From the IMG/VR virus record IMGVR_UViG_3300007735_000798, positions 40,737 to 104,736 of that record: a stretch of DNA of 64,000 nt. One strand, 5' to 3'. Positions 1 to 64,000 of the stretch are shown here, piece by piece. Under the pieces are notes generated by a model. The model saw only the letters and a list, made by a program, of their open reading frames with translations, ran no database searches and was not told where the DNA came from. The DNA is from a virus. Numbering within the stretch: the first letter of the stretch is position 1; every line of letters begins with the position of its first letter. The position numbers and the translations under genes were made by a program.

Positions 1-1380
1 ATAATTATAATTACTATTATAATTATCAATATCAAAACTAATATAAGGTATTGTATTCCAATTAAAATTTATATAATTAATATCGCTATTTCCAGTAAAA
101 TATATAGTAGAACTTTCAGTTACGAATATTAATCCACTACCAGTTTGTTGAAATTCATACCAAAAACCCGTTAATAATCCACTTTTTGCGCCAGTAATAT
201 CTCTTGATTTATATATAAAAATGTCTTCATTAAAATTATCTATATATCCAGTAGCAAAAACAGTTGTATTCGGACGCGCTGGCGATAAACCACTACCCCC
301 ATGAATTGGAATATTATAATAATAATTAACATTTCCAGTTGGATATTGTAATTGTTTTTCAGTAGAAATAAATCCAGTAGATAAATTATTTCCATAATAA
401 TCTGTAAATAAACTAACTGAAAAACCAGAAGATATTCCTGTAATATAATCATCTCCATGAATAAAACCAGAAATTACTCCATAACTTAAACCAGTACTTA
501 AAAATCCAGTATAATATAAATCACCAGTATGCCCAAGATGATTTACTAATGAAATAAATACATCTTGATTTTCAGGAGATTTTGTTTGTAAATTATAATT
601 ATAGTTATAATTATAGGTAATATCATCTACAATTCCTGTAAAAATTGTAACGAAATCTAAATAATAAAATGGTAATTTTTCGACGGGAATATTAAAATCA
701 TAAGAAATATTTCCAAAATTTGTATTAAACAAAAAATAACCATCTATAAAATTTAATTGAAAAACTCCTGTACTAAAAATATTTGGATCTTGATTTAAAA
801 CATAATCTAAAATTAATTTTCCAGATTGTGCCCCAGAAATAAAATCATTATATGTATTATTTAATCTATAATAATCATTATTAACAAAAGATTGTCCAGA
901 AAAAAATTGAAAAGACGAATTATTATTAAATGATATATTTTTAATATATCCAGTAATTTGTTCACCAATTAAATTTTTAAAAGGAAATTCTATAGAATAA
1001 TTTGGGCCAATATTTCCATATATATAAGAATTTAAATTTGTGGAACAATTTTCGGAAGATGCATAAAAATATTTATAATAATTATTATTTTTAGGAGAAG
1101 AAAGACAAACTATATTATTATTTATAAAATAATTTAAATCACCACTATTTATATTGCCAGATATATTTATATTTTCAGATGGATTATAAGACCATACATG
1201 TCTATTATTTATATCATAAATTTTGCCTGTTTTAAAAGTAAATAAATTTAAATTACCATTATCCCCAGAAAAACCAAAAGATGAAATACCACTTGTATTA
1301 TCAATATTTATATTTATTAAATATGATAATATATTTTGTGAAGCGATACTTCGATATTTAGTTCCAGAAACAATATTCAT
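1..1380 (-). CDS. Tail/baseplate-associated structural protein, partial (runs off window start)
   Basis: ATG at 1380 (MNIVSGTKYRS...), 3 nt after the upstream stop. The frame is open at both ends where I checked it. Absent from the ORF track, presumably because it has no stop in the window. SG/TG-rich like neighbouring tail genes. Confidence 0.6.
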   Translation of the reverse strand, partial: MNIVSGTKYRSIASQNILSYLININIDNTSGISSFGFSGDNGNLNLFTFKTGKIYDINNRHVWSYNPSENINISGNINSGDLNYFINNNIVCLSSPKNNNYYKYFYASSENCSTNLNSYIYGNIGPNYSIEFPFKNLIGEQITGYIKNISFNNNSSFQFFSGQSFVNNDYYRLNNTYNDFISGAQSGKLILDYVLNQDPNIFSTGVFQLNFIDGYFLFNTNFGNISYDFNIPVEKLPFYYLDFVTIFTGIVDDITYNYNYNYNLQTKSPENQDVFISLVNHLGHTGDLYYTGFLSTGLSYGVISGFIHGDDYITGISSGFSVSLFTDYYGNNLSTGFISTEKQLQYPTGNVNYYYNIPIHGGSGLSPARPNTTVFATGYIDNFNEDIFIYKSRDITGAKSGLLTGFWYEFQQTGSGLIFVTESSTIYFTGNSDINYINFNWNTIPYISFDIDNYNSNYNY

Positions 1381-1383
1381 AGT

Positions 1384-4020
1384 TTATAACGCATTTAATG
1401 AAGCACGATTAACTCTTGATTCAATCATTCTTAAAATATTATCTGACTCTGTTGGCTGTGGAAGTGGCGGCCTTGAAGAAAAAACTACTTTTGTTTCAAA
1501 CCCCTGATCTGAATAAGTAATATCTAATGAACTTAACCCCTCGGAAACAGATAAATTTAAATTATCTGCTGGATTTCCCGCAAAAGTATATTCTATTTTT
1601 TTTGTTGGTTCTTTATTAACAATAGATTTTGCTAATTGTAATGGAACCTCTCTTGGCCTTGACCAAAAATCATCGGTTTCTGTAACATTATCATCAAATA
1701 TATTTACAGTCGCTACGTTTTTATAATCCTTTAAAAATTTTTCATCGTCTAAATTATAATATATTTTTTGATTATAATCTATCGGAGGTATAAATGTAAT
1801 TTGGCGACGAGTAGTTGTAAAAGTTCGTATAGAACCAAAAGAAGGTGCACATAAAGTTACTGGTGGTTTTCCAAAAAAATTCATTTTTATAGCTTTAGAT
1901 AAAGTACTATTTAAGCCAGTTCTATCATCTGCGCTTGAACTTTGAAGTGGTTCATTTTCACCAAGTTCTCTATAAGCAGCTGATGTTGCTTTTTTTCGAG
2001 CCTCATCCTCAAAATTTAAACATTTACCTTTATCTATTTGATCATCTAATAAATTACATTTTGGAAAACCATTTCCACCACCACCTTCAGCATCAGACCA
2101 TTTTTTTTCTAAAGGATTTAGGCTCGTAGTTATTGTCCAATCAAAAGATTTATATTTCTTCCTAATATAACTATACTTAGGAACTATAAATATCTGTGTT
2201 CCTGTTTTTATATTAGGAAACATTTGATTTAAGTTATTTTCTGCAATGTCAAGTTTTCTTACTACAATATTATCTAATATTTCAGCTTTATCATCTTCAT
2301 TTAAACCTATTAAGCCAAGAACTTGATTTGGATCATGGCTAAAATTTCCACCACGTTCGTACCATTTTTTACCTTTGAATTCGCTACTTGGAGTTTCTAT
2401 TCTTGTTGCTTCTGGGCTAGCGCTAGTACTTACTGTCATAAAAAATTTCGGAGTACAGATATATGATGTAAAAGGTTGAGTACCTTGATAATAATAATAT
2501 TTTCCATACAAATTTAAAATTTTTTGTTCAAGATCAAACCATGTTTTAGCCAAACCCTCAATTTCTACTCCAACCCAAAACCAAAATGCTTCTCCTGCAA
2601 ATTTTTTTGGTTCACCAGCGTTATTTTTACCTACAAATTCTATTTCTAATTCTTTAATACGCTGTAATTCTGCATTATCTACTAAAAGATCATATATGTT
2701 ATTTATTTCTTCTTGTTTTAAACGATATAAATAATTTTCTCCACGTTCAGATAGAGCGGCCCCATAACTTAATTCTGGTTGTGGAGATCTTAATGTTACC
2801 CCCACATTTTTAAATACTTTATAACCAACTTTTTCCTTTAAAGATTCATTTCCCAATACTTCCCATATTAAATTATATAAATATATTTCTCTTATTTCTG
2901 GACTAAAATATCCTAAAAACGCAGCACTTAAAAACTGATGTTCTTCTCTCCCGCCCCAAAGAGCAAGTTCTGCTGCTAAAGGATCATCAAAACCTTCTTG
3001 AACTTCTACAACCTCACCATTAGTGTTTTCATATAAAGAAACATTTTTATATTCATTTATTTTATCTAAAGTTCCATCGTTTCTTAAAAAACGACTAATA
3101 GGGACCGCATGCATAAAATCATACGCAGATTCTTCAAACTCTCCAGTTTGTGTTCCCATAGGTTCTTTTGGTTTTTTTGTATAAGCCATTGCATAATTTA
3201 TAAAAGTATTATCTAAAGAGCTACTTGCTGTTTTTGCAATCAATCTTGTACTTGTAATATCTGGTAATTGAAGTTTAATCCCCTCATTTAATACATAAGT
3301 CTTAATTTTATTATTTGTAAAGTCCCAATAAAATCCAATACCACAGGCTTCAGCCCAAGATTTTAAAACAGTTCTTAAAGACCCTTCTGTATTTTTCTTT
3401 AATTCTGGTGGGGCTGTAAAATCAACACCCTCTACAATATTATAGTTTTTTAGTATATTTTTTAAATTTTCTAATGTATAGTATGTTTCTGGAATATCGC
3501 ATTCTGTTTTTGGAAAAGATTCTTTTCCAAGATAAATAATATTATTTTTTACACCGTAGGCTTCATAAACTTTTTTTTGGACTTCTTGATTTTTTAATTT
3601 TACTAAAGTAAATGTTCCTATTTTTCGTGAATAAATAGGAACTACATCTTCGTTGTCAAACTCGACAATTTTTTTTCTTAAAACTAAATTTCCATCAATT
3701 CCAAATTTACCACGCTCCCATTTTTTAACATAATATCTATCTAAAATAACACTATGGTCTTTAATTTGTACTTCTAATATTTTATCTTGAAGAGTTTCTT
3801 TAATATCATAAGACCATATTATACCATTGAATGTAAAAGAACCAAAAGAAATTTTTATAGGTTCATTTAATATCGGTAATGGATTATAATCACCATCTTT
3901 ACTAATAATATTTAAGGTTAGAACGGATGGCTCCTCAGAATAACCAATTTCTAAATTTAATCCATAAATTACCCCGCCAAAATTTGGGCCTTCTATTATT
4001 GGTACTTTTGAAATTTCCAT
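1384..4020 (-). CDS. Tail tip/baseplate hub-like protein
   Basis: 878 aa; downstream of TMP in the tail operon; assigned by position. Confidence 0.45.
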   Translation of the reverse strand: MEISKVPIIEGPNFGGVIYGLNLEIGYSEEPSVLTLNIISKDGDYNPLPILNEPIKISFGSFTFNGIIWSYDIKETLQDKILEVQIKDHSVILDRYYVKKWERGKFGIDGNLVLRKKIVEFDNEDVVPIYSRKIGTFTLVKLKNQEVQKKVYEAYGVKNNIIYLGKESFPKTECDIPETYYTLENLKNILKNYNIVEGVDFTAPPELKKNTEGSLRTVLKSWAEACGIGFYWDFTNNKIKTYVLNEGIKLQLPDITSTRLIAKTASSSLDNTFINYAMAYTKKPKEPMGTQTGEFEESAYDFMHAVPISRFLRNDGTLDKINEYKNVSLYENTNGEVVEVQEGFDDPLAAELALWGGREEHQFLSAAFLGYFSPEIREIYLYNLIWEVLGNESLKEKVGYKVFKNVGVTLRSPQPELSYGAALSERGENYLYRLKQEEINNIYDLLVDNAELQRIKELEIEFVGKNNAGEPKKFAGEAFWFWVGVEIEGLAKTWFDLEQKILNLYGKYYYYQGTQPFTSYICTPKFFMTVSTSASPEATRIETPSSEFKGKKWYERGGNFSHDPNQVLGLIGLNEDDKAEILDNIVVRKLDIAENNLNQMFPNIKTGTQIFIVPKYSYIRKKYKSFDWTITTSLNPLEKKWSDAEGGGGNGFPKCNLLDDQIDKGKCLNFEDEARKKATSAAYRELGENEPLQSSSADDRTGLNSTLSKAIKMNFFGKPPVTLCAPSFGSIRTFTTTRRQITFIPPIDYNQKIYYNLDDEKFLKDYKNVATVNIFDDNVTETDDFWSRPREVPLQLAKSIVNKEPTKKIEYTFAGNPADNLNLSVSEGLSSLDITYSDQGFETKVVFSSRPPLPQPTESDNILRMIESRVNRASLNAL

Positions 4021-4059
4021 AACCTTTTACCTTTTATATTATATCCTTTACTGTATAAT

Positions 4060-5964
4060 TTACACAAAAAAATCTTCAGTATTATTATAAATTATATAAT
4101 TATTTTTATTTTCATAAAAATCTCCAGAAAATAAATCAAAGTTACTATTTTCTACATAATTATTATTTAATTTTTGTTTAATGCCATTCAAATAAACCTG
4201 TGAAGAAGTTTTATTTAAATTTTTTGTTTGTATTTTTAATGTTGATTCATTTCCCGTAATATTGTTTAAAGTTGGAATTGATTTAATATATACATAATTA
4301 TTTCCAGAAGGTATATTTAAATTAAAAGTATTATTTCCAGTATAAGTTATTCCAGATATTAATTTTTGCCCATTAACAAATACAAATTTATTATTAAAAT
4401 TTTTTCCAGCCAATTGCATTCCAGAATGAATTCCAGTAATAGATAAAAATTCAAAATCACCAGTAAATCCATCATAAAAAAGATCATCATTTCCATTTAT
4501 AAGATTATTAACGTAAATTTCATTGCCAGTAATAAAATAGTCATTATTAGTTCTAATAAAAGTATCATAACCAATTGTTTCTAAATAATATCCAGAATCT
4601 ATAATAAGTTGACCATTACAAAATACTAATGTTCCAGAAGTTAAATTATTTTCAGTGGTAAAATTATTTTTAATAAAATTAAAATTTAAATTTTTATTAT
4701 AATTTAAATTTTTATCCTGATAAGATTCATAATATACTTCAACAATATCATTCTGTTTATTTATTTCTGATAATAAAGAAATTTCGGAAAAAGATAATGA
4801 TTCTAAATAATCTGTATCTTTAAAAAAGATACTCGCGCCAGTTTCTAAAAAAACTCCAGTACAAATTTCTCCAGTAATATAAACTTGTTTTGATCCAGTA
4901 ATTTGACCAGTTAAAGGTATTTGGTTATAACCAGTAAAAGAAATTATTCCAGTTTGTGGAAAATTATATGAATAATTTATTGTAATTAATCCAGATAATG
5001 GTGTTTGACCATAAATTGCAGATGTGATATTACAGTTATTACTATAATATCCTAATAAAATATTATTATACCCAGTAACGCCACTATATGAATAGCCAGT
5101 TACACCAGTTATATATCCAGTAATTCCAGTAATATTTAAATTAGAACTGTTTGTTAAAAATCCTGTTATTCCACTTGTTGAAAATCCAGATTCTATAAAA
5201 TAACCAGTAGTATAACATGTATTTTGTATATATCCAAGTTTACCACTATAAATATGTAATATACCGCTTACAATATATTGATTATAAAAAAATGGAATAT
5301 TTTTAAATATAAAAAATTTATCTACATATCCACTAAAATTAGAACTATTATTAGCCCAATTTATATTTGGATATATCCCACCAAGAAATAATTGGTCAGA
5401 TTGTTTAAATACATTATTTTTTATATAAAATGTTTCTGTTTCAAATGATAATGTATTATTATTTAAATTACCCATCGTTAATACATTATTATTGCGATTT
5501 ATTATTATTAAATTTTTATTCGCTAAAATATTTGAAGCAGTAAAACTAAATACTCCTTCTACATTATTCCAATATTTAAAATATAATTTATTAGCATTAT
5601 TAACTCCAAGACAAAACCCAGAATATGTAGAAAAAGAATTTCCAGTAGCGGAAGAAAGTAAAATTTCATCTCCAGTTCTTAATTTTTCATAAGAAAGTAA
5701 TATCGTATCATTATCAAAAGTATAAGGAGCATTTAATTTCATTATTGTTGAACCATTAAAATATCCAGTTCCACTATATTGAAAAAATGTACCAGTAGAT
5801 CCAGTATTTAAAATACCAGAAAATGAATTTATAGCCCAATTATCTGGAGGTACAGTCTGATTATTAATTAGTGATTTATTATAAAAACTAAAAGCAGCTG
5901 TAGCACTAGAAATTGGAACCCCAATCTGGTCTAAAAAATACGGCATTCCAGTAAAAAATATCAT
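4060..5964 (-). CDS. Tail structural protein (LamG/ConA-like N-terminal region, TG/SG-rich)
   Basis: 634 aa; LFLGG...FSGYVD LamG-like motif; repeated (F/Y)xNGQ motifs; tail operon. Confidence 0.5.
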   Translation of the reverse strand: MIFFTGMPYFLDQIGVPISSATAAFSFYNKSLINNQTVPPDNWAINSFSGILNTGSTGTFFQYSGTGYFNGSTIMKLNAPYTFDNDTILLSYEKLRTGDEILLSSATGNSFSTYSGFCLGVNNANKLYFKYWNNVEGVFSFTASNILANKNLIIINRNNNVLTMGNLNNNTLSFETETFYIKNNVFKQSDQLFLGGIYPNINWANNSSNFSGYVDKFFIFKNIPFFYNQYIVSGILHIYSGKLGYIQNTCYTTGYFIESGFSTSGITGFLTNSSNLNITGITGYITGVTGYSYSGVTGYNNILLGYYSNNCNITSAIYGQTPLSGLITINYSYNFPQTGIISFTGYNQIPLTGQITGSKQVYITGEICTGVFLETGASIFFKDTDYLESLSFSEISLLSEINKQNDIVEVYYESYQDKNLNYNKNLNFNFIKNNFTTENNLTSGTLVFCNGQLIIDSGYYLETIGYDTFIRTNNDYFITGNEIYVNNLINGNDDLFYDGFTGDFEFLSITGIHSGMQLAGKNFNNKFVFVNGQKLISGITYTGNNTFNLNIPSGNNYVYIKSIPTLNNITGNESTLKIQTKNLNKTSSQVYLNGIKQKLNNNYVENSNFDLFSGDFYENKNNYIIYNNTEDFFV

Positions 5965-7574
5965 ATTAAAATATCTCCTTGATAACTATAATTTTCTGTT
6001 ATTTCATATATTTTTGAGAAAGCATCTTTTTTAATAGTTCTTTTTTCTAACAAGTAATTTTTATTTAATATATTATATACAGTTTTAATTCTTTGTAATT
6101 CTGAATTAACTTCGCTAATTGCGTAATCAATATTTTTATCTGGTTTCGCAACAGCAGATATATTTAACTCTAGTTGCGCGAGATTTGCACAATTTATATC
6201 TTGAATATTATGCTCTCTTTTTTGGGTAATAGATGATTTTGGTACATAAATAGATATTGATGGATTATATTTTAAACTAGACTTCATTGTAATTACATTA
6301 TCTGAAAAAGGTTTTCTTTTATCAGACCAAGAAGCTGTATATTTAATTTCGGCACCATATTCATTAAAAGTAATTGATTCCGTCAGTGGCTGTGAATAAA
6401 GACTACGACCAGTAATTTCTTTTTTATATTCAGTATTAGCCAAATTAAAAGCATTAAAATTACCACTATAATAATCTTTTACTAATCCCCATCTCGTATT
6501 AACGTCTCCATATTTTCCAAAAATTGTGGCATCTAATTTTACAGTAGTAATATTTTTTATAGGATCGGTAGTTAAATCAACATTATAATTATTTGTAATA
6601 TTAGATAATAAGTCGCTATTATAAGTTAAATTAAAATTTAATTTTTGATTATTGAATTCTTCTTGTACTGATTGGGTAATAGGATTTGAATTTAATGTTG
6701 TACCAAACGTTTTTAATGAAGCCTCGTTTGCTATATTATAAAAATTATAGTCAAAAAATCCTGATCTTAAATTATTAGAAGTTGTCCCAGTCACAATATT
6801 ATTACTTAAAGACCCATCAATTTTAACAGTAATAAGCCCATCTTCAATTCCAGAAGAAATATCTAAATTATAATCAAGAACTGCATTCGCAGGTGACTCC
6901 AAAAAATTTGATTTAACATAAGACCCCTCCCAAGAATATGTACCATCAAATCTGTTTACTGTTTCCTTAATTGATTGTAATAAAAAATTAGAACCATTAC
7001 CCGTTTGAGCAAATATTGGCGTAATTTTATTATAATTTCCAGTTCTAGTTTTTACCCAATTTTTAGCACTTTCAATTGCATTTAAATTTCCAGTTTTTAA
7101 TCCTTTTGCGGATATACTATGTGTTAAATTAACAATAAACCCATTCTCTTCTGAAAAATCAATATTCTCTTCTGGGTCCGTTACTCCATAATATTCGGTA
7201 AAAAGACCACTTTCATATATTTCAAAATCAATTGTAAAAGGTAAGATTCCATAAAATAATCCTTCATCCGTTTTAATTGAATCAATAATCACGTTATTGC
7301 CAGAAAATAAATTTTCAGAATTTTCATTAATAACTAAAGTACCATAATTATTACTTAATCTATTAACAAGTAAATTCAAACCACTATTTAATTCATAAAA
7401 AGACAATTGTCCTAAATTTTTTCCAGTAATTTGACCATTTAAAGTCATTTTAGTGACTTGATTCCATTTAGTATTAAAATTAATAAAATCTTGATTTATA
7501 GAAATAAAAGGGGTCGGTGATATACCATCAAATAAATCAGTATCATTATATAATATTTTGATATTATTATTCAT
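5961..7574 (-). CDS. Tail structural protein
   Basis: 537 aa; overlaps both neighbours; repeat style (INKFDG/VNRFDG) shared with 7574..9544. Confidence 0.5.
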   Translation of the reverse strand: MNNNIKILYNDTDLFDGISPTPFISINQDFINFNTKWNQVTKMTLNGQITGKNLGQLSFYELNSGLNLLVNRLSNNYGTLVINENSENLFSGNNVIIDSIKTDEGLFYGILPFTIDFEIYESGLFTEYYGVTDPEENIDFSEENGFIVNLTHSISAKGLKTGNLNAIESAKNWVKTRTGNYNKITPIFAQTGNGSNFLLQSIKETVNRFDGTYSWEGSYVKSNFLESPANAVLDYNLDISSGIEDGLITVKIDGSLSNNIVTGTTSNNLRSGFFDYNFYNIANEASLKTFGTTLNSNPITQSVQEEFNNQKLNFNLTYNSDLLSNITNNYNVDLTTDPIKNITTVKLDATIFGKYGDVNTRWGLVKDYYSGNFNAFNLANTEYKKEITGRSLYSQPLTESITFNEYGAEIKYTASWSDKRKPFSDNVITMKSSLKYNPSISIYVPKSSITQKREHNIQDINCANLAQLELNISAVAKPDKNIDYAISEVNSELQRIKTVYNILNKNYLLEKRTIKKDAFSKIYEITENYSYQGDILI

Positions 7575-9544
7575 TATGAATATTTATAAACCTCCTCATA
7601 ACCTATTATTTGCTCAATTTCATCAGAAGTAAAATTACAAGATTCTAAATATTTACCAGAATTTCCACCAAAATAATAATTTCTTAGTTGTGTTTTTAAA
7701 GTATCAAAATATAATAAACCATTAAAAATTCCCGTTTGACTTGTTAATCCGATATCTGCTTTACCTTCTATGGTAAAAGTACCCTGTTGTTTCAAATCTC
7801 TATTATGCACTAATTCATATTTATTATTTGGAATTATATATTTTTTAAAATAAGGTGTTAATTGCGTACCAGAACTTCCATCATCAGAATAAGTAATATC
7901 TAATTTTTTGATATCTCCTAAATCTGTTCTAATAGTTGGATCATCAGTATAAGTATAATTATAAGTAATTTTCCCATCAAATGGCGTTCTTGTTATTTGC
8001 TTATCAATTAAATTTATACCACTAGAAGCTTTTTCCAAAGCCTGTCCAGACCAAAAAGATTTTAATCTTGACTCTATTCCTGTTTTTACTACTGCCCAGC
8101 CAGTTTCTGCACTTAAATATTTTGCAGAATTAATAATAGAATTTTTTTCTCCAACACCAATTATTGAACCTTGTTCATTAACACTCCATATGAATTGCTC
8201 ATTACGATTTAATGTAGAAGTATAATCAAAAATATAATTTTTAGAAAACTTTTTATCATTATTAAATGACACATCATATTCAATATTTCCATCAAATTTA
8301 TTTATACGAACTGTTTTTTCAGCCAAAACAGTATTTAAAGCATCAATTATATTAAATTTATTTTTATAGGCTTGGAAAAAATTATTACAACGTAAATAGG
8401 CCCCAGTAATTTCTTTATTTAAACCAATTACGGCATTTTCATATAAACTTGGAATATTATTTTCAGCTTTAATTGAACAATTTTCACCTACATTAGCTAT
8501 ACCATTATTATCTAATGAAATATTTAAATTTCTATTTATAGAATAAGGTTCTAAATTATTGTTAGTAGAATAAGAAAAAGTTTTAGTAAATCCACATTTT
8601 CCGTTAATAATATCATAAGATTCATTTCTTAATACTTTATAAGTTCCTTCTTGTCTAGTCGAATAATTGTATTCTGATAAATTTATTGGAATAGACTTAT
8701 TTAATAATTCTACGGCTAAACTTTGAGCCAATGTTATTACATTAATATCTTTATTATCAGCATTATATTCAATATCTATAGAATGTGTTCCACCTAATAT
8801 TTTTGTATTATTATCAAAATCAAAAGTAAAATTTTCACTAAAACTTTTTATAAGATCAAATCTTTTATTTGATAAATTTAAAATATAATCATTATCAATA
8901 GCTAAAGTTGTATTACCCGCAAAACCTAAAAATCCAAGAAAAGTTATTCCAGTTGGTGGGGTCATTTCACTACTAGACCTTTGAAATCTTGGCGTATTAG
9001 AGGATCCAACCCCTGTAACAGGCGATATTCTCCATTGCGTACTAGACGCATTCCACAAAGCATATATATTTGTAGTATCATAATAAATTGGTCTAGAATT
9101 CAAAATTTGATTTGTTTTATAAAATTTATATCCCGAAAGATTTGGAGATGCACCAGAGGTATTACTAACTATATAATTTGAAGAAATGAATTCTTTTGAT
9201 ACTAAACTTTGTAAATTTGCTGTTGTATAAATTTCAATATCTGCATTATATTTTGTAGAACGTACCCAATTCCCTTCGTCAAAAGATAATGATGTAATTT
9301 TTCCGATACCAAAGTTTTGACCTTTTATTATTATATTATAAAAATTTTGGGCAATATTTTTAATTCTATTTACATCTGTAAAAATATCTTTAACTCCGAC
9401 CGTGTTAGTTAAATCTAAAACATAACCACGAATAGAAAGTGTTTTTGTCGTTGAGTATTGAAATGATTTTTCACCCAAAAAATTATTTTGGTGGTTATAT
9501 CCAAGCACCTCAATGTTATCTAAAATTAATGTTTCAAAAGACAT
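7574..9544 (-). CDS. Distal tail-type protein
   Basis: 656 aa, immediately after TMP. Confidence 0.5.
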   Translation of the reverse strand: MSFETLILDNIEVLGYNHQNNFLGEKSFQYSTTKTLSIRGYVLDLTNTVGVKDIFTDVNRIKNIAQNFYNIIIKGQNFGIGKITSLSFDEGNWVRSTKYNADIEIYTTANLQSLVSKEFISSNYIVSNTSGASPNLSGYKFYKTNQILNSRPIYYDTTNIYALWNASSTQWRISPVTGVGSSNTPRFQRSSSEMTPPTGITFLGFLGFAGNTTLAIDNDYILNLSNKRFDLIKSFSENFTFDFDNNTKILGGTHSIDIEYNADNKDINVITLAQSLAVELLNKSIPINLSEYNYSTRQEGTYKVLRNESYDIINGKCGFTKTFSYSTNNNLEPYSINRNLNISLDNNGIANVGENCSIKAENNIPSLYENAVIGLNKEITGAYLRCNNFFQAYKNKFNIIDALNTVLAEKTVRINKFDGNIEYDVSFNNDKKFSKNYIFDYTSTLNRNEQFIWSVNEQGSIIGVGEKNSIINSAKYLSAETGWAVVKTGIESRLKSFWSGQALEKASSGINLIDKQITRTPFDGKITYNYTYTDDPTIRTDLGDIKKLDITYSDDGSSGTQLTPYFKKYIIPNNKYELVHNRDLKQQGTFTIEGKADIGLTSQTGIFNGLLYFDTLKTQLRNYYFGGNSGKYLESCNFTSDEIEQIIGYEEVYKYS

Positions 9545-9550
9545 ATCTTA

Positions 9551-12500
9551 TTACGGTTTCGAAGGCGGAACTTTTATTCCCATTGCACTTTGTATTTCTC
9601 TAGTAATTCTTGGAATTTGTTTTTGAATTTCAGCCGCGACAGCTGAAGCTACATCTCCACCACTTTCGGCATTTACGACAAGATTAATTGGAGCATTTGT
9701 TGTATTTGCTATTGATGGTGAATTTATACCTTGATTATTTTGCATATTAGAAGCGTCTGTAGTATTTTGTAAACTAGATAAGGAAGTATTAAGATTTTGA
9801 ATTGCGCTTAGTAATGAAGTCAATGCGCTTGTATTTGTATCTAAACTTGATTCTATTTGCGTAAAAGACTGTTCTGAGACAGCAAAATTCGGAATATAAC
9901 CACGACTCATTAATCCCGCAGATTTTTGTCCTATCATTGAGTCATTCAATGCTTTATCTAATCCGCCATGATCAGCTATTGCAGATGCAAATGTAGGTTG
10001 ACTACTATTTCTAATATGTGGAAAAGGTTTAGTGCCATAAATAGCTTTATTACCACTAAGGCGTTCTTCAAGATCCATTACTGAATTTTTGTATGCAAAA
10101 TTTGGAATAAAGCCACCAGCCAAATTATCAGGTGTGGTCCCAGGTGGTAGTTTACCACTTTTTAAAAGTTTCTCTTTTAATTTTAGAGTTTGTGCTTCTG
10201 CAAATACAGTTCCATTCGTTGAAGATATGAGATCTGGTATCATAGCACCAGTAGTTAGTAGATCTTTTCCAGCCCCAATACCTAGACTAGTAATCGCCCC
10301 ATAAACAGCCGCTAATGGATTTTTTCCGATAGCTAGACCACTAGCGGCCCCACCAACAGCAGTTGAGAATATTTTTTCGAGTTGATCAATATAGGGGTTT
10401 TCCGATTTTTTTCCACCATGAAATAAATTATCTAATGCATATTGAGTACTAGCTTCCGCACCAATACCAATGGCTCCAGATTTAAATATATTTTTAGCGC
10501 TATTCGCTACCGAAGCAAGTTTTGTTGTACTATTAACTTGGAATCTATTCCAAATATCTTCAAAAAATGGAATAAGGCTATCGAGAGTATCTTCTAATCC
10601 AATAGTTCTACCAAATTTCGCATTTTTATTTTCTTCTGCGAAATTTGGAATAAAGCCTTTTGCCATACCTATGGCTTTTTGCATATTTCTTGTCAATACG
10701 GCTGTTTGACCACTTCCCCCAAAATTATCAACAAGTTTTTCTCCACTATTAATAAAAGCAGGAGATCCATTTAAATTTGGAATAAATTGTGGTCGATCTC
10801 CAGGTTTTGCCCCTCCAACTCCACGACCGATATCTCGAGATTCTTTATTGTATCCAGGTAAAAATCCTTTTGCATTTGATGTCGACTCTACAGATTTATA
10901 TTTTGCTATTGGTATATAAGGAGTTGGATTTCCAGGCTCCCCTGTTCGTTCTAAAATTTGTTTTAATATATTGTTTGTAATATTAATTGCTTGTACCGTA
11001 GGATCGCTTGAAAGTATTATATCATCTTTATAACTTGTCAGCATCTTTTCTAATGCTTGTTTTTCTTTGGTGTCGCTTGTAGTTTTTATTTTATCACGAA
11101 TTTCTTGTAACAGACTTTCATTTGTTACACCAAGCGCTTGCGCTACTTGGATTTTTGCAATGAGTTCTTCTCCACCCAGCGCTTGTGTTTGTTTTAATGC
11201 GGTTAGAAGCTCTGTTTTAAATTGATCAGGTAAATTTTGATTGCCTTGAACCTGTTTTGTCAATAATTGTATTTTATTAGTAAGATTTTGAGATAAACCA
11301 GCTACAATTTCTTTATAAATTTGACTGTTGGCATCTGGTGTATATCCAGTAAGTTCTTGTAAAGATTGAACATATTGTAAAGCATTACGTCCATATTTTG
11401 GTAATAATTCTTTTCTAGCTCTTTCTGCTTCTGATCCTTGATATCTATATTCACCAAATTGATTAGTTCTAAATACCCCTTTAGTATTTAATGCAGCAAC
11501 TGTATTAGCTGACTTCGCAACTTTATCAAAAGCACTTTCTCCATATTTGGGTGGATTTATAAATTCTTCAATGCCACCGCCAAAATTTTGAGCTTGTTTA
11601 ATTGCATCCACAAGTCTTTTTTGAGTAGTTTCTTGTGCAAGTTTAACTTGTTTTTCTTGTAGCAATTTGGCGGCTTCTTCCGCTTTATCATTTCCCTTAG
11701 ATGTTATACCAATTAGCTCACTTAATTTGTCTTCAAGTGGTTTTCCAAAAAAACCAAGATTATTCAATAATGGAGTAAATATTTCCGATAAATATTCAGG
11801 CTGTAAATTTTTCTTATCTATAATTTCAGAGTTGATTTTTTCTATAAATGCGTCTATAACTGGAGATTTACCATTTTCTGAAATGTTAAGTCTAGTTCTT
11901 AAGTTTTTATCACTGTCTAATTGTTCTTTTGTCGGTAGGACAGCATCATTTATGGCTGTCGCCATCTCAACCATTATATCATCAACTGATTGTTCAAAAT
12001 CAATATTTAATTTTGCAAACTCAGATTTTAGTTCAAAATCTTTTGTCATGCGAGATTCCTGCCCAGTAAGTTGTGATATAAGTTGTGCTGGATTTGTAAA
12101 TTGTTCAGTGTACGAAAATTCTCGAGCAAAACTTCTCTTTTTTTGTTCTATAACTATTGATTTTTTTGCCAAATCAATATTTTTTTGCAATGATTTAATC
12201 ATTGCTTCATTAGCTTTAGCAGCACTTAATTGTGCATTCTCTGTATCTCTTAAGGCTTGTGCATATTGATTAGAAGATGTTACATTTTGTCTAGTAGCAT
12301 AATTAGCATCACTAGCAGCCCTCTGAAGAACTATGAGTGTATCGAGATAATCCTGATTAGTTCGTTTTGCAGCATTTATGGTACTTTCTATAAATTCCGC
12401 GCTTCCTACTACACCTCCCAATGAGTCTTCTAATATTGTTTGTAAATCTTTAACTTTTTCTTCTAATGGGCGGGCATCTTTTTTATATTCTCCAGTGTCA

Positions 12501-15500
12501 GGATTTACGCCAGTTAATAACCCTAATTTTTTACCCGTTTCTTCGTCTAATTTTTTTAAAATAGGCAATGCCTCTTCTCCCTTTTTACCCTGTAAAGCCA
12601 TTCCAATGAATGTATCTCCAAGAAGTTTTATATTTTTTTCAACATCAGCGGTATCTGTTCCCCTAAATAAATAGTTATCTCGTCTACTAGCTAATTCACT
12701 AACCTTCTCGACATTAGCTCTATTTTCCTCTGCGCGTTGTTTTTCTCCTCTTATTTTTGCCATTTCTGCTTGTTGCGCAGTTTTTCCTTGTTTGCTTACA
12801 ATTCTTGCCTGATCTTCTGGTGAAAAATCTGCAAGAGCAGCGGCATATTCATCTTGGGCCTGTTTTACTTTTTGTGGATTTGGAACGGCTTCACTTAAAG
12901 CATTTTTTAAATTTTCGCTAGCAGTTGTTAATCTAGCTGAAGCATCATTAAATTTTGTTAATTCTTGACTAGCTTTTTCATGTGCGGCAATCGCTTCTGG
13001 TAATGTATTATTAAGCTCACTAAAATAATCATTCGCAGCCATAACTCCTCCAGCTATAAGCCCAATCGCGCCACCCGCAGCAGCCCCATAAGGACCAAAA
13101 GCCAGTCCTAATTGAGCACCAGTAGCTCCTAAACTTAGTGCTTGTCCCGCACCAGTAACAGCTGCCGCCGTTGCTCGTCCTTGCGGACTTGTCTGTGAAA
13201 TAGTATTTTTAATAGTGGCCGCAAGAATTGGAGCACCAATTGCTATTGCACTTCCATATGCATCCGCAGCAGCACCAAATTTTTTTACACCTTTGGCTGA
13301 ATCACCCAATGCTTGAAGATTTTGTCTATATTGATTTGTTGTTCCACTTAATACATAACTAAGTCCAACTAATTGAATACTTAACGCACCAAGTGCTGAA
13401 CTAGTACTTGTAGGCTCTTCTGCATAATTTGGTACAAAACCGCGAGAATACATTCCAATACCTTTTCGCTCGCGCCCAATAGCATCTTTTAATCCATTTG
13501 GTTCATCGCGTGTATTTGTCACAGCAATTGGGTTTCCATTTTTATCAAAATGTGCACGAATTTGAGAAACTGGAACGCCACGATTAGTAGAAGCAAAATT
13601 TGGAATAAAACCTTTCGCCATTCCTCTACTTAAAAATGCTGGAATATCTTTTTCAAAAATTCTACCAGGACCATTAGCTTGTTTAATTGGCCAAACAATT
13701 TGATCTTTACTTAAAGGTAGTCCATAAACAGAGGCACCACCAGTCTCCATATCTGGAAGTAGTTCTGAACTTTTTAGTTTATCCCTATTATATCTTACTA
13801 ACCAAGAACTTTGTTTTCTAGCTGAAGCCCAATTTTTTGCACGACCAATATTTTGTTTATAAGCTTGCCTATCGCTCATTTTTTCCCCTGGTCGGGAAAG
13901 AGCATCCCACATGTAAGTTCCAGAGCCACCAAAATATTCCATAGCAGATTGGTCAGAAGATCTATTTCGGAAGGCCCATCCTTTACCGAATTTAGATAAC
14001 ATCATTTTTAATTCTTTGTCATCTACGGCTCTTACGAGTGGTGCTGCAAAATTTGGAATAAAACCGCGCGCATAAATTGGAAAATCTTCTTCTCTTTTTA
14101 GTTGGCCTTTATTTTCTACATATTTTCTAACCATTTGACTATCAAAAGCGATACCCTTGCCACCATGAGTTCTAGATAATCTAAATAAAACTCTTTGAAT
14201 ATCAAATTCTTTTCCTGGAAATTTTTTTAATAATAATTGGTAGACTTTATCATCTACAATTCTTTTTTTAGGGAAGGTAATTTGTCCATAAGCTCCTTTA
14301 TAACCTTCTTGTTCTTCATCTGGAGAGGCAAATGCTTGGGCAACTTTTTTATTTTTAGAAGTGCTCATCATTCGCCAATTAACATCAGTCTCAAAATCTT
14401 GAGAAACTTGATCAAAAATAGCATCTTTAATCCCAGTAGGTTCAAAATCATCACCAGGAGTACCTAACATAGTAAAATCTTTATGTCTATAATCGTCTTT
14501 TCTACCAGCTCTTAGATTAAAAATACTTTGTTTATTTAATTTTTTAAAATCTTTTCCAGGAACTGAAACGCCACGATATAATTTTTCTGTTTGTTCTGAT
14601 CTGCCTAATTTTTTAATTATAGATAAATATTCTCTTAAAATTTGAGCATCAATTGCTTGGGATTTAAAATTAGGATTAGTATTAATATCTTTACGTCTTA
14701 GTGCTAAATCTTTACCAGTAGCTCTTGGTAAATCTTTAAAGTCAATACCACCCAAAAATTTTGGTGATGCAAAATTTGGAATAAAACCAAAAGCAGCTCC
14801 AGGCCTACGAAGAAACTCCATTTCTTTCATTTTTGTGGCTTGAGATTTAAAACCCATTTTTAACGCACGTTCTCCACGAGAACTTCTAGCAAATTGAGTA
14901 ACTTGATCAAAATCGTTTTTTGTCAAACCATTTTCTTCAAATTGTTTTTGAACATATTTCCAATCTCCGATTTTTAATGCATCGACATTAAAAGATCTCC
15001 CAAGCCAACCTTCACCCAACGCTCTAGATAAAGCTTCAATTTTAGCACGACCCTTTAGTGGGAATCCAGGTTGTTTTAGAAAAGCGTCTAAACCAGAAGT
15101 ATTAACGCCCAATTTTGTTGCGGCTTTTATATAAGCATTATTCGATAAACCACTACCCTCCGATAACTTAGTAGATATATTAGGATTAGTTATTCTACTA
15201 TTTATAATTTCTATTAATTTTGAATTTGCAAAATTTGGAACAAAACCAGCAGCCATACCTTTTGATCTACTAATTCTTGCCATTTCTTCTTTAATTGCTT
15301 TTTCTAGTTGTGGTCCTCTTCTTAGATTTTGTCCTTGAAGATTTTTTAAAGCTTCTGTTCTTAATGCTTGTGATTGCTTATAACCAGCACCACTTTTTAC
15401 TTGCTTTACTTCTCCAACTTTAGCTTCTTGTAGTAACTTGCTCATTACATCATTAACTAATTCTGGAGAATATTTAGCATCATACATTCCAGGAGCACCA

Positions 15501-18445
15501 TGAAATAGATTTCTTAGTTTAGGGGTTATTCTATTTTGACGAAAATCAATTCCTGCATTTTGAGAAGTTTTTTGTAAATTTTGTTGAAGTAAAGTAAGTA
15601 AACCACCTTCAAAAGCAACGCCAACAGCCCCTTTTGCCGCACCAAAATTTGGAAGGTCTTGTGCTGATTTTAAGAAATTACCCCCGCCAATTGCTTGACC
15701 AAATTGATTTGCCTCACGAACTAATAGGTCACCTAAATTTTTATCTAAATCTGGAAGTTCGCCCTTAAGAACTTGCTTATTAATTCCAGCTACGGGAATT
15801 AAACCTTTATATTGTTGTCCTAAATAACTTGCTGTTGCTGGGGTCATCGAATATCCTTCAGAAACCCCTGGATGAATTAGAGAAACAACTTTGCCTTTTA
15901 ATGCTGGAGAAGTTGTTGTATCTCCAAGATCAATCAAATTTTTTCCTTGCGCAAAATTTGGAATAAAACCAGAAGCACGATTTTTAAATTTTGATGCAAT
16001 TATATTTGCAGCAGAAGCTCGCACTTTAGGATCGTTAAAATTTTTACCTTTTCCAGCAACATTTCCAAAAAGAGTTTTTCTATCAATATTTCTAACAGAA
16101 TCAATTAGAATGTTTGATAAAAATAAAGAATCTCCTTTTTCGAGACCAGAATTTTTAAAAACTGAAGAATTAGCAACGCTAGGATTTTTCTTTAAAATTG
16201 CCCCAACACCAGCACGTAAATTTACTATTTTATCACGATTACCATCTCCTGGAACTAAAATTGATCCACCACTTCCAGGTGGAATTACTTGATTTCCAAG
16301 AATTTGTGACCCCGAAAGTCTTAATATTTTAGATATATAACTAGCTTTATTACCTTCAGATTCGCTTAATTTTGCATCTCCATATAATGTTCTTCTATTA
16401 ATACCAAGAAGATTTTTAACTTCTGGATTTACTCTTGCGCTAGATAATACGTTTGGTGCAAAATCTATAATATCAGAATCTTCTAAATAAGCTTTTTTAA
16501 GACCTAATGATAAAGCAATAGCATTGTCAAAAACTTTACCAGCAGCAAAACTTTTTTGATATTGAGATATATTTTTTTCATTTGCAAAATTTGGAATATA
16601 TCCTTTCGCCGCCATTTGTACACCATTTCCATACATTGGAATAACCATTGAATCACCATTACTACCAACTCCAGGATATTCAATTTCTTGGTTATTCATT
16701 ACAAATTTTTTACCACCGATTGTACCTTGCGACATGTGTGGCCGAACAGAAGGAGTTGCACCTAAAGCAATTGCCTGTGCTTTTTCAATTTGCTTATCCG
16801 AAGCAAAATTTGGAATATAACCAGCGGCTTTACCAGTTTTTTTCGTTGGCGCTATTGGTACTCCGCCAGTAACACGAACTCCAGCACCATAAAACGCTTT
16901 AGAAATTTGCGCTGCCACCGCAGCTTGTTTTTGTAATTCAACAGTTTGTTTTTGTAAATTTGCTAACAAACTATTAGCGGCAGCATTCAAACCCTGCTCA
17001 CCTTTTAAAGCAAGTTCAAGAAGCTGTGGATTTTTAGATAAAATTTGATTGATACTTTGTTGTAAACTTTGTTGTTGTACTGCGGCCTGATTTAAACCAA
17101 GAAGTTGTTGGACACTTCCAGTTGCAAATTTCCCTAAATCACGAAAAAGTTTAAGTAATACTCCCCCAATAATTGCTAAACCAGGACCCGCAATAAATTG
17201 AGCCAAACCATCTATAATACCTTTACCAAGTGCAGATCCAACTCCAGTTCCTTCAGATTCGTTTACCCCACCCAATATTTTATTAGCTCCACCGACAACA
17301 CGTTCGAATGCTGGACCGAGTAAACGGTTTCCAGCCGTTGCCGCTAATTGTGTGGCATTTTGTTTTAATGTATTAATTTGTGCGGCATAAGTTTTATTTA
17401 GCGCGTCATTTCTTTTAACGGCTTCGTCTGTAGAACTAGCTGCAACATTTAAAGCGCTATTATAAATAGAATATTCTTTACCTAAATCAGCAAGAGCGGC
17501 TTTTAAAATGTTAATTTGAAAAACACCACCAACCTGTTCGGCTACATAAGCTTGTTGTTGCGCTCCAAGAGTATCATAAACCTTACCTAAATCTTGCAAT
17601 AATTGAATTGTAGATTTTAATTGTCCAGAACTATCAGTAGTACTTATTCCTAAACTTCCTAAAAGATCTTGAACCTTACCACGTTCTAAACGTGTAAAAA
17701 TTGTTTTAAATGAGTTACCAATTACAGCGCCACCGCGTGCAGTAGTTTGCTGTGCTGATGTGACAATAGCAATAAGTTCATTAAGTGAAACCCCAGATTG
17801 TGCAGCACTACTACCAACACGACTAATAGCTTCTGCAAGATCCGCCGAACTAACTGCGAAAGCAGCATCAACATTAGCAAATTTATTTACAACTTCACTA
17901 GCGGTTACAGCTTGACTCGCAAAAGAATTGACTGCGGCAGTAAGGGCTTCAACACTTTTTGCCGCATCAAGACCACTTAAACGTGAAAGAATAAGAGCTT
18001 CATTAGTACGTTTTAATGTTTCTGCGACACCCAAACCTTGACGAGAAAATTCTGTAGCTGCTTTGGCTACTTCTTGAAACCCCTGTCCAGTATTTTTAGC
18101 AATATTAAACAATTCACCACCAAATTTTTGTAATTGTGAGGCTGAAACATTTAATATAACATTAATATCTTGTAAAGATTTTTGTACTTCAATAGTAGAT
18201 GAAACTAATGCGCTGAAAGCTTTTTCTAAACCATATATAATTCCAGCACTTGCTCCGAATGCGATAACACGGGCATTAGATGCATCTAATGATTTTGTAA
18301 ATTCATTAACTTGCCCAGTAATACGCCCCAAAGGCTGATCGCCTTTAGTTTTTAAGTTAATAGAATAAACTTTATTGACAGTTCTTTGAATATCTCTGTC
18401 TAATTGCCTAGTATTTCCACCAATATCTAATGTAATAGCAGCCAT
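9551..18445 (-). CDS. Tape measure protein with repeat-delimited internal cargo domains
   Basis: 2964 aa; TP901-type TMP core at the N-terminus (EFSRQG, LAEAISRVG, GAVIGNSFKTIFTRL); follows tail tube and two chaperones; 11 GFIPNFA-type repeats. Confidence 0.9.
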   Translation of the reverse strand: MAAITLDIGGNTRQLDRDIQRTVNKVYSINLKTKGDQPLGRITGQVNEFTKSLDASNARVIAFGASAGIIYGLEKAFSALVSSTIEVQKSLQDINVILNVSASQLQKFGGELFNIAKNTGQGFQEVAKAATEFSRQGLGVAETLKRTNEALILSRLSGLDAAKSVEALTAAVNSFASQAVTASEVVNKFANVDAAFAVSSADLAEAISRVGSSAAQSGVSLNELIAIVTSAQQTTARGGAVIGNSFKTIFTRLERGKVQDLLGSLGISTTDSSGQLKSTIQLLQDLGKVYDTLGAQQQAYVAEQVGGVFQINILKAALADLGKEYSIYNSALNVAASSTDEAVKRNDALNKTYAAQINTLKQNATQLAATAGNRLLGPAFERVVGGANKILGGVNESEGTGVGSALGKGIIDGLAQFIAGPGLAIIGGVLLKLFRDLGKFATGSVQQLLGLNQAAVQQQSLQQSINQILSKNPQLLELALKGEQGLNAAANSLLANLQKQTVELQKQAAVAAQISKAFYGAGVRVTGGVPIAPTKKTGKAAGYIPNFASDKQIEKAQAIALGATPSVRPHMSQGTIGGKKFVMNNQEIEYPGVGSNGDSMVIPMYGNGVQMAAKGYIPNFANEKNISQYQKSFAAGKVFDNAIALSLGLKKAYLEDSDIIDFAPNVLSSARVNPEVKNLLGINRRTLYGDAKLSESEGNKASYISKILRLSGSQILGNQVIPPGSGGSILVPGDGNRDKIVNLRAGVGAILKKNPSVANSSVFKNSGLEKGDSLFLSNILIDSVRNIDRKTLFGNVAGKGKNFNDPKVRASAANIIASKFKNRASGFIPNFAQGKNLIDLGDTTTSPALKGKVVSLIHPGVSEGYSMTPATASYLGQQYKGLIPVAGINKQVLKGELPDLDKNLGDLLVREANQFGQAIGGGNFLKSAQDLPNFGAAKGAVGVAFEGGLLTLLQQNLQKTSQNAGIDFRQNRITPKLRNLFHGAPGMYDAKYSPELVNDVMSKLLQEAKVGEVKQVKSGAGYKQSQALRTEALKNLQGQNLRRGPQLEKAIKEEMARISRSKGMAAGFVPNFANSKLIEIINSRITNPNISTKLSEGSGLSNNAYIKAATKLGVNTSGLDAFLKQPGFPLKGRAKIEALSRALGEGWLGRSFNVDALKIGDWKYVQKQFEENGLTKNDFDQVTQFARSSRGERALKMGFKSQATKMKEMEFLRRPGAAFGFIPNFASPKFLGGIDFKDLPRATGKDLALRRKDINTNPNFKSQAIDAQILREYLSIIKKLGRSEQTEKLYRGVSVPGKDFKKLNKQSIFNLRAGRKDDYRHKDFTMLGTPGDDFEPTGIKDAIFDQVSQDFETDVNWRMMSTSKNKKVAQAFASPDEEQEGYKGAYGQITFPKKRIVDDKVYQLLLKKFPGKEFDIQRVLFRLSRTHGGKGIAFDSQMVRKYVENKGQLKREEDFPIYARGFIPNFAAPLVRAVDDKELKMMLSKFGKGWAFRNRSSDQSAMEYFGGSGTYMWDALSRPGEKMSDRQAYKQNIGRAKNWASARKQSSWLVRYNRDKLKSSELLPDMETGGASVYGLPLSKDQIVWPIKQANGPGRIFEKDIPAFLSRGMAKGFIPNFASTNRGVPVSQIRAHFDKNGNPIAVTNTRDEPNGLKDAIGRERKGIGMYSRGFVPNYAEEPTSTSSALGALSIQLVGLSYVLSGTTNQYRQNLQALGDSAKGVKKFGAAADAYGSAIAIGAPILAATIKNTISQTSPQGRATAAAVTGAGQALSLGATGAQLGLAFGPYGAAAGGAIGLIAGGVMAANDYFSELNNTLPEAIAAHEKASQELTKFNDASARLTTASENLKNALSEAVPNPQKVKQAQDEYAAALADFSPEDQARIVSKQGKTAQQAEMAKIRGEKQRAEENRANVEKVSELASRRDNYLFRGTDTADVEKNIKLLGDTFIGMALQGKKGEEALPILKKLDEETGKKLGLLTGVNPDTGEYKKDARPLEEKVKDLQTILEDSLGGVVGSAEFIESTINAAKRTNQDYLDTLIVLQRAASDANYATRQNVTSSNQYAQALRDTENAQLSAAKANEAMIKSLQKNIDLAKKSIVIEQKKRSFAREFSYTEQFTNPAQLISQLTGQESRMTKDFELKSEFAKLNIDFEQSVDDIMVEMATAINDAVLPTKEQLDSDKNLRTRLNISENGKSPVIDAFIEKINSEIIDKKNLQPEYLSEIFTPLLNNLGFFGKPLEDKLSELIGITSKGNDKAEEAAKLLQEKQVKLAQETTQKRLVDAIKQAQNFGGGIEEFINPPKYGESAFDKVAKSANTVAALNTKGVFRTNQFGEYRYQGSEAERARKELLPKYGRNALQYVQSLQELTGYTPDANSQIYKEIVAGLSQNLTNKIQLLTKQVQGNQNLPDQFKTELLTALKQTQALGGEELIAKIQVAQALGVTNESLLQEIRDKIKTTSDTKEKQALEKMLTSYKDDIILSSDPTVQAINITNNILKQILERTGEPGNPTPYIPIAKYKSVESTSNAKGFLPGYNKESRDIGRGVGGAKPGDRPQFIPNLNGSPAFINSGEKLVDNFGGSGQTAVLTRNMQKAIGMAKGFIPNFAEENKNAKFGRTIGLEDTLDSLIPFFEDIWNRFQVNSTTKLASVANSAKNIFKSGAIGIGAEASTQYALDNLFHGGKKSENPYIDQLEKIFSTAVGGAASGLAIGKNPLAAVYGAITSLGIGAGKDLLTTGAMIPDLISSTNGTVFAEAQTLKLKEKLLKSGKLPPGTTPDNLAGGFIPNFAYKNSVMDLEERLSGNKAIYGTKPFPHIRNSSQPTFASAIADHGGLDKALNDSMIGQKSAGLMSRGYIPNFAVSEQSFTQIESSLDTNTSALTSLLSAIQNLNTSLSSLQNTTDASNMQNNQGINSPSIANTTNAPINLVVNAESGGDVASAVAAEIQKQIPRITREIQSAMGIKVPPSKP

Positions 18446-18483
18446 TGTGTATCCTTAATCCTTTGTATAATTAATTACACATT

Positions 18484-19503
18484 TTAATTATTTTCGCGCG
18501 CTTTAAAATAATCAGATTTTTCAAGTGTTCCACCCTGTTCTGCGGCTAATTCTAATAAACTTTTACCCTTTAATTTTTCTATTTTTACACCTAATTGATT
18601 TAAATCTTCTTTTGTAGCCCCCACAAAACTATGAACAGAATTATCTCCATTTCCAGATTTTCTATTTTTAGATTTTATACCAGGTATATTTGATTGATTA
18701 TCAACCCATTGAACAAATTTATCTGGATCATTTACTATTTCATCTAAAATTGGTTTACCATTTTCTGCATGATTTTTTATTATATTTCTATACATTTTAC
18801 CATACAAAATAAGATCAATTTGATATTTTGTACAATTAACCGTTGATTTTCCCCAAAAACTGTAAGCATCTTCGCTTAAATATACAAGATTTTGAAAGAA
18901 ACCACTTGCAGCAATTCTTTTAATATTATCAGTATTAAATATATTTGAATATGTTTCAAAAGCATTTTTAATTTTATCTAGATCCTCTTCTTTTAAATCA
19001 TAATATTCTTCCCTATTATTGAATAGTTTTTCTGAAAATTCTATATTTTTATAACTAAAAAAAAATAATAAATCTTCCGTTAATTTACTATTTGCGTAAT
19101 CTTCCAAAGTATAACCAACAATTTCTCTACGTTCTTTTGTATAAGTAATTAAAATAGCTTGATTTTGTTTTATTTGTTTATCAATTTGCTCTTTCTGGGA
19201 TGATAAAAATAATTTATCTCTAGTTTTATATAAATTTTGTATAGTTTTTTTTAAAAGAGAAATTGTAGATTCTTTTTCTGATGCCCACCAGCCACCTTTA
19301 ATAGCAATCTCTATTTTTTCTTTTTCTGATTGGAGGCCCTTTTTTTGTCCATCACTAATAAAAATATCATAATTAGTATATACTGAAAAATGTTCAGCGA
19401 TACTTGGATGTTTAAAATAAATATATGATTTATTTATTTTTTCTTCAGAAAAGCCTCTGCATATTTGGCTGTAAATTCTACCATATTCTGCATTTTTATC
19501 CAC
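18484..19503 (-). CDS. Putative tail assembly chaperone 2
   Basis: 339 aa; GTG start; directly before TMP. Confidence 0.5.
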   Translation of the reverse strand: MDKNAEYGRIYSQICRGFSEEKINKSYIYFKHPSIAEHFSVYTNYDIFISDGQKKGLQSEKEKIEIAIKGGWWASEKESTISLLKKTIQNLYKTRDKLFLSSQKEQIDKQIKQNQAILITYTKERREIVGYTLEDYANSKLTEDLLFFFSYKNIEFSEKLFNNREEYYDLKEEDLDKIKNAFETYSNIFNTDNIKRIAASGFFQNLVYLSEDAYSFWGKSTVNCTKYQIDLILYGKMYRNIIKNHAENGKPILDEIVNDPDKFVQWVDNQSNIPGIKSKNRKSGNGDNSVHSFVGATKEDLNQLGVKIEKLKGKSLLELAAEQGGTLEKSDYFKARENN

Positions 19504-19504
19504 A

Positions 19505-20305
19505 TTAACTTGGTTTTATTTCTTCTACGAGAACACTATTTTCTTTAACATTTTCTTCAATTTTATTTTCGATGGGATTTTCTTCAATATTGCTTACAGT
19601 ATTCTCTTTCAAGAAGTTTTTATCAAAAGCTGCAAAATCTTCATTTGTATCTACACGACCTAGAAACCAAAGCGTGACTAAATAAGTTATTCTACGAATA
19701 ACACCTAATAAAAATTCATACTTATTTTCTTCTTCTTCTTCAAAACTATCATATTGCAAAAGTTTTTCTTCAAATGTATCACCTTTAAAAATAGATTTAT
19801 AATTATCTCCATCTTTTTCGTATGAAAGATTCATGACCCACCAAAGAATTGCACGATTACGAGCTTTTGCTTCCGCAGTATTTTCAAAAATACTTATTTG
19901 AGAAGCTTCAAAATTTTGAATAGCTTTACGAATATCATCAAGATTATTAATTAATTCATCAGAACGAATTTTTTCTGCATCCGTCCTTTCAGACTCTCCT
20001 TTGATTAGAATTGATTGTAATTCAAAAGAAAGATCACGAAATTTTAAAAGAAGATTTCCATATTCTTCGCGTTCTTGATCACTAATACTACCGCCCCCAT
20101 TGGAAAGAATAGTACCCCAAGCAGCTTTTGGTAACACCCCTGCCTTTGCAAAACGCGATGTTTCGGTGGCATAAAAAAGTTCTCCATCTTCACGTAAACG
20201 ACGATTTGGTTTGAGTAACCCAAATTTTTTAACGATAGTTTCTTGACTACCATCTTCTTTTTTTACAACATTGTTTGCCTCAAATTCGTATAGCCATTTA
20301 TTCAT
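19505..20305 (-). CDS. Putative tail assembly chaperone 1
   Basis: 266 aa, helical and acidic; between tail tube and TMP. Confidence 0.5.
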   Translation of the reverse strand: MNKWLYEFEANNVVKKEDGSQETIVKKFGLLKPNRRLREDGELFYATETSRFAKAGVLPKAAWGTILSNGGGSISDQEREEYGNLLLKFRDLSFELQSILIKGESERTDAEKIRSDELINNLDDIRKAIQNFEASQISIFENTAEAKARNRAILWWVMNLSYEKDGDNYKSIFKGDTFEEKLLQYDSFEEEEENKYEFLLGVIRRITYLVTLWFLGRVDTNEDFAAFDKNFLKENTVSNIEENPIENKIEENVKENSVLVEEIKPS

Positions 20306-20314
20306 ATATTTATA

Positions 20315-20539
20315 TTATTTTCCTTTTAAAGTAAAATCAAAATTATTTAATTGTTCTTCTATATTTCTATGACAATTATTACCATGATCAAGAACACGTT
20401 TTCTTAATCGCTGAAATTCTTCTTCATTAATTTTATTATCACTTTTTAAATCTTCTATACAATATAAAAAACTTAAATATAACTTTTTAATTTCTTTATA
20501 AATAAGACTTTTAACAAAATTATCAATATTGATATCCAT
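20315..20539 (-). CDS. Hypothetical protein
   Basis: 74 aa; GTGTAA motif upstream. Confidence 0.55.
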   Translation of the reverse strand: MDINIDNFVKSLIYKEIKKLYLSFLYCIEDLKSDNKINEEEFQRLRKRVLDHGNNCHRNIEEQLNNFDFTLKGK

Positions 20540-20586
20540 ATATAGAACCTTGAGTAACCTTTTACCTAATAAGGTTTACACCAAAT

Positions 20587-20616
20587 AAAAAAAATGGGCA
20601 CCAAAAGGTGCCCATT
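20587..20616 (-). terminator. Intrinsic terminator after tail tube gene
   Basis: AATGGGCACC-4 nt-GGTGCCCATT hairpin followed by a T tract on the minus strand. Confidence 0.8.
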
Positions 20617-20634
20617 AATTTTAATATAATTATA

Positions 20635-21771
20635 TTATACTCCTTGCGGTGTTGGAGGAGGATTATAACTGCCAGATAAAAAGATACCTCTATCTGTTTG
20701 TTGAGCACTACCAACCTGTACTTCAAATGTCGCACTCATTGTAGCCCCATCACCGATAGCAGAACTAAAGTTTTGGCTTGTTAATTTAGCGCCTCTAAAT
20801 TCATATGTAAGGGCATTGGCTCCAGTTCCGCCACAAGCAGGTTTTTTCATTGTAATTACGAAATTATTTAAATTTGTATCACAAAGTAATGACGATAGAT
20901 CTCCAGTGCCGTTTGATAAGTCGCCAACTTGAGCATTCATAGTTAATGTAGCTGTAAGTGGGAAATCAATTTCACGAGAGAATGCGTAGCGACTACCTAA
21001 TTTTTGAAGTGGTGTACGCCCAATATCAACTGCTAATGAAAAGTCTTGAACTTTTAAATCAACAGGGTCAAAACCTAATAAACCAGTTGGTGTAAACGTA
21101 ATATCACCAGGAAGCAATGCATTTGGAATTGAAGATCCAGTCATGGAAGTAGCTGCTGGAAGTTTAAATTTAACTCCTGTTAATAGTTGACCATCAGCGG
21201 CATTAACACCTGGAGCAACTGCCCCACTCCCACCTGGACTTGCGGCATTAAGATCTCCATAAATACGAACATTCAATCCTTCAATTTCAACGTCAGCACT
21301 TGGAATATCACCAACAGCAGCATTAACTGTATATGAAGTTAAGAAGCCATTTCCAATACCAATTACGCCAGTTCTTGCGCTAGTATAGCCAGCAGCATCA
21401 TTACCTTCGTCAGCAATCATTAAATAATAATTTTTTTGATCAGTTGCTCTTGTCAAAAGTCCAGAAATAATAGAAGCATTACCAGCCGAACCAGTCGTCG
21501 CACTAGTTAAACCCAAAAGTCTTTCATTAAGACCGTCAGTCAAATAGTATGAAAAACTTGCTGTTACAGTTGGAGCTTCTACCTCTAAACGATCAATAGC
21601 GGCTAAATTTCCAAATTGATTGACATCTTGGAAAGTGCGTGTAAAATCTTCATCGAAACTTTGAACACGACCTAATTGTTGAACGGCTCCAAGACCAGTT
21701 TGTTGTCCAGTTGGAGAGACTTGACTCGCATAAAGAGCCAATACATTGTAAATTGTTCTATTTCTTGCCAT
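20635..21771 (-). CDS. Major tail tube protein
   Basis: 378 aa, G/T/S/A-rich; position after tail terminator; own terminator. Confidence 0.7.
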   Translation of the reverse strand: MARNRTIYNVLALYASQVSPTGQQTGLGAVQQLGRVQSFDEDFTRTFQDVNQFGNLAAIDRLEVEAPTVTASFSYYLTDGLNERLLGLTSATTGSAGNASIISGLLTRATDQKNYYLMIADEGNDAAGYTSARTGVIGIGNGFLTSYTVNAAVGDIPSADVEIEGLNVRIYGDLNAASPGGSGAVAPGVNAADGQLLTGVKFKLPAATSMTGSSIPNALLPGDITFTPTGLLGFDPVDLKVQDFSLAVDIGRTPLQKLGSRYAFSREIDFPLTATLTMNAQVGDLSNGTGDLSSLLCDTNLNNFVITMKKPACGGTGANALTYEFRGAKLTSQNFSSAIGDGATMSATFEVQVGSAQQTDRGIFLSGSYNPPPTPQGV

Positions 21772-21814
21772 AATTATAATTACATCTTATTTTTTTGTTA
21801 GACACTCGATATTT

Positions 21815-22675
21815 TTAATATACTCTTGGTTGTCTAATACTTTTTAGTTCAAAATCTGCTATTGCAGCTATTGTTTTTTTATTTATATATAAATTTTCTG
21901 ATTCGTCAAATTTTGTAATATCAACTTTATGAATATAAACTAATTGATTTTGATTTTGCATTTTACACATATTTATATAATTATAATTATTTCCATCTTT
22001 AAAATCTCCAAAATAGTTAAAAGGTAAATCTTCTGGATTAAATACAGGAAATACTTTTCTGGCAGAATCAGCAAGAATTGATGTTAAACTATCTAAAGAA
22101 AAACTATCTTTTGCTAAAATTATACATCTTATCCAATAATTTGATTCATCTAATCCGCCAAAAGCAAAAGGTTCATTTTCATTTGTTTTTAATTTTATGA
22201 ATACGCATGGATATGGTAATTCTAAATAACCAAGAGCGCCAGTAACTCTTGATGTTTGCGGAGTTAATGAATAAGATTTTTCAAACATCAAACGGTCTTC
22301 ACGTTCATCTGTATAATATAAATTAAATTCTTTAAAACTATATTGCGTAGTAAAATTTTGATTTGTTGGAATTTGATTTCCAGAAAAAATAATTCTTCCA
22401 TGATTATAATCAATCGCTAATCCATTCTGACCACGAGAAATAAACTGCGAACCAGAAACTATTCCACTTGGGATATAAGCATTTGGAATACTAGAATCAT
22501 AAATCCATTGTTTAAATGGAGATCCATAAACAGATGATGTCAATTGAAAATTAGGATCTTCTGTTTCATATAGTTTGCCACTATAAGTAATAAAAGCCTC
22601 TCCACGACTTAAAATTTCATGATCTAACCACAAATAAAAACTTGATGTAAGATTATTAATATAAGAAGCTTTCAT
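21815..22675 (-). CDS. Tail terminator/completion protein
   Basis: 286 aa; YPCVFI motif; directly before tail tube. Confidence 0.5.
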   Translation of the reverse strand: MKASYINNLTSSFYLWLDHEILSRGEAFITYSGKLYETEDPNFQLTSSVYGSPFKQWIYDSSIPNAYIPSGIVSGSQFISRGQNGLAIDYNHGRIIFSGNQIPTNQNFTTQYSFKEFNLYYTDEREDRLMFEKSYSLTPQTSRVTGALGYLELPYPCVFIKLKTNENEPFAFGGLDESNYWIRCIILAKDSFSLDSLTSILADSARKVFPVFNPEDLPFNYFGDFKDGNNYNYINMCKMQNQNQLVYIHKVDITKFDESENLYINKKTIAAIADFELKSIRQPRVY

Positions 22676-23253
22676 TTAATTTTTCCTCCTAATTTTTTTA
22701 TGAAATTATTATATAATGGAGTAAAATATGATATTCTAGTAAATACTTTTCCACGAAAATTTTTTCTTGACTGAATTGCTTTTCCAGAACGCGAATTTTC
22801 AAATTTACCATATAGATAAGCACCTAATCCAGATATTGATTTTTCTACTCCCCATAGCCAACTTCTATTTTCCCATGGCATTTTACTTGCATTACCGAAA
22901 TCTTCTTTTGAAGGAACATAAATATTTACTACAAAATTATTTTTATTAAATAATATTTTTTTATTAATCTTTATATTATTCAATAATGACAATATTGGAG
23001 CAATTGGGTTCGAACTATTAGAAAAACCAATGAATGAAAATAAATTTCCATAACCACCTAAAGTTCCAGATAAATTACTAGCATTTTCTCCACCCTCAAT
23101 TTCTTGAGTAACAGGATGTTCTTTAAATTTTGTAATTAGAATATTTTTTTCAGCTTCTACCGAAGCATTGGCAATTTGTAAAACTTTTTTTTGAACATTT
23201 GAATTTTCAAAAATTATTTTTTTTAAAGCTTGTTTATCTATTTTTCCAGCCAT
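22672..23253 (-). CDS. Neck/tail completion protein
   Basis: 193 aa, basic; neck-cluster position. Confidence 0.45.
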   Translation of the reverse strand: MAGKIDKQALKKIIFENSNVQKKVLQIANASVEAEKNILITKFKEHPVTQEIEGGENASNLSGTLGGYGNLFSFIGFSNSSNPIAPILSLLNNIKINKKILFNKNNFVVNIYVPSKEDFGNASKMPWENRSWLWGVEKSISGLGAYLYGKFENSRSGKAIQSRKNFRGKVFTRISYFTPLYNNFIKKLGGKIK

Positions 23254-23254
23254 A

Positions 23255-23686
23255 TTAATTACTTTCTTCTAGGTAGATAGTATAAAAGTTAGGATCAAAA
23301 AGCCCATGTGGTTCACTTGTTCCAAAAAATTGAACGTTACGACCATCAATTTCTACACTTTTCCAGTCATCAAACCAACCAATATCTTCTTTTTTAATTT
23401 TTAATCTTACAATGTTACCATGAACTTCTTCTTTAATATCTTTTTGACCTTTCAAATCGGATGGATCTAACCATTTAATTCTTGCGTCTATAACTCCACT
23501 AACTGGGGTATATTGTACTTCAATACCTTCTTGAGCATCTGTATATATGAAATTATAATTTAAATTTGTAGAAATTATTGTACGTTTAGGTGTTTTATAA
23601 ACTATAATTTTTCTAGAAAATGTATCATGAATATCATTAAATACATTATCATATAATAATTGATCAGCATCAGGAATAAGATTCAT
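23255..23686 (-). CDS. Head closure/stopper protein
   Basis: 143 aa, beta-rich (SVEIDGRNV); position. Confidence 0.45.
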   Translation of the reverse strand: MNLIPDADQLLYDNVFNDIHDTFSRKIIVYKTPKRTIISTNLNYNFIYTDAQEGIEVQYTPVSGVIDARIKWLDPSDLKGQKDIKEEVHGNIVRLKIKKEDIGWFDDWKSVEIDGRNVQFFGTSEPHGLFDPNFYTIYLEESN

Positions 23687-23687
23687 A

Positions 23688-24224
23688 TTAGTAAGTTACC
23701 CTATTATATTCTTGTATAATATAAAATGATTGACCAATTGTATCATCGCCAACGACTTGATCGGGAATTGCCCCATATTTAAGATACATTTTAACAGAAT
23801 CTTGTAATGATTTATAAGCATCATTATAAAATGCACGAAAAGTTTTTGCAATCTCGTGTGGATTTACTCTTGTAATTGAGCTATCAGCTTCTCTTAAATT
23901 TATCCAATCTGAACCTTTTGTGGCAGCACTTCTTGCGAAATTTTCAGCTAAAGATGCATAATATTCAACTTCAAATAATTGTTTATAAATAGCCATTTGA
24001 TCATTACGCATACTTGGCTCTACGCCATAGCCCGTAATATTTCCACAATCATTAGTATAGGCAATACTAGAAAAATTTGTACCAATTAAATTATTTAATT
24101 TACCTACATTTGCATTATCTAGAAACCAAGAAGCAACCCTATCTTGAGAATAATCCGAAGGGCTTCCTAAACCTTCATAAACCCCATTTATAAAATTAGA
24201 AAATGTATAATTTTGTGTACTCAC
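23688..24224 (-). CDS. Head-tail adaptor protein
   Basis: 178 aa; position after the capsid genes. Confidence 0.45.
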   Translation of the reverse strand: MSTQNYTFSNFINGVYEGLGSPSDYSQDRVASWFLDNANVGKLNNLIGTNFSSIAYTNDCGNITGYGVEPSMRNDQMAIYKQLFEVEYYASLAENFARSAATKGSDWINLREADSSITRVNPHEIAKTFRAFYNDAYKSLQDSVKMYLKYGAIPDQVVGDDTIGQSFYIIQEYNRVTY

Positions 24225-24244
24225 ATAATATTTTACACAAAAAA

Positions 24245-24622
24245 TTATGCACCCTCTCTTAATATCTTTTGAGCCTGTGAATCTAAATCTAAAACAGATT
24301 TAACACCACCTTCAACGATATTACTACCATATCTTGAATTCCATTTAATAAATTCTTGAACTAAACGATCTGTTAAAACTTTACGATCTGGTGTTGGTAC
24401 AAGACCAATTTTATAAGCATGAGTTTGTAAATCAGTCATATTCATTTCCGCCAATTGTCCACGATATTCATCAGAACTATTAGCTGTATAAATAGATAAA
24501 GTTTCTCCTAAAATTTCATCTAAAGAAGATGGTTTTTTTTGTACAGTTTCTTCTTTTCCGTGAATTTGTAGCATTTCTTTTTTACTCGGCCTACCTCTTT
24601 TTCTTTTAGTTTTAGTGTTCAT
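24245..24622 (-). CDS. Hypothetical protein with basic AT-hook-like N-terminus (KRKRGRPSK)
   Basis: 125 aa, after the capsid terminator. Confidence 0.55.
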   Translation of the reverse strand: MNTKTKRKRGRPSKKEMLQIHGKEETVQKKPSSLDEILGETLSIYTANSSDEYRGQLAEMNMTDLQTHAYKIGLVPTPDRKVLTDRLVQEFIKWNSRYGSNIVEGGVKSVLDLDSQAQKILREGA

Positions 24623-24668
24623 CTTAAATATTATTACATTTAATGTAAAAATAATCTAATTTTTTTAT

Positions 24669-24697
24669 AAAAAAAGGGCCACCCTTTCGGATGGCCC
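24669..24697 (-). terminator. Intrinsic terminator after major capsid gene
   Basis: GGGCCATCC-GAAA-GGGTGGCCC followed by a T tract on the minus strand. Confidence 0.85.
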
Positions 24698-24732
24698 AAT
24701 TTTAATTATTTGCTATTATTTAATTATAATAA

Positions 24733-25845
24733 TTAGGCATTATTGATAATTAAACCTACAGCAGCACGAGCGTCAACAGCTACACGTCCTTCTTCTAAGA
24801 AACTATAGAAACCAACTTTTTGGCTACGAGCCAAGAATTGATCATCAGGAAGTGTTTGTACTTGACCACGACTTTCGCTTTGGGTTGCGACTGGGCGCAA
24901 GAAAGCATTACGTGAAGCATCGATACCGATAACTAAATCATCAGCAGCAACATCATATGTAATACCGTCATAAGTAACACCACTACCGAATGTATTGAAC
25001 AATTGTGTATATTTTCTATTTACACCAAGTTCTAACATTTCGTTGATTGTTACGCCGAAGATTTCTTGAGTGCCAGCGGCACGATAGATTTCTTCACGAA
25101 CACTATCAGGAAGAGCAACGTTACCAGCACTTGTTGAACCACCACTTCTGGTATTCATTGGCTGATAAGCGAAACTACGAATTTGTGCTTTGACTTCTGG
25201 ACTTACAAATAAGTCTGTTAAGCCACGGCTTTGTAAAGCTTGTGGAGTGCCACCAGTATAAGCAGCATTTAATCTACGAACAAGTGTCCATAATCTATTT
25301 ACATCATCAAGTTGGAATACATTTCCAGTTGATGTTGATTTAAGAATATGTTTTGTTCCACCTGTTGAAGCGTCAGCTAAAAGCTTAAGAATAACAGCCC
25401 ATGCATTACGTTCTTGTTTTACAAGAAGTTCATTGGCCATACGTTCTAAACCAGCAGCAACAACGTCTAAACGTGCTCTACGAACATAACGTTTGTCCAT
25501 AGAAATAGCTGTGTCAAGACGATAGGTATTAACCTTCATTTCTTGCATGCCTTGAACAAAGTTTGTTGGAAGACCGCCACCGACTGTTTGTGACCAAACA
25601 CTAATGTGTCCTTCATTAAGACCATAGTATAAGTCAAGAGGAATCGAAGGAGAGTCATCTTGATCAAATTCTACGTCACGATAAATCATACTGGCAGTAC
25701 CAGCTTGTAAGAGAACTTGCTGAACAACACTACTGATGAATGCTGCAAAAGCTTCTTGAGCTTCCATAGCTACAGTTTTATTGTCCGAAGCAAGAGCCTT
25801 GATAAGCTCTACTTGCTCAGGGTTTTTGTCGAATTGAATTTTCAT
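24733..25845 (-). CDS. Major capsid protein
   Basis: 370 aa; after protease/scaffold and decoration genes; followed by a strong terminator. Confidence 0.75.
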   Translation of the reverse strand: MKIQFDKNPEQVELIKALASDNKTVAMEAQEAFAAFISSVVQQVLLQAGTASMIYRDVEFDQDDSPSIPLDLYYGLNEGHISVWSQTVGGGLPTNFVQGMQEMKVNTYRLDTAISMDKRYVRRARLDVVAAGLERMANELLVKQERNAWAVILKLLADASTGGTKHILKSTSTGNVFQLDDVNRLWTLVRRLNAAYTGGTPQALQSRGLTDLFVSPEVKAQIRSFAYQPMNTRSGGSTSAGNVALPDSVREEIYRAAGTQEIFGVTINEMLELGVNRKYTQLFNTFGSGVTYDGITYDVAADDLVIGIDASRNAFLRPVATQSESRGQVQTLPDDQFLARSQKVGFYSFLEEGRVAVDARAAVGLIINNA

Positions 25846-25871
25846 ATTTTTAATTTTTTCTTTCTAATTGA

Positions 25872-26411
25872 TTAGAGTTCTACCTTGAGTAAGGCATATC
25901 CCTCATCATTTTTAGGTCCAAGGAATTTACCAACAGTTGCGTTAGCATAAGCTATTACTTTGAGTGAACCATCACCAGCGTCAGCAACAGCTGCGCCGCT
26001 ACCGTAGTTTGGTGATCCGTTAATACCACTCACAAGAACCAAACCTTTTGTAAGAATCGGAGCGGCTTGACCGCTGATAATTACATCCATTTCGGCTGCT
26101 TTGCGAGGGTTGAAAATTAATCTTTCTCCATTTTCGTCAAACGTACGAACATCTTTAAGCAATAATCCAACGATTTGACCTTTAGTTGCACCGCTAGCAG
26201 CAGGAGCAACAGTCCAAGGAACATTGAATTGTGCAGAAAGAGTGTTCGCAGCAAACGAAAGGTTGTCTAAAGATGTTTGATCTTTGAGGTTAATACCATT
26301 TGACTGGGCAGTAACAACAGTGCCTTTATCGGCCGTTGCTCCACTTACTGCAAAAAGGTTAATAACATCATGTTCATCATAATCTCTGAATGGTTTTAAA
26401 TTTGATGGCAT
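25872..26411 (-). CDS. Capsid decoration/cement protein
   Basis: 179 aa, G/A/V-rich; between scaffold and capsid genes. Confidence 0.55.
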   Translation of the reverse strand: MPSNLKPFRDYDEHDVINLFAVSGATADKGTVVTAQSNGINLKDQTSLDNLSFAANTLSAQFNVPWTVAPAASGATKGQIVGLLLKDVRTFDENGERLIFNPRKAAEMDVIISGQAAPILTKGLVLVSGINGSPNYGSGAAVADAGDGSLKVIAYANATVGKFLGPKNDEGYALLKVEL

Positions 26412-26434
26412 ATATTTTTATTTCTTTCTATTTT

Positions 26435-28249
26435 TTATTTGATTTTTACGCTGTTTTTATTGAAAGCAGCATTGATTTTATCAACCAATGTTACTTCTTG
26501 AGGAGAGGAAGCGTTCGGAAGGACTTCTTCCTTTGCCTCTACACTCGAAATTACTTCTTCTACAGTCTTCTCTTCGCTAGCGACGATTTCAGCAGCTTTT
26601 TCTTCTTTCATTTCTTTTTTAGCTGGTTCGCCTTCTTTCATAGCTTCTTGTTTTACAACTTTAGCTGATTTCTTTTTAGCTGCGGCAAATGTAGAAAACT
26701 TTTTATACCATTTCTCAAATTGTTCATCATTTTCAATGGCGTTTAAATCTTCAGCGATGATACTACGATCTTCATCGGTAAGATCAAATTCTTCATCAAG
26801 TAAACTCATTCTACGTTGGAAATTGGCTTCAATTTCTTTTGCTTTAAGATCTTCTTGAATTTTTGTGAACTCTTCTTTTACTTTTTCGCTATCGGCCTTG
26901 ATTGCTTCGAGATCTGTTTTCAATGTTGAGATTTGATCTTCTGCTGCTTTAAGAGCGGTTTCTTTTTCTTCAACTTTTGATTTCCATTCTTGAGCGAGTT
27001 CTGCGATGCGGTTTGAAATAAATTCACGAACGGCACTAGCAGCAACTTCCTTGATGGAATCATCCGTAATATCATCAATATTTTTTAGTTGCATATTAAT
27101 TTTTACATTATTATTTTCTTGTTGGACACTTTTTTTATTCATTTTAATTTCAGAAGATTCAATATTATTATTTTCGTCTTCCATTTCATTATAATCTTCG
27201 CATCCACATTCTGGACATGTTTCGGCTTTAATTCCTTTATATCCACATTTGGCGCAAGCATATTTTGCGTCTTTCATTTCTTCTGCTTTAATATTTTCTT
27301 GTGGTTTATCATAAGAAATAACAACTCCACTAACTTCTGCGGCTGGAGTATTTGTAAATCCGATTCCTAATGGGAGAACACTACCTTGTAAATTTAAAAG
27401 AACAATTTCGCCATCTTCTGTAACTCCATTACCACCAAATACTTTAAGACGATCTTTTAATTCTACAATTTTATCTTCATCTTCAATAATAGTGGCTTCT
27501 GCTAAATTTTTACTACCTTTAGCAACATTAAATTCATTAAAGCCAAGTTCCCAACTTGCACTAACTGAAAGATATTGATCAGATGAAGGATCACTACTAC
27601 TAACGAGTTCAGCAGCAAATTCTGGATTGACAATTTTCCACACATATCCAGAAAGAACAACATTAAATGGATCTTTCATTGCCTTAACTTCTTCAAGAGT
27701 TAAAGGTTTACTACTACCAAATTCACTAAATCCATAACCAGTACAAACGCCCACAACAACTTTACGATTATGTTCAATATTAAATGGTTTATTAATAAAA
27801 TTTTCAACCATTGCAAGTGCAACGTCAGTACTAATTATATGACCATTTTTATTTCCACGATTAACAACGAAAGCATCAAATGCAACGCCCATTAAATCAC
27901 GATTAACATCAAGGTCTACATTTTTTGGAAGATATTGTTTTAATTGATCGATTGAGGCCACGGCCAAATATTTATCTTCATCAAAAGGAACCATTGCTTG
28001 AACAATAATCCCGTCAAATTTAATTGAATATTTAAAATCTTTCATTGTATCCATTTGTAAATTTACACTTTGTTCTTCTAATAGGGCAACATTTTTGAGT
28101 TTATTACCAATGATAATTTTATTATTTTCACATTTATTAATTTGCATAGCACATAAAGAAATTGGGCGAGTAAATGAAACTAATAAGTCCGACAAATCAA
28201 ATTCTGATTGCGTATCAATATTTTCTGGAAGATCTTCGTATGTAGGCAT
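26435..28249 (-). CDS. Prohead protease-scaffold fusion
   Basis: NKNG...FINKPFNIEH...SASWE protease-like motifs, a CxxC..CxxC knuckle, and a long acidic coiled-coil C-terminus. Confidence 0.7.
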   Translation of the reverse strand: MPTYEDLPENIDTQSEFDLSDLLVSFTRPISLCAMQINKCENNKIIIGNKLKNVALLEEQSVNLQMDTMKDFKYSIKFDGIIVQAMVPFDEDKYLAVASIDQLKQYLPKNVDLDVNRDLMGVAFDAFVVNRGNKNGHIISTDVALAMVENFINKPFNIEHNRKVVVGVCTGYGFSEFGSSKPLTLEEVKAMKDPFNVVLSGYVWKIVNPEFAAELVSSSDPSSDQYLSVSASWELGFNEFNVAKGSKNLAEATIIEDEDKIVELKDRLKVFGGNGVTEDGEIVLLNLQGSVLPLGIGFTNTPAAEVSGVVISYDKPQENIKAEEMKDAKYACAKCGYKGIKAETCPECGCEDYNEMEDENNNIESSEIKMNKKSVQQENNNVKINMQLKNIDDITDDSIKEVAASAVREFISNRIAELAQEWKSKVEEKETALKAAEDQISTLKTDLEAIKADSEKVKEEFTKIQEDLKAKEIEANFQRRMSLLDEEFDLTDEDRSIIAEDLNAIENDEQFEKWYKKFSTFAAAKKKSAKVVKQEAMKEGEPAKKEMKEEKAAEIVASEEKTVEEVISSVEAKEEVLPNASSPQEVTLVDKINAAFNKNSVKIK

Positions 28250-28331
28250 TTTTATTATTATAAATAATTACACACAATTTATATAATTTATTAATATTGA
28301 TTTTTTTAAAAAAATATATTATCATTTTACT

Positions 28332-29486
28332 ATGAAAGTGCTTGCATTAATTCCAGATTTTTTAGAAAAACCATCTGGCGGTCTTGGCGAGCAAATGCAA
28401 AATATTATTCGTGAACTAGAAAATAAAGTTGAATATTATATTTGTGGATATCCAGAAAAAAATAATTATAAAAATTATAAATCAGTTATAGCGCCAATGA
28501 ATACTTTTAATCATGCGGCATTAACAACAATCTATGGCCAATCAATTTATTTTTTAGAAGCATTAGAATTTAAACAAGATTTTGATATTATTCATGCATG
28601 TGATTGGTCAACATTTTATGCTGGAATTTTATGCTCTTGGCATTTTAAAAAACCTTTAGTGTGTACAGTTAATTTATCTCTACAACAATTAAATAAAAGT
28701 AACATATTTTACTGTCATGATGCAAATTCAGTTGATGGCATGTATATTAATCAATTACAAATATTTTTTGAACAAATGGGGTTATTTTATGCAAATAAAG
28801 TAATTCATGTTTCTGAATATTATGCAAATTTATATAAAGAGCATTTAAATAAATCAATAATTATCCATAATGGATTAAATTTAGATAACTGGAAAAAACA
28901 AAATAATAGTAATTATTTAAAAGGAAAAAATAAAACTAAATTTTGTTATATTGGAAGAGCATCCGCAATGAAGGGATTAGAAACAATATTAAATTCTAGT
29001 ATTCCAGATGATGTAGATTTTTATTTTGTAGTTTCTGAGAAAAATGCCGAAGAACCTATATTTTCAAATATCAAAAATAAATGCAACGATAAAAATATTT
29101 TTCATATCGAAGGATTATATGAACAAGATAAAATAGATTTTTTAAATGAAATGGATGCAATAGTAATGCCAAGTATCCATGAACCTTTTGGTATTGTAGC
29201 TTTAGAAGCATTAGCTTCTGAATCTATATTAATAACAACTGCATCTGGTGGTATCAAAGAAATTGTTCAAGATATAGATTATGTTCATATTAATAATTCG
29301 AATGATTTAGAAAAAGCTTTTGATTATGTTAAAAATCTATCGAACGAAGAAAAAGAAAAAATAATTAAAAAAGGTAAAAATCGTGCAAATAATTTTGATT
29401 GGAAAATTCAATCAAATAAGTTATATGAAGTTTATAAAGAAGTTATGACGATGAATTATAATTCAAATGTTGTAAAGTTTGAATAA
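28332..29486 (+). CDS. Glycosyltransferase family 4 (GT-B)
   Basis: GGLG N-terminal motif, DIIHACDW, IGR...KG, PSIHEPFGIVALEA (EX7E). Confidence 0.9.
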   Translation: MKVLALIPDFLEKPSGGLGEQMQNIIRELENKVEYYICGYPEKNNYKNYKSVIAPMNTFNHAALTTIYGQSIYFLEALEFKQDFDIIHACDWSTFYAGILCSWHFKKPLVCTVNLSLQQLNKSNIFYCHDANSVDGMYINQLQIFFEQMGLFYANKVIHVSEYYANLYKEHLNKSIIIHNGLNLDNWKKQNNSNYLKGKNKTKFCYIGRASAMKGLETILNSSIPDDVDFYFVVSEKNAEEPIFSNIKNKCNDKNIFHIEGLYEQDKIDFLNEMDAIVMPSIHEPFGIVALEALASESILITTASGGIKEIVQDIDYVHINNSNDLEKAFDYVKNLSNEEKEKIIKKGKNRANNFDWKIQSNKLYEVYKEVMTMNYNSNVVKFE

Positions 29487-29507
29487 TTTATATAGTTTCT
29501 ATTATTT

Positions 29508-30101
29508 CTAAAATTTAGAACCTTTAGATAAATTTTCTTTCGCTGTCAATGGTTGCAAATTAGAATAATGAAAACATATTTTTTGATCTTCATATTTTTG
29601 CAAATTAAAACTCGCACATGGGCGAATATGATCTATATGCCAATAACTTCCATAATTATCCCATGACATGTCGGCGTAGAATTTGGATTCGAGATGCTGT
29701 TTCAATTCTTCTATAGAGCAACCTAATAAATTTAAAGTATTTGTAGATTTTACTTTTCCATTTAAAACATTTCTAATTCTATGACGAATACGTTCGGAAA
29801 TAACCCAATTTATATTAAATTTTCCTTTTTTATGATACCATTTTTGTCTTGATCTTTTACAATAACCAGACTTCTTTCTTTGTTTATAAACTTTACCCCA
29901 ATTGTCTTTTCTCCATTTTGAGTTTTTATTTAAAACCTCTTGTTTATTTTCTAAATAATTTTTTTTGGCCCATTCGTTTGTTTTTTTATATCGGCATTTT
30001 TTACAAGACGTGGTGTATCCATCTTTAGTATATTTATCTTTTGGAAACTCTGAATAAGATTTTTGATTTTTACATTTACTGCAAGTTTTAAATATTACCA
30101 T
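29508..30101 (-). CDS. HNH (homing) endonuclease
   Basis: N-terminal CSKC...CKKC; C-terminal WHIDHIRP...CFHYSNLQPL...NLSK. Confidence 0.85.
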   Translation of the reverse strand: MVIFKTCSKCKNQKSYSEFPKDKYTKDGYTTSCKKCRYKKTNEWAKKNYLENKQEVLNKNSKWRKDNWGKVYKQRKKSGYCKRSRQKWYHKKGKFNINWVISERIRHRIRNVLNGKVKSTNTLNLLGCSIEELKQHLESKFYADMSWDNYGSYWHIDHIRPCASFNLQKYEDQKICFHYSNLQPLTAKENLSKGSKF

Positions 30102-30109
30102 GCATATTA

Positions 30110-30583
30110 TTACACACTAGTTGCTGAAAAGTGCATCCAGTCATAATTTTTGGTACGACCCAAGCTTGTCCAGCCCTCGCCCTCCACTATTTTCCAAAAA
30201 GCATCATATTCTTTTTTTGCAAAAGCAGCACGATCTCTACCCCATTTTAATAAATTTCTATCGGGATCTAAATCCACAGCAGCGCCCCAAGAATGAATTG
30301 ACCACGCACTTCCACCACGCATTTTACGAACATTGACACAACCACCAAAACTATTTAGTTTAAGTTTTTGCACATCTTTCAATCCATATGTTTTTAAAGT
30401 TTGTTCAAGAATTGTATGTAGAGAGTCTGCACATTTTTTATTGCAAGAAATTTTTTTGACTTTTACACCTTCATCCCAAGCTAAATACATTTCGTAAGGA
30501 AGCTGTATTTGAGTCATATTTTCTCCTACAGGGCCGTAAAAAGCCGTCATTGAAGTAAAGTCTTGTTTAGGCCATTTATTCAT
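30110..30583 (-). CDS. Endolysin, M15 family peptidase
   Basis: R...SIHSWGAAVD (SxHxxGxAxD) and DWMHF. Confidence 0.85.
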   Translation of the reverse strand: MNKWPKQDFTSMTAFYGPVGENMTQIQLPYEMYLAWDEGVKVKKISCNKKCADSLHTILEQTLKTYGLKDVQKLKLNSFGGCVNVRKMRGGSAWSIHSWGAAVDLDPDRNLLKWGRDRAAFAKKEYDAFWKIVEGEGWTSLGRTKNYDWMHFSATSV

Positions 30584-31046
30584 GTGGTTGGGCCTCCACC
30601 CAAATTAAAGGAGCATATGATTTATCATTTTTAAATTTTTCAGAATATATTTCTATTATTGTTTGTTGGACTTCCTCTTTTGCATATTGTATTTCACTTT
30701 TAGAAATAACACTTGTCTCACTATTATATTTAAAATCAATAGCAGCTTGTAATCCTAAATAAGCAGAAATAATAATTGCAAATATTTTAATTGTTTCTAC
30801 AAATATTGTAACAAAAGAACCAGTAATAGATGGAATTGGCGCGGTTAAAAATAAAATAAAAACACTCACTCCATAAAAAGCTATTAACATTATAATAGAA
30901 CTAAATACTACAAAAAACTTTTTACTTCTCAAAAAATTAATAGACTTCATTTCGTCTATATATTCTGGAGGAGTATTTGGTGGAGCTTTATCATGGCTCA
31001 ACATAGAAGCCAATGACTGTCCAATAAGTGCTAGTCTATTCCACAT
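30576..31046 (-). CDS. Putative holin
   Basis: Two hydrophobic helices after SKKFF; overlaps the endolysin start. Confidence 0.55.
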   Translation of the reverse strand: MWNRLALIGQSLASMLSHDKAPPNTPPEYIDEMKSINFLRSKKFFVVFSSIIMLIAFYGVSVFILFLTAPIPSITGSFVTIFVETIKIFAIIISAYLGLQAAIDFKYNSETSVISKSEIQYAKEEVQQTIIEIYSEKFKNDKSYAPLIWVEAQPHE

Positions 31047-31047
31047 A

Positions 31048-31563
31048 TTATAAAAATATCCAAACTAATGTTGCAAATAACCCCGCACCACCAAAAGGAA
31101 CTAATAAATTATATGGAGGTGGGGCAAAATTCATAAATTGTAATCCAACTAATACTCCAGCCGCGCCAGCAAGAATTGCCGCAATTAATTTTAAATTATG
31201 ATAACGTTTAATTGCTTTAACACATTTGTCTAACCATTTTTGAGCTTCGGCTTGTTGAACAGTTCCCCATTGTTTTAAAGTTTCAATTTGTTTATTTAGA
31301 ATATCAATTTCTTTAAAACTTTGATCTAAATCCAAACGTGCTTGTGTTAAACTTTTTTCTAGTTTAACATTCTCACTTTTTGTTTCTTCCAGTTCTTTTT
31401 TTAATTGTACGACAATATCTTTTGCATCACGAATTGGATTAGTAGATTTTTGTACAGCAACTAGCGTTGGAGATGGCGTTGGTTTTGGCTTTGGTTTCCA
31501 AAATTGTCCGAAACTTGTTCCAGTTAAAATTAATAATATAATTAATGATAATAATTTTTTCAT
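31048..31563 (-). CDS. Membrane coiled-coil protein (spanin-like)
   Basis: N-terminal hydrophobic signal, PKPKPTP linker, coiled coil, two C-terminal TM segments. Confidence 0.5.
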   Translation of the reverse strand: MKKLLSLIILLILTGTSFGQFWKPKPKPTPSPTLVAVQKSTNPIRDAKDIVVQLKKELEETKSENVKLEKSLTQARLDLDQSFKEIDILNKQIETLKQWGTVQQAEAQKWLDKCVKAIKRYHNLKLIAAILAGAAGVLVGLQFMNFAPPPYNLLVPFGGAGLFATLVWIFL

Positions 31564-31829
31564 TTAATTGGTTCCTTTATAATTTTATCAGAACTTTCGA
31601 TTTGTTCTAATAATTGATTTAAACGTTCTGTTAGGGTTAAAGCTTTATCTACTTTTTCTCCAATAATCGTATTTGAGTCTCCAGCATTTGCAAGAGCAGT
31701 TTTTGTTTTTTCTAATGACGCAATAATTTGTTCAGTTTTTGCCGTAGGTGGTGCTAAATTTTTATGTTTTGAATTTAAACAAACGCAACCTGTTAAAACT
31801 GGAATAACAAGAAACAATAAATATTTCAT
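31560..31829 (-). CDS. Lipoprotein (o-spanin-like)
   Basis: Lipobox VLTGC; overlaps the adjacent membrane gene. Confidence 0.5.
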   Translation of the reverse strand: MKYLLFLVIPVLTGCVCLNSKHKNLAPPTAKTEQIIASLEKTKTALANAGDSNTIIGEKVDKALTLTERLNQLLEQIESSDKIIKEPIK

Positions 31830-31864
31830 ATACTATATGTACACACGAAATAAATTATAGAAAT

Positions 31865-32242
31865 TTATTTAATCCAACTGGCGGCAAAGATTTTATCTGA
31901 AGAACCTCTGGCTGTATGGGCGTATTGGGCGATAGCTTGTACATTGTTTGTATAAGCATAAGTTCTCCAAGAACCCATTTTATCGTATGTAAAAAGTTGG
32001 TTTTTTCCTGGAGGGTAAAGATAGGCAACCATCGCATGACCGCGTATTTTTCCAGTTTGCGAGTCTTTCCATGAATAACGGAAAACTTCAGACCAAACAC
32101 CATATTTTCTTAAAGATTGTTTAAATATAATTGCTGTAGGCAAGCAAGCATTAACCTCTTGCTCCATCCAAAATTCTGGATTAGTTGGAGTTGTTTCGCA
32201 ACCAGTTAAAATTAATAAGAAAATTAATAATAAATATTTCAT
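31865..32242 (-). CDS. Lipoprotein with possible Cys-His-Asp triad
   Basis: Lipobox ILTGC; NACLP...GHAMVAY...YD. Confidence 0.55.
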   Translation of the reverse strand: MKYLLLIFLLILTGCETTPTNPEFWMEQEVNACLPTAIIFKQSLRKYGVWSEVFRYSWKDSQTGKIRGHAMVAYLYPPGKNQLFTYDKMGSWRTYAYTNNVQAIAQYAHTARGSSDKIFAASWIK

Positions 32243-32595
32243 TAAGAAGTAACTTCTGTAACAGTTCCGTCTGAATTAAAATTAAATTCTGGCAATGAAG
32301 CCAAACGAGCATTTATATCCGCAACAAGATCGTCACGTTTTCCAGTCAATTGACCGATCATAAATTGTGTTAGTGCGCTATTTAATTGAAATAATTCAAC
32401 AGCATTTGAGCCTAAAATTTGTAATTTTTGTGGTCGTAAAGATGGATCTCTATGCAAAGTGTCAAAACTTTGAGTCCACATCGTATATAAAAAGTCAAGT
32501 ATTCGACTAGGAGATTCTAATACTTGTTTCATTTCTTCAACCAATTTTAATTGATTAAATTCGGGAGATTGAATATTACCATTTAATAAGCTCAT
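32242..32595 (-). CDS. Hypothetical late protein
   Basis: 117 aa; GTGTAATA motif upstream. Confidence 0.6.
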   Translation of the reverse strand: MSLLNGNIQSPEFNQLKLVEEMKQVLESPSRILDFLYTMWTQSFDTLHRDPSLRPQKLQILGSNAVELFQLNSALTQFMIGQLTGKRDDLVADINARLASLPEFNFNSDGTVTEVTS

Positions 32596-32616
32596 AAGTT
32601 TATATTACACGTATTA

Positions 32617-35600
32617 TTACCAAGTTGTTAATGCTGAACGTTTCCATGAGTTTCCACTAACACAAACGTAGATAAAATCATTATCCCAAGAAATTTGTCC
32701 ACGAGTTCCAGCTGATCCAGTACTTGTTGGCACTGTTGGATTTGGAATTATAATTCCAGAAGATGCTATATTAACATTTGCACCAGTTAATGTAAGATCA
32801 CGTAAAGTTCCATTTTGAGTTCTTTGGGTGCCTACAATAAAATTATTATTTTGCCAACCAACAAGTCCAAACTCACCAGTATTAGTACCAGTTAAATTAT
32901 ATACTCTAAATTGTTGGGCATTTGTTCCATTTACTTGAGACAAAATATTTGCTGCGTCACGAGTAATGAATAAATCACAACCTTGATCTAAACTTCTACC
33001 ATGCCCCTGAGTTTGTCCAAAAGCCAAATGACCACCTCCTATAACATATAAATTTTGAGTTAATAAACCATATCCAGCACCAGCACCACCACGAAAAGTT
33101 ATTGCATTATTATTTTGATAAGATGCTAAGCTCATCATATATCCATTATCCCCACGATTTAGTGCGAATTCGGAAATTCCATTGGTTAAACTTGTTGTAG
33201 AAAAAGTTCCATTTTTATTAAAAATAAAATTATTATCGTAAAAATATACAAGGCCACTCGGCTTCATTAAGATATTATTGCCAGTTAAAATTAAATCTCT
33301 TAATGTTCCACTTGTTCCGATTCTTGTCCCAATAATTCCAGTAGTACCAGTCCATCCAAGTGTTAAAAATTCACGGGTGGCAAAATTATTTGTTGTTCCA
33401 GAATATATTTTATAAATATTAAAACCTTGATTGTTTGTGCCTATAGTGTCATTGGCACCATAGGAATCTCTAAGTCCAATATATCTATTTGTACCTTCTC
33501 CAAATAAATATCCAGCACTATTAAGAGTTAAATTATTATTTAAAGAAACAAAATTAGCATCAATTGTTATAGCTGTTCCAGCTGAATAACCAATGGTCAT
33601 ATTATTTGTATTTGGCGTAATTTGATAATAATTTGCGCTACTAGGATTCGATAAATAAATACGACTCGTTCCAGCCCCAGTTGTGCCAATATATAAATCT
33701 CCAGTTGGAATTCTAATATTTCGACCGCTTAAAGCAACATCTCTGAGAATTCCACTTTGTGTGGCTTGTGTGCCAATTACAAGTATATTTTGGCCAATTC
33801 CAGTTCCTGTGGCTTGCCATCCAAAAATTCCAAATTCGCCACTATTTGTTCCAGTACTATTAAAAACTCTTAATCTTTGCGGGTTTGTTCCATTAACAAT
33901 ATCTATACCCGTTGCAAATGTTTTTATACCACTTATTGTTTGATTGCCAGTTAAAGCCACTGCTCCGATAAGATGTGGATCAATTGGATCAGTACCATCC
34001 GTATAATGAGAAATATTATGAGAATAAATTGGCTGGATTCTCATAAATCCACCAGACCAATTATTTAACGGTAAATTTGCAGATAAACTATTGGGTGTTA
34101 CTTGTGGAGAAGCATCTTGCAAAATATTATTATATGTATACCACCAACGAGAGGTACCAGTATTAAAATAAATTTCTACCCCAGTGAGTCCAATTCCACT
34201 ATAATAATAACTAGGATTTGGAAAAACTATAGTTCTATATTCTGGACGTTGAATGAAATTATAAATACCTGGACCAGAAAAACCCCCTTTGATTAATGAG
34301 ACTGGAAAATTTGATGTAATATCATTTTCTACAAATCTTTTTTGCCCACTAATATTTTGATTTCCAAAAACTAATATAGAGTTGCCACTTAAATTATTTA
34401 TCTTCGTGTCAAGTGTTGAACCTGTCGAAGCGAGGCTCGTAATCGTAGCAAATCCAGTATAATTTTCAATATCTTTTATTACCGCAATTGTTTGTGTGGT
34501 CCCAGTTGGATATTTAGTAAAATCATAATATAATGTTCTATTTACGCTATTAATATATAGTTGAGCGTCTTCCAAATAAAATGTACTATATTCACTATTT
34601 GGCGCATCAAATGTTTGTATAGTTGGAGTAGAGGTTTGACCATATTCTCCAATACGAATTCCAGATCTAAATGTTTTTAGCCCTGTAATACTTTGATCGT
34701 TAGTTGTGTAAACAATGGTTTCTGGTAGTTGAGCGGCCTCTCCACTTAAAAGTACGCCAGTTCCATTAACAACAGGGCGATTAGTAAATGTAGCTACACC
34801 ATTTAATATTGAAAGTGATGTATTACCAGGAGCCCCCCCGCCATATTGAAAACTTCCATCGGACATTTTGACTGCTATTACTTCATCACTAGTTGTTATT
34901 AAACCTACTTCATTACTATGAGCGCCATCAGTTATTCTTACTTGTCCTATATTATTATTGCCAAAAAATGTTTGATAAGAAGTAAAAGTTTTAATCCCAT
35001 CAATAGTTTGATCACCAGTTGTAAATACAATATTACTATCACTTGAATTGATGTACCCACTAAGATTATTTATCTTTGTGTCAAGTGTCGAGCCAGTTGA
35101 TGCAAGATTCGTAATAGTAGCGTAATTAGATAAATCAACACCTGTTATAAAACCGCTAGGATTATTTTTTGTATAAAAAGTATTATCAACAAATCCGCTA
35201 TAATTAGTAATATCTGTTGTAGAGGCAATTTTTGCAAGCGTACTTAAATCACTATTTCGAGTGGTGGTTCCAAAGACCCATTGATTAGCAGGAACATCAT
35301 AACCAATAATTGCACCAATACTATTTATTCCAGTCATTCCAGACCCTGTGACTATAAAGATACCAGCATCGCGTGCGCCACCAGTAGCATTTAATAAAAG
35401 ATAATTATTAGCCACATTTGTACTGGTTGTATTGACAATTGTTTGTGTCCCAGTTACATAAAGATCTCTAATATAAACTTCATTATTAAAACGTTTAATA
35501 CCACTAACTGTTTGATTTCCACTCGTAAATAAAACATTATTACTATTCAACAAATCAATAGCTGAAGTTCTAAAAACTTGAGATGTTCTAAGATTAAGTG

Positions 35601-36792
35601 GTGAACTTGTAAATCCTAATAAGTCGTTAATAGAACTAGCATTTGCACCCATTTCGACAAAGGGAGCTCGAAGAACAGAGGCTCCCATCCAAGCACCCTC
35701 AAGTGGAGAATACCCACCAACCTGTAAAACTGAACTACCGCCACCACTTATTAATTTATATCCGCCAATAGTTTGATGACCAGTAGTAAAAACAATATTA
35801 CTACTAGGAGAATTAATGTACCCACTAAGATTTGTAATTCTAGTATTAAGCGTCGAACCTGTTGAAGCAAGATTTATCGCAAGCGTCGAACCAGTTGACG
35901 CAAGGTTCGTGATAGTCGCATAATTTCCCGTTAAATTTCCACTTAAAGAATTAATTTTTGTATTAAGAGTTGAACCAGTTGACTCAAGATTTATAATTGT
36001 TGCGCCCTCTCCACTTAAAAGAACCTTAACATTATTTACAGTTGGAGTTTGATCAAAATTTGTATTACCAAAAATTTCTATTCCATTATTATCAATATTT
36101 AAATACTTTGAAGAATATCCAATTCCAGCATTTATTTGATCAATATATACCCAACCATGAGCACTATCTAAATTTTCACTATCAATCCAAAAATATCCTC
36201 CAGTTTGAATTAAAAAAGTTTTATTCCCACTTATTGATTGCTCACCACTTGTATAAACTATAGTATCTGGTAACTGTGCCGCCTCCCCACTTAATAAAAC
36301 TCCAGTTCCATTAATAAATGGTCTAGAAATAAATGTTTTAACACCTGTAATGGTTTGATCTCCTAATTTTAAAACAGAGATATCGTTCAAATTATTAATA
36401 AATGTTAATAAATTCGATCCAGTTAACTCAAGACCTGTAATTGTGGCATAAGTATTTCCAAGATTATTAATTTGAGATTGTAATATAGAACCAGTTGACT
36501 GTAAATTTATGATTGTAGAAAAAGTATTATTTACGTATCCACTATAATTTAATAAATCTCCAGAAGTTACTAATCCACCAGTAATACCAAGACTTTCTTT
36601 TGTGATTACAACAAACCCAATTTGTCCATTAACGCTTTGAACTGGAGCATAGTTTTCCGATAAACTAATAATAATCGGCTGCTCTGTAATATGGGCCGTT
36701 ACATTATCAATTTGAGAAAAAGAAGTCGCGCCAGAAACATTAACAAATGGATCTGTTTCTATTACTAAATTAATCTCTTCATCGAACCACAT
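32617..36792 (-). CDS. Tail fibre protein
   Basis: 1391 aa; repeats TG(D/N)QTIxGxKTF and YATITNLASTGSTL; C-terminal GTRGQISWDNDFIYVCV...WKR module. Confidence 0.8.
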   Translation of the reverse strand: MWFDEEINLVIETDPFVNVSGATSFSQIDNVTAHITEQPIIISLSENYAPVQSVNGQIGFVVITKESLGITGGLVTSGDLLNYSGYVNNTFSTIINLQSTGSILQSQINNLGNTYATITGLELTGSNLLTFINNLNDISVLKLGDQTITGVKTFISRPFINGTGVLLSGEAAQLPDTIVYTSGEQSISGNKTFLIQTGGYFWIDSENLDSAHGWVYIDQINAGIGYSSKYLNIDNNGIEIFGNTNFDQTPTVNNVKVLLSGEGATIINLESTGSTLNTKINSLSGNLTGNYATITNLASTGSTLAINLASTGSTLNTRITNLSGYINSPSSNIVFTTGHQTIGGYKLISGGGSSVLQVGGYSPLEGAWMGASVLRAPFVEMGANASSINDLLGFTSSPLNLRTSQVFRTSAIDLLNSNNVLFTSGNQTVSGIKRFNNEVYIRDLYVTGTQTIVNTTSTNVANNYLLLNATGGARDAGIFIVTGSGMTGINSIGAIIGYDVPANQWVFGTTTRNSDLSTLAKIASTTDITNYSGFVDNTFYTKNNPSGFITGVDLSNYATITNLASTGSTLDTKINNLSGYINSSDSNIVFTTGDQTIDGIKTFTSYQTFFGNNNIGQVRITDGAHSNEVGLITTSDEVIAVKMSDGSFQYGGGAPGNTSLSILNGVATFTNRPVVNGTGVLLSGEAAQLPETIVYTTNDQSITGLKTFRSGIRIGEYGQTSTPTIQTFDAPNSEYSTFYLEDAQLYINSVNRTLYYDFTKYPTGTTQTIAVIKDIENYTGFATITSLASTGSTLDTKINNLSGNSILVFGNQNISGQKRFVENDITSNFPVSLIKGGFSGPGIYNFIQRPEYRTIVFPNPSYYYSGIGLTGVEIYFNTGTSRWWYTYNNILQDASPQVTPNSLSANLPLNNWSGGFMRIQPIYSHNISHYTDGTDPIDPHLIGAVALTGNQTISGIKTFATGIDIVNGTNPQRLRVFNSTGTNSGEFGIFGWQATGTGIGQNILVIGTQATQSGILRDVALSGRNIRIPTGDLYIGTTGAGTSRIYLSNPSSANYYQITPNTNNMTIGYSAGTAITIDANFVSLNNNLTLNSAGYLFGEGTNRYIGLRDSYGANDTIGTNNQGFNIYKIYSGTTNNFATREFLTLGWTGTTGIIGTRIGTSGTLRDLILTGNNILMKPSGLVYFYDNNFIFNKNGTFSTTSLTNGISEFALNRGDNGYMMSLASYQNNNAITFRGGAGAGYGLLTQNLYVIGGGHLAFGQTQGHGRSLDQGCDLFITRDAANILSQVNGTNAQQFRVYNLTGTNTGEFGLVGWQNNNFIVGTQRTQNGTLRDLTLTGANVNIASSGIIIPNPTVPTSTGSAGTRGQISWDNDFIYVCVSGNSWKRSALTTW

Positions 36793-36798
36793 TTTAAA

Positions 36799-37140
36799 TT
36801 ATGTTATGTCTCCAATTATTGGAAAGGTTCCTTTTAAATAAGTTCTTGTCATTTCGCCAGAAGCCAATTGAAAATCATAAGAATATGTTTTTGGTTGCAT
36901 TAGCATGCAGGAACCAACTTTTGCATTTAAGCGTACTTCGTTACCCGTAATAACCATTGATGAATCTACGGTTGACCAAGAAAGTACGGAAGAAGAGTTC
37001 ATACTTTCTTTTACTTGGAGATATCCACTAACACCTTCCAAAGAAATTCCACTACCAGAAGAATTATAAAATTTAAATACAATTGGACCATAACTATCGC
37101 CACGATATCCAGTCGGTAAATTATAAAATGCAGGAACCAT
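36799..37140 (-). CDS. BppU-like baseplate/fibre-attachment protein
   Basis: RGD near the N-terminus and YSYDFQL...TYLKG, typical of BppU_N-like proteins. Confidence 0.5.
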   Translation of the reverse strand: MVPAFYNLPTGYRGDSYGPIVFKFYNSSGSGISLEGVSGYLQVKESMNSSSVLSWSTVDSSMVITGNEVRLNAKVGSCMLMQPKTYSYDFQLASGEMTRTYLKGTFPIIGDIT

Positions 37141-37189
37141 ATTTAATTAATTACACTTTATATTTATTTTAATTCATCATTAATTATGA

Positions 37190-38218
37190 TTATGTAGCTA
37201 TATCACCATACATAATATATTTATTATCGCCAGTATGTAAAATACTTGCTTGTGCAAACTGTCCAGAAGTTCTAAATCTACTATTTAAACTATTTATTAT
37301 AACATTTGAACCACTACCAGTAATTCTAACGTTTCCAACACCTATTTGAATAATTGATGCATTAAATCCAACTGGATTTCCGCTTATTATAGTTCCAGTT
37401 ATTTGATTTGCTGAATTTATAAGAATAACATCTGAATTATAATTTTCAGAAATTAAAAAATTATTAGTAATAAAAGTCAATTCTGGTACATAGTTTATTA
37501 ATTTAGAATTTTGTAAATTAATACCCGATTGAAAAATTCCAGTATTAATAAAAGTTTTTGTACCACTAATTGTTTGAACTCCTGTAGTAAATACTATATT
37601 ACTATTTGAAGAATTTATGTAACCGCTTAATGAATTAATACTAGAATTTAACGTTGAACCTGTCGAGCCTAGGTTCGTAATAGTCGCATAATTGCCCGTC
37701 AAGTTTCCGCTTAACGAATTTATCTTCGCGTCAAGAGTCGAACCAGTTGACGCAAGGTTCGTGATAGTGGCATAATTGCCCGTTAATGTTCCACTTAAGG
37801 AGTTAATTTTACTATCAAGAGTGGAGCCAGTAGAAAAAAGGTTTGAAAAGGAGACAGCTTCTCCACTTAAAAGAATTCCAGTGGTACCAACCATAGGTCT
37901 TAATGTAAAAGTTTTTATTCCACTAATTGTTTGATCACCACTATTATAAACTAAACGATTTGAATAAATATTATCGGTAAAAGTAACTTCTCCAGAAAAT
38001 TTTACAATTGTATTACTATCAAAATTAACATTAACTCCAGAATATAAAATAGAATTTGATATAAATGTTTTTGTTCCACTTATTGTTTGCGCCCCACTAG
38101 TAAATACTACATTTGGAAATCCACTCACAATTGGAAAAAAATAACCACTTCCATATTCGCCTACAAGGTCTGAAACATTTGTAGATAATTGTGTTTTACT
38201 AATTAAACTTTTAGCCAT
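37190..38218 (-). CDS. Short tail fibre-like protein
   Basis: Same QTISGxKTF and YATITNLxSTGSTL repeats as the long fibre; C-terminal MYGD. Confidence 0.7.
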   Translation of the reverse strand: MAKSLISKTQLSTNVSDLVGEYGSGYFFPIVSGFPNVVFTSGAQTISGTKTFISNSILYSGVNVNFDSNTIVKFSGEVTFTDNIYSNRLVYNSGDQTISGIKTFTLRPMVGTTGILLSGEAVSFSNLFSTGSTLDSKINSLSGTLTGNYATITNLASTGSTLDAKINSLSGNLTGNYATITNLGSTGSTLNSSINSLSGYINSSNSNIVFTTGVQTISGTKTFINTGIFQSGINLQNSKLINYVPELTFITNNFLISENYNSDVILINSANQITGTIISGNPVGFNASIIQIGVGNVRITGSGSNVIINSLNSRFRTSGQFAQASILHTGDNKYIMYGDIAT

Positions 38219-38219
38219 A

Positions 38220-40142
38220 TTATTTTATTTTACTATGATATAAAAGAATTGCCGTTTTGTAATCAACACCATACTCTTCCGCAATAGTATTTATTTCATT
38301 CATGTTTACAGTTAAAACAACTGGTTTGTTAATATAATCTTCAATTTTATTTGTCCAATTTTTAGGATTTTCATTTGTAGCAATTGTTTCGGCAATAGTG
38401 TTAATAATATCTTTTTGTTCTTTAGTTAATCTTTTACGATCATATTTTTCTTTTAATGCGATTTCTACCGCACTAACTAAATTATCAAATTTAACCAAGT
38501 TTTTAGCTACAAGGTCTGCATTAATTTTTGATTTTTCTTCAGAAGCTTTTACACCAATTTTTCCAGGAGTTTTTGTTGTTTGAGGAGTTCCAGTTCCAGC
38601 AGGACGACCAATTTGACTTGGAGAAGGAGCGCCGATTCCTTGTGGTTTATTTAAAAGTGGACGATATAAACCTTCCTCGTCTTGAAGTTTTATAAATTCT
38701 TTTTGAGATTTTATACTTTCTTCTGGGAGTGGTAAGCGACCAGTATCAATTGCTGTAATCCCTTCCTCTGGAGTTAAAACCCCAAGTTCAATCATTCTTG
38801 AATAAATACGTGTTAAATTTGCATCATTTTTAAAATCAGCGTCTTTAAATCTAGGAACTGGTAAATTTTTAAATCCTAAATTTTTTGCAATAAGTTTCAT
38901 CTCTGGAATAAGAAAATCATTCATAAAAGTTTCACGAGCATGTTTTAAACGTGAAAGAAATACTTCTATTTTTGTACTTGTATTTGCATATTTTTCTTCA
39001 CCAAAAAGTACATTATTAAGACCATAACGAATATCACGATCCACAACTTCATATTTTCTAGGATCAAGAATTTGCCCAATTTCTGGAATAATAAATTTTA
39101 TATTGGTTGTATAATCACTAACAAGAATACGGCCAACACTTTCATTTTCAAATATTTTTCTTAATGTACTAATTTGTTCTTTGGTGGGCATACCAACTTC
39201 ATCATTTCCCATTGTAACTAATAAAACTGCTTGTTGTATGGTACGACTAATTGCCATATCCATATTTTTAAGTTCTTGTTTCCAATTAATATCTTCAAGA
39301 ACAGGAAAACCCATTGGAACACTAAATGGCTCATAATCTTGTTTTTTATAAAAAATAGGTATAAATTTTTCAGGTTGTAATTCAAAAACCATATATTGGT
39401 TTGTCATACTAAGATTTGCTTTATCCTGTAAATCTTTAATATTTTTAACTCTTGTGGATAATTCTTTATCCTGTTCTGTTTGTGGGTTCGTTAAAACCTG
39501 CATTTCAAAATCATTTAATATTTTAATATAACGTGGGGTAATAAATGATGCAGACCCTATCGCTTGAATATCAGAAGGATTTAAAAGAATATATCGAATT
39601 GGAATTTCTCCAGCACGAGCTTCTGTCGTAATTAAATCTGAAATAACACGCATATCTTGTTTAGTAAATGCGGCGTGTAATTTATATAAAAATACGTTCC
39701 CACTTCTATAAAATTCACGGAAAAACATATCTTGTAAACGCCAAAGATTAATTCTATCTCCCCATGCTTGAAAAAATTTTCTAGACTGTTCATTTCCACC
39801 AGTAAAATAAATAGGTGAACAACTAAATTCAGTCATTAAATCAATAGTATTTCTAAAAATAGAAAAATTATAATAAGCTTTTTGGCATAAAATTATAGTA
39901 TCACGAATACTAATATTTGAACTATATTTACCAGCGCCACCACCATAAATAAAAGGAATAACCCCACCTTCAATATTTTTATATTTATCAGTCCTAGAAA
40001 TACTAGATGCGCGGTTTCTTCTTACAGAAGTATTTACTTCTCCACGGCTTGCTTTTAACTCTATTGTATCTTTAGATTTAATAGACCCTTCAATTACCTG
40101 CGGCTCTGGAAATTTAATATTTTTATTATTATTACGTGCCAT
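38220..40142 (-). CDS. Portal protein
   Basis: 640 aa directly after terminase; REFYRSGNVF and LNP motifs. Confidence 0.75.
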   Translation of the reverse strand: MARNNNKNIKFPEPQVIEGSIKSKDTIELKASRGEVNTSVRRNRASSISRTDKYKNIEGGVIPFIYGGGAGKYSSNISIRDTIILCQKAYYNFSIFRNTIDLMTEFSCSPIYFTGGNEQSRKFFQAWGDRINLWRLQDMFFREFYRSGNVFLYKLHAAFTKQDMRVISDLITTEARAGEIPIRYILLNPSDIQAIGSASFITPRYIKILNDFEMQVLTNPQTEQDKELSTRVKNIKDLQDKANLSMTNQYMVFELQPEKFIPIFYKKQDYEPFSVPMGFPVLEDINWKQELKNMDMAISRTIQQAVLLVTMGNDEVGMPTKEQISTLRKIFENESVGRILVSDYTTNIKFIIPEIGQILDPRKYEVVDRDIRYGLNNVLFGEEKYANTSTKIEVFLSRLKHARETFMNDFLIPEMKLIAKNLGFKNLPVPRFKDADFKNDANLTRIYSRMIELGVLTPEEGITAIDTGRLPLPEESIKSQKEFIKLQDEEGLYRPLLNKPQGIGAPSPSQIGRPAGTGTPQTTKTPGKIGVKASEEKSKINADLVAKNLVKFDNLVSAVEIALKEKYDRKRLTKEQKDIINTIAETIATNENPKNWTNKIEDYINKPVVLTVNMNEINTIAEEYGVDYKTAILLYHSKIK

Positions 40143-40184
40143 AATTTATTATAACAGTTTATTACACTAAAATCTGATATTTTA

Positions 40185-42086
40185 TTAGATTAATTCTGCA
40201 ACAAATGTAGTATTCTTTTTTACAATATTTTCTGGCGCAATTATATCAAAATAAGCTTTTACACCCCAATTTCCTAGCATAAGTGTTGTATAGTTATCTT
40301 TTCTAGCCCTATTTACACTGGTAGATTTTCTTAAATGTGATGGTAAGTCAAAACTTTGAGTACCTCTAGAAGTAGTGCTAACCTCTACATTTGCACATTG
40401 ATCTTTGGTGTCTTGAACTATAAAATCTTGTTGTTCAATAAATTCTCTTACAGTTAATTTTTTAGTTTCATATTCATTATCAGCTTTATCGCCAATTCCT
40501 CTAGGATAAATATATTCCATAGGTAAATTCATAGTAAAAATATTTTCTAAAATATCAGGATGGTTACTAGCTCTAGAGGCAAACCATATTTTTTTATGGT
40601 CTATACAAGTTTGTAAATATGAATTTGCGCGCCCTAAGAAAAAACTTGTAAAATATTGTTTAATACAAATTGTTCCAAAATCTTTATTATATTGTCGAGC
40701 GCAATCTTTTAACATTTTATTATAATCTTCATTTTCTTTATCTGAATCGAAATCTACAAAACCAATTTTGCGATTCATATCTTTAAAAAATTGAGAATTA
40801 TTAACCGCATCAATAAAAGTATCGGCTCCCGCATGGTCAATAATAATTAGTGCAATATTAAAGTTTTTATATAAATAATAAAAATATTTTATATGATCTT
40901 GCAATGAAGATCCAGCAGCCTGGTAACCATGAACTAAAACACCTTGTTTCTTTTCTTCATCTAGTTCAATAACACTCATCGCAAAATAGTCAGCAACCTT
41001 TGAAGAAGAAAAGTTGGGGTCAATAGATAAAATATATTTTTTATCACTATCTCCAATTACTTTTGTTGTAGGATATTCTCCATCTGGAATTGTACACATA
41101 TGCATCTTTTTAGGGGAAAAATAACTATCTCCACCATCAATAAAACGAGCACAATATTCTCTTAAAAACGAATGATGCGAACTTCCACCACTTTTAGCCA
41201 CTTGAATTGCGGCTTGATCTACCATATGGCTAGGTAAAGCTTCATAGCCTAATTGTGAAACAAAATAAGTACCAGGAAGTTCTCCTTCTTTAGTCTCTTG
41301 TTCTTCTGGGTGTTCTATCAAATGTGACCATTGTTGATAAACACGAAATAAATGTTCAAATGTATAACTTGCAGAACTAAGAGCTAACATCTGAGAAGTA
41401 TTTTCAAAGATTTGTTTATTATCAGGATGTAGTAACCCCTTTTTAATTAATTCATCTTCTAATTTTCTAATACGAATTCTTTCGCCTACGTCACGAGGAG
41501 AACTTAAAAATGGAATTAATACATTATCAATAATATCTGGAGGTAAAAGTAAAAACTCATCAAGAATAAGGACGTTCGCTCGAATACCACGAATTTTTTC
41601 ACCAGTTAATGGGATAGCCGTAATACTGCCACCATTTACTTCCCATTCGTATTGGTCATTTCGTTTACTTTTTAAACCAAAACATTGACGAGCCAAAGCG
41701 GCTTGTGGAGAACTCAAAAATTTTTCAATTTCATTAAATACACGACGACTTGTACGAAAGTTAATTGATGCAATAAGAATTTTAGTTCCTGGCTCAAAAA
41801 TACATTTTAAAATACAATAAATAGCCGCACAAAAACTTTTTGCACAACCACGACCCCATACAAGCATGCAATAATTTCTATTAAAAAAGGAATTAATTGT
41901 TAGTTCTTGATACGATTCTAGATTTAAACCCAAAGCTAAATCAGTTGTAAAACCAAGATTATAACGTAAAAATTTTGCAAGAGATACTCTTGCTTCTTGA
42001 TCTGTTAAATCTCCTTTTAATTCTAAAAGATTGTCATTAACAGAAACAAGTTCTTTTTTATTTTGAGATCCTACGATAAGAGCCAT
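40185..42086 (-). CDS. terL: Terminase large subunit
   Basis: Walker A-like GRGCAKS, IRGIRA-ILDE Walker B, LSSA motif III, RNase H-like SIDP...D and C-terminal KD. Confidence 0.9.
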   Translation of the reverse strand: MALIVGSQNKKELVSVNDNLLELKGDLTDQEARVSLAKFLRYNLGFTTDLALGLNLESYQELTINSFFNRNYCMLVWGRGCAKSFCAAIYCILKCIFEPGTKILIASINFRTSRRVFNEIEKFLSSPQAALARQCFGLKSKRNDQYEWEVNGGSITAIPLTGEKIRGIRANVLILDEFLLLPPDIIDNVLIPFLSSPRDVGERIRIRKLEDELIKKGLLHPDNKQIFENTSQMLALSSASYTFEHLFRVYQQWSHLIEHPEEQETKEGELPGTYFVSQLGYEALPSHMVDQAAIQVAKSGGSSHHSFLREYCARFIDGGDSYFSPKKMHMCTIPDGEYPTTKVIGDSDKKYILSIDPNFSSSKVADYFAMSVIELDEEKKQGVLVHGYQAAGSSLQDHIKYFYYLYKNFNIALIIIDHAGADTFIDAVNNSQFFKDMNRKIGFVDFDSDKENEDYNKMLKDCARQYNKDFGTICIKQYFTSFFLGRANSYLQTCIDHKKIWFASRASNHPDILENIFTMNLPMEYIYPRGIGDKADNEYETKKLTVREFIEQQDFIVQDTKDQCANVEVSTTSRGTQSFDLPSHLRKSTSVNRARKDNYTTLMLGNWGVKAYFDIIAPENIVKKNTTFVAELI

Positions 42087-43006
42087 TTTGTATCGAAATA
42101 ATATTGTAAATCAATTTTACAAGCTTCTTCATTCATTGCTAATATATGTAATGTTTTATTTTTAGCATCTTCACGATTATCACAAAAAACAAATTGTAAA
42201 TTATCATATGATCTTAATAATTTACGCATATTATGTGCAATAAATTCCCCAGACGCTTTTCCAAACTTTTGTTTTTGATACATCATATTATTAAGTGTAG
42301 ATTCTACTACTACAACAATATAACCTTCAAGTTTTTTAGCTTTTTCAATTTCGCGTTCAAATCTTTCACGACCACCACTTAAAGTTCCATAAAGATCACT
42401 TAAACTTTTACGCTCAATAGCTAATTTATTATTAGGGTGTAAAGAATAATCTCCATATTCTAACTTAGATTCTATTAATGTATATTTTTCAAACTTAAAT
42501 GGTTTTTGTTCTCTGGAATCTACAATAATTTGTGGTATTGCTGTATATGGAATCTCTACTGGAATTTTATAATTAAATCTAGAATGTAATTCAATTTTCT
42601 GACATAAGTCGTTATAAGATATTCCAGAAAATGCCTCCATTGCGCTTACTGGCAATAAACAATTAATACTTTGACATTCCACCTGAGATGGTGCAATAGT
42701 TAGATTTTTTAAATTACAATATTGTATTAATTTACTTTTAAAATAGTCTATACACTCTTCTTTGGATAGGGTTTTTAACCAATTTTTATAATTTTTTTTA
42801 TCAATAAAATCGCATGTTATATATTGATCAAAAGATTTATATTCTATTTTTTTACCATTAAAACGATCAATTCGTTTGATCCATGTTTCAAAATAAGTTT
42901 TAGCTGATAATTTATGATAATATCTTAAATGTTTTTGAAGTTCGGCAAAATAATTAAATTCTTCGCCACAAACTTTACATTTTAAATATATTTTATTCTT
43001 ATCCAT
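42071..43006 (-). CDS. ERCC4/XPF-family nuclease with N-terminal C2H2 zinc finger
   Basis: CKVC...H...H; IIVDSREQ, GDY, IERKSLSDL. Confidence 0.85.
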   Translation of the reverse strand: MDKNKIYLKCKVCGEEFNYFAELQKHLRYYHKLSAKTYFETWIKRIDRFNGKKIEYKSFDQYITCDFIDKKNYKNWLKTLSKEECIDYFKSKLIQYCNLKNLTIAPSQVECQSINCLLPVSAMEAFSGISYNDLCQKIELHSRFNYKIPVEIPYTAIPQIIVDSREQKPFKFEKYTLIESKLEYGDYSLHPNNKLAIERKSLSDLYGTLSGGRERFEREIEKAKKLEGYIVVVVESTLNNMMYQKQKFGKASGEFIAHNMRKLLRSYDNLQFVFCDNREDAKNKTLHILAMNEEACKIDLQYYFDTKWLLS

Positions 43007-43017
43007 AATATATTATA

Positions 43018-44121
43018 TTATCCATGAACCATTTCATCAATATCAATTCCACGAATGACAGCTTTTAGTTCATCCATGGAAGAGAGTCGTTTCGCCTCTT
43101 CTTCAAGATTTTGTTTTTGTGCTTCCGCCAAATTGATAATACTTTTTCTACGCTCTTCGTCTTTCCATGCTTGAACAAGATTAAGAATACTAGCATTTTC
43201 CTGTTTACGTTCTTGAAGCTTTTTAGAGCGATCATCTACAAGTGATTTATATAATTTATTTTGTCTTGTTCGACATTGATTATATTCAGTTTGTAAACTA
43301 CTAATAGCCTCATTAAGGCTCATTTTGATATTACGCCCTTCATCTTCTTCAGAAGCTTGCCGTAATAATTGTCTTAAATCTTCAACTTGTTGTAAAATTG
43401 TAGAAGCCGTAACCACTTCAGTACAAAGAGTAATAAATTGATCTAGTTCTTCTTGAGTAAGATCATCTTTATCATATGTATAACGAATAAATGCATCTTC
43501 AAACAATTTACGGTCATCATCACGACGATATGTATTAATTTGATAGCAAAAACTAAAAGTATTCAAATATCTTTGTAGCATTTCAACTTGTTTAATTTGA
43601 ACAGCTTTTAATTTTTTATCTTCCCAACCCAAATTAAGATATTTATTTATTCGGAATAAAGTTTGATCCATTCTTCTTGGCGGAAAGTATTCTCCAATAG
43701 GATTATGTTCGGCTTCTTTGGGAACATATGTTGTTGTATCTAAATAAGTTGGATCTTTTTTTTGTAATTGCTCTACAAATTTATTTACCTCTCGCGCTTC
43801 AAGACTTAAATGAGTTAAATTATTATTTTTAAATAATATTTTTGCCATATCAAGATAATGTTGATTCTTATAATTATTTTTTATAAATTCTTCATGCTCA
43901 GAAGTTAATTTAATACGATCTCTTTGAAATACGGAACGATTTTTATATTCTATATTATTATCTAATAAAAATTGTTTTAAAATACGACCCTCTTTACTTC
44001 TACTATCAATATTTTCATTATTATAAGTATAAGCAGTAATTTCCGTTAGCGTAGCTTCAGGATTCTTTTGTAAAAACTCTTTTAATCTTTCTTGCTGTCC
44101 TAGTGTAAGAGTTTCTTCCAT
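43018..44121 (-). CDS. Hypothetical coiled-coil protein (possible terminase small subunit)
   Basis: 367 aa, helical; upstream of nuclease and terL. Confidence 0.4.
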   Translation of the reverse strand: MEETLTLGQQERLKEFLQKNPEATLTEITAYTYNNENIDSRSKEGRILKQFLLDNNIEYKNRSVFQRDRIKLTSEHEEFIKNNYKNQHYLDMAKILFKNNNLTHLSLEAREVNKFVEQLQKKDPTYLDTTTYVPKEAEHNPIGEYFPPRRMDQTLFRINKYLNLGWEDKKLKAVQIKQVEMLQRYLNTFSFCYQINTYRRDDDRKLFEDAFIRYTYDKDDLTQEELDQFITLCTEVVTASTILQQVEDLRQLLRQASEEDEGRNIKMSLNEAISSLQTEYNQCRTRQNKLYKSLVDDRSKKLQERKQENASILNLVQAWKDEERRKSIINLAEAQKQNLEEEAKRLSSMDELKAVIRGIDIDEMVHG

Positions 44122-44825
44122 TATAATACCTCCTTTACAACCTCTCTTGCTTTTTGTAAAATTTTAGATTTAATTTTACTAATTTGTCTATAAGCTGGAC
44201 GACCTTCTTTTAAACTTAATTTATAGCCCATTTTTTTTGCAACATCTGACTCATCTAAATGCTGTAAAAACATATAATCATAAACTTTCCATTCTATATG
44301 AGATAAATTTTTTTTCATCATTTCATGAAATAATGGTATTAATTCTTCTATATTAGATATATGTTCAGTATCATGTAAAATACTTTCTAAAGTTGTTTCG
44401 GGATTATCATAATTTGGGCTATGAATACTTAAAGGAAATTTTACATCATATGCAGATTTTTTACTTTTTTCCCATTTTTTATAATCTTTACAACTATTAT
44501 TTTGGGTACCATATATTGAACATCCATATTCTCCAGTATTAAACGGACATTTTAGACATGGTCTAGAAAAATTAGAATAATGATTTCTTAACATATTCGT
44601 CATTTGGTGGTTTATAACTTGATTTAGCCAGGGCCTTAGTGGTCTTTTTGCATCCCATTTAATCCATTTTTTATGAATATGAATTCGCAATCTTTGCGCG
44701 ACATCTTCAAAATCCATCCATGCTATAGCAGTTAAATGCCAACGATGTTTACGTTTTTGAATTTCAGAATTGATAATTTCAATCGATTCTTCAAAAGTTG
44801 GTCTTTCAACTTTTTTTCTTGACAT
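44121..44825 (-). CDS. Phage RNA polymerase sigma-like factor
   Basis: Region 2-like (DFEDVAQ...WDAKRPLRPWLNQVI), Cys-rich insert, region 4 HTH (LSHIEWKV...ESDVAKKMG). Confidence 0.75.
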   Translation of the reverse strand: MSRKKVERPTFEESIEIINSEIQKRKHRWHLTAIAWMDFEDVAQRLRIHIHKKWIKWDAKRPLRPWLNQVINHQMTNMLRNHYSNFSRPCLKCPFNTGEYGCSIYGTQNNSCKDYKKWEKSKKSAYDVKFPLSIHSPNYDNPETTLESILHDTEHISNIEELIPLFHEMMKKNLSHIEWKVYDYMFLQHLDESDVAKKMGYKLSLKEGRPAYRQISKIKSKILQKAREVVKEVL

Positions 44826-44826
44826 A

Positions 44827-45267
44827 TTATTCTTTTGGTCTAAATAGACCAGCTTCTTTTTGAAATTCTTCTAAAATTTGTTCTCTTGATTTAAATTCTG
44901 ATTGCGTATTATTTTCCAAATTTATAGGTTTAGATGGATTTTCAATTAAAGATGCAAAAGACTCTCCTTTATTTTGATAAATATCTAATTTAAATGAGGG
45001 TTTAATATTTTTAAGATTACTAATTTTAAATTCGTTAATGGTATCTTCCTCTGGGCTATATTCAGAATTATATAAAATATCATCTTCAATATTTATTGGG
45101 TTTATATTTTTCTTTAATTTTAATTCATTTAAAAATTTATTTCTTTTATCTTCTATATTACTTGATGTTAATTTATTAGCAAAAGATTGACCGCAAAAAG
45201 CACAAAATTTTGGTAATTCAATACCATATTGTGTTGTCTTACCACATTTGGAGCAAAAATATTTCAT
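44827..45267 (-). CDS. Zinc-ribbon protein
   Basis: CSKCG...FCAFCG. Confidence 0.7.
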   Translation of the reverse strand: MKYFCSKCGKTTQYGIELPKFCAFCGQSFANKLTSSNIEDKRNKFLNELKLKKNINPINIEDDILYNSEYSPEEDTINEFKISNLKNIKPSFKLDIYQNKGESFASLIENPSKPINLENNTQSEFKSREQILEEFQKEAGLFRPKE

Positions 45268-45353
45268 ACACTAGTATTTTATAGGTTTACACAAAAAAAT
45301 TCCAAAATCTCTTATATTAACTATTTATAAAATAACAGTGTAAATAACTATTG

Positions 45354-45941
45354 ATGTCGTCTTTAATCAATTCACAAGTGTTCGATATCATCAAAGAAGA
45401 TATTGAATCTCTTGATGGTCGTATTATATTATTAAAAGGAAATTATTGTGGTGGTAAAAGTAAATGTTCTGGTCTTTTTTATATGGACGCAGAAGATAAT
45501 CCTGTAATTAAAGTAGCAAAAGGATCTTTAAAAGAAGAAGAATGGTTTGGCGTTTTAATTCATGAATATTGCCATTTTTTACAGTGGAGAGATAATTCGT
45601 TGCTATGGGATAATTTTTGTGATCATGATATTACTTATTCACAAATTTTATTAAAACCACAAAAATACAAAAAAGAATTAGTTGCACTTTTTGAATTAGA
45701 AATCAATTGTGAAAAATTAGCAGTAAAAATTATAAAAAATAATAATTTATTTGATCATAAATATTATGCTCGAACAGCTAATAGCATATTATATAAATAT
45801 GCAATGTTATATAAATACGATAAGTGGCCAGAAGATAACAGGAAATATAAAAAAGTAGAAGAATTTTGCCCTAATAAAATTTTAAAGTCTTACAAAGAAT
45901 ATTTAAATATTCCAGAAAAAATTTATAATTATTATAAATAA
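45354..45941 (+). CDS. Putative zinc metallopeptidase
   Basis: LIHEYCH (HExxH) plus downstream E; GTGTAA upstream on the plus strand. Confidence 0.6.
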   Translation: MSSLINSQVFDIIKEDIESLDGRIILLKGNYCGGKSKCSGLFYMDAEDNPVIKVAKGSLKEEEWFGVLIHEYCHFLQWRDNSLLWDNFCDHDITYSQILLKPQKYKKELVALFELEINCEKLAVKIIKNNNLFDHKYYARTANSILYKYAMLYKYDKWPEDNRKYKKVEEFCPNKILKSYKEYLNIPEKIYNYYK

Positions 45942-46670
45942 TTATTTTTTAATATTTTCAAATTGGTCAATTATATAAGAAAGAATTTCAGAACGTACAA
46001 TATCTTCTTTACCGAATTCAAATGTATAAATTCCATGTTGTTTCGCTTCTTCATTATCAAACATATTAAATACTTTATTAAATCCACTTTGTTTAATATC
46101 TGACTGTTGCGCATCACCGCATATAAATAATGTAGAGAATTTAGCCATACGAGTCATTACAAGAAGAAAATCTTCTATACGACAATTTTGGGCCTCATCT
46201 AAAATAAAACTTGCGTTAGAAATATTAAGTCCACGTAGAAATCCCAATGGGATGCCTACAATTCTTTCATCGGCCATTAATGCTTTAACATGTGGTTCTA
46301 TTAATAATTCGTTTAATTTATCAACCATTGGATGTGTATAAGGCGACATCTTTTCTTCAGAAGTCCCTTTAATATAACCTATTCCATGAATAGAAGCCTC
46401 TACTGGCACGCGGCTATAATATATTTCACTTATTTTTTTATCTTTAATTTTTTGAAGTGAACAATATACGGCAAGTAAAGTTTTACTTGTACCAGCGACT
46501 CCTTTAGTAATAATTACTTTTGTATTTTTGTCACTAGCAAGTTTAATAAACTCTTTTTGTTTATCTGTCCATGGAAGTTCTCTAATATTGAGATCAATAT
46601 TAATTAATTTTGTTTTTTTCTTCTCCGTATATGGAGAAACGTCACGAGGTTTTTCTTTTTTAGACTTCAT
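45942..46670 (-). CDS. phoH: PhoH-like ATPase
   Basis: GVAGTSKT, GYIKG, FLRG, ILDEAQN, GDAQQSD, DIVRS. Confidence 0.9.
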   Translation of the reverse strand: MKSKKEKPRDVSPYTEKKKTKLINIDLNIRELPWTDKQKEFIKLASDKNTKVIITKGVAGTSKTLLAVYCSLQKIKDKKISEIYYSRVPVEASIHGIGYIKGTSEEKMSPYTHPMVDKLNELLIEPHVKALMADERIVGIPLGFLRGLNISNASFILDEAQNCRIEDFLLVMTRMAKFSTLFICGDAQQSDIKQSGFNKVFNMFDNEEAKQHGIYTFEFGKEDIVRSEILSYIIDQFENIKK

Positions 46671-46776
46671 GAAAGAACACTTATATTTACACTATATTCA
46701 TAATAGACACTTTTTATTTCATTTTTTAAAAAAAATTTTTGAACATATTTTAATATATTGAGTCTAATATCGCACT

Positions 46777-47184
46777 ATGAATATTAATACAACTTTAATT
46801 CCAAAATTAACTGGAAACAATACATGGTCATTTATTGATACTATAGATAGTATGTTACCACCATCTTTTTCTAATGTATTTGATATTGTTACAAGTCCAT
46901 CATATAGTTTTTCCAATACGATTGGATTTAAAGAATCGCAAAAAGATTCTTTTAACTTAGAAATTGAACTACCGCGTTTTCGTAAAGAAAATATTAAACT
47001 TTCTACTGAAAATAATGTTTTACATATTAGTGCTGAACAAGATAATCTTAAATTTTATCATTCAGTCAGTATTCCTTCAACTTTAGATACAAATACAATT
47101 AATGCCAAATTAGACCATGGAGTTCTTTTAATATCAGCTAACAAATCCGAACAAGCAAAATCAAAACAAATTATGATTGATTAA
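46777..47184 (+). CDS. Small heat shock protein (Hsp20)
   Basis: ELPRFRKENI...INAKLDHGVLLI alpha-crystallin motifs. Confidence 0.85.
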   Translation: MNINTTLIPKLTGNNTWSFIDTIDSMLPPSFSNVFDIVTSPSYSFSNTIGFKESQKDSFNLEIELPRFRKENIKLSTENNVLHISAEQDNLKFYHSVSIPSTLDTNTINAKLDHGVLLISANKSEQAKSKQIMID

Positions 47185-47446
47185 TTATTTCAGAATATTC
47201 AGATTCATTAATTTCTATTAATTGCTCTATATAATTTTGAATAAGCTCATCATTATAAATAAAATCTATTAATACAAAATAAGCATAATTATTATTAATA
47301 ATTTGTGGGATTGGATCAATAATGTATTGCGCTTTATTATTGCTAATATATTTATTATATAAAGTATCATTTATACCCGCTTGTAAACCATCATAAGATT
47401 GTAAATTTATTTTATAAAATTTATGCATTAGTTGCTCACCCCCCAT
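47171..47446 (-). CDS. Hypothetical protein
   Basis: ~85-91 aa, overlapping the upstream gene. Confidence 0.45.
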   Translation of the reverse strand: MGGEQLMHKFYKINLQSYDGLQAGINDTLYNKYISNNKAQYIIDPIPQIINNNYAYFVLIDFIYNDELIQNYIEQLIEINESEYSEIINQS

Positions 47447-48225
47447 TTATTTGATAAATATTTGATAATTTTATTTCTTTCTGTTTCTGCATGTACAGAA
47501 CCAGTATAAATTAATATTTCATAAATTGAGCCATATAAAGGAGAAGTTGCCGCTGCAAGGTTATGTGATCCAATTATCATATTAGTTAGACTACTTGTGT
47601 TCATTGTAGCACTTAAAGATTGAAAATTATTTCCTCTTCCCAAGATTTGAGAAGTTGAACCAGAAAATATTGCATAAATAATATTTTTTCCACCTGACAT
47701 GGTTATATTTGAAATAGTAGATGTGGTGGCATTTTTTACACCAAGTTTTGAACCAGTATTTACTGTAAAAGTATATCGAGTTTGAGTAGAAATATCCGAA
47801 GGCCCTTGTTTAATAATTGCGGCTGGATTTATTGAGTTATTTCCAGATAAAATTGTTTGCGTGGCTACATAATAATTTAATGGACTGTTTAAAATATTAA
47901 TATTTCCAGTTAAAATATTTATACCAGAAAATTTTACAGCATTATTTATATATCTTGGCTGAAAAGATGGATTTCCATGGCTTAAGTTTGTTCCATTATT
48001 AATTTTATTTTCCCATAATGCTATTAAATCATTTTCTTGAGAGGGGATTCCCGTGTAAGTTTGATATACTCCATAATCACTACTATACCATGAGAAAAGA
48101 TATGGTAAATCAGTTGGAATAAAATCCCGCTGAAAAATAATTGAATTAGTATATATTCCAGTAGCAGAACCAGATCCAAAAATTAAATTTCCAAAATCGG
48201 TATTATTAATTCCTATAAAATTCAT
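47428..48225 (-). CDS. Virion-associated LamG-like protein
   Basis: GSIYEILIY...YLSNKWG C-terminus typical of phage LamG-like domains. Confidence 0.55.
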   Translation of the reverse strand: MNFIGINNTDFGNLIFGSGSATGIYTNSIIFQRDFIPTDLPYLFSWYSSDYGVYQTYTGIPSQENDLIALWENKINNGTNLSHGNPSFQPRYINNAVKFSGINILTGNINILNSPLNYYVATQTILSGNNSINPAAIIKQGPSDISTQTRYTFTVNTGSKLGVKNATTSTISNITMSGGKNIIYAIFSGSTSQILGRGNNFQSLSATMNTSSLTNMIIGSHNLAAATSPLYGSIYEILIYTGSVHAETERNKIIKYLSNKWGVSN

Positions 48226-48269
48226 TAGTATATAATATTACACAAATAAAAAATAATATAAATAAAAAT

Positions 48270-48300
48270 AAAACCCCCTCTATTGCTAGAAGGGGTTTTT
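48270..48300 (-). terminator. Intrinsic terminator
   Basis: AAAACCCCCTCTA...TAGAAGGGGTTTT hairpin flanked by A/T tracts. Confidence 0.7.
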
Positions 48301-48303
48301 AAT

Positions 48304-48540
48304 TTAAAACAGGCTTGTAAAGGCCATAGGGTTTTTTGCGATTGCTTCCAAATAAACTCTATAAGATTTCTTATAAGATCTAAATAATCGTTTAAAATAA
48401 TATCTGGCCAAACGAAATAATCCGAAATAAGTGTCAACGACTTCTTTCAAATCTTCCCGCTTTATCGTGCCGACATAACCGACATAACCATAAGGACCAT
48501 ACACAATTCCCTGTTGGGATGTATGATAACTTTCTTTCAT
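48304..48540 (-). CDS. Small Tyr-rich hypothetical protein
   Basis: 78 aa; strong SD AAAGGAGGT; own promoter and terminator. Confidence 0.7.
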   Translation of the reverse strand: MKESYHTSQQGIVYGPYGYVGYVGTIKREDLKEVVDTYFGLFRLARYYFKRLFRSYKKSYRVYLEAIAKNPMAFTSLF

Positions 48541-48568
48541 TATACCTCCTTTCCATACTATATATTAC

Positions 48569-48585
48569 AGCAAAAAAGGTGCCAA
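48569..48585 (-). promoter_or_regulatory. Sigma54-type promoter consensus
   Basis: TTGGCACCTTTTTTGCT (GG-N10-GC), ~30 nt upstream of ATG 48540; overlaps a TGTAATA late-type motif. Confidence 0.55.
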
Positions 48586-48607
48586 GATTGTTACAATATT
48601 GTCAAAT

Positions 48608-49933
48608 TTATCTAGTTTCGCGCCACTGCATTCCAGCAAGAACGTCTGTGGTATTTCCAGGCCCAGAAGCAAAATTTTTAAATACTATTGCAAATATATT
48701 ACTGTCAGTACTATCAATATTTTGACTTATATAACCACGTTTGGCAGCAGATGCATCTGCAATACTTGCAGTCCCAGCAGTTGTATTTCCAACCCCAATG
48801 CCGCCAGCTGTTAAAAATCCAACATCAAACATTAACCCCCCAGATGTACTATAACCAGTAGCATTGATATTATATTCAATAACACTTGCATCATCAGCAC
48901 TTACCCAAGATCCACCAATTAATGAAGCGCCACTAGGTAAACGCCAAAATTCATAACTACATAATTGATCTTTACTATATAATTCTGTGCTACCAAGTCT
49001 TACAATACTACGATTTGGTTCGCCTTGGTATCCAGTTTTTAGTCTTATTGCCATAACTGGCATTGTATTACCAGCTGTTATATTTCTATAACCAGTACTT
49101 CTGATTGAGAAATCAACACCCGCTTCTTTATATCCACCTTCACTAATTACAGTGGCACAAATTTGATCCATCTGTCCACTACCAGTTGGAGCGCCATAAT
49201 TTCTAAGTTCACACCGTATTGGTAAATTAGGATTACTCCAGTATACATTATCTTTTATATTACTATTATAAAATTGATGAGCAACAATAAGCTGCCCTTC
49301 GTGGACAAATCCAGCGCGAACAGTTCCTACTCCAAGCCACTCATAATCTGCATAAAATAATTGCGTTTTAGTTGTATCTAAATTAAAATATGAAGGGGCC
49401 GCGCCATTACATTTATCATTATTCCATTGTGATTGTGGAATAATATCATCATAAGTATATCCAGAAACACTACTTCTAAGAATCATTGATAGAGTACCAT
49501 CGCCACTTTGTTGAAAAAATATTCCATTTTTGTCATCAAATAGTCCAACACTTTTATTTGTTCCAGAACGCGGCGCGCGAAAATTAAAACTTTGAAAACT
49601 TAATTGACTTTTTCCAGGCATGTAGTGGTGATACATACGACTTTGATGTATGACAAAATCATTACTTCCACTACCTATATTTAAAACTGCTTTAGCTTTT
49701 TTAATATCAAAAGATATTGAAGAAATATTACCACTAGTTTTAGTTAATAATTCTGTTTCTTCTCCATAAACATGGCTATAATCGGCAAGAGTGAACGGGT
49801 CACTCGTTCTCATGCGACCAAATGCATCAATTAAAACTGGTTGTAGTGTTGCAGATAAACTGGGATTTACAATATTAACATTTACTGGAGTATTTCCACC
49901 TTCTTGTTCTATCTGTGTGATATTTGTTATCAT
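48608..49933 (-). CDS. Virion structural protein (DAFGR-motif type)
   Basis: ~441 aa; DAFGRMRTS, YMPGKSQ, DYEWLGVG motifs; exact start uncertain. Confidence 0.6.
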   Translation of the reverse strand: MITNITQIEQEGGNTPVNVNIVNPSLSATLQPVLIDAFGRMRTSDPFTLADYSHVYGEETELLTKTSGNISSISFDIKKAKAVLNIGSGSNDFVIHQSRMYHHYMPGKSQLSFQSFNFRAPRSGTNKSVGLFDDKNGIFFQQSGDGTLSMILRSSVSGYTYDDIIPQSQWNNDKCNGAAPSYFNLDTTKTQLFYADYEWLGVGTVRAGFVHEGQLIVAHQFYNSNIKDNVYWSNPNLPIRCELRNYGAPTGSGQMDQICATVISEGGYKEAGVDFSIRSTGYRNITAGNTMPVMAIRLKTGYQGEPNRSIVRLGSTELYSKDQLCSYEFWRLPSGASLIGGSWVSADDASVIEYNINATGYSTSGGLMFDVGFLTAGGIGVGNTTAGTASIADASAAKRGYISQNIDSTDSNIFAIVFKNFASGPGNTTDVLAGMQWRETR

Positions 49934-49959
49934 GCGTATCAATTATCATATTACACGCG

Positions 49960-50345
49960 AATTATCTAGTTAGGATTAAATTAAAATTATAGGAAAAATA
50001 CCCTCCACCGATTTTTTTATTTTGATTCTTTTATTATTTATTCATTTACTCTTAAAGTTTTAGAAATGGGTAGGGGGGTATACATATACAAATACAGAGA
50101 AATCTATACATTATTACTAGAATATATATAGAAAGAATATATGAATAAGAGCGATTAAATTTAAATTAATTAATATAAATTATTCTCTTTCTATAATATA
50201 TAGAATAGAATATATTATAATAGAATGGGTTAAAATAAAGATATTAAAATAAATATTCAGGAGATTGAAAATGGACCCCTCCCCCACCCTAAAATTAAAA
50301 CACTCGTTCGTTTTTTTCAAAAAGTGGGGGGGGACTAGGCTTTTT
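49960..50345. other. Non-coding junction between divergent late and early regions
   Basis: No ORF; very AT-rich with G/C homopolymer runs; coding strand and GC content switch here. Confidence 0.6.
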
Positions 50346-50415
50346 AAACAAAAAAAAGTTCAAAAATCTTAAAAAAATCCCTTGCTTTTTGGCGCATCTG
50401 TGGTATCTTGTATAC

Positions 50416-50706
50416 ATGAAAGATAAACAAAACCAATTCACCAAAGGAAGCGTGTATCGCTTCGATTACCTGTCTCGCATGGGACGCTTCCACTACCAGA
50501 ACGTGCGATTCGCTCGCTACGTTGGCCCCTTCAAGTTTGAAGGCAAATACACTTGGAGCGACGACTCCATCCCTGCTGGGAACTACTCGTTCGTCAACGA
50601 GAACAACGAACCTGTCCAGATCGTTGACTGGATGGTTAACGAAAAGACCGCACAGGTCGAAACCTTCGGCAAAAACGAAAGGAACTTCCTGCGTCAAGAC
50701 TGGTAA
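50416..50706 (+). CDS. Early hypothetical protein
   Basis: ATG 6 nt after -10 box (MKDKQNQF...). Confidence 0.75.
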   Translation: MKDKQNQFTKGSVYRFDYLSRMGRFHYQNVRFARYVGPFKFEGKYTWSDDSIPAGNYSFVNENNEPVQIVDWMVNEKTAQVETFGKNERNFLRQDW

Positions 50707-50749
50707 AAAAATCCCTTGACTTTCTCCACATCTCTGATATCCTACTAAC

Positions 50750-50980
50750 ATGAACACATACGAAAAACACATCACTCACAACGGAAGCGAATACTATCTC
50801 TGCACAGAGTATGCGTTCGATCACACCGACACTCTGCAAGTCTCTGACTTTACGCTGACCGATGAGGACGGCGAAGAAATCACGCAAGAGGCTTTCGAGG
50901 CTGACAAGGCTCTCTATGAGCGTGTCTGCGAAATCCTCGCAAACGAGGACGCTGTCTGCTATGGCGGCGCGCCTTGCTAA
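50750..50980 (+). CDS. Early acidic hypothetical protein
   Basis: Leaderless start; D/E-rich. Confidence 0.75.
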   Translation: MNTYEKHITHNGSEYYLCTEYAFDHTDTLQVSDFTLTDEDGEEITQEAFEADKALYERVCEILANEDAVCYGGAPC

Positions 50981-51012
50981 TTCAAACACTCGTTTCAAAT
51001 ACTCGTTTCAAT

Positions 51013-51087
51013 ATGCTAACACACGCTGCCGAAATCCTAACAGCCATTCTCATATTCGTCCTAGGCTTTGCCTTGCTCTGTATATAA
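51013..51087 (+). CDS. 24-aa single-TM peptide
   Basis: MLTHAAEILTAILIFVLGFALLCI; stop lies inside repeat R1. Confidence 0.45.
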   Translation: MLTHAAEILTAILIFVLGFALLCI

Positions 51088-51160
51088 GCCGTTGATAATC
51101 AACAGGTTACGACGGGGCGCCCCGCCGCGCGACGCAAGTCCTTGGTAATCAGCGACTTAC
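51084..51160 (+). repeat. 77-bp double-palindrome element R1
   Basis: ATAAGCCGTTGATAATCAACAGGTTAC + GC core + GCAAGTCCTTGGTAATCAGCGACTTAC. Confidence 0.9.
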
Positions 51161-51279
51161 ACAAACACACATTCAGAAAGCGTGCCAACTCACAAAACTT
51201 TTTTCTATCAACAAAAAAAACTTTCAACAACCGCAAAAAAATCTCTTGCTTTTTCCGTGCGCTGTGCTATTCTATATCC

Positions 51280-51498
51280 ATGTTCAAGATCAGATACCAA
51301 CTCATCCACAATCGTGGCTGCGAAACAGTCACCATCCAAAACCGCTCGGTCAAGCGCGCCATGCGTATGGCACGCACCCAAGCGTGGGATCAATACGCGC
51401 AATCGGGCGCGACTAACTGGGCCGATGTGTGGCTCACCATCACCAACCCCTACGGCAAGGTCGTCTATGCGGACTTTGCTCCGTCATCAGCGATCTGA
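51280..51498 (+). CDS. Early hypothetical protein
   Basis: Leaderless start MFKIRYQL. Confidence 0.7.
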   Translation: MFKIRYQLIHNRGCETVTIQNRSVKRAMRMARTQAWDQYAQSGATNWADVWLTITNPYGKVVYADFAPSSAI

Positions 51499-51540
51499 AA
51501 AATCGCTTGACTTTTCTCTTTCTTCTGCTATCCTTTAATC

Positions 51541-51915
51541 ATGAACAACGAAAACACCACATTCAACTTCAACGGAACCATCTGCAAGCTCGTCATCTCG
51601 GAGGACTTCGATGGTGACTGCACGAAACTTTGGCACGAACTCGTCAGCGTCGAGACTGGTAAGACCATCGCCACCCTCGACTGGTCGCCTTACTCTGTGC
51701 CCTCTGATGCGGAGGTCGAGCAACTTATCAGCCTTGGGGAAGTGATCCTCGGAGAATTCCACTTGCCCTGTGGTTTGCGTTTTGCTAACTCTCACCCGCT
51801 CTCACGCTTCAACTTCGACAGCAAGATGCTCGCCGCTTTTTTTGCTGGTGTTTACGGGGAAACTGTTGGCAAACTTGAACTTGTGTTCAGTGTGCGCCCT
51901 ACCTTGGCCGCATAA
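51541..51915 (+). CDS. Early hypothetical protein
   Basis: 124 aa; leaderless promoter. Confidence 0.75.
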   Translation: MNNENTTFNFNGTICKLVISEDFDGDCTKLWHELVSVETGKTIATLDWSPYSVPSDAEVEQLISLGEVILGEFHLPCGLRFANSHPLSRFNFDSKMLAAFFAGVYGETVGKLELVFSVRPTLAA

Positions 51916-51979
51916 AAAAACTTTCACAATCGCAAAAAAAATCCTTGCGTTTTCTCTCAACCTGTTCTATTCTTTAACC

Positions 51980-52198
51980 ATGAAAGACATCGACACCTAC
52001 ATCACCAACGCCCACTCCGACGATTTCGCCACGGAGGCGGAGGAGCGCGCCACCCTCAACACGTTCGCGGCAGAGCCTGCCGTCGAGCAGGAACCCGAAC
52101 CGCAACCCTACGATGGGTACGAGGGCCATTGGGCGGGGGATGGGTCGGGCATGGACGACCTCGCGGACTGGGGCGAGCAGGAGGGCTGGGACAACTAG
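51980..52198 (+). CDS. Early highly acidic protein
   Basis: MKDIDTY...SDDFATE...; leaderless promoter. Confidence 0.7.
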   Translation: MKDIDTYITNAHSDDFATEAEERATLNTFAAEPAVEQEPEPQPYDGYEGHWAGDGSGMDDLADWGEQEGWDN

Positions 52199-52260
52199 CC
52201 CAAACAATTCAAACGCCTGTTTCAAACGGGCGTTTGTTTTTTGCCCAAATTCCAAGTTGC

Positions 52261-52337
52261 GTAAGTCCTTGATATTCAACCACTTGCATTGGCGCGCGGG
52301 GCGTGCGCGCGTAAGTCCTTGATAATGAACGACTTAC
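52261..52337 (-). repeat. 77-bp element R2 (inverted core)
   Basis: Arms GTAAGTCCTTGA...; core GCGCGCGGGGCGTGCG is the reverse complement of the usual core. Confidence 0.85.
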
Positions 52338-52461
52338 GTGATGGCTTGCGAACCCGCATAAATACTGGCTTCGCGGGTGTCAAGCTTTTTTTGCAAAAAA
52401 AATTTTGCGTAATCGCAAAAAAATCCCTTGCTTTTTTGCAGTCCCGTGCTATTCTTTAAGC

Positions 52462-52647
52462 ATGAAAAAGAAATACTACACCAAAGCGGAAATCGTGGAA
52501 TTCGCCACGAAAAACAAAGCCACTTGCACGCACGCATCGTTGGCTTTCAGTTCGTTCATCTTCACCAACCGCGTTGGTCGCACTTGCAAGGTTGCGTTTG
52601 ATCGCGTGGATCATGGCGTTTGGCAGAAAAAAATCTTGAAAAAATAA
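52462..52647 (+). CDS. Early protein, paralog of 54605..54787
   Basis: MKKKYYT...NKA.CT...V.F.RVD..VW.KKI. Confidence 0.75.
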   Translation: MKKKYYTKAEIVEFATKNKATCTHASLAFSSFIFTNRVGRTCKVAFDRVDHGVWQKKILKK

Positions 52648-52682
52648 CTTGACTTTTCCCGCATCTCTGGTAGATTGTAAGT

Positions 52683-52856
52683 ATGAAAAACGGATACACT
52701 AAAAGCTGGCGCGCTAAAGAGCGCGTCGAAACTCTCGACCTTCCTCTCGCGGAGGACAACGATCACCCTGTTTGGGTGAAGCGTCCTAAAGACGCTTTCG
52801 AGCGTGAACTGGAGCGGTTGAACCGCGAAGAAAAGCGTAACCGCTGGTCACGCTAA
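52683..52856 (+). CDS. Early protein, paralog of 55754..55957
   Basis: 57 aa, MKNGYTKSWR...TLDLPL (below the ORF-track length cutoff). Confidence 0.7.
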   Translation: MKNGYTKSWRAKERVETLDLPLAEDNDHPVWVKRPKDAFERELERLNREEKRNRWSR

Positions 52857-52883
52857 AGCTTGTCAAGCAAAAAAGTGTTCAGC

Positions 52884-52960
52884 GTAAACCACTGAACATC
52901 AAGCGCTTACGACGGCGCGCCCCGCCGCGCGGCGTAACCCGTTGAAAATCAAGCACTTAT
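52884..52960 (+). repeat. 77-bp element R3
   Basis: Same arms and CGCGCCCCGCCGCGC core. Confidence 0.9.
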
Positions 52961-53078
52961 GCAAAGCGCCGTTCAGAAAGCGTGCCAACTTCAGAAATTT
53001 TTTTTCTTCAACAAAAAAACTTTAGAAAATCGAAAAGATTTTCATTGCTTTTTGCGCGTTCTGTGATATGCTGTATGT

Positions 53079-53351
53079 ATGAAAAAAGAAATCACCACAA
53101 TCGAACAAGCAAAGAAACTCTCCGTCTTGGAGTTCATGGATTTGTCCACTCTGGAACGCAAACTTCTGGATGAACTGAAGCGCGTTGAATCGCAGGTTGA
53201 ACTGCTCCAGACTTGGCTGGACAACGCTAACCAGTCGTGCGAAACCTTGCGCAAAGCACGCGACAACTATCGCAGACAGCTTGGCATCTCGTCCGATTGG
53301 GACACGATGGAATCTGTCCGCGACAAATACGATGCCAGACATGGCGGATAA
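53079..53351 (+). CDS. Early coiled-coil protein
   Basis: 90 aa; leaderless promoter. Confidence 0.75.
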   Translation: MKKEITTIEQAKKLSVLEFMDLSTLERKLLDELKRVESQVELLQTWLDNANQSCETLRKARDNYRRQLGISSDWDTMESVRDKYDARHGG

Positions 53352-53391
53352 AATCGCTTGACTCTCACCATCTTTCTGCTATTCTAAAGAC

Positions 53392-53640
53392 ATGAAAAAC
53401 ACCATCACCAAACACGAACTTAACGATCACCTTTGCCACGCTCGCGTTGCTCTGGTTCTTCAGAGCCGCGAACTCTACAAACGCCGCAATGGGTTTTGCG
53501 GAAAATCCTTCCGCCAAACTCTGCGCGACAACATCCGCGCCTTGCGCGTGTTGAGCAATCTCAACACCATCGAAGCGACTCTCTACTCGTCGTTCGCATC
53601 GCCCAAAGTAGGCAAAGCCGAAAAAATTCTCGGCTTGTAA
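53392..53640 (+). CDS. Early protein, paralog of 58400..58639
   Basis: TK.E.N..L..AR.AL...RNGF...R.LS...TI.A.LYS. Confidence 0.75.
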   Translation: MKNTITKHELNDHLCHARVALVLQSRELYKRRNGFCGKSFRQTLRDNIRALRVLSNLNTIEATLYSSFASPKVGKAEKILGL

Positions 53641-53681
53641 AATCGCTTGACTCTCACCATCTTTCTGCTATCATCACTTTT

Positions 53682-53852
53682 ATGAAAAAAGAAAAACTGA
53701 ACCAACACCTCGTCGAAATCTTCCGCGCGATTGATCGGCTCAATCACGCAATCGGCAACGGGAAGATGCCGAAACTCGACAAGGGACAAAAAATCGTCCT
53801 GCGTTCGGCACTCATCACGCTCGACAACATCGCACTAGAGGGACTGCAATAA
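53682..53852 (+). CDS. Early hypothetical protein
   Basis: Promoter duplicated from the one at ~53350 (AATCGCTTGACTCTCACCATCTTTCTGCTA). Confidence 0.65.
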   Translation: MKKEKLNQHLVEIFRAIDRLNHAIGNGKMPKLDKGQKIVLRSALITLDNIALEGLQ

Positions 53853-54082
53853 TGTCACAAAACGAAAACATCATGAAGTCGCTTCACGCTCTCGCAAAGC
53901 ATGAGGTTGCCATGCAAGCGCAGGAGGCGGAAATCGTCGAACTGAAAAATCTTTTGTCTCGCGCCTTGCACACCATCACCATGCACGAGCACAAACTCAA
54001 TCTTTTGTGTGGCGTTTCTACCACGCTTGCGGTAGAGTTGCACAAAGTTAAAAATAACCAAATCACATTCGGAGTAAACTAA
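53852..54082 (+). CDS. Early coiled-coil protein
   Basis: Translationally coupled (TAATG). Confidence 0.65.
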   Translation: MSQNENIMKSLHALAKHEVAMQAQEAEIVELKNLLSRALHTITMHEHKLNLLCGVSTTLAVELHKVKNNQITFGVN

Positions 54083-54083
54083 C

Positions 54084-54248
54084 ATGAAAACACAATTGTT
54101 CTCACCCTTGATGCTGGAAAGCGCGGAAGAAAATCTGCGCAAAGAATACGAAAAAAAACTTGGTCGCTTGCCCCTGTGGTGGTATCCTTGCGCTTTCATT
54201 GCTTTTGCAATCCCAATCGTCACTCTAACTCTAATCATATTCACATGA
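54084..54248 (+). CDS. Small C-terminal TM protein
   Basis: 54 aa, MKTQLFSP...; ATGA overlap with the next gene. Confidence 0.55.
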   Translation: MKTQLFSPLMLESAEENLRKEYEKKLGRLPLWWYPCAFIAFAIPIVTLTLIIFT

Positions 54249-54400
54249 GCAAAATCATCATGACCATCGACACGCGACCGCTCGCGCGCGCGATTGAGCG
54301 CAGTGTTCGCAAGACCACTTGCCGTCCTTCATTCGCCATGCGTGTCAAGAAAAAATTCACGCGCAAGGCAAAGTTTTTTCGCGGTTGGTCTGACGAGTAA
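54245..54400 (+). CDS. Small basic protein
   Basis: MSKIIMTID...KKKFTRKAKF; stop inside R4. Confidence 0.6.
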   Translation: MSKIIMTIDTRPLARAIERSVRKTTCRPSFAMRVKKKFTRKAKFFRGWSDE

Positions 54401-54473
54401 AGCGTTGAATATCAACGACTTACGGCGGCGCGCCCCGCCGCGCGACCTAAGTGCTTGAAAATCAACGACTTAC
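54397..54473 (+). repeat. 77-bp element R4
   Basis: GTAAAGCGTTGAATATCAACGACTTAC-GGCGGCGCGCCCCGCCGCGCGAC-CTAAGTGCTTGAAAATCAACGACTTAC. Confidence 0.92.
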
Positions 54474-54604
54474 GCAAAGCGCCGTTCAAGAAGTGTGCCA
54501 AGTTGCGGAACAAAACGCTCGTTTGAAAAATCATCAACAGAAAAAAGTTACGGAACCGCAAAAAAATCCCTTGCTTTTTCGCAGTCTTGTGGTAGAGTGT
54601 ATAC

Positions 54605-54787
54605 ATGAAAAAGAAATACTACACCACGACAGACATCAATGCCTACGCTCTCCGCAACAAAGCGGTTTGCACATTCGGAGGTTTGAACCTTCGCGTGTTC
54701 AAGGGTTGGACTGCGAAAGGTTCTTACGAGGTGAAATTCCACCGCGTTGACGCTCTCGTGTGGGAGAAAAAAATCGTAAGAAAATAG
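54605..54787 (+). CDS. Early protein, paralog of 52462..52647
   Basis: Shared N- and C-terminal motifs. Confidence 0.75.
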   Translation: MKKKYYTTTDINAYALRNKAVCTFGGLNLRVFKGWTAKGSYEVKFHRVDALVWEKKIVRK

Positions 54788-54822
54788 CTTGACTTTTCCC
54801 GCATCTCTGATATCTTAAAAGC

Positions 54823-55038
54823 ATGAAAAATAAAAACACCACTCCTCAACCGAAAGTCGGACAACTCTGGAGAGTCGCCACTGGCGAACGCAAAGGCGGT
54901 TACACTCTCGTCCGCGTCACCGAAATCATCGGCACTCTGGCTTGTGTTCGCACTCACGAAAACAAACGCGGCCACATCCTGCTGGACTACCTACATCCCG
55001 CCTCGAAAGAGGACATTCAAAACTATCTGAAAAAATAG
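54823..55038 (+). CDS. Early SH3/KOW-like small protein
   Basis: PKVGQLW...VRVTEI pattern; leaderless promoter. Confidence 0.65.
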   Translation: MKNKNTTPQPKVGQLWRVATGERKGGYTLVRVTEIIGTLACVRTHENKRGHILLDYLHPASKEDIQNYLKK

Positions 55039-55073
55039 TTTGACTCTCTCCACATCTCTGATACTCTAAAAGC

Positions 55074-55328
55074 ATGACAACCTACAACGAACAAAAGTGC
55101 TACACGGCAAAGGTGAAAAACCATCTCACGAACAAAACGAAATTTTTCGATGTGTTCGCGCCGTCGATCAGCAAGGCAATCCTGCTCGCTGAAGAACTCG
55201 GCTCCTTGTTCTTCTGCACGGCAAGCGTCGAGTGCATCGCCTGTGGCCTCAATCGCTTGGGCAAAGCTCCTGCCGTCATCACGGACGACATTCCTCCCGC
55301 GCCCACGGAGATGAGTCCAATCATCTAA
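55074..55328 (+). CDS. Early hypothetical protein
   Basis: Leaderless promoter. Confidence 0.7.
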   Translation: MTTYNEQKCYTAKVKNHLTNKTKFFDVFAPSISKAILLAEELGSLFFCTASVECIACGLNRLGKAPAVITDDIPPAPTEMSPII

Positions 55329-55370
55329 AAAATCTCTTGACAAATTCAAATTTTCTGATAGATTAAAAGC

Positions 55371-55541
55371 ATGAAAAATAAAAACACCACATATGGTTCG
55401 CGTGAACACACACGCGAGGAGCAGTGCAACTATCGGCTCGTTCAAGACCCGAACGCTCCGAACTACGATCCCAACTGGGAGGATCCAGACCTTCGTCGGT
55501 TAGCTCGCCGTGAGGCTCGCAACTACGGAGGCGACTGGTAA
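55371..55541 (+). CDS. Early hypothetical protein
   Basis: 56 aa, MKNKNTTYG...; shares its 5' end with 54823. Confidence 0.65.
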   Translation: MKNKNTTYGSREHTREEQCNYRLVQDPNAPNYDPNWEDPDLRRLARREARNYGGDW

Positions 55542-55589
55542 AACAGTCGTTTGAAACACGCGTTTTGTCTTGTCAAAATTACATTCTTT

Positions 55590-55666
55590 GTAAAGTGTTG
55601 AACATCAAGTACTTGCACGGGCGCGCCCCGCCGCGCGACCTAAGTGCTTGAAAATGAACGACTTAT
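55590..55666 (+). repeat. 77-bp element R5
   Basis: Same arms and core. Confidence 0.9.
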
Positions 55667-55753
55667 AAATGTCAAGCAAAAAAATAATAAAAAAAATTGC
55701 ACAATCGCAAAAAAAATTCTTGCTTTTTACGCGTTCTGTGCTATCTTGTATAC

Positions 55754-55957
55754 ATGAACAGAAACGGATACACCAGAAGCTGGCGCGAAGAAGAGCGTCT
55801 GCAAACCCTCGACCTCCCACTCGGCATTGATCCTTGGGATCCTGCCTACCAACGCAACCCAGAGGCTTACGAGCGCGACATCGAACGGATGAACCGCGCC
55901 GAAGGGCGTTACAACCGCTACGGACTCTGCTATCGGGAGCCTAAAAAAAGCTCTTGA
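55754..55957 (+). CDS. Early protein, paralog of 52683..52856
   Basis: NGYTRSWR...TLDLPL...ER..ER.NR.E.R. Confidence 0.75.
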   Translation: MNRNGYTRSWREEERLQTLDLPLGIDPWDPAYQRNPEAYERDIERMNRAEGRYNRYGLCYREPKKSS

Positions 55958-55988
55958 CCCTAACCACAAAACAAACCACAATAACACC

Positions 55989-56204
55989 ATGACGAAAAAA
56001 CAATTCGACGCCATCGCAAAAATCTTGGGCAAGCGTCTCGCTGAAAAAGTAGAAGCTCCCATCGGAGAGTATGAAGTTGTCGAAGTCCTCGCGTTGGACT
56101 TTGCGAAATACTTTGCCGAACAGAATCCGCGTTTCGATGAGGATCGCTTTCTGGAAGCGGTTTACGTTTCAACCCCCAACATTCCTGTTGGATCATATAA
56201 ATAA
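55989..56204 (+). CDS. Early hypothetical protein
   Basis: MTKKQFDAIA...NPRFDEDRFLEA. Confidence 0.75.
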   Translation: MTKKQFDAIAKILGKRLAEKVEAPIGEYEVVEVLALDFAKYFAEQNPRFDEDRFLEAVYVSTPNIPVGSYK

Positions 56205-56298
56205 ATTATGTCAATCTGGGAACCACTCTTTTACCTGTGCATCTTTCCTGCCGCTTGCGGTTTCTTAATCCTCTGGGCAGACTCTAAAAAATAATCTC

Positions 56299-56541
56299 AT
56301 GAAAAAATACATATACACCATCGTGGTTGCTCTGATGAGTAGCCTTCTCACCCTCGTCCTCACTGGCATCGCTGTTTGCGTGTTCATCATCGCGCCGTTC
56401 AACAAAGCGGCTGTTGATCGTGGCTTTGCAAGCTGGGTCGTGACCAACACGGCAACTGGCGCGACCAAATTCGCTTGGAACGAACCCGCGTCAGTCGGTG
56501 AAGATTTCTTCGCGCAAATCGAAAAGCCTCTCGACAAATGA
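56299..56541 (+). CDS. Small membrane protein
   Basis: Long N-terminal TM segment. Confidence 0.65.
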   Translation: MKKYIYTIVVALMSSLLTLVLTGIAVCVFIIAPFNKAAVDRGFASWVVTNTATGATKFAWNEPASVGEDFFAQIEKPLDK

Positions 56542-56735
56542 TCACGCCCAACATCCAAAAAGCACTTGAGTCAAACGGAGTGCGGTTCTTTGCAAAAGAC
56601 TTTCTCATGGAAGGTATGCGGAAAGACTGCGTTGACGCTGTGCATGACGCGCATCTTGTCTATACGCTACTGAAAGAGCGCATGGAAAAAATGCTTGGCA
56701 CGGAAAGCAAAAACGAATACGCTGGAGAAGTATGA
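56538..56735 (+). CDS. Early hypothetical protein
   Basis: ATGA-coupled to the previous gene. Confidence 0.65.
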   Translation: MITPNIQKALESNGVRFFAKDFLMEGMRKDCVDAVHDAHLVYTLLKERMEKMLGTESKNEYAGEV

Positions 56736-56866
56736 TAAAAATAATCAAACGCCTGTTCGGAATAAATCAAACGCCTGTTTCACTGCTCGCCTTGAGCCTG
56801 TGGCACTACAACACTTCCACATGGCTAGAGCGCGCCATCTGCAACGGCACGATTGACGACTACATC

Positions 56867-56943
56867 GTAAAGCGTTAAGAATCAACGACTTACGGCGGCG
56901 CGCCCCCGCGCGCATCGTAACTCCTTGAAAATGAACGACTTAT
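56867..56943 (+). repeat. 77-bp element R6
   Basis: Same arms and core. Confidence 0.9.
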
Positions 56944-57062
56944 GAATAGGTGCAAATACTATCATACTAAGGAAAGAATGTCAAGCAAAAAAGCATAAAA
57001 AAATTTTCAAAAAAAATAAAAAAATCCCTTGCATTTTTTCAGATGTGTGGTAGTATGTATAC

Positions 57063-57256
57063 ATGAGATAAAGATAAGGACATAAACCAACCCACAGAGA
57101 GCCTCGTGCCTGCAAGTTGGTTGTCCCACATCGGCACAATTTTTGATTAAGAAAAGACATGAAAGTGTCGGGGTTCATTCTCAAGAAGGGTTGATCGCCA
57201 GAAAAGAGAGAGTGACGAAAGCGTTGGATCGTAATGACTAGGCCTCCTTAATCAAA
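57063..57256 (+). ncRNA. Candidate structured small RNA
   Basis: Full early promoter but the ORF is only ATG AGA TAA; stems GGACA..AACCAAC/GTTGGTTGTCC and TTGATTAAG/CTTAATCAA. Confidence 0.5.
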
Positions 57257-57298
57257 CTTTTTTATTGACTTTTTTCTGCGTTCGTATAAACTTTAACC

Positions 57299-57529
57299 AT
57301 GCTAAGTAAAACACCACAAGTGGGAGACAAGATCATGTATCGGTTCTCCCAAGGCAGAACCAAACACCCTGCAACCATCATCGCCATCGAGGGCGAACAC
57401 TGCATCTTCACGCTCGATGGGGACTGCGACGAGATAAGCGGCGTCCGTGGCACGAAGTGGCCCATGTGGCACGGACTGCTCTACGACTACGACGAGACGC
57501 TTGTCAAGAAAAAAAGAAGGTGGCGATAA
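57299..57529 (+). CDS. Early SH3/Tudor-like small protein
   Basis: PQVGDKIMY...PATIIAI; stop inside R7. Confidence 0.7.
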   Translation: MLSKTPQVGDKIMYRFSQGRTKHPATIIAIEGEHCIFTLDGDCDEISGVRGTKWPMWHGLLYDYDETLVKKKRRWR

Positions 57530-57602
57530 GCCACTGAACATCAACGACTTACGGGGCTGCGCCCCGCCGTCCGTCGTAAGTGCTTGATACTCAACGGTTT
57601 AT
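57526..57602 (+). repeat. 77-bp element R7
   Basis: Same arms; slightly diverged core. Confidence 0.88.
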
Positions 57603-57805
57603 GCATTTATGAAAAAATACAAAATCGTCATAGTAAATGAATAAATAATTACCAATTACTGATTACCATATCTTAATTCTAACTATTTGACCAAAAGCTA
57701 TTTCACAATTTTACCGTGAACTTGTCAAGAATAAAAATGCAAAAATAAAAAATAATTTTTAGAAAAATCTCTTGCGTTTTTGTATGTCTGTGCTATTCTG
57801 TATGC

Positions 57806-58003
57806 ATGACAGAAAAAGAAACCACCAAGTGCCCCAAGTGCGGGGGGAAAGCCACGCAAACCTACGAGCCACCCTATCAGGAATACGCTGGAGCCAGCGT
57901 TCAGGGCGGCTACTACTACGTTGAGTGCCCGTGCGGTCACGAGGGCACTCAGGAGGCCAGCCTCGACGACTACAACTGGCAAGAGAATACGAGGGGCTGG
58001 TAA
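57806..58003 (+). CDS. Early zinc-ribbon protein
   Basis: CPKCGG...CPCG; stop inside R8. Confidence 0.75.
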   Translation: MTEKETTKCPKCGGKATQTYEPPYQEYAGASVQGGYYYVECPCGHEGTQEASLDDYNWQENTRGW

Positions 58004-58076
58004 GCCCCTCATTCTCAACAACTTACGGCGGCACGCCCCGCCGCGCGACCTAAGTGCTTGAAAATGAACGACTTAC
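58000..58076 (+). repeat. 77-bp element R8
   Basis: Same arms and core. Confidence 0.9.
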
Positions 58077-58208
58077 ATAAAACCACTTTCAGAAAGTGTG
58101 CCAACCTTGGGGCCTGGTCGCACTTTTGCGTAAAGTAGCACTTTACGAAATAGTGACGAGCCGAAAAAAATCCGTTGCATTTTCGCGCCGCTGTGGTAGA
58201 GTGTATGC

Positions 58209-58361
58209 ATGACAGAGAAAGAAAAACAAATCCAAGACATCACCGCAAAAATCGAACAAGTCGCAGAGGATTTGATCGACCCTATGCTGGACGATCAAAC
58301 GACTGTTTTGCTCAACCACTTGAGCAAGCTCCGCAAAAAACTTGCGGCACTGCAAAAATAA
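58209..58361 (+). CDS. Early small helical protein
   Basis: 50 aa, MTEKEKQIQ...; leaderless promoter. Confidence 0.6.
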   Translation: MTEKEKQIQDITAKIEQVAEDLIDPMLDDQTTVLLNHLSKLRKKLAALQK

Positions 58362-58399
58362 TCCTTGCAACCAAACGCAAAATCAGAGAAAATAAAATC

Positions 58400-58639
58400 A
58401 TGAAAGTCACCAAAATTGAAATGAATGAAGCCCTCATCCAAGCTCGCATTGCCTTGTCGAAAGACATCCGCGATTTCTTGAAATATCGCAATGGGTTTCT
58501 GGCTGAAACTTACCGCAGGAACATCCGCGAAAAAATCGCGGCCTATCGTCTCCTCTCCAGCATCGACACAATCGACGCTCAACTCTACTCGTTCGACGCT
58601 CGCACTCGCGCAAGGGTGAAAAAAGCCCTTGCCAAGTAA
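58400..58639 (+). CDS. Early protein, paralog of 53392..53640
   Basis: Shared motifs. Confidence 0.7.
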   Translation: MKVTKIEMNEALIQARIALSKDIRDFLKYRNGFLAETYRRNIREKIAAYRLLSSIDTIDAQLYSFDARTRARVKKALAK

Positions 58640-58664
58640 GTCAAATTCTGCGAAAATCACCACC

Positions 58665-59339
58665 ATGAAATTACTCGCCACCAACACCAAACTCGAAAAG
58701 GGCGCATCCTTTGGATGGCGCACACTCGGACTCTCACTCTCTCCCGCTGGAAAATCTGGCAAGCAATTCTGTCCGCATCGCTCGGCAGGTTGTGAAGCCG
58801 CTTGCCTTGACACTTCGGGCATGGGAATTTTTTCTAATGTTCAAGATGCGCGCCTTGCCAAGTCGCGTTTCTTCATCGACAAGCGCAACGATTTTCTCGC
58901 GCAGTTGAACCGCGAAATGCACAACGCGGAAAAAATGTCCGTGCGCACAAGCGTGCCCGTTGCCGTGCGTCTCAATGTCTTGTCTGACCTTCCGTGGCAC
59001 AAGCTGATCGACATGGCGCGCTTTCCATCAATCCAGTTTTACGACTACACGCCGAACATGGAACGCATGATGCAATTCCTTCGCGGTGAACTTCCGAAAA
59101 ATTATCACCTGACATTCTCGCGCAAGGAGGACAATCAGCATCGCGTTCACGCTGTCATCGCCGCTGGCGGTAATGTTGCGGTTGCGTTCAACAAACTTCC
59201 CGACACCTATCTCGGCAAGCCTGTGATCGACGGAGACAAAAGCGATCTGCGCTTTCTCGACGCGCAGGGCGTGATCGTCGGACTCAAAGCAAAAGGCAAG
59301 GGGAAGAAAGATACCTCTGGCTTCGTGGTGCAAATCTGA
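58665..59339 (+). CDS. Gp88-like phage protein (Cys-cluster enzyme)
   Basis: LSLSPA...CP..S.GC.AACL, RLNVLSD, FYDYT, NYHLTFS, DGD.SDLRFLD. Confidence 0.75.
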   Translation: MKLLATNTKLEKGASFGWRTLGLSLSPAGKSGKQFCPHRSAGCEAACLDTSGMGIFSNVQDARLAKSRFFIDKRNDFLAQLNREMHNAEKMSVRTSVPVAVRLNVLSDLPWHKLIDMARFPSIQFYDYTPNMERMMQFLRGELPKNYHLTFSRKEDNQHRVHAVIAAGGNVAVAFNKLPDTYLGKPVIDGDKSDLRFLDAQGVIVGLKAKGKGKKDTSGFVVQI

Positions 59340-59428
59340 ATATAATGGGCACTTATGGAAATAATTTCTTTGCTCGTTGTCATTCTCTGCGCTTTTGCAA
59401 TCAATCATAACTCAAAAAAATAAAAACT

Positions 59429-59587
59429 ATGACATCTAATCTAATCGCACGAAAAAACTTGTTCAGCTTGTCGCAAAAATTTTTCAGCTTGGCCCTATGG
59501 TCGGAGCGCGCAGGCATCACGCCTCTGCAAAAACTTTCTTTCGCCATCTGGAAAAAATTGCTTGACACACGCGACAAACTGCGGTGA
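59429..59587 (+). CDS. Small basic protein
   Basis: 52 aa; ends 1 nt before R9. Confidence 0.5.
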   Translation: MTSNLIARKNLFSLSQKFFSLALWSERAGITPLQKLSFAIWKKLLDTRDKLR

Positions 59588-59588
59588 C

Positions 59589-59665
59589 GTAAAGCGTTGA
59601 TAATCAACGACTTACGGGCGCGCGCCCCGCCGCGCGGCGTAAGTGCCTGGAAATCAACGACTTAT
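59589..59665 (+). repeat. 77-bp element R9
   Basis: Same arms and core. Confidence 0.9.
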
Positions 59666-59783
59666 GCAGAACCACATTCAAGAACCATGCCAACTTGTCA
59701 AACTTTTTTTCGTCAACAAAAATACTTTCTAAAAATGCAAAAAAATCCGTTGCATTCTCGCGCGGCTGTGGTATAGTTACATC

Positions 59784-59918
59784 ATGCAAGCAAGCTCCAT
59801 CATCAACGACGACTTCACCGCAACCATCCAGAGCGACGAGTTCGCAACGGAATTCGAGGCATGGCTCGACGAGCAGGAAAAAAATTATTGGCGCGAAATT
59901 GAAGCGGAGGGAAATTAA
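59784..59918 (+). CDS. Early acidic protein related to 51980..52198
   Basis: 44 aa; IQSDEFATE vs AHSDDFATE; leaderless promoter. Confidence 0.6.
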   Translation: MQASSIINDDFTATIQSDEFATEFEAWLDEQEKNYWREIEAEGN

Positions 59919-59960
59919 CCGCTTGACACTCGCGCACGAATCACCGATACTTTAGACCTT

Positions 59961-60245
59961 ATGCAAACACCACAAAACCCATTGGAGGGATATGTCTCCA
60001 TCTGCTGCGGAGTGCAGCACGACATCAACGCAGAATACACCATCGACAACGAGGATGTCGTCGGCGGTTGCTGCTCCTGCAAACGCTACGCGGAATTCGT
60101 TCCTGCGGAGGACTTCGTTCGCCGCAAGCGCGGCGTGATCAATCGCCTTGCGTTTTCGGGAGTTAATCAATCCCAAGCCTCTGCGCTCGCTTCGCTCAAC
60201 TCGTTCGTGCCAGACGACACGGACTACCACATGGACTTGTGGTAA
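59961..60245 (+). CDS. Early Cys-rich protein
   Basis: SICCG...GCCSCK; leaderless promoter. Confidence 0.7.
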   Translation: MQTPQNPLEGYVSICCGVQHDINAEYTIDNEDVVGGCCSCKRYAEFVPAEDFVRRKRGVINRLAFSGVNQSQASALASLNSFVPDDTDYHMDLW

Positions 60246-60288
60246 ACCGCTTGACACTCACACGCTCACTCTCTAAACTCTCAACTCT

Positions 60289-60783
60289 ATGGAACAAGCT
60301 AAAATCATAATCAGCACATACGGCAACGGCATCGCTGTCGGCCTCAACGGAACACGCGAACAGATCACGCGCACATTCAACCGATTCTTTAATTGGGGTG
60401 CTGCTGGTGCTGGCGCAAACTTCATGCGCTCAAATCAAGACTGCGAGATGCAGCATGGCGAATTGGGTGACTCCTACTTGCACGAAATCGGGGAAAACTT
60501 TTCCTACTTCCTCTCGACTGACGAGAACATGGTTCGTGCTCTGACTGCCGAGACGATTACAAAGTGGCAGGACTCTCCGATCAGCGAGCAATATAAGTCT
60601 CGCCCTCGTCACCATAAGAAACCAAACGGCACAAAGTTCGTGCGTGATGCGGTTGCCGCTGCGACTGCGGAATATAATTCTTTCGCACGCGAAAACTTCA
60701 TGCTGTTCGGCAAAACTCCCACACACATCTACCAGCAACTCGATGGCGGCGCGCCGTCTTGGATCAGCGAAACGGAGGACTAA
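60289..60783 (+). CDS. Early hypothetical protein
   Basis: 164 aa; promoter upstream. Confidence 0.75.
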   Translation: MEQAKIIISTYGNGIAVGLNGTREQITRTFNRFFNWGAAGAGANFMRSNQDCEMQHGELGDSYLHEIGENFSYFLSTDENMVRALTAETITKWQDSPISEQYKSRPRHHKKPNGTKFVRDAVAAATAEYNSFARENFMLFGKTPTHIYQQLDGGAPSWISETED

Positions 60784-60786
60784 TCT

Positions 60787-61041
60787 ATGTCACACATAGT
60801 TATAGAAATCAAAGGCGAGCTTTGGAGTTTCATTTGTGCAAATCCTAATCTGGGCAGCTATGACATACTCGCCAAGTATAGCAATAAAGGAAAAACAATC
60901 GTGAATAAAAACTTCGGAGAAAAAAATTCTATTGAACTTATAGGAGTCACTCACCTAGAAGTTGCTGCAATTAAGTTTGCGGAAAGCATATACTATGACA
61001 CACATCCGCGCCCAAACCTTGTCAATATAAAAAAATACTAA
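60787..61041 (+). CDS. Hypothetical protein (AT-richer than neighbours)
   Basis: SD GGAGG; ends 1 nt before R10. Confidence 0.6.
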   Translation: MSHIVIEIKGELWSFICANPNLGSYDILAKYSNKGKTIVNKNFGEKNSIELIGVTHLEVAAIKFAESIYYDTHPRPNLVNIKKY

Positions 61042-61042
61042 T

Positions 61043-61119
61043 GTAAAACGCTAATAATCAACGACTTACAGCGGCGCGCCCAGCCGCTCGGCGTAATTCC
61101 TTGAATATCAGCATTTTAC
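61043..61119 (+). repeat. 77-bp element R10
   Basis: Same arms and core, somewhat diverged. Confidence 0.85.
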
Positions 61120-61277
61120 AAAAAATCAACTCCTACTCTAGAATCTGATAAATAATTCTGATAATCTATAATATATTCCCCTATTTAACTATTTAGCCTT
61201 TCGCTATTTCACTATTATACAAAAATATTTTTACTATTTAGCTTGATTTTTTTGAAATTTGTTGTAGATTTATAGAT

Positions 61278-61350
61278 GCGGGGCAATGTTCCAAGGCTGG
61301 CGAGAAGGTCTCCAAAACCATCTGGCAGAGTTCGATTCTCTGGCCTCGTG
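61278..61350 (+). tRNA. tRNA-Trp(CCA)
   Basis: Acceptor GCGGGGC/GCCTCGT, anticodon loop CTCCAAA, T arm CAGAG-TTCGATT-CTCTG; weak D arm; no encoded CCA. Confidence 0.75.
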
Positions 61351-61353
61351 CGC

Positions 61354-61425
61354 GGGATGGTAGCTCAAAGGTAGAGCAGCGCCCTTTTAAGGCGTTGGTT
61401 GTGAGTTCGATCCTCACCCATCCCA
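61354..61425 (+). tRNA. tRNA-Lys(TTT)
   Basis: GGGATGG/CCATCCC acceptor, GCTC/GAGC D arm, GCGCC-CTTTTAA-GGCGT, GTGAG-TTCGATC-CTCAC. Confidence 0.92.
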
Positions 61426-61470
61426 TAAAAAATCCATTGACAAATCAATTTTTTCTGATATATTAGGTGT

Positions 61471-61599
61471 ATGAAAAAGAAAACCACCGCTGAAAAAACT
61501 CTCACCGAGATTGCCAAGATCGCCCTGTTTGAGGCTAACGCCAAAACTGGCCTAAAAAAAATCCAAAAAATCTTGGAAAATTTTCAAAAAACCCATTGA
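61471..61599 (+). CDS. Small Lys-rich protein
   Basis: 42 aa after a TTGACA-N16-TATATT promoter. Confidence 0.55.
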   Translation: MKKKTTAEKTLTEIAKIALFEANAKTGLKKIQKILENFQKTH

Positions 61600-61630
61600 C
61601 ATTTCAATCAAATCCTTGTATTCTATAAAA

Positions 61631-61894
61631 ATGAAAGCACTACTAAAGAAAATCAAACTGGCAATCGCAGACTCCAAGTTCGGACAACTCTCCAATCCTG
61701 TGTATAGGTTGAAGTATCGTCCTTACACGGATCACGGAAACAAGGAGGTCTATGACTACCTCGTTTCGCGGCCCTTCGATGGGTTCGTGAATGGCTTCAC
61801 CGCCTACTGCTTCGGCAAGGGCGTTCGTAGGTTCCGCTTTGACGAGATCGTTGATCGTGAAGTGGTTCACATCTTTGGAAAGTCAGTTGCATAA
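61631..61894 (+). CDS. Stand-alone WYL-like domain protein
   Basis: YRLKY...VSRP...FTAYCFGKGVRRFRFDEI resembles the WYL C-terminal motif (AxC..R..R.FR.DRI). Confidence 0.55.
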   Translation: MKALLKKIKLAIADSKFGQLSNPVYRLKYRPYTDHGNKEVYDYLVSRPFDGFVNGFTAYCFGKGVRRFRFDEIVDREVVHIFGKSVA

Positions 61895-61909
61895 CTTTTG
61901 CTCAATTAA

Positions 61910-62623
61910 ATATCTGCGAGTTCATAGCCAGAGGGAACTGGTGTCCACGCGCAGAGAATAAACTCCCACAATTTTTAGTTCTTTTACAATTTGCAAAACA
62001 AGCCCGAATAAAGTATCGGAATAAAAGATGGACAGAAACAAGGGTCTGTCGTCATACATAAAACCCTCCGAGGCTGAAATCATTTTTTCCGAAAGGAAGA
62101 GAATATCCAATGCTTCTATAGAACCGATGTGCGCTCGGATGCTGCTTGGAGAATAAGGCGCACAAAAAATTTTACCAACCCATTCCGAAAACCCCAATGA
62201 TTGTTGGGGAACCATGCTACGGCATAGGGGTGGGTGGTAAAAAACTCTCCCAAGCTCTGGCGGACATTTCTCCGTTCAACTTGTGAGCTAGTCGCCGCAA
62301 GGCGATTCGATGTCGGTGCTGCCAGAAGGCACGGAGTCAACGGCAGGGAGTTCTGGCCTCCCTGTCACACTTTCTTTGAAAAAAATTTGATGGTCTACTA
62401 ACCATAGTCTAGAAAGAGAGGTTAGTAGCGTAAGCCGACGCCGTTATAGTTTAGGGCCATCTACACATCCGATTGGGAGTAATGAACCAATAGTCAGAAC
62501 CCACTGATGAAGAGAAGCAGATCATGCCTGTGATAAGGGGGATGGTCACCGTGACCCGCGTTCGGCACGCGTTAGCTGTATCGGCCCGATTCCGCAAGGA
62601 AAAAGACGGCAAGAGAAAGCAGC
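61910..62623 (+). ncRNA. Large structured non-coding RNA (GOLLD/ROOL-class size, family unassigned)
   Basis: ~710 nt with no credible ORF; many hairpins with GNRA/UNCG loops and a long-range stem. Confidence 0.7.
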
Positions 62624-62700
62624 CGAACTTCTTAATTATCAAGCACTTACAACGGCGCGCCCCGCCGCGCCACTTAAGTCGTTCATTATCAACACTTTAC
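62624..62700 (+). repeat. 77-bp element R11
   Basis: Arms ...TATCAAGCACTTAC and TTAAGTCGTTCATTATCAACACTTTAC around the GC core. Confidence 0.85.
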
Positions 62701-62875
62701 ATTTTCAACATGGAAAATCTTGACAGGCGCATAGAAAACGTGTAATAGTTCAAGCCAAATTTGGACAACAGCCCACAGAAGGTGTATTTGTAACAAAAAT
62801 CATCAGCGGCTATCAACAAAAATATTTTCTACAAAACCAGTTGACAATAAAATCAAATAGGGCTATCTTTAGAGC

Positions 62876-63601
62876 ATGATCACCACACAACTGCCTCTCC
62901 CTATGCGTTGCTCGTCTGACGCTTTGGTGCAACCCGAATTGGAATTGAAGCCTACGCGCAATCCGCAATTCATGCGCGTCGAAAAATTCTTTGACTCGCT
63001 CGACCGCTCGCGTGTTAGCGAGTATGTTGACTACTGGACTTCTATCGCGCCCAAGGGAACGCAAGACTCAATGTTGCGTTGGCTGTTCGCGTTCATGTCT
63101 GTGCATACAAGCTGGAAGTCTAATGTCAACGGCTACAATGCAATCAAGACTCTCGACTGGTGGCACGATCAGCAAGTTCTTCTCAACAAGCTCAAGCATA
63201 GTGGCGTTGGCTTGCACAACAACCGCACAAAGTTTGTGTGGGAGTTCCAGCAAAAGTTCTGGAAAGACATTCCGAAATACTCGCATGAACCCGCGCATTG
63301 GCGCAACCATCGTGATCAACTCGTCAAGGATGTTCTTGGTCTTGGCAAGGCCAAAGTCTCGTTCTCCTTGGAGATGATGCATCCCGACAAGTGCGAGGTT
63401 GTCTGCATGGATACTCATATGTTCCAAGCCTACGGACTCGACCAAACCAAAGACGAAAAACATTACGATAACATTGAGGCTCATTGGATCACCATGTGCC
63501 GCGCATACGATGTTCCTTGCTACATCGCTCGCTGTTTGTATTGGGATGCGATCCAAGACAAGCAGGACTCGCGCTACTGGTCGTATGTTTTTGAAGAATA
63601 A
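62876..63601 (+). CDS. HhH-GPD superfamily DNA glycosylase/AP lyase
   Basis: GVGLHNNR, HhH LGLGKAK, MDTH catalytic Asp; no Fe-S Cys cluster. Confidence 0.75.
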   Translation: MITTQLPLPMRCSSDALVQPELELKPTRNPQFMRVEKFFDSLDRSRVSEYVDYWTSIAPKGTQDSMLRWLFAFMSVHTSWKSNVNGYNAIKTLDWWHDQQVLLNKLKHSGVGLHNNRTKFVWEFQQKFWKDIPKYSHEPAHWRNHRDQLVKDVLGLGKAKVSFSLEMMHPDKCEVVCMDTHMFQAYGLDQTKDEKHYDNIEAHWITMCRAYDVPCYIARCLYWDAIQDKQDSRYWSYVFEE

Positions 63602-63639
63602 TCCTTGCAATCCATCTCAAAAAACCATACATTAACAAT

Positions 63640-63858
63640 ATGAACAAAACCATCATCACTCGTCGCTCACCATTCACTGGTAAAGTCCATCAGATGGAGA
63701 TTCCTCTTTCTCCAATGGAGTTTGCTAAACGCGAAATCCTCTGGCAAACAGGGGAACTCATCCAAAACGCTTTCCCCATGCTCGACGCTGGTCAGCGCGA
63801 GTTCATCAAGACGGGCATCACGCCCGACGAGTGGGACAATATGTTCGGAGAAGACTAA
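63640..63858 (+). CDS. Phage hypothetical protein
   Basis: SPFTG...LIQNAFP.L...REFIKTGITP.EW. Confidence 0.75.
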   Translation: MNKTIITRRSPFTGKVHQMEIPLSPMEFAKREILWQTGELIQNAFPMLDAGQREFIKTGITPDEWDNMFGED

Positions 63859-63879
63859 TATAGAAAGGAGGGGAATATA

Positions 63880-64000
63880 ATGAAACTAATCGCAGGTGCT
63901 ATCTATAACTACAAGGGAGAAGCCGTTCGTTTCCGCAAGGAAGTGGGAGCCGTGTCTGTCTTGTCGCGCCGTAAGAAAGCTGGTTTCTTGGGTCGCACTG
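63880..64000 (+). CDS. Hypothetical protein, partial
   Basis: SD AAGGAGG, ATG at 63880, runs off the window. Confidence 0.55.
   Translation, partial: MKLIAGAIYNYKGEAVRFRKEVGAVSVLSRRKKAGFLGRT

Follow-up and report, generated by a model that had tools for sequence, protein, structure and literature searches.

The gene-free stretch described here probably constitutes a stable-RNA cassette array, in which small RNAs of about 65-165 nt, many with a pseudoknot, are lined up among the tRNA genes of a phage and fold independently of one another; they would be made as a precursor, processed, and released to act separately. The modules of this array are independently conserved, and comparison of the sequences shows that two of them, modules E and G, stand on their own in distant phages. 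The constant 135-nt core, module E, is on the comparative evidence an uncatalogued RNA.

Genomic Context of the RNA Locus

The source is an uncultured tailed phage from freshwater, and the window (the whole 64,000-nt stretch of DNA that was analyzed) is the final 64 kb of a 104.7-kb IMG/VR contig with an estimated completeness of 69%. The large terminase gene (40185-42086 in the window) shared no more than about 25% identity with that of any cultured relative. The region from 50 to 64 kb of the window is a + strand early region in which the genes are small and leaderless and a separate sigma-70-type promoter precedes every one. Around the RNA, the features follow one another as tRNA-Trp, tRNA-Lys, a 42-aa ORF, an 87-aa ORF (orf87), the gene-free stretch at 61895-62632, a repeat, two promoters, and a 241-aa gene (Table 1); the two small ORFs between tRNA-Lys and the RNA stretch are leaderless. 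A previous reading of the letters alone (the sequence-only reading) had proposed an RNA of approximately 710 nt that is located downstream of tRNAs and ends at a repeat, like a cassette. Both positional statements were confirmed, with tRNA-Trp and tRNA-Lys upstream at 61278-61425 and a copy of a 69-nt GC-palindrome at 62633-62701. In relatives, this 69-nt repeat is found 3' of the array or of tRNA-Cys. Apart from the promoter in front of orf87, a promoter scan detected no promoter-like site upstream of the RNA, nor any until 62720.

None of the phage tRNAs (Trp and Lys, and Cys in relatives, e.g., L002:4810-4882) encodes the 3' CCA; their maturation must therefore use endonucleolytic 3' cutting and CCA addition in the host. 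In most relatives, tRNA-Cys(GCA) sits between module G and the cassette repeat. It has been precisely deleted in the window (62620-62640), and L052 likewise lacks it. The 241-aa gene located 3' of the array (62876-63601) is syntenic with the array in most relatives, and its match to Ogg-HhH (8-oxoguanine glycosylase HhH domain) is sub-threshold (20.9 vs. a cut-off of 27 bits).

Table 1. Features of the RNA locus and its immediate surroundings, in window coordinates.
Feature	Position	Strand	Description
tRNA-Trp(CCA)	61278-61351	+	ARAGORN; Rfam tRNA, 72.7 bits (tRNA-Trp/tRNA-Lys entry)
tRNA-Lys(UUU)	61354-61425	+	ARAGORN; Rfam; upstream neighbor of the array
Sigma-70-type promoter	61596-61624	+	TTGACA-17-TATTCT; predicted by promoter scan; -10 box 6 nt 5' of the orf87 ATG
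orf87	61631-61894	+	87-aa stand-alone protein, predicted WYL/Sm-like beta-barrel
Module A	61906-61971	+	Outer stem UCUGCG/CGCAGA; inner hairpin CCAG...CUGG; pseudoknot of loop GGGA with downstream UCCC
Junction	61973-61994	+	UUUU-AGUUCUUUUAC-AAUUUG, between A and B; sole exact copy in the 104.7-kb record
Module B	62001-62075	+	Closing stem AGCC/GGCU, A-rich strand, GACAGA/UCUGUC hairpin; loop GGG pairs with downstream CCC (pseudoknot)
Module C	62084-62165	+	GAAA hairpin; UGUGCGC/GCGCACA stem with 23-nt loop; predicted, stem invariant
Module D	62166-62243	+	Predicted multi-hairpin insert; UUUUACC/GGUAAAA enclosing two hairpins
Module E	62244-62378	+	135 nt; four or five helices: P1 enclosing hairpin P1a, P2, P3, P4
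Module E, P2			GNRA hairpin
Module E, P3 loop	62321-62327		GCCAGAA
Module E, P4	62342-62366		Loop UUCUGGC (62351-62357), followed by a U-rich tract
Module F	62389-62461	+	Optional long hairpin; GAUGG/CCAUC around CUACUAACC/GGUUAGUAG
Module G	62467-62631	+	Multi-hairpin RNA of roughly 165 nt; tRNA normally directly 3'
Cassette-boundary repeat	62633-62701	+	69-nt GC-palindrome; ends the unit; one of 11 copies within 49-64 kb

Non-coding Character and Conservation

The stretch at 61895-62632 contained no ORF longer than 97 aa and none that is conserved, which bears out the previous statement that no credible ORF is present. Related loci differ by gain, loss, and reordering of modules and by a 1-nt indel, which is located in module G and falls within the longest + strand frame, so that no conserved ORF is possible in the stretch. 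The folding energy of the whole stretch was compared with that of 20 shuffles and gave modest z values of -2.5 (+ strand) and -2.4 (- strand). A z of about -2.5 is weak evidence when it stands alone, and the decisive evidence for RNA structure, as far as sequences can provide it, is the comparison with relatives.

Relatives were gathered by using the 241-aa downstream protein as a query, which yielded six related phage contigs. DNA patterns derived from the most conserved part then added five more viral loci (including L013, a chance match) and 28 metagenome loci, and later scans added two more distant phages, L061 and L063. Matches to loose patterns that were judged to be due to chance after inspection comprised L013, L019-L027, L056-L060, L062, L064-L082, and L083-L095. 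A blastn search of the stretch against 50,697 phage records returned no match. In 185,579 prokaryote genomes, scanned twice, module E had no copy, which left no host or prophage lead; a scan for further copies of module G also found none.

Patches of the stretch were 80-95% identical across related loci, which equals the conservation of the tRNAs and exceeds that of flanking genes (module E, 89-95%; tRNA-Cys, 89-100%; 241-aa gene, 75-83%). Substitutions across the loci preserve base pairs, and the G.U pairs and GNRA loops indicate that the functional RNA strand is the + strand. Taken together, the compensatory changes, G.U pairs, and GNRA loops show at the level of sequence comparison that the modules are real + strand RNA structures. 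Most of the helices that had been listed in the sequence-only reading were compensated in about 40 loci, and this was found alongside the modest folding energy (z of about -2.5 relative to shuffles). The stem TCTGCG/CGCAGA covaries, its middle pair being G-C, A-U, or C-G, whereas the stems TCGCC-GCAA-GGCGA and GGCAGGGAG/CTCCCTGTC had compensated changes in six of eight and five of nine pairs, respectively. The stem CTACTAACC/GGTTAGTAG inside GATGG/CCATC was compensated in 4/9 pairs (0 in slid controls), and covariation also supports the GNRA hairpin and adjoining helices of the 3' part.

Modular Architecture and the Junction Sequence

Alignment of the loci and mapping of window pieces onto 39 loci divided the stretch into modules A, B, C, D, E, F, and G, in this order. 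Relatives carry further modules (X, Y, and others), and the module sets differ among the 39 loci, with E as the only module that is present in all. Modules C, F, and G are optional across loci. The orders A-B and B-A both occur, and in many loci A and B are the other way round from the window. Modules A, C, and Y of the distant phage L018 sit 2 kb upstream of E, and five small genes lie in between. L061 contains E with its terminator-like P4, followed by a predicted sigma-70-type promoter, the junction, module G, and tRNA-Asn; in this phage, E closes an operon. In L010, L041, L042, and L055, module G is absent and tRNA-Cys lies within about 10 nt 3' of E. L036 harbors a 1.27-kb version of the array with several additional blocks. 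The proposal of one ornate non-coding RNA of approximately 710 nt therefore holds insofar as the stretch is a structured non-coding RNA on the + strand; it is not supported for a single RNA closed by a long-range helix, because the sets and orders of modules vary among loci and the modules are split in L018 and L061.

One of the additional blocks of L036 (L036:1515-1645) resembles a tRNA in that its closing stem has 7 bp and it contains one hairpin similar to a D-arm and two similar to T-arms (GGUUCGAUUCC and GGUUCAAAUCC); neither ARAGORN nor Rfam called a tRNA in it.

An 11-mer, AGUUCUUUUAC, with conserved AU-rich flanks was found at most block borders, with about 40 occurrences between modules. 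In relatives, it is located 3' of the orf87 stop codon or 3' of X, A, or B. L036 contained four exact copies and one copy with a single mismatch, and in L061 the 11-mer coincides with the 5' end predicted for module G. The window has one exact junction only, and its remaining module borders are degenerate. Within the whole records searched, the 11-mer was confined to the RNA locus, and it is unique in G000. Two roles were considered for the junction and rejected. It is not a general phage promoter, given that it occurs solely at the RNA locus in the records searched, and it is not an internal sigma-70 promoter, as it has no -35 box and no promoter-like site exists inside the RNA.

Module E, the Constant Core

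Every one of the 39 loci contained module E, with L018, L061, and L063 among them. Compensated changes were observed in 16 of its 37 pairs, compared with 5.7±1.7 in shuffles (0 of 500 were as high) and at most 8 in slid controls. The loops of P3 and P4 are complementary to each other, and the pairing changes in concert among loci: GCCAGAA/UUCUGGC in the window family and L018, GCCAGA/UCUGGC in L063, and GUUAAG/CUUAAC in L061. With four sequence types in support, this loop pairing is, by all sequence indications, under selection. When it was drawn as a nested helix, the structure was 12.8 kcal/mol worse than the minimum-energy fold, and the P3/P4 contact would therefore be a loop-loop (kissing) interaction, formed either within one molecule or between two.

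Hairpin P4 consists of 9 bp, is rich in G+C, and is followed by a U-rich tract, thus resembling an intrinsic terminator. Directly 3' of E is a promoter in L018 and L061 and a separate canonical terminator in L063, which suggests that E is typically a 3'-terminal element. The terminator after E in L063 (L063:7105-7290) is formed by GAGCGGGGCC...GGCCCCGCUC and a U-tract, and the P2 loop of this copy is UCAA and not a GNRA loop.

The Other Modules

Both the stem of module A and its loop/tail pair covary across the window, L004, L018, L028, and L035. The pseudoknot was found as GGGA/UCCC, GGAAAG/CUUUCC, GGAAGG/CCUUCC, and GGAGG/CCUCC, and cognate loop/tail combinations gave complementary runs of 4, 5, 6, and 6, compared with 3-4 for non-cognate pairings. 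Module A is located 3' of B in many relatives and, in L018, occurs with C and Y far from E. The sequence-only reading had paired ACTCCCA (61962) with TGGGAGT (62474), closing about 500 nt. This pair failed, as the UCCC of ACUCCCA covaries instead with the adjacent hairpin loop; the module A pseudoknot uses up ACUCCCA, and the partner proposed at 62474 is therefore not supported. Moreover, GGGAGU is kept in L046, L052, and L061, which do not contain module A, and other loci with module A differ at that place. Nor was any helix detected that would enclose the 710 nt in full.

The pseudoknot of module B (GGG/CCC) becomes GCG/CGC in a second type of B, and module X, which has the same layout, contains CGGAU/AUCCG. 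Modules B and X are paralogous, since the X profile matches B (E=8e-4). The GACAGA/UCUGUC stem of B is invariant across loci. Module C was found in 5 loci and is nearly invariant, its copy in L018 being 95.5% identical over 67 nt. Module D has no counterpart in any relative, and other loci contain different hairpin inserts at this position. Module F occurred in 10 loci (9 distinct sequences) and was absent in others, including L004-L007; the compensated helix noted above is its inner helix (4/9 pairs vs. 0 in slid controls).

Module G contains several covarying helices, with 7 of 28 pairs compensated. In L061, it has its own predicted promoter and is directly followed by tRNA-Asn. A conserved Shine-Dalgarno-like run, AAGGGGGAU, lies directly 5' of an AUG in module G (62536-62552), and the early genes of the phage are otherwise leaderless. 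The frame behind AAGGGGGAU-AUG is broken by a 1-nt indel in relatives and is therefore not a gene; a role of this run in ribosome binding is pure speculation. Module Y, which is absent from the window and had no Rfam match, is a multi-helix RNA of roughly 150 nt closed by GAGACG/CGUCUC (L007:3630-3785; L018:11078-11205, - strand). It is common to L007, L010, L036, and the distant L018. The module profiles had no match at 57063-57256, another part of the early region of the window.

Comparison With Known RNA Families and Systems

A cmscan search of 61400-62900 against Rfam at E<=10 gave no match within the stretch; this check had been suggested by the sequence-only reading, and GOLLD, ROOL, introns, RNase P, and tmRNA were all without a match. 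With Rfam 15 at the gathering score, only tRNA was detected in the window and in six related loci, the models searched including group I/II introns, RNase P, tmRNA, riboswitches, ribozymes, HEARO, and OLE. ARAGORN also found no tmRNA. The GOLLD model (RF02032, gathering score of 150 bits) gave one 7.7-bit noise match at an unrelated place of the whole record. The ROOL model (RF03087, gathering score of 99.1 bits) had no match at E<=10; control genomes were also without a match when ROOL was searched alone, so that the negative result is carried mainly by cmscan. The previous suggestion of GOLLD, ROOL, or a new class is thus not upheld for the first two, and a new class is indicated for the 135-nt core and the array architecture and not for a giant RNA. 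T-box-like pairing with the neighboring tRNAs was rejected, the longest complementary runs being 7-8 nt and no better than those of shuffles.

GOLLD and ROOL resemble the array in that they are phage-encoded, lie near tRNA islands, and are rich in pseudoknots and GNRA loops. GOLLD also has a conserved part beside a variable part, and GOLLD and ROOL assemblies are built by kissing loops. GOLLD is a single RNA of about 800 nt with one fold, in which a universally conserved 3' domain follows a variable 5' domain. The array, too, has a constant core, module E, with variable neighbors; however, these are located on both sides of it, are reordered, and can be separated by genes or promoters. The constant part of the array is only about 135 nt, and a single intertwined fold would probably not tolerate such reordering and splitting of modules.

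T4 carries rnaC and rnaD (species 1 and 2) inside its tRNA cluster. They are stable RNAs that are made from the same precursors as tRNAs. Like the modules of the array, they are non-tRNA RNAs of about 120-140 nt that lie side by side with phage tRNA genes. On the other hand, no similarity in sequence or structure was observed, and the array modules are more numerous, swappable, and pseudoknotted, with a conserved junction between them and a WYL-like gene in front. A search of the T4 locus with the covariance model R1 and filters off gave only hits with E>=2, on the wrong strand or at the wrong place. To our knowledge, no function has been established for T4 rnaC/rnaD, GOLLD, or ROOL. In Escherichia coli, the 3'ETS-leuZ and the metZ-metW spacer are functional small RNAs that RNase E frees from the spacers of polycistronic tRNA transcripts. 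These are short, little-structured host sponges, whereas the array RNAs are phage-encoded, highly structured, and numerous. Antitoxin RNA arrays of the ToxI type and CRISPR arrays likewise consist of precursor units that are split by a conserved short sequence and can be cleaved by a dedicated nuclease. In contrast, the present array is made of different structured RNAs rather than repeats or spacers and has no linked nuclease gene, and cutting at the junction is a presumed step.

A few enigmatic RNAs, namely T4 rnaC/rnaD, GOLLD, and ROOL, have been described from phage tRNA islands. The array represents a different organization, in which many small supported RNA folds are swapped like cassettes around one invariant core, and this core is small (135 nt), is conserved like a tRNA, and has a covarying loop-loop interaction. 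Should the modules turn out to bind host factors or to serve as decoys for them, the phage would have in this array a compact set of natural RNA ligands with which to take over the host. Were the junction to act as a signal for processing or recombination, it would represent a new way to build and evolve RNA operons.

Proposed Mode of Action and Alternative Explanations

Early transcription from the leaderless orf87 promoter may yield a single precursor that contains both the cassette array and the tRNA. This precursor would be cut at the junctions and tRNA borders by RNases of the host that process tRNAs or are specific for AU, namely RNase P and RNase Z at the tRNA and, at the junctions, RNase E or a similar enzyme. 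The compact RNAs freed in this way may then each act on their own, and during host takeover they would most likely bind proteins or serve as decoys. The kissing loops of module E could clamp its 3'-terminal, terminator-like hairpin into a compact, nuclease-resistant end; alternatively, they could link one E molecule to another, giving a head-to-tail dimer. A more far-reaching version, which we regard as conjectural and rather improbable, is that of a type of phage locus not described before, an integron-like array of exchangeable structured-RNA cassettes, in which the 11-25-nt junction would be both processing site and the recombination point at which cassettes are shuffled between phages, the linked WYL/Sm-like single-strand-binding protein would service the array, and E would self-associate by its reciprocal pair of kissing loops, forming a dimer or larger assembly of RNA alone for host takeover or anti-defense.

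The modules could also be parts of one large, ornate RNA of the GOLLD/ROOL type, with E as its core, the others as exchangeable peripheral domains, and the E loops as intermolecular bridges of a single folded or self-assembling particle. Their contiguity in the window and about 38 close relatives, with no internal promoter or clear terminator, would suit such a particle, as would the abundance of GNRA loops and pseudoknots. The constant part beside a variable part and the proximity to tRNAs fit descriptions of GOLLD, and the cost of 12.8 kcal/mol for nested pairing of the E loops leaves tertiary or quaternary pairing as the likely form. However, the A/B order is permuted among relatives, genes split the modules in L018 and a terminator and promoter split them in L061, and tRNA-Cys follows immediately 3' of E in some phages. 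No covarying helix between modules was found, the long-range pair that had been proposed fails, and the GOLLD and ROOL models were without a match. These results make a single large RNA unlikely.

The terminator-like P4 raises the question of whether E is a cis-acting leader that works as an attenuator or riboswitch and thereby governs whether transcription continues into module G and tRNA-Cys. Its 9-bp, G+C-rich hairpin with a U-rich tract, its position about 10 nt 5' of tRNA-Cys in L010, L041, L042, and L055, and the aptamer-like conservation of E (invariant junctions with covarying stems) agree with this role. However, the window keeps E even though tRNA-Cys has been lost, and in other phages E lies at the 3' end of a unit, before a promoter (L018 and L061) or a canonical terminator (L063), and not before a regulated gene. 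Compared with the minimum-energy fold, nested pairing of the antiterminator type is less favorable by 12.8 kcal/mol, and there is no notable complementarity to neighboring tRNAs; we therefore consider a leader function very improbable. Even less probable, and already disfavored, is the absence of any RNA function, with the stretch consisting of recombination debris, DNA-level elements (cassette boundaries or protein-binding palindromes), or hidden small protein genes. The surrounding early region is indeed a cassette array with repeated DNA elements, the junction could be a DNA-level recombination site, and folding of the whole stretch gave a z of only -2.5. This explanation does not account for the conservation of E, which is like that of tRNAs and higher than that of flanking genes (89-95% vs. 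75-83% for the 241-aa gene), nor for the compensatory changes that keep pairs, including G.U, and the strand specificity of the GNRA loops. Hidden genes are at odds with the lack of a conserved ORF and the 1-nt indel inside the longest + strand frame.

The Upstream Gene orf87

The gene orf87 lies directly upstream of the array in every close relative, and tblastn identified it in 33 further loci with 77-95% aa identity. It had no Pfam match at E<=10, and the best Pfam match to WYL (PF13280) among its relatives was obtained for one relative at 13.5 bits (E=0.07), which is below the cut-off of 21.8 bits. No match was found in the protein atlas and no sequence relative among solved structures, and only a handful of small relatives were detected across 1.84 billion representative proteins, with P0004-P0008 being distant.

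The AF2 model of orf87 (pLDDT 81) consists of an N-terminal helix that is followed by six strands, forming a small beta-barrel. Its best fold matches were the WYL domains of PafBC, BrxR, CapW, and DriD, with Foldseek probabilities of 0.91-1.0 but E values of at least 0.02. These WYL domains are single-strand-binding. The similarity to them is weak (VIA Z 4.8-5.2, rmsd 2.9-3.9 A, 68-75 residues aligned, 10-27% identity), and Hfq/Sm proteins (Z of about 4) and small lipoprotein barrels lie within 1 Z unit of WYL. No orf87 was detected in the L018, L061, and L063 records, of which L063 alone is complete. Because this complete 76-kb phage has E without an orf87 homologue, E cannot require orf87. 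The partnership is thus not obligatory for E, and the WYL/Sm-like protein is a candidate partner of the array in the close family.
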